From: Mobula hypostoma
Lineage: Eukaryota
Assembly (NCBI RefSeq): GCF_963921235.1
Contig: NC_086108.1
Span: forward strand, 20,460,001-20,524,000
DNA length: 64,000 bases
Direction of reading: 5' to 3'
Shown here: positions 1 through 64,000 of the stretch, in pieces
Layout: every line of letters begins with the position of its first letter
How positions within the stretch are numbered: position 1 is the first letter of the stretch
Translations under genes and position numbers: made by a program
Notes under the pieces: model-generated
What the model was told of the DNA's origin: nothing
Databases searched by the model: none
The model's input: the letters and a program-made list of their open reading frames with translations, nothing else

Positions 1-2350
1 AGCAGGCTATTCTAGACTGGGTATTGAGCAATGAGGAAAGGTTAATTAGCAATCTTGTCATGAGAGGCCCTTGGGTAAGAGAGACCATAATATGGTGGAA
101 TTCTTCATTAAGATGGAGAGTGACATAGTTAATTCAGAAACAAAGGTTCTGAACTTAAAGAAGGGTAACTTTGAAGGTATGAGACGTGAATTAGCTAAGA
201 TAGACTGGCAAATGACACTTAAAGGGTTGACGGTGGATATGCAATGGCAAGCATTTAAAGATCGCATGGATGAACTACAACAATTGTTCATCCCAGTTTG
301 GCAAAAGAATAAATCAGGGAAGGTAGTGCACCTGTGGCTGACAAGGGAAATTAGGGATAGTATCAATTCCAAAGAAGAAGCATAGAAATTAGCCAGAAAA
401 AGTGGCTCACCTGAGGACTGGGAGAAATTCAGAGTCCAGCAAAGGAGGACAAAGGGCTTAATTAGGAAAGGAAAAGAAGATTATGAGAGAAAACTGGCAG
501 GGAACATAAAAACTGACTGTAAAAGCTTTTATAGATACGTGAACAAAAAAAGATTGGTTAAGACAAATGTAGGTCCCCTACAGACAGAAACAGGTGAATT
601 GATTATTGGGAGCAAGGACATGGCAGACCAATTGAATAACTACTTTGGTTCTGTCAAAGGAGGACACAAACAATCTTCCGGAAATGGTAGGGGACCGAGG
701 GTCCAGTGAGATGGAGGAACTGAGGGAAATACATGTTAGTAGGGAAGTGGTGTTAGGTATTGAAGGGATTAAAGGCAGATAAATCCCCAGGGCCAGATGG
801 TCTGCATCCCAGAGTGCTTAAGGAAGTAGCCCAAGAAATAGTGGATGCATTAGTGATAATTTTTCAAAACTCTTTAGATTCTGGACTAGTTCCTGAGGAT
901 TGGAGGGTGGCTAATGTAACCCCACTTTTTAAAAAAGGAGGGAGAGAGAAACCGGGGAATTATAGACCGGTTAGCCTAACATCGGCGGTGGGGAAAATGC
1001 TAGAGTCAGTTATCAAAGATGTGATAACAGCACATTTGGAAAGCCGTGAAATCATCGGACAAAGTCAGCATGGATTTGTGAAAGGAAAGTCATGTCTGAC
1101 GAACCTCATAGAATTTTTTGAGGATGTAACTAGTAGAGTGGATAGGGGAGAACAAGTGGATGTGGTATATTTGGATTTTCAAAAGGCTTTTGACAAGGTC
1201 CCACACAGGAGATTAGTGTGCAAACTTAAAGCACACGGTATTGGGGGTAAGGTATTGATGTGGATAGAGAATTGGCTGGTAGACAGGAAGCAAAGAGTGG
1301 GAATAAACGGGACCTTTTCAGAATGGCAGGCAGTGACTACTGGGGTACTGCAAGGCTCAGTGCTGGGACCCCAGTTGTTTACAATATATATTAATGACTT
1401 AGATGAGGGAATTAAATGCAGCATCTCCAAATTTGCGGATGACACGAAGCTGGGCGGCAGTGTTAGCTGTGAGGAGGATGCTAAGAGGATGCAGGGTGAC
1501 TTGGATAGGTTAGGTGAGTGGGCAAATTCATGGCAGATGCAATTTAATGTGGATAAATGTGAGGTTATCCACTTTGGTGGCAAAAACAGGAAAACAGATT
1601 ATTATTTGAATGGTGGCCGATTAGGAAAAGGGGAGGTGCAATGAGACCTGCGTGTCATTATATATCAGTCATTGAAAGTGGGCATGCAGGTACAGCAGGC
1701 GGTGAAAAAGGCGAATGGTATGCTGGCATTCATAGCAAGAGGATTTGAGTACAGGAGCAGGGAGGTACTACTGCAGTTGTACAAGGCCTTGCTGAGACCA
1801 CACCTGGAGTATTGTGTGCAGTTTTGGTCCCCTAATCTGAGGAGAGACATCCTTGCCATGGAGGGAGTACAAAGAATGTTCACCAGATTGATTCCTGGGA
1901 CGCCAGGATTTTCATATGATGAAAGACTGGATTGACTAGGCTTATATTCGTTGGAATTTAGAAGATTGAGGGGGATCTTATTGAAACGTATAAAATCCTA
2001 AAGGAATTGGACGGGCTAGATGCAGGAAGATTGTTCCTGATATTGGGGAAGTCCAGAACGAGGGGTCACAGTTTGAGGGTAAAGGGGAAGCCTTTTAGGA
2101 CCGAGATTAGGAAAAACTTCTTCACACAGAGAGTGGTGAATCTGTGGAATTCTCTGCCACAGGAGGCCAGTTCATTGGCTATATTTAAGAGGGAGTTAGA
2201 TATGGCCCTTGTGGCTAAAGGGATCTGGTGGTATGGAGGGAAGGCTGGTACAGGGTTCTGAGTTGGATGATCAGCCATGATCATACTGAATGGCGGTGCA
2301 GGCTCAAAGGGCCAAATGGCCTACTCCTGCACCTATTTTCTATGTTTCTA
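1..2350 (+). mobile_element. CR1 LINE (family A), ORF2 EN-linker/RT to 3' end, disrupted; runs off the window start
   Basis: ORFs 71-385, 760-1644 ([32 protein letters not shown]), 1672-1935 and 2007-2261 are broken by stops and frameshifts. The CR1-type 3' UTR ends ...cctactcctgcacctattttctatgtttcta. Confidence 0.95.
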
Positions 2351-2599
2351 AATCTAGGCGGCAGGGCCCAGGCCTGATAGCATATCAAAGCAGCAGGGCT
2401 TGGGTCCAAGAGCAAGGAACAAGCCAGGGTTTGGCTGATTTAAGTGCTGGGCCAGATTGAAAAGGCCAGGGTGTCAGGGTGGAGGCAAGAGATGGGCCGG
2501 TTTTTCAGCTTGCTGCTCGGCAAGTTTTATTTATCACTACAATGAACTGTGGCCTGCAACCCATGGGCTCCTGGATCGGCTGCAGTGATGACTGGCTTC

Positions 2600-2803
2600 A
2601 TGACTGTGAACTCTAGTTTTCTTTTTTTTATTGTTTGCATGATTTGATATTTTTTCTGCACTTTGGATATTTGACAGTCTTCTTTTTTAACTGGGTTCTA
2701 TTGGGTTTCTTTGTTTTGTGGCTGTCTATATGGAAATAAATCTCAAGGTTATATATAGTATATATACTTTGATAATAAATGTATTTCAAACTTTGAACTT
2801 TGA
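2600..2803 (+). repeat. Degenerate non-LTR retroposon 3' tail
   Basis: T-rich UTR, aataaa and an (actttga)2-like tail. A related reverse copy lies at about 43065-43200. Confidence 0.5.
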
Positions 2804-2891
2804 AATAGCCTCTGCTAACCAAGTCCAGTTCCTGACCTTCACATGTGGCTTTTCTACGAAGCCTGGCAGAGCTGTTTCCATTGACAGGAGA

Positions 2892-4396
2892 CGTTGTGTA
2901 TCTGATATTTCAGTAATATTATTGTAAATACAGGTTTCTCTCACCATCCGAAGGTAGAGCGTTCCTATGAAACGGTTCATAAGCCGGAATGCCGTAAAGC
3001 GAAGAAGCAATTACCATTTATTTTTATGGGAAAAATTTGTGAGCATTTGCAGACCCAAAAATAACCTACCAAATCATACCAAGTAACACATAAAACCTAA
3101 AATAACAGTAACATATAGTAAAAGCAGGAATGATATGATAAATACATAGCCTATATAAAGTAGAAATACTTTTCTACAATCATTGCCGCACTGTTCACCG
3201 TAGCGAAAATCTCATGCAAGCGCTCTCGGCAAAAACACGGCGCAAGCGCTCTCGGCAGAAACACTCTCTCCAGTAACCTTTAAGCTATGAAGCTGCCAAA
3301 TCATACCAAATAACGCATAAAAATACGCAGCCTATATAAAGTAGAAATAATGTATGTACAGTGTAGTATCACTTACAGAAATCTGGAAGACAGCGCCAAG
3401 CACACTGATGATGGTGTGTTAGGCTGAGTTGTCGGAGGTTGGGGTGGTGCAGTGGCCCCCACCCTCCAGGCAGCAAACCGATACCGATTCGCGGAGAATG
3501 CAGTGGTAGCCAGGACGCACCCAGCGCATCTTTAAGAAAAAAGCCAAAATAAACAAGCTAATTAATTAGGTACCACCCGGCACATGTATGTCGGCCCAGA
3601 TCAGATGGGCCTGCGGCCCGGGGGTTGGGGTGGTGGGACACTGGGGTGTCATCTCATCGTTGTCTGTTTCCATCAGGGCAGGCAGGTCACCTTCTTCACG
3701 TTCAGTTCCTGGACGACTTCACTTTTGGTCCGTTCGCTACTGCATTTGGTTTCGATTGTTATCCTTTCCTCTTCCAATAGCTTCAGCTCTTCATCTATCA
3801 GTTCTTAGTCATGGGATACCAAAACCTCTTCAACATCATTTTTGTCAGCTTCCACAAGCCAAACTCACTTTGTCCTTACTTCGTTCACCATGATCGAAAC
3901 GCTTAATTATGTCTAGTTTTACGCTAAGTGTAACACCCTTACGAGCTCTTTTAGGCTTTTCCGATACCTTAGAACTCATCTTGCTAACGGCTGCTCACAG
4001 GCACGTGTTTAAGCAATGCCGGCTAAAACGCAGTTCTGGGGGAAGAGCTTGGCTGCTTGGTGCACACTGCTTTTTATTGCGCGCTGCCTTTTTTCGTAAC
4101 AGTGAAAACACCTTCCGTTAGTGAAAACAGGTAACTAATGTAGGTCTTTCGTAACAGCGAGGTTTCGTAAAGTGCACATTCGCAAATCGGGGGACACCTG
4201 TATATTGTTTGATTAAGCAATCTTGTTTGTTTAATTCATTATGCATTATCTGTAAAAGTACGTAAATGGCAGACATCATCACGTCACCACGTCATATGTG
4301 TACCTTACTTAAAAGTGAAAAACAAAGTAGACTCACATTCCCAGCTCTTGTGTTCTTTCAATTAGTTTTTATGTTTTTGAGTTACAAAATATAACA
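2892..4396. mobile_element. Solo LTR (~235 bp net) interrupted by a Tigger element
   Basis: Termini are cgttgtgtat...atataaca (TG..CA with a T>C change). A 5-bp direct repeat GGAGA flanks it at 2887-2891 and 4397-4401. Confidence 0.7.
2931..4200 (-). mobile_element. Tigger/pogo DNA transposon, internally deleted (non-autonomous)
   Basis: Imperfect TIRs CAGGT...ACCTG with TA on both sides. The minus strand from ATG 3979 reads MSSKVSEKPKRARKGVTLSVKLDIIKRFDHGERSKD (CENP-B/psq HTH start), then jumps to the Tigger acidic C-terminus (DVEEVLVSHD*ELIDEELKLLEEE). Confidence 0.88.
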
Positions 4397-4829
4397 GGAG
4401 AAGTAGTAAAGGCAGGTTACTAGCACCTTCAAACCAGTCACTTTGGGCAGATGGGGCTTGTTAGCCGTGGTTGGCAGCTCATCTAGGAGAAGGAAAATTC
4501 TGATCTCAAACCATTGGTGCCTTGTAACTATACCCAGGGAGGGTGGCAGGGAGTTCAGTAGTCTGCTGGTCTGCTGGAAATGCAGGTCCGGTCCATCTTT
4601 CAAGCACATCTCTATGATACCAACAACATCAAATTCCCATGAGGCAAAGCAAGACTCCTTTTTTCATCCACCGTACTAGTCAAACTAATGCATTGAAATA
4701 CAAGTCAATATTCAATTCCTTCCAATCACCTTATGACATTGATACATACTTAGCTTACTGAATCTCTGTCTGAATCTACCTCAGTCACTCCTTGGCTTTA
4801 CATCTACTCTGACAAATTGATTTAAATTC

Positions 4830-5420
4830 TCTGCAACTGCATTAACAAATAACTTCTCGAAAATGCTGGACCTGTACCAGGTCCGGTATAATCTGTGCAG
4901 CTTGTACAGTTCCCACCTTCACTAGAGATTCATCTATAACCTTTTCTCCTAAACCATTTCTTTAGCCACATGTTTATTTGACCTATCCTTAAATCCCTAT
5001 ATGTGTCAGCATGTAGCAACAAAGATATTCCAGCAGTTGCAGTCTTAGAGTTTCTGCTCTTTGATCTGCTATATAAGGTCATCCCTCTTTTTACCTATGT
5101 CATCAGCAGCAACGTGAAACACAATTACTGGCTGTTTACCCTCCCCATTTTGAAAGCCCTGTGTCTTTCACCCAGGCACCAGGGAGGCAAAACAACGTTA
5201 TGAACTGTTGTCTGTGGCTCACCATCAAGTCTCTCACACTTTGGACTGTTGCTCCTTCCCTTAGCTTCTCCTAATGCAGCTGATTCATCCAGTGTGCCAT
5301 GATTTTGGTTCTGGACCTGTTCCTCAGAGATAAATTCAGCTACATCATTGTCCAATGTGGTAAAACAGATCTGGAGTGATTGAGGTTTCCCTGACTGTCT
5401 GTTCGTCTCCTCTAGCTGCT
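4830..5420 (-). mobile_element. Highly degraded CR1 ORF1 (esterase) fragment
   Basis: Similar to 23900-24300, e.g. cccaggcaccagggaggcaa (CLPGA motif) and a gtacagttcccacct segment. Confidence 0.55.
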
Positions 5421-6584
5421 GGTGACTCCTTCCATATCTGACCTTCTTCACTTCAGCTGTGAGGTTGCCACTGATGTATTCTCAGCCTTGCAGATGTACA
5501 GTAATGCCTGGAGCTCTGAAACTCGGTGTTTAGCTGGGCAAAATAAAGGCATCACCCACAAAGTTGAGCAGACCTCAAGGAAAGTCTCAGAATTCCCACG
5601 TGCTTCAAATTATCTAACACATGCTGAACACCCCGCCACATTTTTCATTTGGAATATAATCCAACCTCAATTCCCACACTACATTTGAACGCAAAAAAAA
5701 AGAAAATACTCACCAACCACCTACCTGACACACAGTCTAACCAAATGAAAATATTTAAACACGTGTTTACATGAATACAGTTTCTATGCTGGCTGTTTGT
5801 AAGTGTGAAAGTAATGGTGCTATGTGTAATAAACTTGGATTGCATATTATTTTGTTACTGAACTGTGAGATTAGAGTCAGAATGAGATTATCTTCTGTGT
5901 AGAAGAGGAGGAAGGTTATAAGGCATTGAAAGTGACGAAGTATGACTAGAGTTAAATATGTTTTTAAAACCAGGAATGGTATTCCATAGATAGTCAAACA
6001 GCATTTGGGATAGCATTGAGAACCATGAGACTGTGCATCGACGCACAGAGTTCCTTTGGCTAAAGGAGTGAACCATTTCATAAATCTGTCTACGTATCTA
6101 TCCATGCCCATCACACACCCTCAACTCGTAACCCAGAGGCCTGAATTCACGATGTGGTGGCATGGGTCCTAAATCACACCATGGCATCTGGAGTTAAGTT
6201 CAGTCAACTGAATACTCTGTGTTTTTAAAGTCTCATTAATTGTGATGGCGAATCTTCTGCATTCATGCCAAGACCTATCGCATTCACCAGTTATTCAAAG
6301 AAGAAAAGCTGCCTAGCCTGCACATGGCTCCATACCCACTGCTGTTCATTTCTAACTGACCAATGGAACGCTCACTTGGTTGTAATGAAACCCGTGAATC
6401 CGTCTATTTAAGTCCTTTCACAATCTCATTTTCCTAGATAAGTGCTCTCAACTTCTGCTATGTAACGGCATGTTGTCAGTTTCAATGCGGGCTATTGAAA
6501 TGGTCTATTACAATGAGTCCTTCCAAGCTTCCTCCCATTAAGTCTCCATGACTGTTTGTGTTGTCACTATATCAACAGAACAGT

Positions 6585-7950
6585 GGATCAAAATCAGATT
6601 TATTATCACTAACATACACCATCATCTTTCTTTGCAGCAGTGCAGTGCAAAGACAAAAATATTCATGATTGCATTGTTGTGTCAGGGTTATAGACAGATG
6701 TTTTCTCCCAGGAACTTGAAACTGCTCATTCTTTCCAACACTGAGCCCTGAGTGGGAACTGGTATGTGTTCTCCTGACTTCCCATTCCTGATATCCACAA
6801 TCAGTTCCTTGGTCTTGCTGACGTTGAGTGGGAGGATGTTGTTGCGACACCACTCAACCAGCTCACCGCCACTCGAATATCTTCATCTCTGTAAGCTTCC
6901 TCATCGCCACCTGAGATTCTATCAAGTGGTGTCATCAGCAAATTTATAGTTTACAGTCATGAGTGTAGGAACAGTAGTGCAACAGGCTGAGTATGCATTC
7001 TTGAGGTGTGTGTGCCTGTGTTGATCGTTAGCAAAAAGATGTTATTGCTGTTCCACTCTGACATGGTTTCCCAGCCGAGGAGCTGAGGATCCATTTGCAG
7101 AGGGAAGTACAGAGGCTTGATGAATACTGAGGGGATGAAGGTGTTGATGCTGAACTATAATTGTTAGAGTAGCCTGATGTATGTCTTATAGTGCTTCAAG
7201 CCTAGTAGAGAGCAAATGAGATTGCATCCACTATAGACCTGGTAAATGAATTGAAGTGGGTCCAGGTCCTTGCTCAGGCAGGAGTTGGTTCTCGTCATAA
7301 CCAACATTCTGAAACATTTCATTATGATAGATGTGAGTCACAGCTCATCCTGCTGTTTTTGGATATGGGAATGATTACTACCATTTTGAAGTAAATGAGG
7401 TCCTTAGTCTGCGGCAGTGAGAGGCTGAAGGTTCCCTGAATACTTCAGCTAGCTGGTTGGCCAGGTACACTGTCGGGGCCTGATGCCTTGCTAGGTCTCA
7501 CCCTCTTGAAGGATGTTCAGACATCGGTTGCCGAGACAGATCACAGCATCACCGGATGCTGTGGGGATTTGCGCAGGTGTAGTGTTACTCTGCCTTTCAA
7601 ACATGCATAAAAGATGTTGAGCTCATCGGGGAGTGAGCACACGCTGTTAGGTTTTGTCTTATAAGAAGAAATGGCCTGCAAACCCTGTCACAGCTGGTGT
7701 GCATCAGCTTCTGTCTCAAACTTCACTCAGAGTTGCCTGGTCTTGAACAAAATCCAGCTCCCTCAGAATACTATGATTCTCCAGGTTTGAGGAGATTCGA
7801 AATGTCTTTGAAGGTACACGCTCATCCACAAGGTGTTAATGAAGTCAGTGGTGACTGTGGCATGTTCATTCAGTTCTGAAGATGAATTCCTGAACATGGT
7901 CCCAGAGAGACTGAAGAGCTGATCAGGAGGCAGATTTCGGAACGATGCAA
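6585..7950 (-). mobile_element. Degraded Rex/Babar-type LINE RT fragment
   Basis: Reverse-strand KFADDT and LNVSKTKELIVD coding, similar to 26885-27223. Confidence 0.75.
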
Positions 7951-8994
7951 ACATTACATTGCTGTTGCCGTTGGTGATTTCAACATCCCTAATTTTGATT
8001 GGCACCTCCTTAGTGTAAAAAGGTTTAGATGGGTTGGAATTTGTTAGGTGTGTCCAGGAAGAATACCAGACACAGAATGTAAACAGGTTGACTCGAGGAG
8101 AGGCCATGGTCAGAGGCAAGGAACCTGGTCTTTTGGTGAGGAAGCATTTCAGAAACAGTGACCACAACTGCTTGACCTTTAACATAGGCCATAGGGCAGG
8201 GATAGGAGCAAACATTATGGGAAAGTATTTAATTGGGGGATAGTGAATGACAGTGGCGGCACCAGAGATTTTTTCTTGCTGGTGCTACAGTGGAGCTGAA
8301 TTATTCAGTGCTGGTGCTGAGGGATGTACCCTATGAGAATATGTATTCACAAGGCCAGACGCGTGGCGTTCAAAAGTCAGTTTCAAGCATTATGTGCCTA
8401 CTATAAATGCCACTGTTGAGCAATTGTTAGATCTAATATAGAAGTGAACTGTGACAGTGTCAACAGCACTGGAGACAACCCGGACTACGCAGCGCATAAA
8501 CAAACAAACCAACAGAGCATCCGACCCAGAGCGCACAACATGAATCACTCACCAGTCCCGCAATCAGTGTCAAATGCATGTTTTTCAACTGAAAAACACA
8601 ACACTAACCCACAATGTCAACTGCTACTCGCAGTACATAGACAGACAATGACAAAAGACATTATCAAAGACATTATCAAAGACAATAACAGACATTATCA
8701 AAGTCAAATAAGGCAAACAACAGATGCAAAGCTTTACCAGGAGTTGGACAAATCGTACTCTGACCATGCGATACCTCAATTAATTTGGCTACTGAATTTA
8801 AAACAAATATCAACAGAATCACCATTTGGACGTTTAAGCAAAACCAATAGGCTTAATAGCAGTAAATGTAGTAGTTTAGGATTTGCAGGAAACATAAGGA
8901 CTATGGGGTATCCACCACAAAGTAATAATTATAATCAGCATTTGTCTAGGCCCAAATTAAAAAAAAAAATCAACTGCACTCACCATTGATGTTT

Positions 8995-10064
8995 TCAGAG
9001 AAGCACAATCCGTCTGTTGTTGTGATTGGTGGTGAAAGCATCAATGATTTTCTGGATGTCAAGTGCTTTGATCCTCCGGCTGTTTATGGCCAACAGAGCC
9101 AAGTTGCTGTTCCGAGCATCGCCGCTGCTATTCCTTAGGTAGTTTTTGAGGCGTCTGAGGCAAGAGAAACTCCGTTCGCATGAGGCAGATGTCACAGGTA
9201 GAGTCAGTGATATGCAGATTAGTTTGTATAAATCTATAAATGCATCATGGTAGGGTCTCATTAGAGGTAGAAATTCCACTGTGTCATTCACTGTCTGTCT
9301 TTGCTTTTGTTTTCTTTCCAGCAGGTGCCGAACCTGATGTAGCTCTGCAGTCAGGTTCACTTCAGTCACTCCATAGTATTGGGCCACTCAACAAAGTTTT
9401 CCCTATTACCAGATCCATCATTCTCCCGGTGTCCTCGCTGGGCAATGCCTTGGCACGCAGTATGGCATAGAGACTCAACCACTGCTCTCATATACTCACG
9501 ATTTTCTTGGACAATCTTTGCATGTCCTTTGTTAAGCATATTTCCCAATCTTGAACCGTCTTGTTTTCTCAATTTGAATTCGGTCCATGCCTCCATAGCA
9601 AACTTATGAGCTGCACTTACATGGTGGGTTTTGAAAGCTTTCCGCCAGTTGCAGTAACCGGTGACAGTGAAGGTAGACTCAGAATGGAACCCATGTCCTC
9701 CACACAGGAAATGTCTGCATGCAAAGCAGAATGTAGTATCTTTCGTGATCAAATATTCTATCCAGGAGTACAGGTCAAACCAGCCACGAATAAAACTTCT
9801 TTGCTGATTGCCAAACCGTTGCGAAGGATACTTTTCCAATGCTGGCCGATGGGGTCCTTCCTCAGGCTGTTGGCTAACATCGCTAACAGTATTCCCACTC
9901 GCACTAGGAGCGGCTTCATCCACGTTCTCTTCTGAATCCCGTTCTGTTTCTTGTTCCTCTACTTCGCCCTCACACACCTTTGATGAACTGCCGTCGTCCT
10001 CATCCCCACTTACTTCTTTCTGCATGACACTTTCAATTAAGACAGGCTCAGGCTGAGACACCAC
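8995..10064 (-). pseudogene. hAT transposase remnant: N-terminal zinc finger joined out of frame to the C-terminal dimerisation domain; catalytic core absent
   Basis: Two overlapping ORFs in different frames meet at about 9385, with no room for the DDE core. Confidence 0.85.
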
Positions 10065-10175
10065 TGATTCCTCTGGATGAGGTCATTTTCTCACTAAAAA
10101 TCGATCCGTTTTTCACGCTGGCCAAAATAATGCCCGTGCCAGGTCCGCACTAGCTTGTAAAAGCACAATGTGTGT

Positions 10176-10226
10176 GTGTGTGGCATCCGTTAGTCTCGTG
10201 AGACCATGGATCTGCGCCTGGATCCT
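10176..10226 (-). mobile_element. 5'-truncated SINE tail nested in the hAT (same family as 16348-16659)
   Basis: ggcatccgttagtctcgtgagaccatggat matches the SINE near 16357-16386. Imperfect flanking repeat gcacaatgtgtgt / gcacagtgtatgt. Confidence 0.75.
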
Positions 10227-11689
10227 GCACAGTGTATGTATACTAACAATCTTTCGCGTGAGTGAGAGTGAGTGACATCACCACCTTAAGTGATCTTAGA
10301 TTGGCTTAACTAATCTGAGGACAGCAATGGTAAGACATTGACAACGAATGAATAAGCAGAAGTGTAGAGTGGATCTGACCTTAGACCAGCACAGAGTTAA
10401 TAACTTTATTGCTGCATGGGTGCTATGGTAATTAGGCGTGCTGTTTCACTAGATCAACTGGAGAAACAAGCTGTATTCAAAACCATACAGAGAAAGCAGC
10501 TGTAATTTGTATATCAAATTTCAGTTAATTTCTTGGTGGTGTTATGGTGGTGCTATTGTAATTTCTGCTGGTGCTATGGCACCAGCAAGCACCACCTCAG
10601 TGCTGCCACTGATGCTATTAGGCAGGGACACAAGTGTAAATTGGGAACAGATGTATTCAGGGAAATGCACAGTCAAAACATGGCAGTTGCTTAGGGAGAA
10701 CTTGCATTGGATTCTAGAGGGTATGCCCCATTGAGGCAGGGAAAGGATGTTAGGGTGAAGGAACCATGGTTGACATGAAATGTGGAATGTCTAGTTAAGA
10801 GAAAGAATGAAGCTTACTTTAGGTTGAGGAAGCAAGGATCAGACAGAGCTCTAAAGAGTTATAAAGAAACCAGGAAGGAGCTTAAGAATGGACATGGGAG
10901 AGCTAGAAGGGGACATAAGAAGGCTTTGGCAAGTAGGATGAAGGAAAGGGAAGATGACTAGGGTGAGGTAGGACTGATTTGGGATTTAAAAAATGAAGCA
11001 TGCCTGGAGTTGGAGAAGGTATGGGAGGTCCTTACTGAATACTTTACTTCAGTGTCCACCAGTGAGAAAGACATTGGTGAATGTGAGGTCAGCATAGGAC
11101 AGGCTGATATGCTGGAACATATCAACCTTAAGAACAAGGATGTGCTGGAACTTTTGATAAACATTAGGATAGATAAGTCTCCAGGGCTGGATATGATTTA
11201 CCCCAGATTACTACAGGAAGCAAGGGAAGAGATTGCTGCACCTTTTGTGAAAATCTTTACATCCTCACTGATCACAGTAGCAATGTCAGAGGATTGGAGC
11301 AGAGTAAATACTATTCATCTGTCCAAGAAAGGTAATAGTGATAACCCTGGGCATTATAGACGAGTGAGTCTTATGTCAGTGGTGGGCAAATTAATGGAGA
11401 GGATCCTCAGGGGCAGGATTTATGAGTGTCAGAGGCATAGCCTGAGATTAGATATACAAGATGACAAGAGGCATAGAGTGTTAGGTGTGTGAAAAATGCT
11501 GCCAGAGGTGGTGGTAGAGGTAGATATATTCAAGACTTTAAGAGACTCAGATAGGCACGTGGATGAAAGAGGAATGATGACAATGGGGTTAGATTGTGGG
11601 AGAGATGGTTAAAACATCAGCACAACAATATGGGCCAAAGGACCTTTACTGTGACTGTTCTATGTTCACTGATCCAAGGTTGTCCTGTA

Positions 11690-12300
11690 AACACTCCTTT
11701 GCCTCCCTTCGCTGTCCTCAACTTGGATTCTGTGGTCCTCAGTCTCTACCTACTTGCCAGAAGTGGAAGTACAGCCAAGTGATTGGACTTGCCAATGTGA
11801 CGGTGTGTGATGTCACAGTAAGCTTCGTCATGGTGATGTAACATCATGAGCGTTGGCTCCTCATTTTCCACATCTAACACATTGGTGGTGGTTGGTCAGC
11901 AACTTCTTCAAACTGGTCTGGTTGAATTCCCATGTGACAATCAGGAAGGCTTCAAGGTGCACTGTCTTGTGACTGTTGACCATAAGTGCTCAGTTCTTCT
12001 ACCACCAACCTGACATCTGCCAGGGGTGAAATGTACACCTCTACTAGAATGACTCCCTCAGCGAACTCTCTCGGCAGGTAAAGCAGACAACATTTGACTG
12101 CCAGATGATCCAAGTCTGAGGAACAGAACCAGCACATTAGTGCACCATTAAAAGACAATCAGAAGAGCAAACATCACCATCTTCATGGTGTCTAGCAGAA
12201 GTACTGAATGCCACCAAATATGGACTGCAGTCTGTTGCTAATGTAAGAAAGCTCACTGTCAAGTATAAGTAATGAATTAAGTAGGCAGTAAGAGTACAGA
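11690..12300 (-). mobile_element. Degraded Rex/Babar LINE endonuclease region
   Basis: ORF 11952-12158 contains CSSDLDHLAVKC..YLPREF..VILVEVYISP, typical of the Rex-type APE domain. Confidence 0.7.
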
Positions 12301-12789
12301 ATGCTATGAAGCAGCCTGGCAAAGAATGCAGTTTATATGCTAGTCCCTAACAAAATATTGTTTCAGGCAAACAAGCTAAGTAAAATCTGGTTATTCAGTA
12401 AGCAAACAAGTACTGTTTTCTAGACCAATGAGGTTTAAAATCTTGCTAGAGGCCAGCTTTGGGCTTTGGAATATTATTGACATAATTTGGCAAAGTTTTA
12501 TGCCAGAATCATGCTTCTAGTCCAATGGAAATCTTCCAGGAAGTCAGAGGTCGAATTTCTCACTCATCACTAAGTGTCCTTGGAAATGTCTTTAAATTTG
12601 GACCGTAGAAAGTAAAGTCCATTTTCAGTACTCCTTTCTTTCATCAATGTGAGACAAGTTTTGGACCACAAAGAACTATTCTGAAAGAGCACTCAGCATT
12701 GACCTAAGAGCCAGATGTGTACAAAGCAAAGCCAGTACCAATACAGTCAACCTTGCAGAACCATTCTTGCTGTGGTTAAATGTAAAGTT

Positions 12790-13770
12790 ATTTATTTTGA
12801 CAGGAAAATTGTATTAAAAAATTATCTAAATGGAGAAAAATTCCAGAGCTCTGAGATGTAAAGTTATTTTGGTGTCCTAAGGAAGAATTACCCAACAGTT
12901 ATTATGCAAGTACAGCTAGCAATTTGGAAAGCTAACACAATGCGAATTTATTACCAGGACTACCAAAGAGAAAAATGTGGAGATTCTTCTTCAACTAAAC
13001 ATGGTGTGTAATACTGAGACAATTTATAGAATACTGTGTATTGGTCTCTTTATTTAGGGAATGTTAAGGAAAGATATTGATGTATTGGAAGCAGAGAAGC
13101 CTTTGTTCAGACCAGTGCCTAGAATGAGCTGATTCTCTTCTGGACTGCAGAAGGAAGGGCAACGTGATTGAAACTTACAAGATCCTGACTGGTCTTGACA
13201 AGATAATTGTAGAGGGAATGCTTTCCCCGGTGGAAAAAAAAATCTAGAGCTGGGCATCACAGTTTAAAAATATCAACCTACACATTTATTTTCTCTTTTT
13301 TCCCAAACAGCTTCGACTTTGGTAGTGGGTGTAGATCTTTTTTTTAAATAAAATTGTTTATATTCTAATATATGAATTATTCTAATCTTTATGAATATAG
13401 AGTAAGGAGTTTGTTAATGTGATTCAATATACTGGTATTATTATATTTTTTCTTTTGTTTTAAATAATATGTATTCTCTTGGACTCTGTATTCTATATAG
13501 AAATCAATAAAAATATTGGAAAAGGAAAAAAAACTACACATTTAAAACAGTGTCAAGCTGTCTTTCGCTCTCAACGAAAAAATGAATCTTTTGAATTTTC
13601 TTTCCTCAAATACCAGAGGAATCATTATTTTTGAATATTTTCAACAAGTTAATAGCTTATGAACAAGGAGCAAAAGATTACAGTGAGTAATTGAGAATAC
13701 AGGTCAGACATAATATTATTAAAAGGTGGGGCACTCCTCTTTGAATGTTCTGCTCCCCTTCCTAATTCAG
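12790..13770 (+). mobile_element. Ancient CR1 3' region, interrupted by an L1-like tail
   Basis: Degenerate CR1 C-terminal sequence (gaatactgtgtattggtctct, ggaaagatattgatgtattggaagc, gggcatcacagtttaaaaat). Confidence 0.6.
13289..13533 (+). mobile_element. L1-like retroposon 3' UTR with A-rich tail
   Basis: aataaa plus A-rich end. An 11-bp TSD ctacacattta lies at 13278-13288 and 13534-13544. Confidence 0.75.
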
Positions 13771-14105
13771 CTATGTTGGTACATCTTTTTTGTACTTAAC
13801 CAAATTAGAATTGATGTCGAAAATAGCATTCCTGCAGAACAATAGATTTTGGCCAACATTCTACCCATCATAATGCCAAGGACATTCTGTCCCACTGGCT
13901 GAGGTGAGGGCACAGTGATAAATAGTCAGGGAGCAAAGGTACTATGCTTATTTTGTCATGGAAGTACAGTCCTGCTGTTGCAGAAAGCTAATTTTTATGG
14001 CATTTACACCCTGTATGTGTATGCCTAGGACAATAATCCTGAATTTGAATTTGAGTCATCATTAAAACTACCCAACACATGTCTGCTTAGTGTTACTCAG
14101 GCAAC

Positions 14106-14253
14106 TCACTCTTCCTTCAGTTAGTCCTGACGAAGGGTCTCGGCCTGAAACGTCAACTGCACCTCTTCCTACAGAGGCTGCTTGGCTTGCTGCGTTCACC
14201 AGCAACTTTTATGTGTGTTGCTGAATTTCCAGCATCTGCAGAATTCCTATTGT
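14106..14253 (+). mobile_element. Short Penelope-like terminal repeat insertion with hammerhead motif
   Basis: A 13-bp TSD ttactcaggcaac lies at 14093-14105 and 14254-14266. The sequence matches PLE termini at 36691-36826 and 37675-37771. Confidence 0.85.
14122..14159 (+). ncRNA. Minimal type I hammerhead ribozyme motif
   Basis: tagtc-CTGACGA-agggtctcggcct-GAAA-cGTC-aactg. The core is intact; helix I has one mismatch. Confidence 0.7.
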
Positions 14254-14354
14254 TTACTCAGGCAACATCAGGTTGAGAGCATTAATTTACAAAGGAAGCC
14301 ACAAGCAAAAGAAGCACCAAGAAATTTAATTCACTTTAATGGGTAATGAAAGTT

Positions 14355-16090
14355 TAACAGATTTGACATTGTGGCATCTGCCCATCCCCCACATGAGCCA
14401 TCTGTTGTCGGCCCCCAACCAACACATATTCCACTCTCCCCTCCTACCCCTCCTCACAGTCCCCCACCCTGCTCTCATGACTATACCCCTTCCCCACACA
14501 AAATCACCACTGTGGGCTTCACAGCTGAACAGGTGAGAAGACAGCTGAAACGTCTCAACCCAAGCAAGGCTGCAGGACCGGATGGTGTCAGTACCAGGGT
14601 GCTCAAAGCTTGTGCCCCTCAGCTATGTGGAGTGCTTCGCCATGTATTCAACCTGAGCCTGAGGCTCCGGAAGGTTCCTGTACTGTGGAAGACGTCCTAC
14701 CTCGTCCCTGTGCCGAAGACACTGCACCCCAGCGGCCTCAATGACTACAGACCGGTGGCATTGATGTCCCACATCATGAAGACCCTGGAGAGACTTGTTC
14801 TGGAGCTGCTCCGGCCTATGGTCAGGCCACACTTAGATCCCCTCCAGTTCACCTACCAGCCCCGACTAGGAGTTGAGGATGCCATCATCTACCTGCTGAA
14901 CCGTGTCTACGCCCACCTGGACAAGCCAGCGAACACTGTGAGGGTCATGTTTTTTGACTTCTCCAGTGCGTTCAACACCATCCGCCCTGCTCTGCTGGGG
15001 GAGAAGCTGACAGCGATGCAGGTGGATGCTTCCCTGGTGTCATGGATTCTTGATTACCTGACTGGCAGACCACAGTACGTGTGCTTGCAAAACTGTGTGT
15101 CCAAAAGAGTGATCAGCAGCACTGGGGCTCCACAGGGGACTGTCTTGTCTCCCTTTCTCTTCACCATTTACACCTCGGACTTCAACTACTGCACAGAGTC
15201 TTGTCACCTTCAGAAGTTTTCAGATGACTCTGCCATAGTTGGATGCATCAGCAAGGGAGATGAGGCTGAGTACAGGGCTACAGTAGGAAACTTTGTCACA
15301 TGGTGTGAGCAGAATTATCTGCAGCTTAATGTGGAAAAGACTAAGGAGCTGGTGGTAGACCTGAGGAGAGCTAAGGTACTGGTGACCCCTGTTTCCATCC
15401 AGGGGGTCAGTGTGAACATGTTGGAGGATTACAAATACCTGGGGATATGAATTGACAATAAACTGGACTGGTCAAAGAACACTGAGGCTGTTTACAAGAA
15501 TGGTCAGAACCGTCTCTATTTCCTGAGGAGACTGAGGTCCTTTAACATCTGCCAGACGATGCTGAGGGTGTCCTACAAGTCTGTGGTGGCCAGTGCTATC
15601 ATGTTTGCTGTTGTGTGCTGGGGCAGCAGGCTGAGGGTAGCAGACACCAACAGAATCAACAAACTCATTCGTAAGATCAGTGATGTTGTGGGGATGGAAC
15701 TGGACTCTCTGACGGTGGTGTCTGAAAAGAGGATGCTGTCTAAGTTGCATGCCGTCTTGAACAATGTCTCCCATCCACTACATAATGGACTGGGTGGGCA
15801 CAGGAGTACATTCAGCCAGAGACTCATTCCACCGAGATGCAGCACTGAGCATCATAGGAAGTCATTCCTGCCTGTGGCCATCAAACTTTACAACTCCTCC
15901 CTTGAAGGGTCAGACACCTGAGCCAATAGGCTGGTCCTGGACTTATTTCATAATTTACTGGCATAATTTACATATTACTATTTAACTATTTATGGTTTTA
16001 TTACTATTTATTATTTATGGCGCAACTGTGACGAAAACCAATTCCCCCCGGGATCAATAAAGTATGACTATGACTACTATGACTATGACT
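14355..16090 (+). mobile_element. Rex1/Babar-type LINE, 5'-truncated, well-preserved RT
   Basis: ORF 14371-15450 ([33 protein letters not shown]) continues past a TGA into 15559-15921. It ends with aataaa and a (tatgac)n tail. Confidence 0.92.
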
Positions 16091-16347
16091 AAGCTCAAGG
16101 CAACCAGTGGTCTATTATCGTGCTTAATCTCCAATACAATATAACTGATGGGCTTTAGTCAAGACAATGTCTCAAAAGGGAAAGCAATGAAGGAATGCAT
16201 CCAAAGTAAAGGTTCAAAAGGGAAGCAAAGGAAGACTTTAGAATGGAAAGGGGGAAGGAAAGTAGGAAAACATTAAAACAAAGGTATGAAGACAAAGAAC
16301 TTTTAACAAGTGGAAAACTGGTACCACTGAGTTCATGATACCTAGTA

Positions 16348-16659
16348 ATAATAATAGGCATCCATTAGTCTCGTGAGACCATGGATTTGTACCTTGGAAG
16401 ATTTCCAGGGCGCAGGCCTGGGCAAGGTTGTATGGAAGACCGACAGTTGCCCATGCTGCAAGTCTCCCCTCTCCACAACACCAATGTTGTCCAAGGGAAG
16501 GGCACTAGGGCCGATGCAGCTTAGCACCAGTGTTGTCACAGAGCAATGTGTGGTTAAATGCCTTGCTTAAGGACACAACACGCTGCCTCAGCTGAGGCTC
16601 AAACTAGCGATCTTCAGATCAGTAGACTGAAGCCATAACCACTTGGCCACGCGCCCACG
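16348..16659 (-). mobile_element. Full-length tRNA-derived SINE with (TTA)n tail
   Basis: Minus-strand head GGGCGCGTGGCCAAGTGGTTA (A box) and AGTTTGAGCC (degenerate B box). An 11-bp TSD gatacctagta lies at 16337-16347 and 16660-16670. Confidence 0.9.
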
Positions 16660-17344
16660 GATACCTAGTAGGCTGCCAAATACACTGAATGACTGTATTA
16701 GATGTAATTATTAATTCAGAGCATTTGGTCTTAAAATTTATGTAAATTATACACAGCATACTGCATAATTAAAGCTATCAAAATAAGTTTGTTTACATAT
16801 TAATTCTAGAGATTTTTAATTAAGCTTGCGCTGAAGAGCTTTATAACTGAGAATATTGAAAGTGAGTAAATTTGTTTTTGATTAAATTTTAAATATGTTT
16901 GTAAATCATGTATAAATGTAAATAGTTAATTACCTAATCCATATATAAATAATGGTATAATACAATGTACATTAATAGTTGATAATATACACTTATTTAT
17001 TAGGTTTTGAAGAGCAGTGTAATGAGTAAGTGTGAACGTATCTTTAAGATTGGGTGTCATACGGTGCAGCTGTTTGCCGCAATGCTGTATCAGATCCTAC
17101 TGATTAGTTTTGAAAATGGCCACCTCTAATGAAGAATGTTCTGTTAGCTAAGTAATAGCAACTGCAGTTTAGATGCAAAATTTTGAAATGTACAAACCAC
17201 ATGCTGTAATAATATTAGTTACACCCATAATAAGGCCTGCAGAATCGTGAACTGATCTCTTCAGTGGAAGTGACCAACTTAAGTCCAGTTGATACATAAA
17301 GAGTTTTGACAGGTTCTGAGATTTATTTTCTTCATATTTTTTAG

Positions 17345-17724
17345 ACTTTAAGGAAACATCAAGCTCCACTTTTAAGCAGCACAATGAACATTCACTGATG
17401 TCACACTTTCTATCACCCACCAGCAGCATGGATTTCCCAATGGGAATTCTCTTGTTAGGAATCTTGATGGAAGAGCAGCCAAAAAAAAACAGACCAAAGG
17501 TGGATAAATTAGTTCTAGAAATGGATGTGGCAAAAACACTAAAAGCTCCCAAGTATGATTATGATAGTGACAAAGATCCTGATTTTCTAACCTTACAGTA
17601 TTCTGCAAGAACTAAATTATTAAATGCTTTAGGAAAACAACATTACGAAAGATATCCTAGAAAGATGAACAAAAAGTTTCCTTGTGATTTTTTCAAAAGC
17701 GAATACAGCTCTCACTCTTCATGA
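17345..17724 (+). CDS. Candidate terminal coding exon of an unidentified host gene (~125 codons)
   Basis: Polypyrimidine tract ttttcttcatattttttAG ends at 17344. The frame (D)FKETSSSTFKQHNEHSLMSHFLSP...LQYSARTKLLNALGKQHYERYP...SSHSS* is open to TGA 17722-17724, in non-repetitive AT-rich DNA. Confidence 0.45.
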
Positions 17725-18092
17725 CACTGACACTTTTCCTACGTGCATTAAGAAACATAGAAAACCTACAGCACAGTACAGGCCCTTTGGCCTACAAATC
17801 TGTGCCGAACATGCCCTTACCTTAGAAATTACCTAGGGTTACCCATAGCCCTCTATTTTTCTGAGCTCCATGTACCTGTCCAGGAGTCTCTTAAAAGACC
17901 CTATCGTATCCACCTCCATCACCGTCACCGACAGCCCATTCCATGCACTCACCACTCTCTGCATGATAAACTTACCCCTGACATCTCCTCTGTACCTACT
18001 TCCAAGCACCTTAAAACTGTGCCCTCTCCTGCTAGCCATTGCAGCCCTGGGAAAAAGCCTCTGACTATCCACACGATCAATGCCTCTCATCA

Positions 18093-20914
18093 TGTTGTGG
18101 GAATGATGTTGTGGGAATAACAGAGACATGGCTTCAAGTGGACAGGGCCTGGGAAATGAATATTCAAGGGTATACGTCCTATCAAAAGGACAGACTGATG
18201 GGCAGAGGGGGTGGGGTGGCTCTGTTGGTGAGGAATGATATCAGTCCCTTGCAAGGGGGGACATAGAATCAGGAGATGTAGAGTCAGTATGGATAGAACT
18301 GAGAAATTCTAAGGGTAGAAAGACCCTAATGGGAGTTATCTACAGGCCCCCAAACAGTGGTCTGGATGTAGGGTGTAAGTTGAACCAAGAGTTAAAATTG
18401 GCATGTCACAAAGGTAATGCTACAGTTGTTATGGGGGACTTCAACATGCAGGTAGACTGGAGGAATCAGGTTGGTACTGGACCCCAAGAAAAGGAGTTTG
18501 TGGAGTCCCTCTGAGAAGAATTCTTAGAACAGCTTGTACTGGAGCCTACCAGAGAGAATGCAATTCTAGATTTAGTGTTGTGCAATGAACGGGATTTGAG
18601 CAGGGATCTCGAGGTAAAGGAGCCATTAGGAGGTAGTGACCATAACATGATAAATTTTAATCTACAATTTGAGAGGGAGAAGGGAAACTCAGAAGTGTCA
18701 GTATTACAGTTGAACAAAGGGAACTATGGTGCTATGAGGGAGGAGCTGGCCAAAGTTCAATGGAACAATACCCTAGCAGGGATGACAGTGGAACAGCAAT
18801 GGCAAATGTTTCTGGGAATAATGCGGAAGATGCAGGATCAGTTCATTCCAAAGAGGAAAAGAGATCCTAAGGAGAGTAAGGGGAGGCCGTGGCTGACAAG
18901 GGAAGTAATGGACAGTATAAAAATAAAAGAGAAGAAGTATAACATAGCAAAGACGAGTGGGAAGCCAGAGGATTGGGAAACTTTTAAAGAGCAACAGAAG
19001 GTAACTAAAAAGGCAATACGCGGAGAAAAAATGAGGTATGAAGGTAAACTAGCCAAGAATATAAAGGAGGATTGTACAAGCTTCTTTAGGTATGTGAAAA
19101 GGAAAAAAATAGTTAAGACCAAAATTGGGCCCTTGAAGACAGAAGCAAGTGAATTTATTATGGGGAACAAGGAAATGGCAGATGAGTTGAACAGGTACTT
19201 TGGATCTGTCTTCACTAGGGAAGACACAAACAATCTCCCAGATGTAATAGTGGCCAAAGGACCTAGGGTAATGGATGAATTGAAGGAAATTTATATTAGG
19301 CAGGAAATGGTGTTGGATAGGCTGTTGGGTCTGAAGGCTTGTAAGTCCCCGGGACCTGATGGTCTGCATCCCAGGGTACTTAAGGAGGTGGCTTTAGAAA
19401 TCATGGATGCATTGGTAATCATTTTCCAATGTTCTATAGATTCAGGATCAGTTCCTGTGGATTGGAGGGTGGCTAATATTGTCCCTCTCTTCAAGAAGGG
19501 AGCAAGAGAGAAAACAGGGAATTATAGACTGGTTAGCCTGATGTCAGTGGTGGGAAAGGTGCTGGAGTCAATTATAAAAGATGAAATTACGACATATCTG
19601 GATAGTAGTAACAGGATTGGTCCGAGTCAGCATGGATTTACGAAGGGGAAATTGTGCTTGATTAATCTTCTGGAATTTTTTGAGGATGTAACTATGAAAT
19701 TGGACAAGGGAGAGCCAGTGGATGTGGTGTACCTGGACTTTCAGAAAGCCTTTGATAAAGTCCCACATAGGAGATTAGTGGGCAAAATTAGGGCACATGG
19801 TATTGGGGGCAGAGTACTGACATGGATTAAAAATTGGATGGCTGACAGAAAACAAAGGGTAGCGATTAACGGGTCCCTTTCGGAATGGCAGGCGGTGACC
19901 AGTGGGGTACCACAGGGTTCACTGCTGGGACCACAGCTGTTTACAATATATATTAATGATTTAGATGAGGGAATTAAAAGTAACATTAGCAAATTTGCCG
20001 ATGACACAAAGCTGGGTGGCAGTGTGAAATGTGAAGAGGATGTTATGAAAATGCAGGGTGACTTGGACAGGCTGGGTGATTGGGCAGATGCATGGCAGAT
20101 GCAGTTTAATGTGGATAAATGTGAGGTTATCTACTTTGGTGGTAAGAATGGGAAGGCAGATTATTATCTAAATGGAGTCAAGTTATGAAAAGGGGAAGCA
20201 CAACGAGATCTAGGTGTTCTTGTACATCAGTCACTGAAAACAAACATGCAAGTACAGCAGGCAGTGAAGAAAACTAATGGCATGCTGGCCTTCATAACAA
20301 GGAGAATTGAGTATAAGAGCAAAGAGGTCCTTCTGCAGCTGTACAGGGCCCTGGTGAGACCACACCTGGAGTGCCGTTTTGGTCTCCAAATTTGAGGAAG
20401 GACATTCTTGATATTGAGGGAGTGCAGTGTAGGTTCACAAGATTAATTCCTGGGATGGCGGGACTGTCATACGTCGAAAGATTGGAGCGACTGGACTTGT
20501 ATACTCTGGAATTTAGAAGGCTGAGAGGGGATCTTATTGAAACATATAAGATTATTAAGGGATTGGACACGCTGCAGGCAGGAAGCATGTTCCCGCTGAT
20601 GGGTGAGTCCAGAACCAGAGGCCACAGTTTAAGAATAAGGAGTAGGCCATTTAGAACGGAGTTGAGGAAAAACTTTTTCACCCACAGAGTGGTGGATATA
20701 TGGAATGCTCTGCCTCAGAAGGCTGTGGAGGCCAAGTCTCTGGATGCTTTCAAAAAAGAGATAGATACAGCTCTTAAAGATAGCGGAATCAAAGGTTATG
20801 GGGATAGGGCAGGAACTGGATACTGATAGTGGATGATCAGCCATGATCACAGTGAATGGCGATGCTGGCTCGTAGGGCTGAATGGCCTACTCCTGCACCT
20901 ATTGTCTATTGTCT
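18093..20914 (+). mobile_element. CR1 LINE (family A-like), 5'-truncated within EN, inserted antisense in the family B copy
   Basis: EN motifs (ITETW, YRPP, GDFNM, SDH), RT ORF 18575-20188 (FADD), C-terminal ORF 20371-20826 and a (ctattgt)n tail. The host CR1 resumes at 20915. Confidence 0.95.
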
Positions 20915-21807
20915 ATCATCTTACCTCTATCAGGTTACCTCTCATCCTCCGTCGCTCCAAGGAGAAAAAGCCAAGTTCACTGAACCTATTCTCATAAGGC
21001 ATGCTCCCCAATCCAGGCAACATCCTTGTAAATCTCCTCTGCACCCTTTCTATGGTTTCCACTACCTTCCTGTAGTGAGGCGACTGGAACTGAGCACAGT
21101 ACTCCAAGTGGGGTCTGACTAGGGTCTTATATAGCTGTAACATTACCTCTCGGCACCTGAATTCAATCCCACCTGTGCAGCAGCTTTGAATATCCTATGG
21201 ACTTGTACCCCAAGATCCCTCTGATCCTCCACACTGCCAAGAGTCTTAACATTAATACGATATTCTGCCATCATATTTGAGCTACCAAAATGAAACATCT
21301 CACACTTATCTGGGTTGAACTCCATCTGCCACTTCTCAACCCAGTTTTGCATCCTATCAATGTCCTGCTGTAACCTCTGACAGCCCTCTACACTATCCAC
21401 AACACCTCCAACCTTTGTGTCATCAGCAAATTTGCTAACCCATCCCTCCACTTCCTCATCCAGGTCATTTGTAAAAATCACAAAGAGTAGGGGTCCCAGA
21501 ACAGATCCCTGAGGCACCCCACTGGTGACCAAACTCCTTGCAGAATATGACCCATCTACAACCACTCTTTGCCTTCTGTGGGCAAGCCAATTCTAGATCC
21601 ACAAAACAAAGTCCCCTTGGATCCCATGCTTCCTTACTTTCTCAATAAGCCTTGCATGGGATACCTTGTCAAATGCCTTGCTGAAATCTATATACACTAC
21701 ATCTATGGCTCTACCTTCATCATTGTGTTTAGTCACATCCTCAAAAAATTATATCAGGCTCATAAGGCATGACCTGCCCTTGACAAAACCATGCTGACTA
21801 TTTCTAT

Positions 21808-22067
21808 GCCTCTGGTGGCGTAGTGGCATTAGCATCGGACTTCGGGACAAAAGGTCCCAAACTCGAATCCAGCCGGCTCCCCTGCAGGCTTTCCATCCGT
21901 GCTGGGTTACAAGCTGGTGATCTCTCTGGAAACTCACCCGGTAGAAGGCAATGGCAAACCACTGCTGTCACTTGCCTCATACACGGTTCCCCACTATGTC
22001 AGAGAGCAGTGGAGGGAAATCGTCTGCTAACCGGAGAAACTCCGGGTGCGACGTACCTTTCCTTTTT
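21808..22067 (+). mobile_element. tRNA-derived SINE with (ACCTTT)-like tail, nested in CR1
   Basis: A box tggcgtagtgg, B-box-like actcgaatcc, internal gaaggcaatggcaaaccact and tail tacctttccttttt. The host CR1 is continuous on both sides. Confidence 0.85.
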
Positions 22068-23804
22068 AAATGTTCATAAGTCCTGCCTCTCAGGTTCTTT
22101 TCCACCAACTTACCAACCACTGAAGTAAGACTCATTGGTCTGTAATTTCCTGGGCTACCTCTACTTCCTTTCTTGAATAAGGGAACAACATCTGTAACAC
22201 TCCAATCCTCTGGAACCTCTCCCATCCCCATTGATGATGCAAAGATCATCACCAGAGGCTCAGCAATTTCCTCCCTCGCCTCCCACAGTAGCCTGGGGTA
22301 CATTTCATCCGGTCCTGGTGACTTATCGAACTTGATGCTTTCCAAAAGCTCCAGCACATCCTCTTTCTTAATATCCATATGTTCAAGCTTTTCAGTCCAC
22401 TGTAAATCATCCCTACAGTTGCCAAGATACTTTTCCGTAGTGAATACTGAAGCAAAGTACTCATTAAGTACCTCTGCCATCTGCTCCAGTTCCATACACA
22501 CTTTTACATTGTCACACTTGATTGGTCCTGTTCTCTCACATCTTATCCTCTTGGACTTGACATACTTGTAGAATGCCTTGGGGGTTTTCCTTAATCCTGT
22601 CCACCAAGGTCTTCTCATGGGTCTTTCTGGCTCTCCTAATTTCATTCTTAAGCTCCTTCCTGCTAGCCCTATAATGTTCTAGATCTCTATCATTACCTAG
22701 TTTTTTGAACCTTTCATAAGCTTTTCTTTTCTTCTTGGCTAGATTTACAACAGCCTTTATACACTACAGTTCCTGTACCCTATCATCCTTTCCCTGTCTC
22801 ATTGGAACATTCCTATGCAGAACTCCACACAAGTATCTCCTGAACATTTGCCATATTTCTACCGTACAATTCCCTGAGAACATCTGTTCCCAATTTATGC
22901 TTCCAAGTTCCTGTCTGATAGCCTCATATTTCCCCTTACTCCAATTAAGCGCTTTCCTAACTTGTTTGTTCCTATCCCTCTAAAGGAGATAGAGTTGTGA
23001 TCACTATCTCCAAAATGCTCTCCCACTGAGAGATCTGACACCTGACCAGGTTCATTTCCCAATACTAGATCAAGTACAGCCTCTTCTCTTGTAGGCTTAT
23101 CTACATATTGTGTCAAGAAACCTTCCTGAATGCACCTAATAAACTCCACCCCATCTGAACCCTTCACTCTTGGGAGATGCCAATCAATATTTGGGAAATT
23201 AAAATCTCCCACCACGACAACCCTGTTATTATTGGACCTTTCCAGAATCTGTCTCCCTGTCTGCTCCTTGATGTCCTTGTTACTATTGGGAGGTCTATAA
23301 AAAATACCTAGTAGAGATATTGACCTCTTTCTGTTTCTAATTTCCACCCACAGAGACTCCATAGACAACCCCACCAATGACTTCCTCCTTTTCTGCAGCC
23401 GTGACACTACCTCTGACCAACAGTGTCATGCCCCACCTCTTTTGCCTCCTTTCCCTATCCTTTCTGAAACATATAAAGCCTGGCACTTGAAGTAACCATT
23501 CCTGCCCGTGAGCCATCCAAGTCTCTGTCATGGCCACAACATCATAGCTCTAAGTGCTGACCCACAAGTTAAGTTCATCCGCTTTGTTCATAATACTCCT
23601 TGCACTAAAATAGACATATCTCAAACCATTGGTCTGAGCGCATCCCTTCTCTGTCACCTGCTTATCCTCCCTTTCACAAGCTTTCTCTATTTGTGAGCCA
23701 ACCGCCCCTTCCTCCGTCTCTTCAGTTCAGTTTCCACACCCCCCCCCCAGCAATTCTAGTTTAAACTCTTGCCAATAGCCTTAGCAAACCTCCCCGCCAG
23801 GATA

Positions 23805-23891
23805 CTTTATACTCTATACTTTATTGTCGCCAAACAATTGATACTAGAACGTACAATCATCACAGCAATATTTGATTCTGTGCTTCCCCCT
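23805..23891 (-). mobile_element. ~85-bp 3' tail of the Rex-type LINE family seen at 32668-33320
   Basis: Near-identical to about 32670-32750. A GGATA repeat flanks it at 23800-23804 and 23892-23896. Confidence 0.85.
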
Positions 23892-24027
23892 GGATATTGG
23901 TCCCCCTGGGATTCAAGTGCTACCCGTCCTTTTTGTACAGGTCGCACCTGGCCCAAGAGAGGTCCCAATGATCCAGAAGTCTGAATCCCTGCCTCTTGCT
24001 CCAATCCCTCAGCCACGCATTTATCCT

Positions 24028-24864
24028 CTACCTCATTCTATTCCGAAACTCACTGTCACGTGGCACAGGAAGTAATCCCAAGATGACTGCCTCTGTGGTC
24101 CTGCTTCTCAACTTCTTTCCTAACTCCCTATAACCTGTTTTCAGGACCTCCTCCCTTTTCCTACCTATGTCGTTGGTACAATATGTACCACAACCTCTGG
24201 CTGTTCTCCTTCCCACTTCAGGATATTGTGACGTGATCAGAAACATCTTGTACCCTGGCACCTGGGAGCTGAACTACCATCCGTATTTCTTTCCTTCGTC
24301 CACAGAATCGCCTGTCTGACCCCCTAACTATAGAGTCCCCTATCACTGCTGCCATCCTCTTCCTTTCCCTACCCTTCTGAGCCGCAGGGCCAGACTCTGT
24401 GCCAGAGGCGCAGCCACTGTTGCTTCCCCCAGGTAGGTCCCCCCCGCCCCGCACAACAGTACTTAAACAGGAGTACTTATTGTAAAGGGAGACAGCCACA
24501 GCGGTACTCTCTAGTATCTGACTCTTCCCTTCTCTCTCCTGACTGTTTCCCACTTATCTGAATCCCGAGGTCCCGGTGTGACTATTTGCCTATAGCTCCT
24601 CTCTATCACCTCCTCGCTCTCCATGACCAGACAAAGGTCATCGAGCTGCATCTCCAGTTTCCTTATGCGGTCCCTTAGGAGCTGCAGCTCGATGCACCTG
24701 GAGCAGATGTGGCCGTCTGGGAGGCTGGGAATCTCCAGGACTTCCCACATCTGACACTGAGCGCAGAAAACTGGCCTCACACACATACTTCCTGTCTGTA
24801 TTCTACGCAGGCAACCTACCTCGCCTTGACCCATTATCACCGAAGACCCGTTGAGCCAAAGCAT
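24028..24864 (-). pseudogene. CR1 ORF1 remnant: Cys-rich zinc finger, coiled coil and SGNH esterase-like domain
   Basis: CAQCQMW...HICSRC, LRDRIRKLEMQL, VIGDSIVRG, LPGARVQD and TNDIG motifs across frameshifted ORFs. Confidence 0.85.
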
Positions 24865-25361
24865 TTAATCACATGTACAGTTGAATATTTATTTTGTGCA
24901 ATATTCAGCAAAATGCTTTGCAGGAAAGCACTGTGCAGTGCTGAGCAGTATTAAGACCATTAAGATTCTTTAATGATGATTGCTCCAGCCTGTCAATTAA
25001 CAGCTCAGGGCACATTGTCCATGAGGAAAGGTGCAGCCGAGTTCAATCCATTGATCTTTGTTTTCTTCTTCAGACTGGATAAAAGGTGTTAAAAGCTGCC
25101 AAACATTGTTGGGTGATCACAACTTCACCATTGTATGTTCTTTATCAAACCAGTATGAACTGTTCTGTACAATTTCAGAAGATTGTTGTTAACTATTTCC
25201 TCTCAGTTAATGTAGCATGAGAAATAACTGATGGGCTATCTGGACAACTGCTTCCTTTGTTTAGCATGCAACTTCAATTTACTCTTCCTCAATGGTGAGT
25301 AGTACTCCATCTGGTACATCCTTTCCAAATTCAATATCTACGGTAAACCAGTGAACATTGT

Positions 25362-25900
25362 AACACATACACAAAATGCTGGCAGAACTCAGCAGTATCT
25401 ATGGAAATGAATAGATAGTTCAAGTTTTGGGCCAAGCCCCTTCTTTAGGGCTGGAAAGGAAGGGGGAAGATGCCAGAATAAGAAGGTGGGGCAGGGATGG
25501 GGAAGGAGGCTAGCAAGAAGGTGATAGGTGATGCCGGGTGGGTGGGAAGGTCAAGGGCTGGAAAAGAAGGACTCTGATAGCAAAGGAGAGTGGGTCATAA
25601 GAGAAAGGGAAGGAGGAGGGGACCCAGGGAGAAATAATAGGCAGGTGAGAAGAGGTAAAAGGTCAGAGAGGGGAATAGAGGAAGGGGAGGATGGGGGAGG
25701 CAATTTGTTTACCAGAGGGAGAAATTGATATTCATGCCATCGGGTTAGAGGCCATCCAGATGGAATACAAGGTGTTGCTCCCCACCCTGAGGGTGGCCTC
25801 ATGTTGGCACAGGAGGAGGCCGGGGACCGATGATTCGGAACAGGAATGGGGATCGGAATTAATATATTTGGCCACCGGGAAGTTCAGTTGTTGGAGATGG
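25362..25900 (-). mobile_element. Penelope-like element 3' part (GIY-YIG C-terminus and terminal repeat), degraded
   Basis: Similar to 40130-40680 and 51038-51616. A degenerate hammerhead region lies at about 25415-25452. Confidence 0.8.
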
Positions 25901-25904
25901 TGTG

Positions 25905-26238
25905 GAGACCACAGTTTGTGCGGCTTCAGAGTTGTGTGTCAGACAGGGCTATAAGCAGCACTGGGGCCCCACAGGGGACTGTATTGGCTCCATTCCTGTT
26001 TACGTTGTGTACCTCAGACTTTAGATACAACACTGAGTCATGTCACCTGCAGGAATTCTCTATTGACTCAGCGGTGGTTGGGTGTACAAAGGGAGGACAG
26101 GAGGATGAACACAGGACCCTTGTGCAGGACTTTGTCGAATGGTGCAAGCTGACTCCTTGGCAGCTCAACACCGGTGAGACAAAAGAGATGGTGATGGACT
26201 TTAGGAAGACCGAGCCTGCGCTGCTCCCAGTTATGTAA
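25905..26238 (+). mobile_element. Rex-type RT fragment
   Basis: SSTGAPQGTVLAPFLFTL...SCHLQEFSIDS...TKEMVMDFR, homologous to 15060-15390. Confidence 0.85.
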
Positions 26239-26877
26239 TTCAAAGGAAGCACTGCAGATACATTGTAATTATAGAAATGTCCTGCTGTCAGCTTTGATCT
26301 TTAGTATATAAAAATGTCGTGTAATATTGGGTTAAGAGACCTCTTCCTCCAAGAGTGTCTTATTTTATTGAATAAAACACTTCCGTATCCATTAGCTTCA
26401 GTGTCTGTCTGGTAACATGGTTCTGTTACAACAGGGCAATAAGATCTCCTTTGTACTTATGGAACTGTCGCTCATTCTTTGTACAACTTTAATTCAACAG
26501 CCCAAACAGTTCTTTTAGATTTGTTTCAGGTACTGAAGTATTTTGCTCCAATTGAAATTCTTATTAGATCAAGTGGGTTGTCTTTAGTATTTAGAATCTT
26601 CCAAAAAAGAAGTTTGACATCAACATCTAAATAATTATAAAACTTTCATGGTGACATGTACCTGTATTTAGATTTTTACTTTATAAAGCTAGCAGAAACT
26701 GGAATTATAGATTCCTTTAAAAACTCCTTCACTTGCTTGGCTTCTGGTCTGCAAATCTCAGAAATGTGTTTCTTCTTCAAACTCTTAACAAAATTAGTTT
26801 AAACCAGCAATTATTTCCACTTCTCTGTTGTTCACCTCTTTAACATGAGGACCTTACATTTTAAAACTACAGTCTGG

Positions 26878-27917
26878 CAGGTGTGTGCTTAGCCCACTGT
26901 TCTACTCTCTATATACACATGACTATGTGGCTAGGCATAGCCCAAATACCATCTATAAATTTGCTGATGATACAACCATTGTTGGTAGAATCTCAGGTAG
27001 TGACAAGAGGGCGTACAGGAGTGAGATAAGCCAACTAGTGGAATGGTGCCGCAGCAACAACCTGCCACTCAACGTCAGTAAGACAAAAGAGCTGATTGTG
27101 GACTTCAGGAAGGGTAAGATGAAGGAATACATACCAATCCTCATAGAGGGATCAGAAGTGGAGACAGTGAGCAGTTTCAAGTTCCTGGGTGTCAAGATCT
27201 CTGAGGATCTAACCTGGTCCTAAAATATCGATGTAGTTATAAAGAAGGCAAGACAGCGGCTATACTTTATTAGGAGTTTGAAGAGATTTGGCATGTCAAC
27301 AAATACACTCAAAAACTTCTTTTGTTGTTTGTCCATCGTCGTCATCGATGAAGACCTCGACATCATTATGATGATGATGGTGTCGAGACTAGCGCATGAT
27401 TTGGATTTAAGTGAGGGAGAGTTGAGTAGCATCAGCCTCACTCTCTCTTCCTAATTCTCATCTGGATCCAGTGGCAAGACAAGAGTCAAGATGACTAGAG
27501 ATGGGACTAGGCGTAGTGGATGACCAGGATGTCTTCTGTGTCTTGTCCGGACCAGGGCATGCCCTTTTCTCACTGTTACCATCAGGTAGGAGGTACAGAA
27601 ACCTGAAGGCACACACTCAGTGATTCAGGAACGGCTTTTCCCCTCTGCCATCTGATTCCTAAATGGACATTGAATCTTTGGACACTACTTCACTTTTTTT
27701 ATAATATAGAGTATTTCTGTTTTTACAAGTTTTATTTAATCTATTCAATATACGTAATTGTTTTACTTGTTTATTTATTATTATTAGTTTTATGTTATTT
27801 ATTATTATTCTTTTTTCTCTCTTCTATATTATGCATTGCATTGAACTGCTGCTGCTAAATTAACAAATTTCACGTAACAGGCTGGTGATAATAAAGCATT
27901 CTGATTCTGACTTCTGA
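26878..27917 (+). mobile_element. Rex/Babar-type LINE 3' part, interrupted
   Basis: ORF 26885-27223 (KFADDT, LNVSKTKELIVDFR), aataaa and a (ttctga)n tail. Confidence 0.88.
27321..27549 (-). mobile_element. 5'-truncated copy of the RTE-derived non-autonomous element
   Basis: Reverse complement of about 47850-48072, including the (CAA)n-like tail. Confidence 0.85.
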
Positions 27918-28231
27918 TCATACCATCAGAAAACATTGAAACAAATGTTTAAACAGGTAAAGTTATATTTAATTTAAATTTATTATGTTTAATATCTGTA
28001 CATCCTATATGAAAATGATTTTTACCCAAAAAGCATCTAATCAGCATTAAAGATGATTACAAAGATGTAATTATCACGAGTCTTAAGGCAATGTGGTTCT
28101 AAAATATAGCCAGATAAAACTGCAAATGAAAACCTAGGTACAATCTTCTGGCAACTATGGGTCCCAGTATTTTTTTCCTGAATTTCAATGTAAGTCTGTT
28201 TGAATTTATTTACTGTTTTTTTTCCCCCAAG

Positions 28232-28270
28232 AACTGCTGGTGGCCAGCGTCACACCACCCACATGCAGAG
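28232..28270 (+). CDS. Candidate small internal exon (39 nt with GT donor, or 49 nt to 28280 with GC donor)
   Basis: Long T/C tract ending cccccaAG at 28231. Donors are GAG|gtgaat at 28271 or CAG|gcaagt at 28281. The 39-nt form is stop-free in all three frames. Confidence 0.4.
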
Positions 28271-28358
28271 GTGAATTCAGGCAAGTAAATTGGGAAATCT
28301 AACTCTCCCTTCAAGTGATATTTATTGATGACTAATGATTTTTGTGCCCTTTATACAG

Positions 28359-28373
28359 TGTCCCACCAGGCCA
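28359..28373 (+). CDS. Candidate 15-nt microexon TGTCCCACCAGGCCA
   Basis: Branch-point-like tgactaat at about 28329-28336, tract tttttgTGCcctttatacAG and consensus donor gtaagt at 28374. Frame-preserving. Confidence 0.5.
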
Positions 28374-29879
28374 GTAAGTTATGGCATTGTAAACAAACTT
28401 GGTTTTTGGTAAGGAATTGGATTACAGCTTTTCAATATTTGCATTTTAACTTCATTTCATAATGGTTAGAGAATTTCAGTTTGAATTGTATGACTTGAAT
28501 TAAAGTTGCTTCACCTTAAGAACATGCTTAAGATATAGTCAACTTTTACTGTTTAATATCAGACATAGTCATCTGTCTGACCCCTAAATTACTGTTGTAT
28601 TCTTGGACGTAATACTGCATCCTTCATATGTTATATTCTGGGTAATAATCTGCAGCGTAGTCATGTTTCCACATGCTCCAAGTTTTGTTGTATAACTTTG
28701 CCTCAAGAAAGTCAACTAACAAAAATACAATCAATACACTCTGAATTAAAGAGCATTTTGCTCAATTTTCCCTTTTGGGTATTTAAAACATTCCATAGAA
28801 AGTAGAGGGACGTTGATTTGCCAAAGCTATTTGGCACCTCATACAGTCCAGACAACCACATGGCCAGTATGGCAAGTAACAAGACAGCTGGGATTGCTTT
28901 ATGGAAACACACTAGGGTATAAATTATTGTCTTCACGAGAGAAAAAATGGAAAATTAAAGAAAAAGTTGTACCTGTTGTTGAAAAGCTGACACTTATTTT
29001 GTAGAACAGATTGGTTTTATTTAAGAATTGGCCCATATTTCATTACAATTAGACAGAAAATAGGTACTTTTAAATGAGATTTCTCATTATTGAAACAGCT
29101 CAAATACAAAAAAGCTCCCGAGATGACACTAATAAAAGCTGAGATAATTATAAATGGACCTATACATGTAAAAGCAATAGAGAAAAAAAAAGATGGACTG
29201 TACAAACCTGGTACCCACAAGTGCCTCAATAGAGCTCGTGGGCAGCATTTACTGGTATTTCAAAAAACATCCGAAAACATTCCCAGATTCTGAACAGATG
29301 TGGTACAAGAGAGTCTTTCTATTTTTCACCTTCTGAGGCTTTCTTGCCACTAAAGAGCTTGGCTCATATATTAGACTCGACATAGGTGGTACCACTGAAG
29401 CATTTGAAAAGACCCAGTTGTACTAATTCCCTGAGTAAATGTAGGTCAAAAAATTCCTGGCCCAATCCTTTCTTTATCCTTGGTTTGGCAAAAGGAATAT
29501 CAATTTGAACTGAGAATAAGCTCCTTCAACATCTAGTTTGGATTTTCATCAGTTCTTTCCCCAACGTCTCAAATATTTAATTGAATATTAATGTTAAATC
29601 ATATGACATTAAGAAAAACATAGTTAACAACTTCATTCAATTGACATCCCAAAATTGTCTGAAATAAAAGCAGAAAATGTTGGGGAACTCAGCAGGCCAG
29701 GATGCATCTGTGAAGGGAAACAGAGTTGGACACATTGGCCAAGGTTTCTGCTTTTACTTCAGATAATTATAACATGATTTGAGTGAAGTTGAAAAAATAT
29801 ATTTTTAGCATTACAGTCCAAGATGAAGGGTTGTCCATTCTGAAACATTAATTCTGTTTCTGCCCAGGTACCAAAAAAT

Positions 29880-30460
29880 GAATAAAGATAAGACTTTCCT
29901 AGTTATATGAGGTATTGTTAATTCTGCCATGAAGTATTTTGAGTGAGACCATTGTTGAGCATGGGGAATAGTTAACACTGAAGAGGACTGCAACAGTATA
30001 AAGGATAATATCAATTAGCCTGCAGAATGGGCAAATAATTTGTAAACGCAATAGAAGGTTGTATTAGTTTGGTTAGAAGAACAGAGAAATAGTATGTTAC
30101 TTGGAAGGTTTGAGACGCAACAGGATAGAGGAACAAAGAAATCTTGGAATAGTAATAGATCATTAAAAGTTGTGATAGAGTTAATAAAACATGAGTTTAT
30201 TTCAGGGAAGCTGAAGTGAAATCTACATGCTTTCAGATTGCCAAAACTGAAAATAAAATAAAGTCACTGGAAAGGGTACAAAGAAGTTACGCAAAGATGA
30301 CATTCAGATGGTGAGGATTTAGAAATATCAGGAAAGGATGATCAGATTGAGTCTCTTTTCTCATGAATTTTTAAAGCTAAAGGGAAATCTAAAACAGGAC
30401 TCTAAAATTATGAAATTGGGTAGAGTAACTGCGGAGAGAAGAACATAGAGGTCACAGTGA
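29880..30460 (+). mobile_element. Very degraded CR1 RT C-terminal fragment
   Basis: Residual motifs such as ttaacactgaagaggactgcaacag, gcagaatgggcaaataa and ctggaaagggtacaaagaag. Confidence 0.5.
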
Positions 30461-30519
30461 CACATTATCAGAGAGAGTGGGTGAAATGAGTAGAACATTA
30501 TAGCACTGTACTGACCCTT

Positions 30520-31458
30520 TTTTTGGAATTTTTTTTATTGAATTTCATCATCAAACAAACATTTCCATAAGCTGTATTTCAGATACTGTACATATATATC
30601 ATATAATCATATTTGTCACAAATCTCCACATAATATTTATCTGAGGTATACGATACACTTATAGGAAGGAGAGGAAAGAAAGAACAATCGAAAGAAGAAA
30701 ACTATGTACAGAGGAGGGAGCGATCTTTTTTTTACAACATATTCATTGACGTGAGAATAAAATCAGGCCTATGAGGTGTTATGTAGTTAAACCATTTTTT
30801 CCAGTATGAATAAAATTGTTCCAACTTATAATTAACAGATGCTGTTATCTTCTCCATTTTATAAATGTCCATTGTAATTTCCATCCATACATTTAAAGTT
30901 GGGCTCTCCTGTGATAACCATTTCCTGGTAAGGGACTTTTTACCAGCCACCAGCAGTACATTCATTAAATATTTATCTCTTTTTAACCATTCTTGAGGTA
31001 TATACCCAAAATATATGGTCTTACTCTCTAAGGGTATTTCACATTTAAAGATGTCTTGTAGGGCATTATGTATCCCACTCCAATAGTCTTTGATAACAGG
31101 GCATTCCCAGAAAATATGATAACGGTTTGCATTTTGATTTCCACAATTTCTCCAGAAAACAGGGGGGTTACTATTATAATGGGATTTCTGAGAGGGTGTA
31201 ATAAAATATCTTATTAAGGTTTTCCACCTGAACTCCCTCCATTTCTGTGAACTGGTACACTTCCATTGATACCTCCATATTATTGTCCAGACTTCCTCAG
31301 ATATTATTATCCCTCCTTCCTTCTCCCATTTTGTTTTAATGTATGAAGTCGAATGTGTCTTAAGATTTGACAAACCCTTATACACACTTGAGATGATTCT
31401 ACGACTGTTGTCTGAATGATATGCTTTTGTACAGATCCTCTTGCCTACTCTAAGATCG
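30520..31458 (-). mobile_element. L1-clade LINE 3' end (ORF2 Cys-rich C-terminus), inserted in a CR1 tail
   Basis: ORF 30732-31463 has WRNCGNQNANRYHIFWECP (CCHC-like) and KTKWEKE. On the minus strand it ends in aataaa and poly(A) at about 30520-30540. CR1-tail sequence flanks it (30490-30519 and 31460-31650). Confidence 0.88.
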
Positions 31459-31654
31459 ATCAATCCCTCCTATATAGCACTCTATTTTTCTATCACCCAG
31501 ATGCTTATGTAAGAGTTTCTTAAATGCCCCTAATGTATCTGCCTCTGCCTCTACCACTACCACTACCCCTGCGGGGCACTCTGTGTAAAAATTACCTCTG
31601 ACATCCCCCTGAACTTTCTTCCAATTGTTTTAAAATTATGCCCCCCGCTTTCTA

Positions 31655-32185
31655 TATCGGAATCTGGGGTCACTTTATTGCCAGTATGTGAAACACGCCA
31701 GAATTGATTGAGGTTCAGTGCCAATTATAAAACACAGGACAATACCATAACAGGCAACACAACAGCAACCATCAATTTACAAAACAATAGTGCAAACAGC
31801 AATGAGCAATTAACAATTAGTACAAATGTCAATAATCAAACCTAAACAAATTGTGAACACATGAACAGAGTAAACCATTATCAACAGACAAGGAGAGCAG
31901 GAAAGGCCATTTAACAGATGTTGTACAGGGACATTTTGGGTATTACACCCAAGTGGGTTTTGTTGAGAAGCTGGAGAGCAACAGGAAAGAAGCTTTGGAG
32001 ATTACGTGTAGTCTTGGTGGTGATGGAGTCTCCCTGGTAGCAATTTGGTGAGGAGGTGACTTGTAGGGTGGGTGGAGTCATCAATAATTTTTCCAGCACT
32101 TTTCTTCATTCTGGAAATGAACAGGTCGCTTAATATTGGAACCTGACAGCCTATGATCTTCTCCACTGAGTGGACCAGTATGGGC
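31655..32185 (-). mobile_element. Rex-type LINE 3' end, degraded
   Basis: VEKIIGCQVP..KIIDDSTHP and SFFPVALQLLN (DUF1891-like C-terminus). Confidence 0.7.
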
Positions 32186-32189
32186 ATTC

Positions 32190-32526
32190 TCCTCTGACCT
32201 CTCTCATTAACAAGGTGTTTTCACCCACAAAACTGCTGCTCACTGGATTTTTTCTTATTTTCACACCATTCTTTGTAAATTCTAGACTATTTTAGACTGT
32301 TATATGTGAAAATCCCAGATCAACAGTTTCTGAGATGCTCAAACTGTCCCATCTGGCCTCAACAATCATTCCACAGTCAAAGTAACTGGTTGGGCTGATC
32401 AACAACTGAACCTCTTGACCATGTCTGCATGCTTTTATGCATTGAGTTGCTGCCACATGATTGGCTGATTAGCTATTTGCATTAATGAGGAGTACAGGTG
32501 TGCCCAATAAAGTGGCATTGAGTGCA
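32190..32526. mobile_element. Tc1/mariner-type non-autonomous fragment (one end)
   Basis: Ends acaggtgtgcccaataaagtggcattgagtg, resembling a Tc1-like TIR. No matching left TIR was found. Confidence 0.55.
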
Positions 32527-32667
32527 TATCAAGATAAAGATGGAGTTCAAGTTCTGATTTAGTTTGTTCCTAACAAATAAAAGAAAAAACAAAACAATAG
32601 AAACAAAAGAGCTGCAGAATCTGTAAATCCATGCACAAAGAATGCTCAAGCACTCACCAGATAAAGT

Positions 32668-33320
32668 ATACTTTATACTTTATTGTCGCCAAACAATTGG
32701 TACTAGAACATACAATCATCACAGAGATATTTGATTCTGCGCTTCACACTCCCTGGATTACAAATATTAAATATTAAAAATATTAAAAATAGTTAAAATT
32801 AGTAAATATTAAAAAATATATAAATCATAAATAGAAAATAGAAAAATGGGAAGTAAGGTAGTGCAAAAAAACTGAGAGGCAGGTCCAGATATATGGGGAG
32901 TATGGCCCAGATCCGGGTCAGGATCGGTTCAGCAGTCTTATCACAGTTGGAAAGAAGCTGTTCCCAAATCTGGCTGTACGAGTCTTCAAGCTCCTGAGCC
33001 TTCTCCCGGAGGGAAGAGGGACGAAAAGTGTGTTGGCTGGGTGGGTCGTGTCCTTGATTATCCTGGCAGCACTGCTCCGACAGCGTGCGGTGTAAAGTGA
33101 GTCCAAGGACAGAAGATTCGTTTGTGTGATGTGCTGCACCGTGTTCACGATTTTCTGCAGCTTCTTCCGGTCTTGGACAGGACAACTTCCATACCAGGTT
33201 GTGATGCACCCTAGAAGAATGCTTTCTACGGTGCATCTATAAAACTGAGTGAGGGTTTTAGGGGACAGGTCAAATTTCTTTAGTTTTCTCAGGAAGTAAA
33301 GGCGCTGATGGGCCTTCTTG
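32668..33320 (-). mobile_element. Rex/Babar LINE 3' end, fairly young
   Basis: ORF 32918-33148 has IIKDTTHPANTLFVPLPSGRR...FGNSFFPTVIRLLN, and a (tataaag)n tail. Confidence 0.88.
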
Positions 33321-33619
33321 AGTAGTATCCTTGAGTGAAAATCTGAGTTGATATTCAGGTCAAGGGCCCTTCATAACATGATGTTCATTAGTTGAAAGGG
33401 CCTTGAATGGAATCATCAACTTTTTTCTCTCCCTACTGATGTTACCTTTATTTCCCAGTTCTAGTAGATTCTGTTTTTCGTATAAAATGGAATAAAATGC
33501 ACTTAAGTGCTCAACATCCTGTTAATTTCATGCAGTAACTGATTTCAACTGGAGTTACTGTATATTTGTGACTAATTTTCTTCTCGTCAATATTCCTAGA
33601 TGCTATGGAAAAAAATGGC

Positions 33620-36600
33620 ACAGACAATTGGAGTATTGTGTGCAGTTTCGGTCAACTTTTTACAGGAAAGATGTAAATAAGTTTGAAAGTCTAGTGATCA
33701 CAATGCCATTAGTCTCAAAGTAAGTATGCAAAAAAGGTAAGTCTGATCCTCGGGTTGAGATTCTAAGTTGGAGAAAGGTCAATTCTGATCGTATCAGAGA
33801 CCACCTGGCAAGTGTGGACAGGTTGTTTTCTAGCAAAGGTGTACTTGGTAAGTGGCAGGCCTTCAAAAGTGAAAATCTGGGAGTACAAAGATTATATGTG
33901 CCTGTCAGAATGAAAGGTCAAGATACCAGGTATAAGAAACCTTTGGTTTTCAAGAGATATTGAGGCTCTGGTTAAATAAAAAAAAGCAAGTGTACTGCAG
34001 GTACAGGCAGACAGGAACAAATGGGATGCTTAAGAAATGCAAGAAACACTTACAGAAAACAAGAGGGCTAAATGAAGGCATGAGGTTGCCCTGGCAAACA
34101 AGGTGAAGGAGAATCCTAGGGGATTCTACAGATATATTAAAAGCAAAAGGATTGTAAGCAACATAATTGGCCCTCTGGAAGATCAGAACAGTAATCCATG
34201 TGTGGAGCCAAAAGAGATGGGTGAGATCTCAAATAGAAACATAGAAATATAGAAACCATAAAGCGGTGAACATGTCCCTACCTTAGAACTACCGAGGCTT
34301 TACCCATAGCCCTCTATTTTCCTAAGCCCCAGGTAGCCATCCAGGAGTCTCGCTTCCGCCTCCACCAACGCCACCAGCAACACTCACCACTCGCTGCGTA
34401 AAAAACTTACCCCTGACATCTCCTCTGTACCTGCTTCCAAGCACCTTAAAACTGTGCCCTCTCATGCTAGCCATTTCAGCCCTGGGAAAAAGCCTCTGAC
34501 TATCCACACGATCAATGCCTCTCATTAATTATACACCTCTATCAGGTCACCGCTCATCCTCCGTCGCTCCAAGGAGAAAAGGCCAAGTTCACTCAACCTA
34601 TGCTCCCCAATCCAGGCAACATCCTTGTAAATCTCCTCTGAACCCTTTCAATGGTTTCCACATCGTTCCTGTAGTGAGGCGACCAGAATTGAGAACAGTA
34701 CTCCAAGTGGGGTCTAACCAGGGTTCTATATAGCTGCAACATTACCTCTCGGCTCCTAAACTCAATCCCACAATTGATAAAGGCCAATGCACCGTATACC
34801 TTCTTAACCACAGAGTCAACCTGCGTAGCGGCTTTGAGTGTCCTATGGACTCGAATCCCAAGATTCCTCTGATCCTCCACACTGCCAAGAGTCTTACCAT
34901 TAATACTATATTCTGCCATCATATTTGACCTACCAAAATGAACCACCTCACACTTATCTGGGTGAACTCCATCTGCCACTTCTCAGCCCAGTTCTTTTGT
35001 ATTTTTTGCATCTGTATTTACTCAGGAGGCAGACACAGGGTCTATAGAAGTGAGGAAAAAGAGGAATCAACTTCATGGACCATATACAGATTACAGAGGA
35101 GGTGTTTGCTGTCCTGATAAATCCCTAGGTCCTGACAAGGTGTTCCCTTGGAGCCTGCAGGAGGCAGGTACAGAAATGGCTGGGGCAACAGCAGAGATTT
35201 TTAAATCATCTTTAGGAACAGGCGAGGTACCAGAGGATTGGAGGATTGCCAATGTTGTTGCGCTGTTAAGAAAGATCTAAAAATAAACCAGGAAATTATA
35301 GGCCGGTGTGCCTGACATCAACAGTGGGAAAGTCATTGGAAGGTATTGTAAGGGACCAGATATATGAGTATTTGTGTAGACATGGACTGATTAAGGATAG
35401 TCAGCATGACTTTGTGTGTGGTAGGTCATGTCTAACCAATCTTATAGAGGCTTTTTGAGGAAGTTACCAAGAAAATTGATGAAGGCAAGGCAGTGGATGT
35501 TCTCTACATAGACTTCAGCAAGGCATTTGACAAGGTCCTAGAAGGGAGATTGGTCAAGAAGGTTCAGTCGCTCGGCATTCAAGGTGAGGTAGCAAATTGG
35601 ATTAGACACTGGCTTTGGGGGAGAAGCCAGAGAGTGATAATAAATAATTACCTCTCTGACTAGAGGTCTGTGACTAGTGGTGTCCTGCAGGGATCAGTGC
35701 TGGGTCTGTTGTTGTTTGTCATCTATATCAAAGACCTGGATAATAATAATGCAGTTAACTAGATCAGCAAATTTGCGGATGACACCAAGATTGGGAGTAT
35801 AGTGGACAGTGAGGAAGGCTATCATGGCTTGAAGCAGGATCTAGACTAGCTGAAAAATGGGCTGAAAATTGGCAGATAGAACTTAATGCTGACAAATGCG
35901 AGGTGTTGCACTTCAGTAGGACCAAACAGGGAAGGTCTTACACAGTGAATGGTAGAGGAGCGCAGTAGAACAAAGGGTTCTGAGAATACAGGTCCAAATT
36001 TCATTGAAAGTGGTGTCACAGGTAGAAAGGGCCTTAAAGAAAGCTTTTGGCACACTGGCCTTCATAAATCAAAGTACTGAGTACAGGAAATGGGATTTTA
36101 TGTTGAAGTTGTATAAGACACTACAATTGAATCTGGAATATAGTGTGCAGTTTTGGTCACCTAACTACAAGAAAGATATAACTAGGTTTGAAAGAGTACA
36201 GAGTCTGGAGGACCTGAGTTACAAGGAAAGTTTAAATAGGTTAGGACTTAATTTCTTGGAACGTAGAAGACTGAGGGGAGATTTGATAGAGATATATAAA
36301 ATTATGAGGTGTACAGATAGGGTAAATGCAAGCAGGCTTTTCCCACTGAGATTAGGTGGGACTACAACTAGAGGTCATGGGTTAAGGGTGAAGGGTGAAA
36401 ACTTTAAGGGGAACATGAGGAGAAGCTTCTTCACTTAGAAAGTTGTGAGAATGTGGAATGAGCTTCCTGCAAAAGTGGTGCATGTGAGCTCAATTTCATT
36501 GTTTAAGAGAAGTTTGGATAGGTACATGGATGGGACATGTACCGAGCTATAGTCCTGGTGCAGATCAAAGGGCATAGGCAGTTTAAATGTTTCAGCATGG

Positions 36601-36650
36601 ACTAGATGGGTTGAAGGGCCTGTATCTGTGCTGTACTTTTTTATGACTCT
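33620..36650 (+). mobile_element. CR1 LINE (family C), degraded, interrupted by an antisense CR1
   Basis: KSLGPDKVFP, NYRPV, DFSKAFD and FADD segments, ORF 36004-36438, and a CR1 3' UTR at about 36600-36650. Confidence 0.88.
34233..34995 (-). mobile_element. CR1 family B 3' fragment nested in family C
   Basis: ORFs 34322-34525 and 34593-34979 match 17839-18129 and 20916-21565. A (tagaaaca)-type tail lies at 34233. Confidence 0.92.
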
Positions 36651-36788
36651 ACGTCATTGATAACTACAAAAGCAGAGTTATCCATAATAACACAAACACA
36701 AGGAAATCTGCAGATGCTGGAAATTCAAGCAACACACACAAAATGCTGGTGAACGCAGCAGGCCAGGCAGCATCTATAGGAAGAAGTA

Positions 36789-36826
36789 CAGTCGACGTTT
36801 CGGGCTGAGACCCTTCGTCAGGACTG
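36789..36826 (-). ncRNA. Minimal type I hammerhead ribozyme motif (best-preserved copy)
   Basis: Minus strand reads CAGUC-CUGACGA-A-GGGU(CUCA)GCCC-GAAA-C-GUC-GACUG: perfect 5-bp helix I, 4-bp helix II and palindromic ACGU helix III. Confidence 0.82.
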
Positions 36827-37674
36827 GGGTAGGAGGTAGAAATGGGAAGTGCTGGGTGTGGGAACTATGAGGTTGGTGGCAGTGGATGGGAGATCCCCAG
36901 AGCTGATAAGGTTGGTGATGGTGTGGGAGACAATGGCCTGGTGCTCCTTAGTGGGTTCATGATCGAGGGGTAAATAAGAGGAGGTATCAGCGAGTTGTCG
37001 CTGTGCCTCAGCAAGGTAGAGGTCAGTATGTCAGACTACAACAGCGTCCCCCTTATCAGTAGATTTTATAGTAAGGTTAGGATTGGTGTGGAGAAAGTGG
37101 AGAGCAGAGCGTTCAGGAGGAGTGAGGTTGGAATTGGAACAAGGTGTGGTGATGGTGACGGTTGATGTCCTGACTCGCTGAGGTGTGGGCGAAGGGGGAC
37201 AAAGCTAAGGCTTAGTGAGGACAGAGCACTCTCACCCAGAGAGTTGAAGGTTGGAGCGGATGGTAAAGACCCGGCACGGATGAGAGCTGGGATCAGAGGG
37301 GGAAGGGAGGCTGGAAGTGTCAGTGGAGAGGGGAGGGTTGGGGTGAGAGGAAGATGGAGCCTCTGAGGGTCCAGGAGCTGATGATGGGATCTGAGGGAGA
37401 CGGGGTTGCAGAGTGGTGGTGGGGGAAGGGGAGATGGGAGTCACAATAGCAGCACATAAAGACCCGGCCTGGAGTTCAAGGCTGGAGGTTGTGCAATCAC
37501 TTTGAAGGTATCCATGGTCATTGGAACCTGCATTGATGGTGCTGGAGTCTGGGTTTTGAATATGCCCTGGGTTGGTAGAGCCACCAAGATCGACAGCGGG
37601 GTCCGCAATCTGAAGTTCATGCCTGCTAGCTTCGGAGCCAGCAGGCTCTGGGCTCTGCAGATGGAAGATCTTGC

Positions 37675-37710
37675 GTCCTGACGAAGGGTCTCGGCCCAAA
37701 ACGTTGACTG
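37675..37710 (+). ncRNA. Hammerhead motif with mutated core (GAAA>AAAA)
   Basis: gtcCTGACGAagggtctcggcccAAAAcgttgactg. Confidence 0.6.
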
Positions 37711-37868
37711 TACTTCTTCCTATAGATGCTGCCTGGCCTGCTGCATTCCACCAGCATTTTGTGTGTGTTGCTTATCCACAATAAAACTAGTCAACAGCTT
37801 GCTAAGTGTAGTTCATCTTACATTTTTAATTTAATAAAGGCAATAACATGATAATTAGGTTTATACAT

Positions 37869-38043
37869 AACCACAAAATACTCTGCAGATGCTGAGGTCA
37901 AAGCAACACTCACAACACGCTGGAGGAACTCAGCAGGTCCGGCAGCATCCATGGAAACGATCAGTCAATGTTTCGGGCTGGAACGTTGACTGATCATTTC
38001 CACGGATGCTGCCCGACCTGCTGAGTTCCTCCAGCGTGTTGTA
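37869..38043. repeat. PLE-derived fold-back (hairpin) element
   Basis: About 60-bp inverted arms 37912-37972 / 37982-38042. A 12-bp TSD aggtttatacat lies at 37857-37868 and 38044-38055. Confidence 0.88.
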
Positions 38044-38469
38044 AGGTTTATACATGATATTGGTCAATAATTCACACACTGAAATCCACAAGACAGTGAG
38101 GTGATTTGCTTTTCATTACATCTCATGGACTGAGAGGTCCTAAGGAATATCTACACGATACATGGGGCATCTACAGTTTCTATTAGGATTTGCTCTAATT
38201 AACAACCGTGTCTCTTTTCATGGGTTGAATGGCTCCACTGGGCTCCAATAAGATTCTGTATTTCTTTACTCGTATCATGAGATTTACCAGAAAATTATTC
38301 TTTTGGGAAATGGCTGCTGGAAGGTTGGAGAAGGGGTGGGGAGTGATGGGAGGAAGCAAAATGAAGGGGTATTTCTAATGATATATAAAACATTCAGAGA
38401 AGTCGAGCATTTTATAACTTCATAGAAAAACACAGAAAATATCACGTCCTCTTTCATATCAAGCATTGT

Positions 38470-39055
38470 AAATGCACTAGATTTTGGTTAATTTGGGACA
38501 CAATGGGTCCAGTACATTTTGGCCCAATTAAGCGGCTGGCCCAGTCAGCCAAAGTTTAATGGAAATACTTAAAACAGTATAAAACAGACAAACTGAATAA
38601 CAAGTTATGTATTTAATGAAATACAGAACAAATCAGAACACTACCAATACTACTGCAGTATTGTACTATGAAACTGTGTATAATACTCATCGACTGAGGA
38701 ATTTATACACATCATATTCTTTTGACTGTAAATGAACAAAATCAGTGCAGACACCTAGTACAGGTAATGAACTGGCTTCATATAATGCTGTCAACGATTG
38801 CATCTTCCAAATCATCATTTTCAGTGTAACATTCAGGACAATTGTTGATACCTTCAAATTTTTTATAGTTTCTAACTTGTTGAAGTAGAGGAATCATTTT
38901 GGCTCCCGGCTGTTTCTGCCACCTCCATGTCTGAATGCTTGAAACCACAGTGAGCAAAACAGTTTTGAACTTTCTTACTGCTTATTCCTTGCCAACTATT
39001 AGTGATGAAAATTGCTGCTATTTGAACACAAACACACATAACTGACACCAACAGC
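38470..39055 (-). mobile_element. Tigger-like transposon fragment, old
   Basis: ORF 38872-39057 has AAIFITNSWQGISSKKVQNCFAHCGF, a Tigger DDE C-terminal motif. Confidence 0.7.
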
Positions 39056-39349
39056 AAGAGAATGAAAACCTCTCACCAACAACTGTAAGAAGTCAAATGA
39101 AGAACTTTAGTGGTTCTAAAAGCAGACTGGTCTAGGGAACCAGTCATACTGGAAAAGATCTCATAAAATCAATATGCAAACCTTGAATGACAGAAGGTAT
39201 CTGTCCATTTCATAGAATTAATGTAGCATCCTACAAATACCTCAGTGTCAAACATTGTAATGCCACTGTAATTTCCCTTACTCTGCTGAAGTACTGCTAC
39301 GTCAGGCTTTACTTTTTCCCTATCAAATTTCAAATTGAACTCAATCATA

Positions 39350-40060
39350 TTATGATCACTGGTTCCTAAGGGTTCTTTTACCTGAAGCTCCCTAATTGCC
39401 TCTGGTTCATTACATAATACCCAATCCAGTATAGTTGATCCCCTAGTAGGCTCAATGACAAACTGCTTTAAAAAAGCTACCTCTTAGGCATCCAACAAAC
39501 TCACTCTTTTGAGATCCATTACCAACCTGAATTTTCTCAATCTGCATGTCAAAATCTCCCATGCCCTTTTGACACGCCTTTTCTATTTCCCTTTGTAATC
39601 TGTGGCCCACATCCCAGCTACTGTTGGGAGGCCCATATATAACTGCATCAGGGTCCTTTACCCTTACATTTTCTGAACTCAACCCACAAGGATTCAACAT
39701 CTTCCAGTCCTATGTCACAACTTTCTACTGATTTGATCCCATTCTTTACCAGCAAAGCCTCGCCACCCCATCTGCCTACCTTCCTGTCCCTTCAATACAG
39801 CATATAATTTTGGACATTCAGCTCCCAACTACAACCAACCTTCAGCATTATTCAGTGACGTCCACAACATCATACCTGACAATCTGTAATAGTGCAACAA
39901 GATCATCCACCTTATTCCTTATACTCTGTGCATTGAGATATAACCTTTTATGTGCTGCATTTGCTACTCTTTTTTGATTTTGCATCCCTAATGCACTGAT
40001 ACTCACCCTGTTGGCTGCAATTTTGTCCTGTCATCTGCCTGCCCTTCCTGACAGTCTTTC
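39350..40060 (-). mobile_element. CR1 endonuclease fragment
   Basis: ORF 39452-39700: VIYGPPNSS..GDFDMQ..EFV. Confidence 0.8.
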
Positions 40061-40124
40061 TAACTACAGAAAATTTTGTTCTGGGTGCAGACAACTCGTT
40101 GCAAAATTGAAATTATTTCCTCCT

Positions 40125-41397
40125 AAACATGAGAAATTCTGCAGATGCTGGAAATCCAAAGTTACGCACAAAATGCTGGAGGAACTCAGCAGGTCAGGCA
40201 GCATCTATGGAAATGAATAAACAGTTGACATTTCATGCTGAGACCCTTCTCCTGGATTGGAAAGGAAGGGGGAAGATGCCAGAATAAAAATTTGGGGAAA
40301 GGGGAAGGTGATAGGTGAAGCCAAGTAGGCAGGAAAGGTAAAGGGCTGTAGTGAAAGGAATCTGGCAGGAGAGGAGAGTGGACCACAGGGGAAAGGGAAG
40401 GAGGAGGGGACCCAGGGGGAAATGATAAGCGATTGAGAAGTGTTAAGAGGCCACAGTGGGGAATAAAAGGGGAGGGGTGGGGAGGTTCAATTTATTTTTA
40501 CCAGGAGCAATCAATATTCATGCCGTCAGGTTGGAGGCTACCTAGATGGAATATAAAATATTGCTACTCCACCTTAAGGGTGCCCTCATCATGGCACAAG
40601 AGGAGACCATGCTGCAGTGTGTCAGAATGGGAATGGGAATTAAAATGTTGACAACCAGGAAGTTCTGCTTTTGGCGGATGGAAGCGGGTTCGCAATCTAC
40701 GACGGGTCTCACCAATGTAGAGGATGTCACATCGGGAGTACCAGACACAATAGACAACCCCAGCAGATTCACAGAGGAAGTATTTCCTCAGCTGGAAATA
40801 CTGTTTGGAGCCCTGAATGGAGGTGAGGGAGAGATGAATGGGCAGGTGGAGCACTTTGCTGCTTGCAGGGGTAAGTGCCAGGAGGGAAGTTAGTGGGGAG
40901 GGATCAATGGACAAGGGAATCACTGAGGGAGCTATCCCTGTAGAAAGCGTGGGGGGGGAGATGAAGATATTTTTAGTAGTAGGATCTCTTTGGACGTGGC
41001 AGAAGTAGTGGAGAATAATATGTTGGATGTGAGGGTTCATGGGTTGTTTGGGAAATGGAGGAGATGTGGGTGAAGGCAGCATCAATGGTGAGGAAGGCAA
41101 ATACTGTTTTTTGAAGGAGGAGGACATCTACATTCTGGGAACAGATGTGGCAGAGGCGAAGGAACTAAGAAAAGGAAATAATATTTGTACAGGAGGCAGG
41201 GTGACAAGAGGTGTAGTCAAGATAACTGGGAATTATTAGCTTTATAAAAGATATTGGTAGACGTTTTGTCTCCAGAGATGGTGGTAGATAGATTGAGAAA
41301 TTTAAAGGCAGGGTGGAAGTTGGAGGCAAAGTTGATGAAATTAACGAGCTCAGCATGGGTGCATGAAGCAGCACCAATGCAGTCATCAATGTACTGG
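40125..41397 (-). mobile_element. Penelope-like element: RT (YIDD), GIY-YIG endonuclease and terminal repeat, disrupted
   Basis: YIDDCIG (ORF 41217-41522), GVVYCVWYSRCDILYIGETRRRL (ORF 40564-41127) and a PLE terminus at 40125-40260. Confidence 0.9.
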
Positions 41398-41670
41398 TTT
41401 TCATATTCAATGTTACAACTTGTGCAACAGATTGACTGCAAAGAATGGACTTTGAGGGCTAAAGACATTTCATTCGATATTTCTTTCAGTTCTAAGATAC
41501 TAGTTCTAAAAAAAGTTGACACTGCAGTAAGCTTTTTTTATATAAAAAGATAACATTTAAGTGAGAATTGCCTTTTAAATGTTTGCTTTTTAGTTTTGAA
41601 GTTCATAACATTTGTTTACTGCAAACTAAAGCGAGAGTTTGAAAAAAGGATCTAGTGCTTTCCTGGGGTA

Positions 41671-42180
41671 TATGATGAATGAACTCATCTTGGGCTTCTA
41701 AGCGGGTACAGGTATCAATTATAACCAAAGTTTCTGTTGCAAACTTTGCCATCTTCATCAGGGATGCTGCCTGGGAATGTCTAGTCTGGTGGTATTTTTA
41801 TCCCCATCGTCCATCCCTCCTGACTGGTTAGTCCTCATGCAATCGGGTTTCTGCGCTTACTCCTTGTTTACAATCAAATTCCAGTTCTTACTTAGAGCGA
41901 GACCTCCGTCTTTGTTAAAATTCTTATCCCCTAGTTTTATTTCAATGGCTTCCTTTTAATAAAGACAAAGGAATTTGATTGTAAACAAGGTGGGAGAGCG
42001 GAAACCTGATTGGAAGAGGTCTAACCAGTCATGATGGACAAATGATGGGGTATAAATACAACCAGACTAGACATGCCGAGGCATCATCCTTGATGAAGGT
42101 GGTAGAGTTTGTCATTGAAATGTGGGTTCTAATCGATACCTGTACCTGGCTGAAAGTCTGAAAAGAGTTTATTTGTCATT
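41671..42180. mobile_element. Second PLE family: inverted pair of 3' ends
   Basis: 41675-41885 is the approximate reverse complement of 41970-42175. The minus strand of the centre reads KEAIEIKLGDKNFNKDGGLALSKNWNLIV (GIY-YIG C-terminus). Both arms carry decayed CTGATGA..GAAA motifs. Confidence 0.82.
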
Positions 42181-44029
42181 GCTAGAGTTCTTATACTAAG
42201 ATCATACATTTCTAGTAAACACAATCTCTATGGTAATGTGAAGCGTTTCTGATATACTAATGACTTCCAAGGTGCTGTAATTATAACTATCTTCAAGAAA
42301 GGAGAGAGGTCCAATTGTTGTAGCTGTTTCCATGCCAGGCCACAGGGGAAATAAGTATAGTACCTGTGAACCATCTCCTCCCAGTGGCCAAAGTGCTGCC
42401 CCCTAAATTTCACTGTCGATCTCAGAAAGACAGACAGACATACTTTATTGATCCCGAGGGAAATTGGGTTTCGTTACAGTTGCACCAACCAAGAATCTAG
42501 ATCAATGGAGCTGGATGCTGCTGCACAACAACTCTAAGAAGAATATAGAGATCAACAGTAATATTCCTTGCCTTACATTGTGAGTGGCAATGGAACTCCT
42601 CCTTCAAATTTGGTTGCTGACAGTAATTCATCTCCATCATTAGTTTTGCTCCACAAAAGCATGCAAATCACAATACTTACCATTAAGCCAATACAGAACA
42701 AATCTCAGTGAAGGCCAGTTTCAAGCAAAGCAACATCATTGTCTCAGTGTTTTCTCCACATTTCTTGCTGAAATGTTATACTTCACCTCTAACAAACTTC
42801 CCACAGGAGTGTTGTTAATCTTCAGAACTACGAGAAAACTGTTCAACCTATGGCAACTACACTCTACAACCAAAACCATCCAAACCACAGTAGTCAACCT
42901 GCAGATGGTGCATGCATCTGTCCTCACACAGACGCCAAGCTCTAAGCCTTTGTTGACAATCACTAAAGCACAAAAAATGGCCCTCACACTCAACATATAC
43001 CTTTGTCTCTTATCAACCTACCCCTAAGGCTATCTGACAACATCGCAAGATTGTGAAAAATATGTTCAAAGTACATTTTTTGTCAAAGTATGTATACATT
43101 ATACAACCATGAGATTTGTTTCTTTACAGGCCACCACAAAAAAGACAGTCAAACACCCAATTTGCAGAAAAAGAACACAAATCATGCAAACAATGAACAC
43201 AAGCAAATAGTGTTCTGAAGTTTACAGTGAGTCTGAGCACAAGGCCAGGTAGATGTCAAGGAGCAGCGAGCTGAATTGGCCCATCCCTCACTTTGGGCCC
43301 CAGATCCCTGACCTTTTCAATCTGGCCTATCCCTTAAATCTTCATCCAAACATCGGTTCAGTCGCTTTGATACGCTCTGGGGCCAGGACCTCAGCCTGTA
43401 CCCAACCTTTTCCATTCAGCACATCATTTCAATCAATGGAAACTCAGGTCTTCTTCACCCCCGGTGATGGGCTTGCAGCCTCACCTCGCCTCGGTTCTGC
43501 AGCATCAAATTGTCTTCGAGTCTAAAGGGAAGTTACATACTATTGCTTGTGATGATCATTTACCAGAAAAAGAGTGATTAACAAAGTATTTAGGTAGACA
43601 GCCATTGATGATATAATTCAGTACCACCTTCAATGCTTCAGTACAGCCTTTTGTCAACTGAGGGAAAGACCTCAGAGCTGGCAGAAAAGTTATGGTCTAC
43701 TTGGCAACAGCAATCCATACCCGCCAAATGTTTTTGAGACTTAGGCTATCCAGAGCGGGCATCTCAAGAAAGTGGAAAAATACCACCAATGCTGTCTCTG
43801 CAAACTCTGTGAACTCTTCTAAAAAGGATAAGCAAAATAATTAAATTCTCTCCCAGGCCATCAAACCCAGCACTGAGTCCTAGTTGCACTAAGCTACATT
43901 AGACAGGTCTTGTTATTTGCATGCCTGACACCAGACTCCAAAACAGTGCTAGGGCAGATTTCCAGGACAGCAGCGGTAAAGATTGAAGGATGTGCTCAGG
44001 ACCTCCTTGAACAAAGTGCAACTTCTGCA

Positions 44030-46550
44030 CTGATAGTGTCACAGCTGCAGAAAAGGAGGAAGTCACGGAGGCGTTGTCTACGGAGTCTCTGTGGATGGAA
44101 GTTAGGAATAGGAAGGGGTCAATAACTCTATTGGGTTTTTTTTTATAGACCACCCAATATAACAGGGACATCGAGGAGCAGATAGGGTGACAGATTCTGG
44201 AAGGAGTAATAATAACAGGATTGTTGTGATGGGAGATTTTAATTTCCCAAATATTGATTGGTGTCTCCCTAGAGCAAGGGGTTTAGATGGGGTGGAGTTT
44301 ATTAGGTGTGTTCAGGAAGGTTTCTTGATACAATATGTAGATAAGTCTTCAAGAAGAGAGGCTGTCCTTGATCTGGTATTGGGAAACAAACATGGTCAGG
44401 TCTCTCAGTGGGAAAGCATTTTGGAGATAGTGATCACAATTCTATCTCCTTTACCATAGCATTGGAGAGGGATAGGGACAGACAAGTTAGGGAAACATTT
44501 AATTGGAGTAAGGCTATCAGGCAGGAACTTGGAAGCATAAATTGGAAAGGGATGTTCTCAGGGAAATGCTTGGAAGAATTGTGGCAAATGTTCAGGGGAT
44601 ATTTGCGTGGGGATCTGCGTAGATATGTTTCAATAAGACAAGGAAAGGATGGTAGGCTACAGGAACAGTAGTGTACAAAGGCTGTTGTAAATCTAGTCAA
44701 GAAGAAGAGCTTACGAAAGGTTAAAAAAACTAGGTAATGATAGAGATCTAGAAGATTAGATGGCTAGCAGGAAGGAGCTTAAGAATGAAATTAGGAGAGC
44801 CAGAAGGGGCCATGAGAAGGCCTTGGTGGACAGGATTAAGGAAAACCCCAAGGCATTCTACAAGTATGTGAAGAACAAGAGGATAAGATGTGAGAGAATA
44901 AGACCAATCAAGTGTGACAGAGGAAAAGTGTGTACGGAACTGCAGGAGCTGGCAGAGGTACTTAATGAATACTTCAGTAATCACCATGGAAAGGATTTTG
45001 GCAACTGTAGGGATGACTTGCAGTGGACTGAAAAGCTTGAGCATGTAGGTATTAAGTAAAAGGATGTGCTGGAGCTTTTGGAAAGCATCAAGTTGGATGA
45101 GTCACTGGGACCGGACGGGATGTACCCCAGTCTACTGTGGGAAGCGAGGGAGCAGATTGCTGAGCCTCTGGCACTGATCTTTGCATCATCAATGAGGACG
45201 GGAGAGGTTCTGGAAGATTGGAGGATTGCAGATGTTGTTCCCTTATTCAAGAAAGGGAGTAGGGATAGCCCAGGAAATTATAGACCAGTGAGTCTTACTT
45301 CAGTAAGCTGATGGAGAAGATGCTGAGAGGCGGGATTTATGAACATTTGGAGAGGCATAATATGATTTGGAATAGTCAGCATGGCTTTGTGAAAGGCAGT
45401 TTGTGCCTTATGAGCCTGATTAAATTTTTCAAGGATGTAACTAAACACTTTGATGAAGGTAGAGCCGTAGATGAAGTATGTATGGATTTTAGCAATGCAT
45501 TTGATAAGGTACCCCATGCAAGGCTTATTGAGAGGCATGGGATCCAAGGGGACATTGCTTTGTGGATCCAGACCTGGCTTGCCCACAGAAGGCAAAGGGT
45601 GGTTGTAGATGGGTCATATTCTACATGGAGGCCGGTGACCAGTTGTGTGCCTCAGGGATCTGTTCTGGGACCCCTACTCTTTGTGATTTTTATAAATGAC
45701 CTGGATGAGGAAGTGGAGGGATGGGTTAGCAATTTTGCTGATGATACAAAGGTTGGGGGTGTTGTGGATAGTGTAGAGGGCTGTCAGAGGTTACAGCGGG
45801 ACATTGATAGGATGCAAAACTTGGCTGAGAAGTGGCAGATGTAGTGAGTGTGAGGTGATTCATTTTGGTAGGTCAAATATGATGGCAGAATATAGTATTA
45901 ATGGCAAGACTCTTGGCAGTCTGAAGGATCAGAGGGACCTTGGGGTCTGAGTCCATAGGGCACTCAAAGCTGCTATGCCGGTTGACTCTGTGGTTAGGAA
46001 GGCATACGGTGCATTGGCCTTCATCAATCGTGGGATTGAGTTTAAGCGCCGAGAGGTAAAGTTGCAGCTATGTAGGACTCTGGTCAGACCCCACTTGGAG
46101 TACTGTCCTCAGTTCTGGTCGCCTCACTATAGGAAGGACGTGGAAACCATAGAAATTTTCTCCTTGGAACGACTGAGGATGAGAGGTGACCTGATAGAGG
46201 TGTACAAGATAATGAGAGGTATTGATCATGTGGATAGTCAGAGGCTTTTTCCCAGGACTGAAGTGTTTAACACGAGAGGGTATAGTTTTAAGGTGCTTGG
46301 AAGTAGGTACAGAAGAGATGTCAGGAGTAACTTTTTTACGCAGAGAGTGGTGAGTGTGTAGAATGGGCTGCCGGCGATGGTGGTGGAGGCGGGAACGATA
46401 GGGTCTTTTAAGGGGCTCCTGGATGGATACATGGAGCTTAGAAAAATAGAGGGCTATAGGTAAGCCGAGGTAGTTCTAAGGACATGTTCGGCACAGCTTT
46501 GTGGGCCAAAGGGCCTGTATCGTGCTGTAGGTTTTCTATGTTTCTATGTT
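44030..46550 (+). mobile_element. CR1 family B, 5'-truncated in EN, disrupted
   Basis: ORF fragments 44187-46361 ([22 protein letters not shown]) and tail ttctatgtttctatgttt. Homologous to 17751-23400. Confidence 0.93.
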
Positions 46551-47563
46551 TACATTTTTATTCTGGCTTCTGGCCTCCCTTCTGATGAAAACTTTCAGAC
46601 TGAGATGGTGACTGTTTATATCCCTCCATAAATGCTGCCTGAATTCTGTTTATGTTGTGCAGATAAACATCAGATATTTATTTTAAACTGATGGAAATAT
46701 AGATATATTGGATCACCATGCTGATACGATATTAACTTTCAGTTATTTGTATTTCATTCAAAGGATTAACATGACCAAAATATAAAAACTCATGTGTTAC
46801 TTTCCTTCACAATCTATTTAAACCTTACCTTCATCTATGGATTTGACTCTAATATTTTTGGGTCTTTTCAAGAAAAGTTGACATTCTATCCACCAGTCCC
46901 TCAAAAGATAGGGTAAAATAGCAAACGTTAGTCTCTTCATGCTTATGCGTTTAATGGCTTTTGGAATCAAATATACATATAGAGAATTGTTCAGACATCT
47001 AAATGCACTTCATGTTAATTTATTATCATTTATTTACACATGGTATTCTATTAAAATGTGCCAGCATTAAAAGAAGCATTAAATATGTAATTCATTTTTC
47101 GCCCTTGACTGCTTGTTAAAGATGCCCATATGTGAAGAAGATGTGTAATTTTCTATCTGCCCTTTTCCTTCATTACAAGGAATTGTCTGTCTATCTGTAC
47201 CTAGATACCTCGTGATCTCTTCCTAACATTGTGACACTCAGTAACTGTGATCTTCTCACCCCATTAGGCTGAATTTTCCTGACACATTGCTGGTGGTTTT
47301 GATGAGAACCAATGATTCTCTGACAACTTTCATGTGTTGTCAGATGCTGAGTTTCTATTCTATCATTGGAAATGGTATCAACAGTGGCAGATCAATGAGT
47401 CTAAGAGAGTATGAGAATTTTTTTTTCCTCACATCTGGCCTTCAATTTTAGGTCAGGAAGAAATGACATAGAATTGCCAATCATTCAAATTCTGTGGAAA
47501 AAGTGCCTCACTCACTTTAAGTTCCTTAAGTTTAAATTTTTGATATTTTAAGACACACACAGA

Positions 47564-47574
47564 GTATATGTGTA

Positions 47575-47622
<48 letters not shown>
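47564..47622. repeat. (TG)n/(TA)n microsatellite, continuing at 48073-48125
   Basis: Direct dinucleotide runs on both sides of the RTE-derived insertion. Confidence 0.95.
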
Positions 47623-47627
<5 letters not shown>

Positions 47628-48072
47628 AACGCTGTTTGCATGCCACAGCGGCCACACCCTGGGCAACGGCTTCGACAAGCAGGCTAAACCAGGTGAGGAT
47701 AGCTGACGGGTCTCAAACGCTCGGTGAGATAGGGAATTGTCTGTCCCAGCATGTGAAGACAGACTCCGGCAGACTGAGCGGACAAGACCAACGGAAGGTC
47801 CAATGGTCAAGAAGGCGGTCTCTGCAAGCGTCGTGGAAACATGTAGAGCAGAACAAGACAGAGAAGACGTCCTGGTCATCCACTGCGCCTAGTCCCATCT
47901 CCAGCCGTCTCGACTTTTGTCTTGCCGCTGGATCCAGATGGGAATTGGGAAGAGAGAGTGAGGCTGACGCTGCGCAACTCTACCTCACTTAAATCCAAAT
48001 CAAGCGCTAGTCTTGACACCATCATCATGGTGTCGAGGTCCTCATTGACGTCAATGATGGACGAACAACAAC
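47623..48072 (+). mobile_element. RTE-derived non-autonomous retroposon with (CAA)n tail
   Basis: GC-rich non-coding body ending ggacgaacaacaac, with a second copy at 27321-27549. The RTE assignment is inferred from the tail and 5' structure. Confidence 0.65.
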
Positions 48073-49274
48073 ATATATATATACACATACACACATACAC
48101 ATGTATGTGTGTGGGTGTATTTATATGTAATACACTTATTATATTATGTAGATCAATTTTAAAAGTTTTAGTTGCCTGTATGCGAGATTTAAAAATGGTT
48201 AAAAAGCCTTTTACAGCCTTTGGCAGCTAACATTCCTGATAAGGGGTTTTAAATACAGTACCTGTCAGTTATTCATAGTGTGGAGCCCACTCACCCAGAT
48301 TCCTTGCATGCAAGGTGAGCTCATTAAATCTCAACATCTGGAATATTTGCAACTTACTCCATAGACTTCTCTGGGAAGCTGGAGCAGGACTGGAGAGACA
48401 TACAGCCCTATCAACCCACCTCATGCTATGCAGGTGCAACATATAAAGGAGGATTGGAGAGGGAGCAGAAAGATACACAGAGGCAGGAACAGTAAGGATT
48501 GGGCACCAAGGTTGGAGTTGTGTGCTTCAAATGGAAAGACATCTGACATTATAAAGTTGCAGCTGGGCAGAGGGATAGGGAAGTTGGTTGGTCAACTCCC
48601 CTGGAGAAGTTGCACATCAATTATGTCACAGAGAATTTTGAGGACAACAACAAGTGAACATACAGAAGAGGCTATAGCGATACATATTGAAATGTTGTCT
48701 ACTTGCGTAGCAGCAAGTGGGAGATGATATCAAGGAGCATGTGAAATGTACATCTGCAACTTCTTGCATAGCTTTCTAGTGAGTTTAGATTATATATGTT
48801 CTAAAAGAGAAGTAAAGGGATTCGTACATCCAATGTACAGTAGTTGAAGTTGCAACTTCTATTTCTGAATGCTTCTAATGATTTTGAGGCTCAGCAGCCT
48901 CTCTGGTAAATCATGGCTTTGCTTGATTCCACATGGGAGAAGACTGCAGTTGATTAGGAGCAGGAAGATGCTAGAAAAAGACTAATATGATTGTTCAGAT
49001 AGATGAAGCATCATATGGTGCAATAACACCTGTCTGCATACCCTTTATTCAGTGAAGGTGCAATCACGTGTTAAATGATCACGGACAAGGAACTTGAACA
49101 TTTTCAGCAATACATATTGTATAATTTGAGTTAATGAGTTTAGGTTACTACTGCAAGGCCTTTCCTAGGAAGTAGGAAATGTCTGTTTGGAAAGTCTCAT
49201 ATCGACAGTAATTGCACGGAGTTCTAAACCTGAAGGCATTCCAATGGGTAAGTATTCAGTCATAACTAGTTCAG

Positions 49275-50070
49275 GTATCTAAAAATGGTATTGTCAAATG
49301 TACTGAGGTACTGTGAACATCTTATTTTGCACGGTGTCCATACAGATTAAATCATTACACAGTGCATTGAGAGTACTAGATAAAGCAATAACAGAATGCA
49401 CAATAAATTACTACAGCTACAAAGGAAGAGCAGTGCAGGTAGACAATAAGATGCAAGAAGATAAAATCGATTTGAGGTTAAGCGTCCATGTGATTGTACT
49501 AGGGAAACATTCAATAGTCTTGTAATGAGGTAGAAGTTGTCCTTGAGCCTGGTGGTATGTGCTTTCAGCCTGAACGACAGAAATATGGAGAAGAAAGGAT
49601 GTTCAGCGTAAGTGGTGTCTTTGATTATATTGGCTGTTTTATTGGAACAGTGAGAAGTGTAGCCAGAGTTCATGGTTTCTATTATGTGCTGAGTTGTGTG
49701 CATAACTCTCAGCAATTTCTTATGGTCATGGGCAGAGTAGCTACACTATCAAGCTATGATTCATCTAGATAGGATGCTTTCTATGGTGCATTGATAAAAA
49801 TTGATAAGGGTCAGTGGAGACGTGCAAAATTTCTTTAGCTTCCTGCCAAAGCAGAGGCATTGGTGAGCTTTCTTGGCAGTAGTATCTTTGAGGTTCGACC
49901 AAGGCAGCTTATTGGTAATGATCACTCCTAGGAATTTGAAGGTGTCAACTCTCTTAACATCAGCATTATTGACAAAGACAGGAGCATGCGTACCATCTTC
50001 CTTCCAGAAGTCAATAACTAGTTCTTTGTTTTGCTGACATTTAGGGAAAGGTTGTCTGACTTGCAATTCT
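49275..50070 (-). mobile_element. Rex/Babar LINE 3' part, degraded
   Basis: KELVIDF, FKFLGV, KKAHQCL, CTIESIL and IIKDTT motifs (ORFs 49347-50114). Confidence 0.82.
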
Positions 50071-51037
50071 TTGGAAAATGAGGACAAATTGATTAAATTA
50101 CGCTGCAATGACATCTTGATTCAAATACTTCCTTGGATATAAGCAACTGCTAGAGCAGAGCCCATCTACAGGAACATAGAGCATAGATCAGTACAGCATA
50201 GGAACAGGCCATTCAGCCCTCAATGTTGTGCCAAACCACCTAAAAAGCAAATCCAAAACACCCAAACACTAATCCCTCCTATCTACACCAAGTCCATATC
50301 CCTCCATGTGCCTATCCAAACGTCTCTTAAAAGCCTCTAATGTATTTGCCACTACTACCATACCAGACAGCACAGTCTAGGCATCCATGACTCTCTGAGT
50401 AAAAAATCTACCCCTCAGATCCCCCTTGAATCTACCCGCTTGCACCTTCAATGCATGCACTCTGGTACTGGACATTTCAACCCTGGGAAACAGATACTCT
50501 CTGTCCACTCTATCTATACCTCTCAATCTTATAAACATCTATCAGATTTCCCCTCAGCCTCCAGCTGAAAGTAATCCAAGCTTATCCAGCCTCTCATGAT
50601 AGCACATGCCCTCTAAACCAGGCAACATCCTGGTAAACCTCTTCTGCGCCCTCTCCAAAGCGTCAACAACCTTCCTATAGTGGGGTTACCAGAACTGTAT
50701 GCAATACTCTGGATGTGGCCAAACCATCATTTTATAAAGTTGCAACATAACTTCTAGACTTTTGAACTCAGTGCCTTGACTAATAAAAGCAAGCATTCCA
50801 TAAGCCTTCTTAACCACCTTATCAACCTGTGGAGCCAATTTCAAGGAGATATGAACTTGGATCCCAAGATCTCTCTGTCCAGCATTACTGGTAAGGATCT
50901 CGCCCCTAACAGTGTACTGTCTCCTTGTGTTTGCTCTACCATGGTCCAACACCTTGCATTTATCTGGGTTAAACTGCATCAGTCATTCCTTTGCCCATAT
51001 CCATAACTGATCTATATATGCGCTGTATTCTTTGCCA

Positions 51038-51616
51038 CACTCACAACATGCTGGAGGAGATCAGCAGGTTGGGCAGCATCTGTGGAAAAGATCGGTCAAC
51101 GTTTCGGGACAGAACCCTTCGTCAGGACTGTAGGGGGAAGGGGCAGAGGCCCTATAAAGAAGGTGGTGGGAGGGTGGGAAGGAGAAGGCTGGTAGGTTCC
51201 AGGTGAAAAACCAGTAAGGGGAAAGATAAAGGGGTGGGGGAAGGGAGGCAGGGAGGTGATAGGCAGGAAAGGTGAGGAAAGAATAGGGGAAAACACAATG
51301 GGTAGTAGGAGGAGGCGGAACCAAGAGGGAGGTGGTAGGCAGCTGGGGGAGGAGGCAGAGTGAAATAGGGATAGGGGAAGGGAGGGGGAGGGAATTAACG
51401 GAAGTTGGAGAATTCTATGTTCATACCAAGGGGCTGGAGACTACCTAGACGGTATATGAGGTGTTGCTCCTCCAACCTGAGTTTAGCTTCATCATGGCAG
51501 TAGAGGAGGCCATGTATGGACATATCTGAATGGGAGTGGGAAGCAGAGTTGAAGTGGGTGGCTACTGGGAGATCCTGTCTGTTTTGGCGGACGGAGCGGA
51601 GGTGCTCGACGAAGCA
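51038..51616 (-). mobile_element. Penelope-like 3' fragment with hammerhead
   Basis: An 8-bp TSD ctttgcca lies at 51030-51037 and 51617-51624. Homologous to 40125-40700. Confidence 0.87.
51093..51130 (-). ncRNA. Minimal type I hammerhead ribozyme motif
   Basis: Minus strand reads CAGUC-CUGACGA-AGGGUUCUGUCCC-GAAA-C-GUU-GACCG; the core is intact. Confidence 0.72.
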
Positions 51617-53269
51617 CTTTGCCAGTCTTCTATACGATTCACAATTCCACCAGTCTTGGTATCATCCACAAACTTACTAACCCACCCATCTACATTTTCA
51701 TCCAGATCATTTTTATACATCATAAACAGCAGAGGCCTCAGCACAGATCTCTGCAGAACACTGTAATTTACTGACCTCCAGCTTCAATAAGTCCCTTCAA
51801 CCACTACTGTCTTCTATGCGCAAGCCAGTTTGAATCTGAACGGCCAGCTGTGACCCCATGCATCTTAGTCTTTTGGAGTACCCTCCCATGAGGGGCTTTG
51901 TCAAACACCTTACTAAATCAATAAAACAACATCTACTACCCTACTCTGATCAATCTCTCTCATCGCCTTGTCAAAAAACTCAATCAAGTTGGTAAAGAAT
52001 GACTTGCCATGTACAAAGCCAGGCTGTCTCTCCCTAATTAGGCCATGGGTTTCCAAATACTCATATATCCTATCCCTAAGAATTTTCTCCAGCAATTTCC
52101 CTACAACTGATGTGAGACTCACTGGTCTATAGTTCCCATGATTTTCCCTTGTTCCATTCTTAAATAGAGGTACATTAGCCACTCACTAGTCCTCTGGAAC
52201 CTAGCCTGTGGCTAGAGAGGACATGAAGATACTGGTGAAGTGCCCAGCAATCTAGTCTCTTTCCTCCTTCAAAAATCTGGGGTAAGTCCCATCAGGCCCA
52301 GGGAACGTGCCACCTTAATACTCATTAGGAGGCCCCACATTTCCTCTTCCTTGACCTCTAAATTTCCTAACGTATTTCTACACTCAGCACTGATCTCCTG
52401 GTCCTCTATATTTCCTTGCTAAATACTGAAGCAAAGTACTCAACTTTAAAGACCATCTGTGCAATAAGATATGCCTTGATACATCTCCTTTTGATGGTCA
52501 ATAACCTCTTTCTGCTCCACTTTCATTTCCAGTGCTCTCACCATGGCTAAGGGCCCATCTCTTCCTGATAGTTTCCTAATATCCCAGCTGGTGGATACCC
52601 CACAATCCCAAGAATACAGCATTGTAAGTAGTGGCCATCCAATAGAGATAGGAACTGAAAGATTTCTCTCTCGCAAAGCAAGGTTTTAGAGTTTGTTACC
52701 AGTAATGAGACCTTGAAGGAGTGCAGAACACTGAATTAGAAGATAAAGTGAGCAAGAGCAAAGGTGAGGAATGCAGTAGTCAGTAGGATTCCACGGTGAG
52801 GGAGCATAAAGATTCTTCTGAATGTGAGTCTTGCATTATTGTTGGTTTCCTGGTGCAGGGCAAAATGTCACAGGAATTGCGCAGAATATTGGAATGGGGG
52901 AACCAGCAACTGAGAACAGTAGGGAAGATGTTGATTGGAACAGTAGGGGAGATGTTAATATCCCACAGGCAGAGTTTCAGGAGCACAGATAAAGCAATAA
53001 AGTAGGATCTTGTAGGTAGCAATCTCCGGATTACTTCCAGTGAGAGACAGTAAAAAGGGAAAGGTCAGGGAGAAGAAAGAAGTGTACAAATTAATGTTAG
53101 TGATGGGGAAGAAAAAAATACAGTATTAAGGAGAAAACAGACAATACAAGGAATAGAAAAATGAGTTTGAAGTGCATGTATGTTAATACACAGATTCCAG
53201 AGCTGCAAACACACAATATGAACTGAGGACTTAAGTGCTCATAGTAAATAGGAAAGGAACAATGGAACT

Positions 53270-54497
53270 ACGTTCGAATGCTGTTCATAGACTTCAGTTC
53301 AGCATTCAACACAATCATTCCTCAGAAACTGATTGGAAAGCTGAGCCTACTGGGCCTGAACACCTCCCTCTGCAACTGGATCCTAGATTTCCTGACTGTG
53401 AGATCTCAGTCAGTCCGGATTGGAAGCAGCATCTCCAACACCATCACACAGAGCATGGGGGCCCCCCAGGGCTGTGTGCTCAGTCCACTGCTGTTCACTC
53501 TGCTGACCCACAACAGTGCAGCAACACACAGCTCAAACCACATCATCAAGTTCGCCGATGACACGACCGTGATGGGTCTCATCAGCAAGAATGATGAGTC
53601 AGCATACAGAGAGGAGGTGCAGCAGCTAACAGACTGGTGCAGAGCCAACAACCTGTCTCTGAATGTGAACAAAACAAAAGAGACGGTTGTTGACTTCAGG
53701 AGGACATGGAGTGACCACTCTTCGCTGAACATCAAAGACTCCTCTGTAGAGATCGTTAAAAGCACCAAATTTCTTAGTGTTCACCTGGCGGAGAATCTCA
53801 CCTGGTCCCTCGACACCAGCTCCATAGCAAAGAAAGCCCAGCAGTGTCTCTACTTTCTGCGAAGGCTGAGAAAAGTCCATCTCCCACCCCCCCACCCCAT
53901 CCTCACCACATTCTACAGAGGTTGTATTGAGAGCATCCTGAGCAGCTGCATCACTGCCTGGTTCGGAAATTGCACCATCTTGGATCGCAAGACCCTGCAG
54001 CGGATAGTGAGGTCAGCTGAGAAGATCATTGGGTTCTCTCTTCCCGCCATTACAGACATTTACACCACACACTGCATCCGCAAAGCAAACAACATTATGA
54101 AGGACCCCATGCACTCCTCATACAAACTCTTTTCCCTCCTGCCATCTGGCAAAAGGCACCAAAGCATTCGGGCTCTCACGACCAGACTTTCATCCCTCAA
54201 GCCATCAGACTTCTCAATACCCAGAGCCTGGACTGACACCAACCTACTGCCATCTACAGTGCCTATAGTCTTGTTTATATTATTTATTGTAATGCCTGCA
54301 CTGTTTTGTGCACCTTATGCAGTCCTGGGTAGGTCTGTATTCTAGAGTAGTTTTTGTGTTGCTTTTACGTAGTTCAGTGTAGTTTTTGTATTGTTTCATG
54401 TAGCACCATGGTCCTGAAAAATGTTGTCTTGTTTTTACTGTGTACTGTACCAGCAGTTATGGTTGAAATGACAGTAAAAAGTGACTTGACTTGACTT
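53270..54497 (+). mobile_element. Rex/Babar LINE, 5'-truncated RT with tail
   Basis: ORF 53278-54345 ([22 protein letters not shown]) and a (gactt)n tail. A GAACT repeat flanks it at 53265-53269 and 54498-54502. Confidence 0.92.
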
Positions 54498-55249
54498 GAA
54501 CTGGATTCTAACTGAGGAAGATAGTTAAATTCTAAGTAACTGAGAGGGTTGAAGAAGGAAATGGGGTACTTCCAGAAAGTATATGCCACATAATTGTCAT
54601 TAAGACTAGAGACAATGCAATAAAAGGGGCTGCACCAGCAAAGGAGGAACATTGAAGCAGAAACAGAAAAATGAGAGTAGCGGTTGGGACTGGAGGAAAA
54701 CATGACTGATTTTGTCCCTCAAAACCACCTATCTGTGTCCAAATTCATCCCCTTTGATAGCCTTGGTCATAAACCAAAATCAGCCTTCACAGCTTTGTGC
54801 AATGGAACAGATTGAGAATCCATGCTCTGTTGGCTGTGGCATTCTAGATTTTCACATTGAACTGAATTCAGAAATGTCTTACTTTTGACTTTATTAGTCT
54901 ACCCTTTCTCATCAGACTCTAAACCTTTGTGCTACAGCTGAAAGTGCTATGATGTATAATTCTAAACCATTGATCCCCTAATTTGGATGTTGATAATGCT
55001 TTTCATTGTGACACTGAACTACTGACAATCCAAACAGTACCAGAATGAGTCAGCACATAACCAAATAAAGTACTGCTTGCAGTCACCCACAAAACATATT
55101 AAAGTTTGTAATCTGTCATCAAGCCAGACAGAAGCATCTTTTTCAAATTTCCATCACATTTTTATTCTCTTTTCACCCTGAAATTGGAAACTAACACTGT
55201 AAGTTTAATGACATTTTGCTGCATCATCCTGGCCAACATCCTTCATTCT

Positions 55250-58095
55250 GAGACCAAATACCATGAGATACAGGAGGAGAGTTAGGCCATTTGGCTCATT
55301 GAGTCTACTCCACCATTTCATCAAGAATCTCTTAACCTTGACCATAAATATACCCAAAAACATGGCCTTCACAGCTGCCTGTGGCAACAATTTCCACAGA
55401 TTCACTATTCTCTGGCTAAAGAAATTCCTCATCATCTCCATTCTAAATGGATGTCCCTCTATTCTGAGGTAGTCATAGACTCCCCCACCATAGAAAACAT
55501 CCTCTCCACATCCACTCTATCAAGGCCTTTCAACATTCAATAAGTTTCAATGAGGTCCCCCCTCATTATTCTGAATTCCAGTGGGCACATTCCTAGAGCC
55601 ATCAGATACTCCTCATATGATAAGCCTTTCAACCCCGATTCATTTTCACAAAATTACTTTGAACCCTCTCCAATGTCAGCACGTACTTTTTAAGATAAGG
55701 GGCCCAAAATTGCTTACAATACTCCAAGTGAGGCCTCACTGGTGCCTTATAAAGCCTCAACATTACATCTTGCTTTTAGATTCTAGTCCTCTCAAAATGA
55801 ACGCGAACATTGCATTTTCCCTCCTCACCACTGTCTCAACCTGCAAATCAATCTTTAGAGAATCCTGCATGAAACTCCCAAGTCCCTTTGCATGTCTGAT
55901 TTTTGAGTTTTCTCTCCATTTAGAAAATAGTCTACGCTGTTATTACTTTTTCCAAAGTGCATGACCATACACTTCCTGGACACCATATTCCATCTGTCAC
56001 TTTGCCCATTCTCCTAAACTGTCAAAGCACTCTGTAACCTCTCTGCTTCCTCAAAACTATCTGCCCCTCAACCTATCTTTGCATCATCCACAAACTTGGC
56101 CACAAAGCCATCAGTTCTGAAATCCAAATCATTGACATATAATGTAAAAAGAAGTGGTCCCAACACAGACCCCTATGGAACACCACTAGTCATCAACAGC
56201 CAACCAGAAAAGGCTCCCTTTATTCCCACTCTGCTTCCTGCCAATCAGCCAATGCTCTATCAATGCTAGTATCTTTCCTGTAATACCAAGAGCTCTTAAT
56301 CTTATTAAGCAGCCTCATGTGTGGCACCTTGTCAAATGTCTTCTGAAAATCCAAGTACACATCATCAACTGATTCTCCTTTGTCGATCCTGCTTGTTATT
56401 TCTTCAAAGAATTCCAACAGGTTTGTCAACCAAGATTTTCCCTTTAGGAAACCACGCTTACTTCAGCTCATTTTATTATATGCCTCCAAGTACCCCAAAA
56501 CTACATCCTTAACAATTGACTCCAACATCTTCCCAACCACTGAGGTCAGACTAACTGGCCTATAATTTCCTTTCTTCTGCCTCTCCTTCTTCTTGAAGAG
56601 TGAAGCAATTTTCCAGCCCTCCGGAACCAAGCCAAAATCCATTGCTTCTTGAAAGATCATTACTAATGCCACCACAATCTCTTCAGCCAACTCTTTCAGA
56701 ACTCTGGGGTGTAAACCATCTGGTTCAGGTGATTTATCAACCTTCAGGCCTTTCAGTTTCCCACGCACCTTCTCCCTAGTGTTCCTTCCCAATCAATTTT
56801 GGCCAGCTCCTCTCTCATGCCTCTGTAATTCTCTTTACTCCACTGTAATATGATACATCAGATTTTTTCTCCTCAAGTTGCAGGGTGAATTCTATGATCA
56901 CTGCCCCTTAAAGGCTTTTTTACTTTAAGCCCTCTAATCCCAACACCTATTCCAGAATAGCTGATCCCCTAATGGACTCAACCACGAACTGTTCTAAAAA
57001 GCCATTTCGTAGGCATTCTACAAATTCCCCCTCTTGGGATCCAGCACCCACCTGATTTTCCCAACATACCTTCATATTGAAATCCCCCATTATCATAACA
57101 TTGCCCTTTTGACATGCATTTTATTCTCCAAATGTAATTTGTAGACCATATCTTTGCTACTGTTCGGAGGGCTGTATATAACTCCCATCAGGATTTTTTA
57201 ACCCTTGCAGTTTCTTAGCTCTACCCACAATTCTACATTTTCTGATCCTATGTCACCTCTAATGATTTGATTTCATTTTTTTTTACAAGCGGTGCCACCC
57301 CACCCCCTCTACCTGCCTGCCCTTTCAATACAATGTGTATCGATGTACACTAAGTTCCCAGCTATCATCTTCTTTTGGCCACGATTCAGTGATAACCTCG
57401 AAGTAATACATGCCAATCTGCAACTGTGCTACAAGTTAATCTACCTTATTCCGTATACTGCATGCATTCAAATATAACAATTTCAGTCCTGTATTCATCA
57501 CCCTTTTCAATTTTGTCCCCCTTTTACATTGCAACTCATCCCGTAGACTGCAATTTTTCCTTATCATCAATCTCTCCTTGCTAGCAGTCTTATTACACAC
57601 TTGCTCTGTTTGTAAACTAACCACTCCTTCTCAGCCCAGTTCCCATCCCTCTGCTGTTAGTTTAAACCCTCCCTCTCTAGCAAACCTGCCTGCAAGGACA
57701 TTGGTCCCCCTTGGGTTCAGGTGTAATCCATTCCTTTTTATACAGTTTGTACCTTCCCTGGAAGAGATCCCAGTGATCCAGCAATCTGAACCCCTGCCCC
57801 CTGCACTAGTTCCTCAGCCATATATTCATCTGACAAATCATCCTATTGTTACTCTCACCAGCATGTAGCATTGAATGCAATCCAAAGGTTACTACTTTGG
57901 AGGTCCCGCTTTTCAGCTTTCTACCTAGCTCCCTAACATCTTTTTTTTTTCAGGACCTTCTCACCTTTACTACTGATGTCATTGGTGCCAATATGCACAA
58001 AGACTGCCTGTTCTTTCTCCCCTTTTAGAATGCCATGATCCTGATCCAAGACATCCCTGACCCTGGCACCTGGGAGGCAACATACCATCCAAGAA
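55250..58095 (-). mobile_element. Degraded CR1 LINE with EN, RT and ORF1 remnants
   Basis: ORFs 56220-56429 (DFQKTFDKV), 56463-56792 (PEPDGLHPRVL) and 57436-57624 (LYLNACSIRNK). An ORF1-like cctggcacctgggaggcaa lies at about 58065. Confidence 0.85.
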
Positions 58096-59156
58096 ATTGT
58101 TTGATCACCAGGAATAAATAAGTGAACAGCATTTTTGTTTGCTCATCATGCCCCTAAATTTGAACGAGAATTGATTTTCTCCGCCATAAGCCTATTGATG
58201 CTAAGCTTCAGTGAGTCACCTCCGCTGTTGTATGAACCTGGACCTTTTATGTCTATGTATGCTCTTCCCAATGACTTCATGTTGAAGCAAAGTACCTTTG
58301 TGTTGGAATAATGCTTACATATGGATTTACCAGGATATGATATTGTAAAGATATAGTTCTAGTGGGCCATGATTCCATATGGCTAGATTACTGCAGAGGC
58401 ATAATTCTGCTAGCACGTTACCACTGAAGTATGGTTCTACTTGACTACATATCTGTGTGGAGATAGAGTTGCTGGGACATGGTTCCATATGTAGACTAAT
58501 AGGATATGGCTCCATTAAGATATGCTATACTTGACACTGCTGTGATATAGCTCTGAAGGAAGTTTTAAGAAAAACTGCTCCATCCTCACACATGGAAAGC
58601 TTTGCCCGAAGAGTAGTTCATATCTCTGCTGACCTCTAAATAACTATACACACACTCCTTTAGTTATTTGTATTATATTTCCTTAAGAATAGAGATTAGA
58701 ATTTCATATTTAGTCACTTGCCAGTCACAAATGGAGAATGTACCTATTAAGGCTAATTTCATCAGTATGCACAAAGACCTATCACCTAATGTCCAGTGAA
58801 ACCAAAATCGTCTAGGCTTTGCCAGAGATGAACTGCTGAACTTCTCAGCAATATCACTCTGAAGAACAAATAATATGTGAGTGTTAGGGGTTGCGACCAT
58901 ACCTATGGCTGAAAAAATGATTAAGTGTGAATCAGATGACCTGTTGTTGTAATAAGATCATATCTAATTTTTCTGAACTCAGTGAGAATATTACTCATTT
59001 AGCAATCTGATCATTCCAGGAATCAATCTCATGACACACAATGCTCACACATATCCTTTATGAAATTAGTATTTATTAGTTTCTTACCATTTAAAAATTA
59101 TTGAACCAGATCTTGCTGTCAAATCCTGATTGTTCCAAAACATAAGTCTGATCTTA

Positions 59157-59435
59157 TTTATTAATTTAGATATACAGCGTGGACTAAGCCCTTCCGGCCC
59201 AACAAGCCGCACCACCCAGCTACCCACCTATTTAACCCTAGCCTATTCACAGAATAATTTACTATGACCAATTAACCTACTAACTGGTATGCCTTTGGAA
59301 CAGGGGAGGAAACAAGAGCACCTGGAGGAAACCCACGCATTAATGGGGAGGACATACAAAATCCTCACAGACAGTGTTGGAATTGAACTACGATGCCCTG
59401 AGCGGTCATAGCACTGTGCTAACCGCTATACTGTG
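59157..59435 (-). mobile_element. V-SINE (HE1-like) with CR1-type tail
   Basis: The minus strand contains the V-domain-like GCGTGGGTTTCCTCCAGGTGCTCTTGTTTCCTCCC, a degenerate tRNA head and a gaaggg...aaataaataa tail. Confidence 0.82.
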
Positions 59436-60169
59436 GCTTATGGTTGATAATTCAACTGAAGATGTTTATACCTAGAGTACTCCTCCACTGATGGTTGAGG
59501 TGGTTCATCTCCAACAACTATAATTATGTTTTTTCGTGTACGATCCAAGCTTGTACAAAGATTTCCTCTTGGTGCCCACTACCCTGATGTGTTACTAGTA
59601 AATGTGGATAAGTTTGCATCAGAATTCTCAACTGAAAATATATATGGAATGATATCAGATTATTTATTTGGGCATTTCCATTGAAATAATTGTTGAAACA
59701 ACTTTTTGAGCATTTAATTGAGAAGCTAAGTTTTTAACATGACAGGACTACTGACACATATTGAAGCCATGGATCTTTCCCTGAAAGAGCACTTCCAAAA
59801 CCGGGGAAAAACCTGTTCCAATTAATAAAATGGAAAAGAACTTCAAAAGTGGAGTTCAATGAATAAACATTGCCACATTATTTGATTAACATATACAGCA
59901 AACAAATGAATTTCTACCTAGCACATAACTACATATCTGGAACCACTGAAGCTTTGATGAATAACTCAACTTATCCTATAACTTATACTTATACCAGATA
60001 CACTTTTCTTTTTAAACTTTTGCCTTTGTTTCATGACATCAACACTTAATGCTGGAGATGCCTGAAATTAATCCATCTTGCCTCCTCTTATTTTAGGTCT
60101 GTACTTAATATTCTCCTTCAGTGAACTGAATGAAATCTCTTTAATCCATCAAAACTCTAACCTTCATTT

Positions 60170-60600
60170 AAGAGTCATAGAGCTATACAGCATGGGAATA
60201 GGCCATTCAGCTCAACTAATAATACTTCATCATGCTCTCAACATTTCCAATCTTTTAACTGTTTTTAAAAAGTTATTCCATCTGCCGTAACTGCTTCCTT
60301 GGCAGCTCATTCAACAAAGATATCACCCTTCATGTAAAAAAAGAGCTGTCCACCAAGTTCCTATTAAATCTTTTCCCTCTCACCTTAAACCTATAGTGTA
60401 TCTTCTAATGCTAGATTTCTAAATCTTGGGAAAAAGACTGAATGCATTTACCCTATTTATGCTCCTTAAGGTTTTCATACATCTCTATAAGATCACTTCT
60501 CAGTGTTCTACACTCCATAAAATAAAGTTCTGGGCTGTCTAACCTCTTCCTATAACTCTGTCCCTCAAGTGTTGGCAACACCCTTGTTGAATCCTTCAAT
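60170..60600 (-). mobile_element. Old CR1 3' fragment
   Basis: ORF 60453-60650 SYRKRLD..LRSDLIEMY and a CR1 tail at about 60175. Confidence 0.72.
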
Positions 60601-63164
60601 ATTCTGAAAGGATTTAGATTTAGTTCTTCATCTTGAGATGCCAAAATCAAATACCAATTAAATGGACTCCTGTTGCAGTAGAGAAAATTTACAGCAGACT
60701 ATGACTTACAGGATCTCTGGCTGCAGTTATCACCACCTTTTGCTTGACCTTGTGCCACATTAATGTACATGAGTTCTAAAAAATTGTGGCCTGGCAAGCC
60801 AACTGCATAGAATAATGGAAATATTTGTTTTAAGATCTTCAGTATCTATACCAGAATGAGCATCATTGGTATTCTCAACCAATTGCCAAGATTTAAATTA
60901 AGGGCTTGTATTAACTACATTAGCTAAATTTTGAATGTAGCAATCCTCTAATTCTATAAAATATTGAAATTAATAAAATCAAACCTAGAGCATATTTTTC
61001 CTATTACTTAGTTGAGACATTGTCCTCACTGTATATCATTTGCTAAGATATCCAGATTTGGAAAATAAGTAACAGGATACTTATGCTTCAATATCTCTCA
61101 GATTAAACTATGTAATCTCTTTTGAGGGAGAACTTTCATCATTCATGTCCAAGGTCCAGTTTTTGTGCATTCCAATCCTTAGGTAATTGGGCTAAGATGA
61201 AGAACTCAAATGAATATGGAAAGTGAATCTCACTGTAATTTCATAATTGCTTTTACATTGCTTTAACAAAACTATGTTAGAAAAATAAAAACCTCTAAAC
61301 CTCTATCCAATGTACCCTTAACCATTCCCCAAATTATGTCCTCTATCAGTTTTGTGAAGTATTGTGAACAAAGCATGGATGGAAATACTGGAAAGAAAAC
61401 CGGCAAAATATCTGGTTCCCACATCTATAATTACAGCATTAATGAGTAATTCTAGCCTGCATTATAATGGAACAAATCCAATTTAAAAACATTTGCATAA
61501 CAACCAACTTCTGGTGGTCATACTTCTGGTGGAAACTACATTTATAACATTAGGTTAGGCAACCAATTGTTACAATTTCTGTAACATTGTAAAACATATT
61601 AGTGATGGTGTGCACTTTGGTTTGGACAAATAAGTAAAAATACATCAAGAAAGTAAGCTAAAAAGAAGTGTAATAACTACTTAGTTTACTGTAGGCCCAT
61701 TGTGTGCTTACATGTACTTGAAGGCCTCAGATGCAGCTACAGTTTGGATCTTGCTTTTTCACAACTTAAGGATGCCTCCTTGGAAATGATTCCAACTATT
61801 CTCCTTGCTGATTATGTTTGATTGGTGGAAACAGCATTAAACTGCCATATAAGCTGCTTGCACTTGCAAGACATTTATTGTGTAGGAAAACTTTCTGTAA
61901 TTGTACCTAAAGAGTTTTTAAACTTGCTTGTGCAAACACACACATACACACTACATCCAGAGTGATGAAAATGACACCAGTTACACAAAAAGCATTAGAA
62001 ACATATCATCAGGATCAGTAGTACTTCAGGATTACTAATTAGAATGCAGACTATGTGTTAACAGAATGCAAGAGCTCAAAGCAAGCTGTACACATTACTG
62101 GAGAGATTGAGAAAAATATACAATAGTCAAATGGCAAATCTGAATGTTCATAGTACAAAGTTACCACAGGTAGGTTTTTTTCCATTCAAGATTGCAGCAG
62201 ATAACAAAATCCACAGGAAAATTGTTCACATTGTAAAAATTAAAAAAAGAACATTACATGGGTATAAAATAGTTCAGTTAAAACACTTTTCCAACAAAAT
62301 AAAGTATTTTAGGTATTAAAAACCTATGGATGTGCAATTCTACATGGTAATACTGTTGACTACATAGATTGCTCATTCCATTTCCATACCCAACATGGGT
62401 TAACTAGACTAGAGCAAGTAAGCAAAATTAATGATGAAAGGATAGGAAATGCAAAAAAAAATCTTAAGTACTCCCAAAACAGTTAACTACAGTAACTGTA
62501 ATCTAGCTGGATTTTATGTATCAAAAAGTCCAGCATTACTGGTTATAACATATACACTATTTGGTGAAACAAATCTTTTACTTAAGGCAGTGGTTCCACA
62601 GGGCAGTCAGTGCAACTGGGATGCACAGTCCTCAGAGATTCAGATCACTTATCAAATGCTTCTTAGCTGCTCCAGGACAACCACAATATTGTCACTGAGT
62701 CTTAGTGGTTGGTGCTGTTACGCTGTGAAGTTTGTGCTCCGATATAAGAATACTAAGCACACCTCTGGATTCAATCCTGGCACAGAAAGAACAAATGTGG
62801 AACTCTTCCATGAGGTCCTTTCAGGAACCGCAAGCATCCATCAAGCTTGCAGACAAGTCTTGAATTATGCCACTATTCGGTCATTCAAAAGACATCAAGT
62901 TTGCAGGGACCTGAGAAGATAAAATTTTAAATACTGAATGAAACAATTATACAACATTAAGACCATAAATCAGCTGCACTAGCAATTCTCAAGAATGTGA
63001 AAAGATTCCTTTACAGGGACATAGTTAAGCTAGCGGGGACATCAAAAGCACACTCAGAACTAGGCTTAAGAATGTCTTAAAGTAAAAGAAACTTACAGAG
63101 AGGTTTATAGAAGGAAAAAACCAGAGGTTAGGGTCTCATTAGCTAAACATCTGATTAGATTCAT

Positions 63165-64000
63165 TAGGCAGCACAGAAACAGGCCCTTCAGCCTAATTTA
63201 CACCACCACCATTTTGGTGTCATCTGCAAATTTATTAACCATGCCATCTACATTCTCATCCAAATCGTTAATACATTATAAATGAAAAACAGTGAACGCA
63301 TTACCAATTCCTGTGGCACACTAGTAGTCACAAACCTCTATTCAGAAAAGGACCCTCCACTACCACCCACTGACTCAACACCAAAAAGCAATTTTGTATC
63401 CAATTGGCTAACATACCCTGAATCCCATATGATCTCAACTTCTGGGTTGGCCTACCATGGCAAGACCTTGTCCATTTAGTGATCTACTGCCCTGCCCACA
63501 TCATTCCTCTCACTCTTCTCTTCAAAAAGCTAAACTAAATTTATGAGACACAATTTTCAATGCACAAAGCCATGCAGACAATCCCTAACTGGTCCTTGCT
63601 CTTTCAAATACATAAAGATACTGTTTTAAAAAAAATCCTTTCCAGTAACTTACTCACTACTGATGTCAGGCTCACAGCCTTTAGATCCCTGGCTTGTCCT
63701 TGCAGCTCTTCTTAATAAAGGCACAATGTTAGCCACCCTCTAGTTTTTATCTCAGCTGTGGCTACCTATGATACAAATATCTCTGCCAGTGGCCCAATAA
63801 TTTCTTTTCTGGTTTTGCATAATATCTAAGGACACACCTGGTCAGGCTCAGGGGATTTATCCACCTTTATGCACTTTTAAGATTGCCAACACCTCCTCTT
63901 TTGAAATGTGGATTTTTTAAAAAAATCACCATTCTCTTCCATAATTTCCCTAGCTTCCATGGTTTCCACAGTAAATACAGACTTCATTTAAGACCTCATC
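63165..64000 (-). mobile_element. Old CR1 RT fragment; runs off the window end
   Basis: Reverse KFADDTK (tttggtgtcatctgcaaattt) and KSPEPD (tcaggctcaggggatttatc). Confidence 0.75.

What the first reader, a model, noticed from the sequence alone, without database searches (positions are those of the whole stretch)
36789..36826. Dispersed minimal hammerhead ribozymes in PLE termini
Seen: minus strand CAGUC CUGACGA A GGGU-CUCA-GCCC GAAA C GUC^GACUG, with all core nucleotides and helices I and II. Helix III is the loopless palindrome ACGU. Related motifs lie at 14122-14159 (+), 37675-37710 (+) and 51093-51130 (-), with decayed ones near 25415, 29815, 40225 and 46580. Helix II loops vary while the GGG/CCC stem is largely kept. 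Established: PLE minimal type I hammerheads with palindromic helix III are thought to cleave as dimers. Inference: same-strand copies in a long pre-mRNA could pair and self-cleave. The class is known, but these instances are probably unannotated.
Basis: partly seen in the sequence, partly recalled or inferred. Interest (0 to 1): 0.72.

Follow-up and report, generated by a model that had tools for sequence, protein, structure and literature searches.

The report
Penelope-element minimal hammerhead, dead copy
The motif is a real small self-cutting-RNA signature of a known kind, carried at the end of a very common jumping gene in a ray-like fish, and at this spot it is most likely an inactive leftover.

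Summary
The motif is real. 36789-36826 (-) fits the published minimal type I hammerhead consensus of Penelope-like elements (PLEs). Only it and 51093-51130 (-) pass; 300 shuffles gave none. It ends a dead, internally deleted PLE insertion: 13-bp target duplication, tail, ORF piece 75% like a Mobula PLE protein, inverted pseudo-LTR. The family is huge in relatives (39,000-61,000 contigs per large run).

The two consensus copies lie 14.3 kb apart, and no host exon was found. Any read-through transcript pairs the focal motif with the antisense of its own inverted copy 850 nt away (34 of 38 nt at p≥0.98; forcing the ribozyme helices costs 49.5 kcal/mol). Even alone it prefers an inactive rod. Window copies show CpG decay and no compensatory pair (0 of 9 pairs).

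The class was described in 2014 (PMC4209133), and this scan noted the same family repeatedly elsewhere in this and other genomes. Ordinary; low interest.

The parts
36789..36826 (-). Focal minimal type I hammerhead: helix I arms 36826-36822 and 36793-36789, core 36821-36815, extra A 36814, helix II 36813-36802, GAAA 36801-36798, CGU 36797-36795, C17 36794; predicted site 36794/36793
36691..36788 (-). Rest of the pseudo-LTR; about 36691-36726 is the tail that the inverted copy lacks
36827..37674 (-). PLE ORF piece (N-terminal region, decayed DKG motif, ending at FYLLP) with stops and frameshifts; about 73 residues missing internally; RT core, endonuclease and 3' UTR absent
   Evidence: 75% to P0004 32-149; 71% to P0005 24-177 and 74% to 251-347
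37675..37773 (+). Inverted, 5'-truncated pseudo-LTR with a dead hammerhead (G12A, C17U); 95% identical to 36727-36824 over 99 nt
36678..36690 (.). Left target-site duplication (13 bp, 1 mismatch to 37772-37784)
   Evidence: chance 28 of about 20,000 random window pairs
37772..37784 (.). Right target-site duplication
14106..14253 (+). Solo pseudo-LTR with tail, 13-bp exact target duplication; hammerhead 14122-14159 damaged by two CpG transitions
37869..38043 (.). Separate foldback insertion of two head-to-head pseudo-LTR 3' halves joined inside helix II; 12-bp exact target duplication
51034..51640 (-). 5'-truncated PLE: end of GIY-YIG domain, polypyrimidine 3' region, hammerhead 51093-51130 (3-bp helices, GUU site; meets the published consensus)
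   Evidence: (78% to P0001 289-369)
40125..41400 (-). Older truncated PLE: RT C-terminus, frameshifted linker Zn finger, GIY-YIG; hammerhead 40222-40259 with broken core
25357..25894 (-). Older truncated PLE end; hammerhead 25416-25453 with broken core
46581..46642 (+). Heavily decayed pseudo-LTR remnant
   Evidence: E 1.9e-4; not listed by the hammerhead-only model
29670..29850 (.). Old pseudo-LTR piece 29670-29712 (-) and a doubtful hammerhead-like remnant 29822-29850 (+)
   Evidence: E 6.5e-7; E 0.93

Best explanation
The 38 nt are the family's minimal hammerhead, copied passively as part of the pseudo-LTR of a very high-copy, endonuclease-bearing Penelope-like retrotransposon (Neptune/Nematis type) in a ray-like genome. 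Shown here: the motif, its PLE setting, the insertion anatomy and the decay pattern. Inferred from the class: in active tandem elements two nearby motifs swap helix I strands, pair ACGU with ACGU as an intermolecular helix III, and cut after GUC, probably helped by the element's own protein. Inferred for this locus: the copy is inert. It is intact only because it is fairly young, it has no near partner, it prefers an inactive rod, and read-through RNA would bury it in a duplex with its inverted twin.
For: Consensus match with null shuffles. PLE protein homology on the same strand next to four motifs. Target duplications, one-sided tail and inverted 5'-truncated pLTR as described for PLEs (passages). 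CpG transitions make up both non-terminal stem/core changes in 14122 and both core changes in 37675. In four runs of relatives, G12A stands at 7-20% and C17U at 3-12% of depth, like a CpG outside the ribozyme (7-16% at 36754). Monomer rod -14.5 kcal/mol, ensemble frequency 0.76; active homodimer -19.9 against -29.0 for two rods; sequestration cost 49.5 kcal/mol. Literature: monomer inactive and dimer weak; Anolis PLE motif cleaves only with protein, is dispensable for insertion in vitro, and no RNA-seq ends at the site.
Against: The focal copy has every core base intact. Folding energies leave out the tertiary energy of the hammerhead core, and co-transcriptional folding or proteins could change the picture. 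A transcript starting inside 36827-37674 would escape the duplex. No RNA ends could be read, and no RT tree was built for the clade.
Confidence: 0.88

Rival explanations
1. One reading: the minus-strand copies at 51093 and 36789 (or the plus-strand pair 14122 and 37675) meet in one long pre-mRNA, form a heterodimer and cut it.
For: Both minus-strand copies meet the published consensus and keep the ACGU palindrome. Their swapped helix I arms pair at 5 bp and 3+1 bp. GUU sites are common among published min-HHRs.
Against: 14,267 nt apart. Heterodimer -14.0 against -23.3 kcal/mol for two monomers, before any loop cost. The antisense of the inverted pLTR is made 850 nt earlier and pairs 34 of 38 nt. 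The plus pair has G12A in one partner and C11.1U plus G1.1A in the other, 23,516 nt apart. No host gene found. Even designed tandem dimers cut weakly, and 8 of 9 Xenopus dimer elements gave no product.
Confidence: 0.03
2. The focal motif is cut in trans: a short transcript starting inside the insertion pairs with one of the many family RNAs, or is refolded by PLE protein from an active element.
For: The family is very abundant and little diverged in relatives. A protein-assisted mode is published for one PLE. The core is intact.
Against: No evidence of a promoter or transcript here; the inactive rod and inactive dimer are favoured; no pile of loose ends at 36793/36794 among the 24 best of 1,058 rows.
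Confidence: 0.07
3. In this family the motif is no longer a catalyst. It is kept as a structural landmark at the pLTR edge (protein-binding, splice-acceptor or reverse-transcription pause site).
For: 5' breakpoints fall at the motif's 5' edge, not at the cleavage site: 36826 and 37675 in the window, and loose ends and strand-switch joints at 36816-36827 in relatives. An AG in helix I follows a polypyrimidine tract (rough acceptor scores 6.6 and 9.0 in two copies, 99th percentile 5.2 of 8,917 AGs). Catalysis was dispensable for insertion in vitro in the Anolis element.
Against: Every catalytic base matches the cross-phylum consensus. Only 1 of 8 non-CpG positions in the 3' half of the motif varies in relatives, against 11 of 13 positions just downstream, though other pLTR stretches are equally still. 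The pile at 36825-36827 is partly forced by this copy's deletion junction. This rival is compatible with the best explanation at this locus.
Confidence: 0.15

Closest known systems
Minimal type I hammerheads (min-HHR) of metazoan Penelope-like elements (Cervera and De la Pena 2014, PMC4209133)
   Same: CUGANGAH core, extra base before G10.1, G10.1-C11.1, GAAA-CG-UH with no helix III loop, short helix I, pLTR position, mostly solitary copies, and a second motif on the opposite strand nearby.
   Different: Host is a cartilaginous fish; a search of that paper's readable supplement found no shark, skate, Callorhinchus or Leucoraja (one file could not be searched). Helix II is 4 bp, at the short end of the published range.
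Hammerhead of PAc, Poseidon element of Anolis carolinensis (Frangieh et al. 2024, PMC11167929)
   Same: pLTR hammerhead, 30-40 nt optional tail, AT-rich insertion sites.
   Different: PAc is Penelope/Poseidon clade; this family has the CX2-5CxxC linker finger of Neptune/Nematis. No activity has been measured for this family.
Neptune/Nematis-type EN+ PLEs (Craig et al., bioRxiv 10.1101/2021.04.23.441226)
   Same: DKG motif, RT, linker Zn finger, C-terminal GIY-YIG, inverted 5'-truncated pLTR, tail on one end.
   Different: All window copies are fragments; the clade rests on motifs, with no RT tree.
Non-LTR retrozymes (bioRxiv 10.64898/2026.07.22.740005)
   Same: PLE-derived type I hammerheads; reported in the one chondrichthyan sampled.
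   Different: Retrozymes are tandem arrays with a motif in each unit; the window copies are dispersed or inverted.

Membership tests
PLE min-HHR | CUGANGAH core with an extra base before G10.1, and G10.1-C11.1 | tested here: met
   against the consensus; met by 36789 and 51093, broken in the other copies
PLE min-HHR | GAAA, palindromic 15.2/16.2, no helix III loop, UH site | tested here: met
   GAAA-CG-UC in the focal copy
PLE min-HHR | Type I topology with short helix I and a helix II hairpin | tested here: met
   5 bp and 4 bp
PLE min-HHR | Located in a PLE pseudo-LTR | tested here: met
PLE min-HHR | Compensatory changes across family consensuses | tested here: inconclusive
   0 of 9 pairs changed on both sides in 6 decayed window copies; helix II and the 5' arm not listed; no genome held
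PLE min-HHR | Self-cleavage as a dimer | not testable with these tools
   all 24 runs listed were contigs; folding disfavours it here
Neptune/Nematis-type EN+ PLE | RT preceded by the DKG motif | tested here: met
   window 37177-36824 is 75% identical to P0004, which has DKG and RVT_1 at E 9.8e-5, below Pfam's cut-off
Neptune/Nematis-type EN+ PLE | C-terminal GIY-YIG endonuclease | tested here: met
   P0001 GIY-YIG E 4.6e-4, 20.9 bits against a 22.6 cut-off; window remnants 45% and 78% to it; the window ORF alone had no Pfam hit
Neptune/Nematis-type EN+ PLE | CX2-5CxxC Zn finger in the RT-EN linker | tested here: met
   intact in P0001; frameshifted remnant near 40.8 kb; definition
Neptune/Nematis-type EN+ PLE | Inverted 5'-truncated pLTR and one-sided 30-40 bp tail | tested here: met
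Neptune/Nematis-type EN+ PLE | Placement in an RT phylogeny | not tested
   no reference clade sequences at hand
Non-LTR retrozyme | Head-to-tail tandem units, each with a hammerhead | tested here: not met
   window copies are dispersed or inverted; a 132-nt go-back joint in 4 contigs of run X20 hints at tandems elsewhere
Rfam hammerhead families | Score against the Rfam covariance models | tested here: not met
   no hammerhead among 24 matches up to E 10

The most novel reading that the evidence does not exclude
Because this ribozyme-bearing pLTR is so abundant and young in rays and sharks, intact copies in host transcripts could dimerise in trans or be switched on by PLE protein. That would be a genome-wide, retrotransposon-gated RNA cutting load, held off by a built-in inactive rod and by inverted-copy duplexes. 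The focal copy would be one potential site.
Probability: 0.05. Interest if true: 0.65.

Novelty: new member of a known kind. Interest (0 to 1): 0.14.

Why it matters
As found, it matters little: one more instance of a motif known from PLEs since 2014, in a dead insertion. The open question for the class is what PLE hammerheads do in vivo. This single locus does not make that more testable, although the family's size in cartilaginous fishes suits a genome-wide test of whether insertion ends cluster at the cleavage site. Three literature searches listed no paper on this motif in sharks or rays beyond the 2026 retrozyme preprint's one chondrichthyan; most subscription journals are not held.

Tried and rejected
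No whole genome is held, so copy number and family-wide covariation could not be measured directly. Pattern scans gave 14 viral and 21 metagenome stretches; none of the 35 matched the pLTR model or the PLE proteins, so all were dropped as chance. Rfam's miRNA and psbJ hits at 37909-38045 are explained by the foldback insertion.

Host-gene search: 119 ORFs against Pfam gave only hAT-transposon families and three weak hits below cut-off. ORFs of 45-57 aa (138 of 252 unmasked ORFs) were not scanned. The ORF at 17344-17721 had no longer homologue. Four splice-bounded candidates had no Pfam hit. This does not exclude a giant intron.

RNA: no RNA holder on record was listed, and all 24 runs were contigs, so ends, strand and expression could not be read. 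No listed contig spans the laid stretch. The variant table shows 40 of 44 rows and none at 36802-36826, apparently because places near contig ends are not listed, so helix II was not measured.

Lunse et al. (PMC5785218) is not held; it is known here only through the review PMC6765202. The elasmobranch search was swamped by hammerhead-shark papers. One script timed out with no output.

Full report
Observation. A strict descriptor found only this locus; 100 dinucleotide shuffles gave a mean of 0.05. The consensus printed in the supplement of PMC4209133, turned into a descriptor, found 2 loci in the window, 36789 and 51093, both minus strand, and none in 300 shuffles. Rfam listed no hammerhead among 24 matches up to E 10.

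The other copies. A profile of the repeat end found 10 stretches with E below 0.001. Against the focal motif, 14122 has C11.1U and G1.1A; 37675 has G12A, C17U and a cut helix I arm; 51093 has C17U, a helix I mismatch and a 3-bp helix II; 40222 and 25416 have 8 and 11 changes including core bases. G12 is the general base (passage), so 37675 cannot catalyse. GUU sites are common in the published alignment, so C17U alone does not disqualify 51093. The remnant near 46580 is supported only through its pLTR, and the one near 29815 is not significant (E 0.93).

What carries it. The sequence next to the focal motif is a PLE ORF piece: 37177-36824 is 75% identical to a Mobula hypostoma protein (P0004) that has the DKG motif and an RT domain, and 37663-37211 is 71% identical to a Hemitrygon akajei protein. 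About 73 residues are missing between those blocks, and everything after FYLLP (RT core, endonuclease, 3' UTR) is missing, so the ORF piece abuts the ribozyme. The motifs at 40222, 51093 and 25416 follow GIY-YIG remnants that match P0001 (Mobula) and P0002 (Hypanus). P0001 has the CX2-5CxxC linker finger that marks Neptune and Nematis; a frameshifted remnant lies near 40.8 kb. The host is therefore inferred to be a ray-like fish, and the clade call rests on motifs only.

Anatomy of the insertion. 36691-37771 is bounded by a 13-bp duplication with one mismatch (28 of about 20,000 random window pairs share such a match). It holds tail and pLTR on the minus strand, the ORF piece, and an inverted, 5'-truncated, tailless pLTR at 37675-37773 that is 95% identical over 99 nt. 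This is the arrangement described for PLE insertions (passages). The 14122 copy is a separate solo pLTR with a 13-bp exact duplication, and 37869-38043 is a separate foldback with a 12-bp exact duplication.

Family. Laying four coded runs on 36650-36880 placed 52,109, 60,773, 38,977 and 8,374 contigs (the last run is only guessed to be RNA). These are relatives' copies; no listed contig spans the stretch. In the part of the motif that the table shows (36789-36801), 5 of 6 rows are CpG transitions: G12A 7-20%, C17U 3-12%, G16.2A 4-12%, C15.2U 4-11%, G1.1A 4-10%. A CpG outside the motif shows 7-16%. The sixth row, U1.4A at 47% in one run, has no visible partner change. Eight of the 38 bases sit in CpGs, so inserted copies decay fast. 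Only 1 of 8 non-CpG positions varies, against 11 of 13 positions just downstream, which suggests constraint in master lineages; other pLTR stretches are equally still, so this is weak. In six window copies no pair of helix I or II changes on both sides (0 of 9), a test with little power.

Mechanism. For the class: a S. mansoni min-HHR was inactive as a monomer and weakly active as a dimer or trimer. The Anolis element's motif cleaved only with the element's protein, was not needed for insertion in vitro, and left no RNA-seq ends at its site. One of nine Xenopus dimer elements cleaved. For this copy: the monomer folds into a rod in which G5-A6-C7-G8 pairs with C15.2-G16.2-U16.1-C17 (-14.5 kcal/mol, frequency 0.76), 4 kcal/mol below the open-core form. 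The active homodimer scores -19.9 against -29.0 for two rods; the 51093+36789 heterodimer scores -14.0 against -23.3. These figures omit core tertiary energy.

The long pre-mRNA idea. The only pair meeting the consensus is 14,267 nt apart. A minus-strand transcript from 51 kb would first copy the antisense of the inverted pLTR. Folding 37800-36670 pairs 34 of the 38 motif bases with it at probability 0.98 or more, and forcing helices I and II costs 49.5 kcal/mol. The plus-strand pair is 23,516 nt apart and damaged on both sides. No host exon was found, though a large intron cannot be excluded. Among the 24 best of 1,058 loose-end rows none lies at the cleavage site; they lie at the 3' termini (36689-36704), at subfamily differences, and at the motif's 5' edge. 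RNA ends could not be read.

Comparison and novelty. It works like, and on every sequence feature tested belongs to, the PLE min-HHR class of Cervera and De la Pena. Covariation was inconclusive and cleavage untestable. It is not a retrozyme here, since no tandem array is present. Earlier notes of this scan describe the same family: 31 fit 'hammerhead' in this genome, and 7 of the 8 shown concern it; 3 more come from other genomes. These are unchecked notes and did not set the score.

Papers seen. PMC4209133: parts 1-2 of 4, a term search of one supplementary file and part 2 of 3 of it; one file could not be searched. PMC11167929: parts 1-2 of 4. bioRxiv 10.64898/2026.07.22.740005: parts 1-2 of 5 and passages; its supplements are closed and may name the chondrichthyan families. 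bioRxiv 10.1101/2021.04.23.441226, PMC6765202 and PMC6155905: passages. Lunse et al.: not held, seen as a reference only. Hammerhead numbering is the standard one, from recall.

Verdict. Real motif, correct class, known kind, most likely inert at this locus. Interest 0.14.

Noticed in passing
window 37869-38043: TSD-bounded foldback of two pLTR 3' halves joined inside helix II; a 137-nt near-perfect hairpin (-114.9 kcal/mol, z -21.9), a likely dsRNA substrate if transcribed.
   Followed up: partly
window 36826 and 37675; runs at 36816-36827: 5' breakpoints, loose ends and strand-switch joints cluster at the 5' edge of the motif, about 35 nt upstream of the cleavage site; partly forced by this copy's junction.
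   Followed up: partly
window 51128-51160 and 25451-25480 (-): A polypyrimidine tract ends in CAG inside helix I and scores as a strong splice acceptor on a rough matrix; the Drosophila virilis Penelope intron ends at the same place.
   Followed up: partly
run X20 laid on window 36694-36825: Four contigs go back 132 nt from 36825 to 36694, suggesting head-to-tail tandems of the hammerhead-bearing unit in a relative.
   Followed up: no
window 36691 and 36704: Two preferred 3' termini of the family, 13 nt apart, in relatives' contigs; may mark reverse-transcription start sites.
   Followed up: no
window 41672-42179: A 508-nt self-inverted element (72% arm identity), MITE-like.
   Followed up: no
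window 8995-10082 (-): hAT transposase remnants (Dimer_Tnp_hAT E 1.2e-11; DUF4371 E 1.9e-6).
   Followed up: no
window 17320-17724 (+): 134-codon open frame in unique DNA with no Pfam hit and no longer homologue; unexplained.
   Followed up: partly
window 757-1644, 14350-15921, 18515-20826, 53248-54345 and others: About half the window is repeat-masked, mostly LINE reverse-transcriptase fragments that look CR1- and L2/Rex-like (labels from recall).
   Followed up: no
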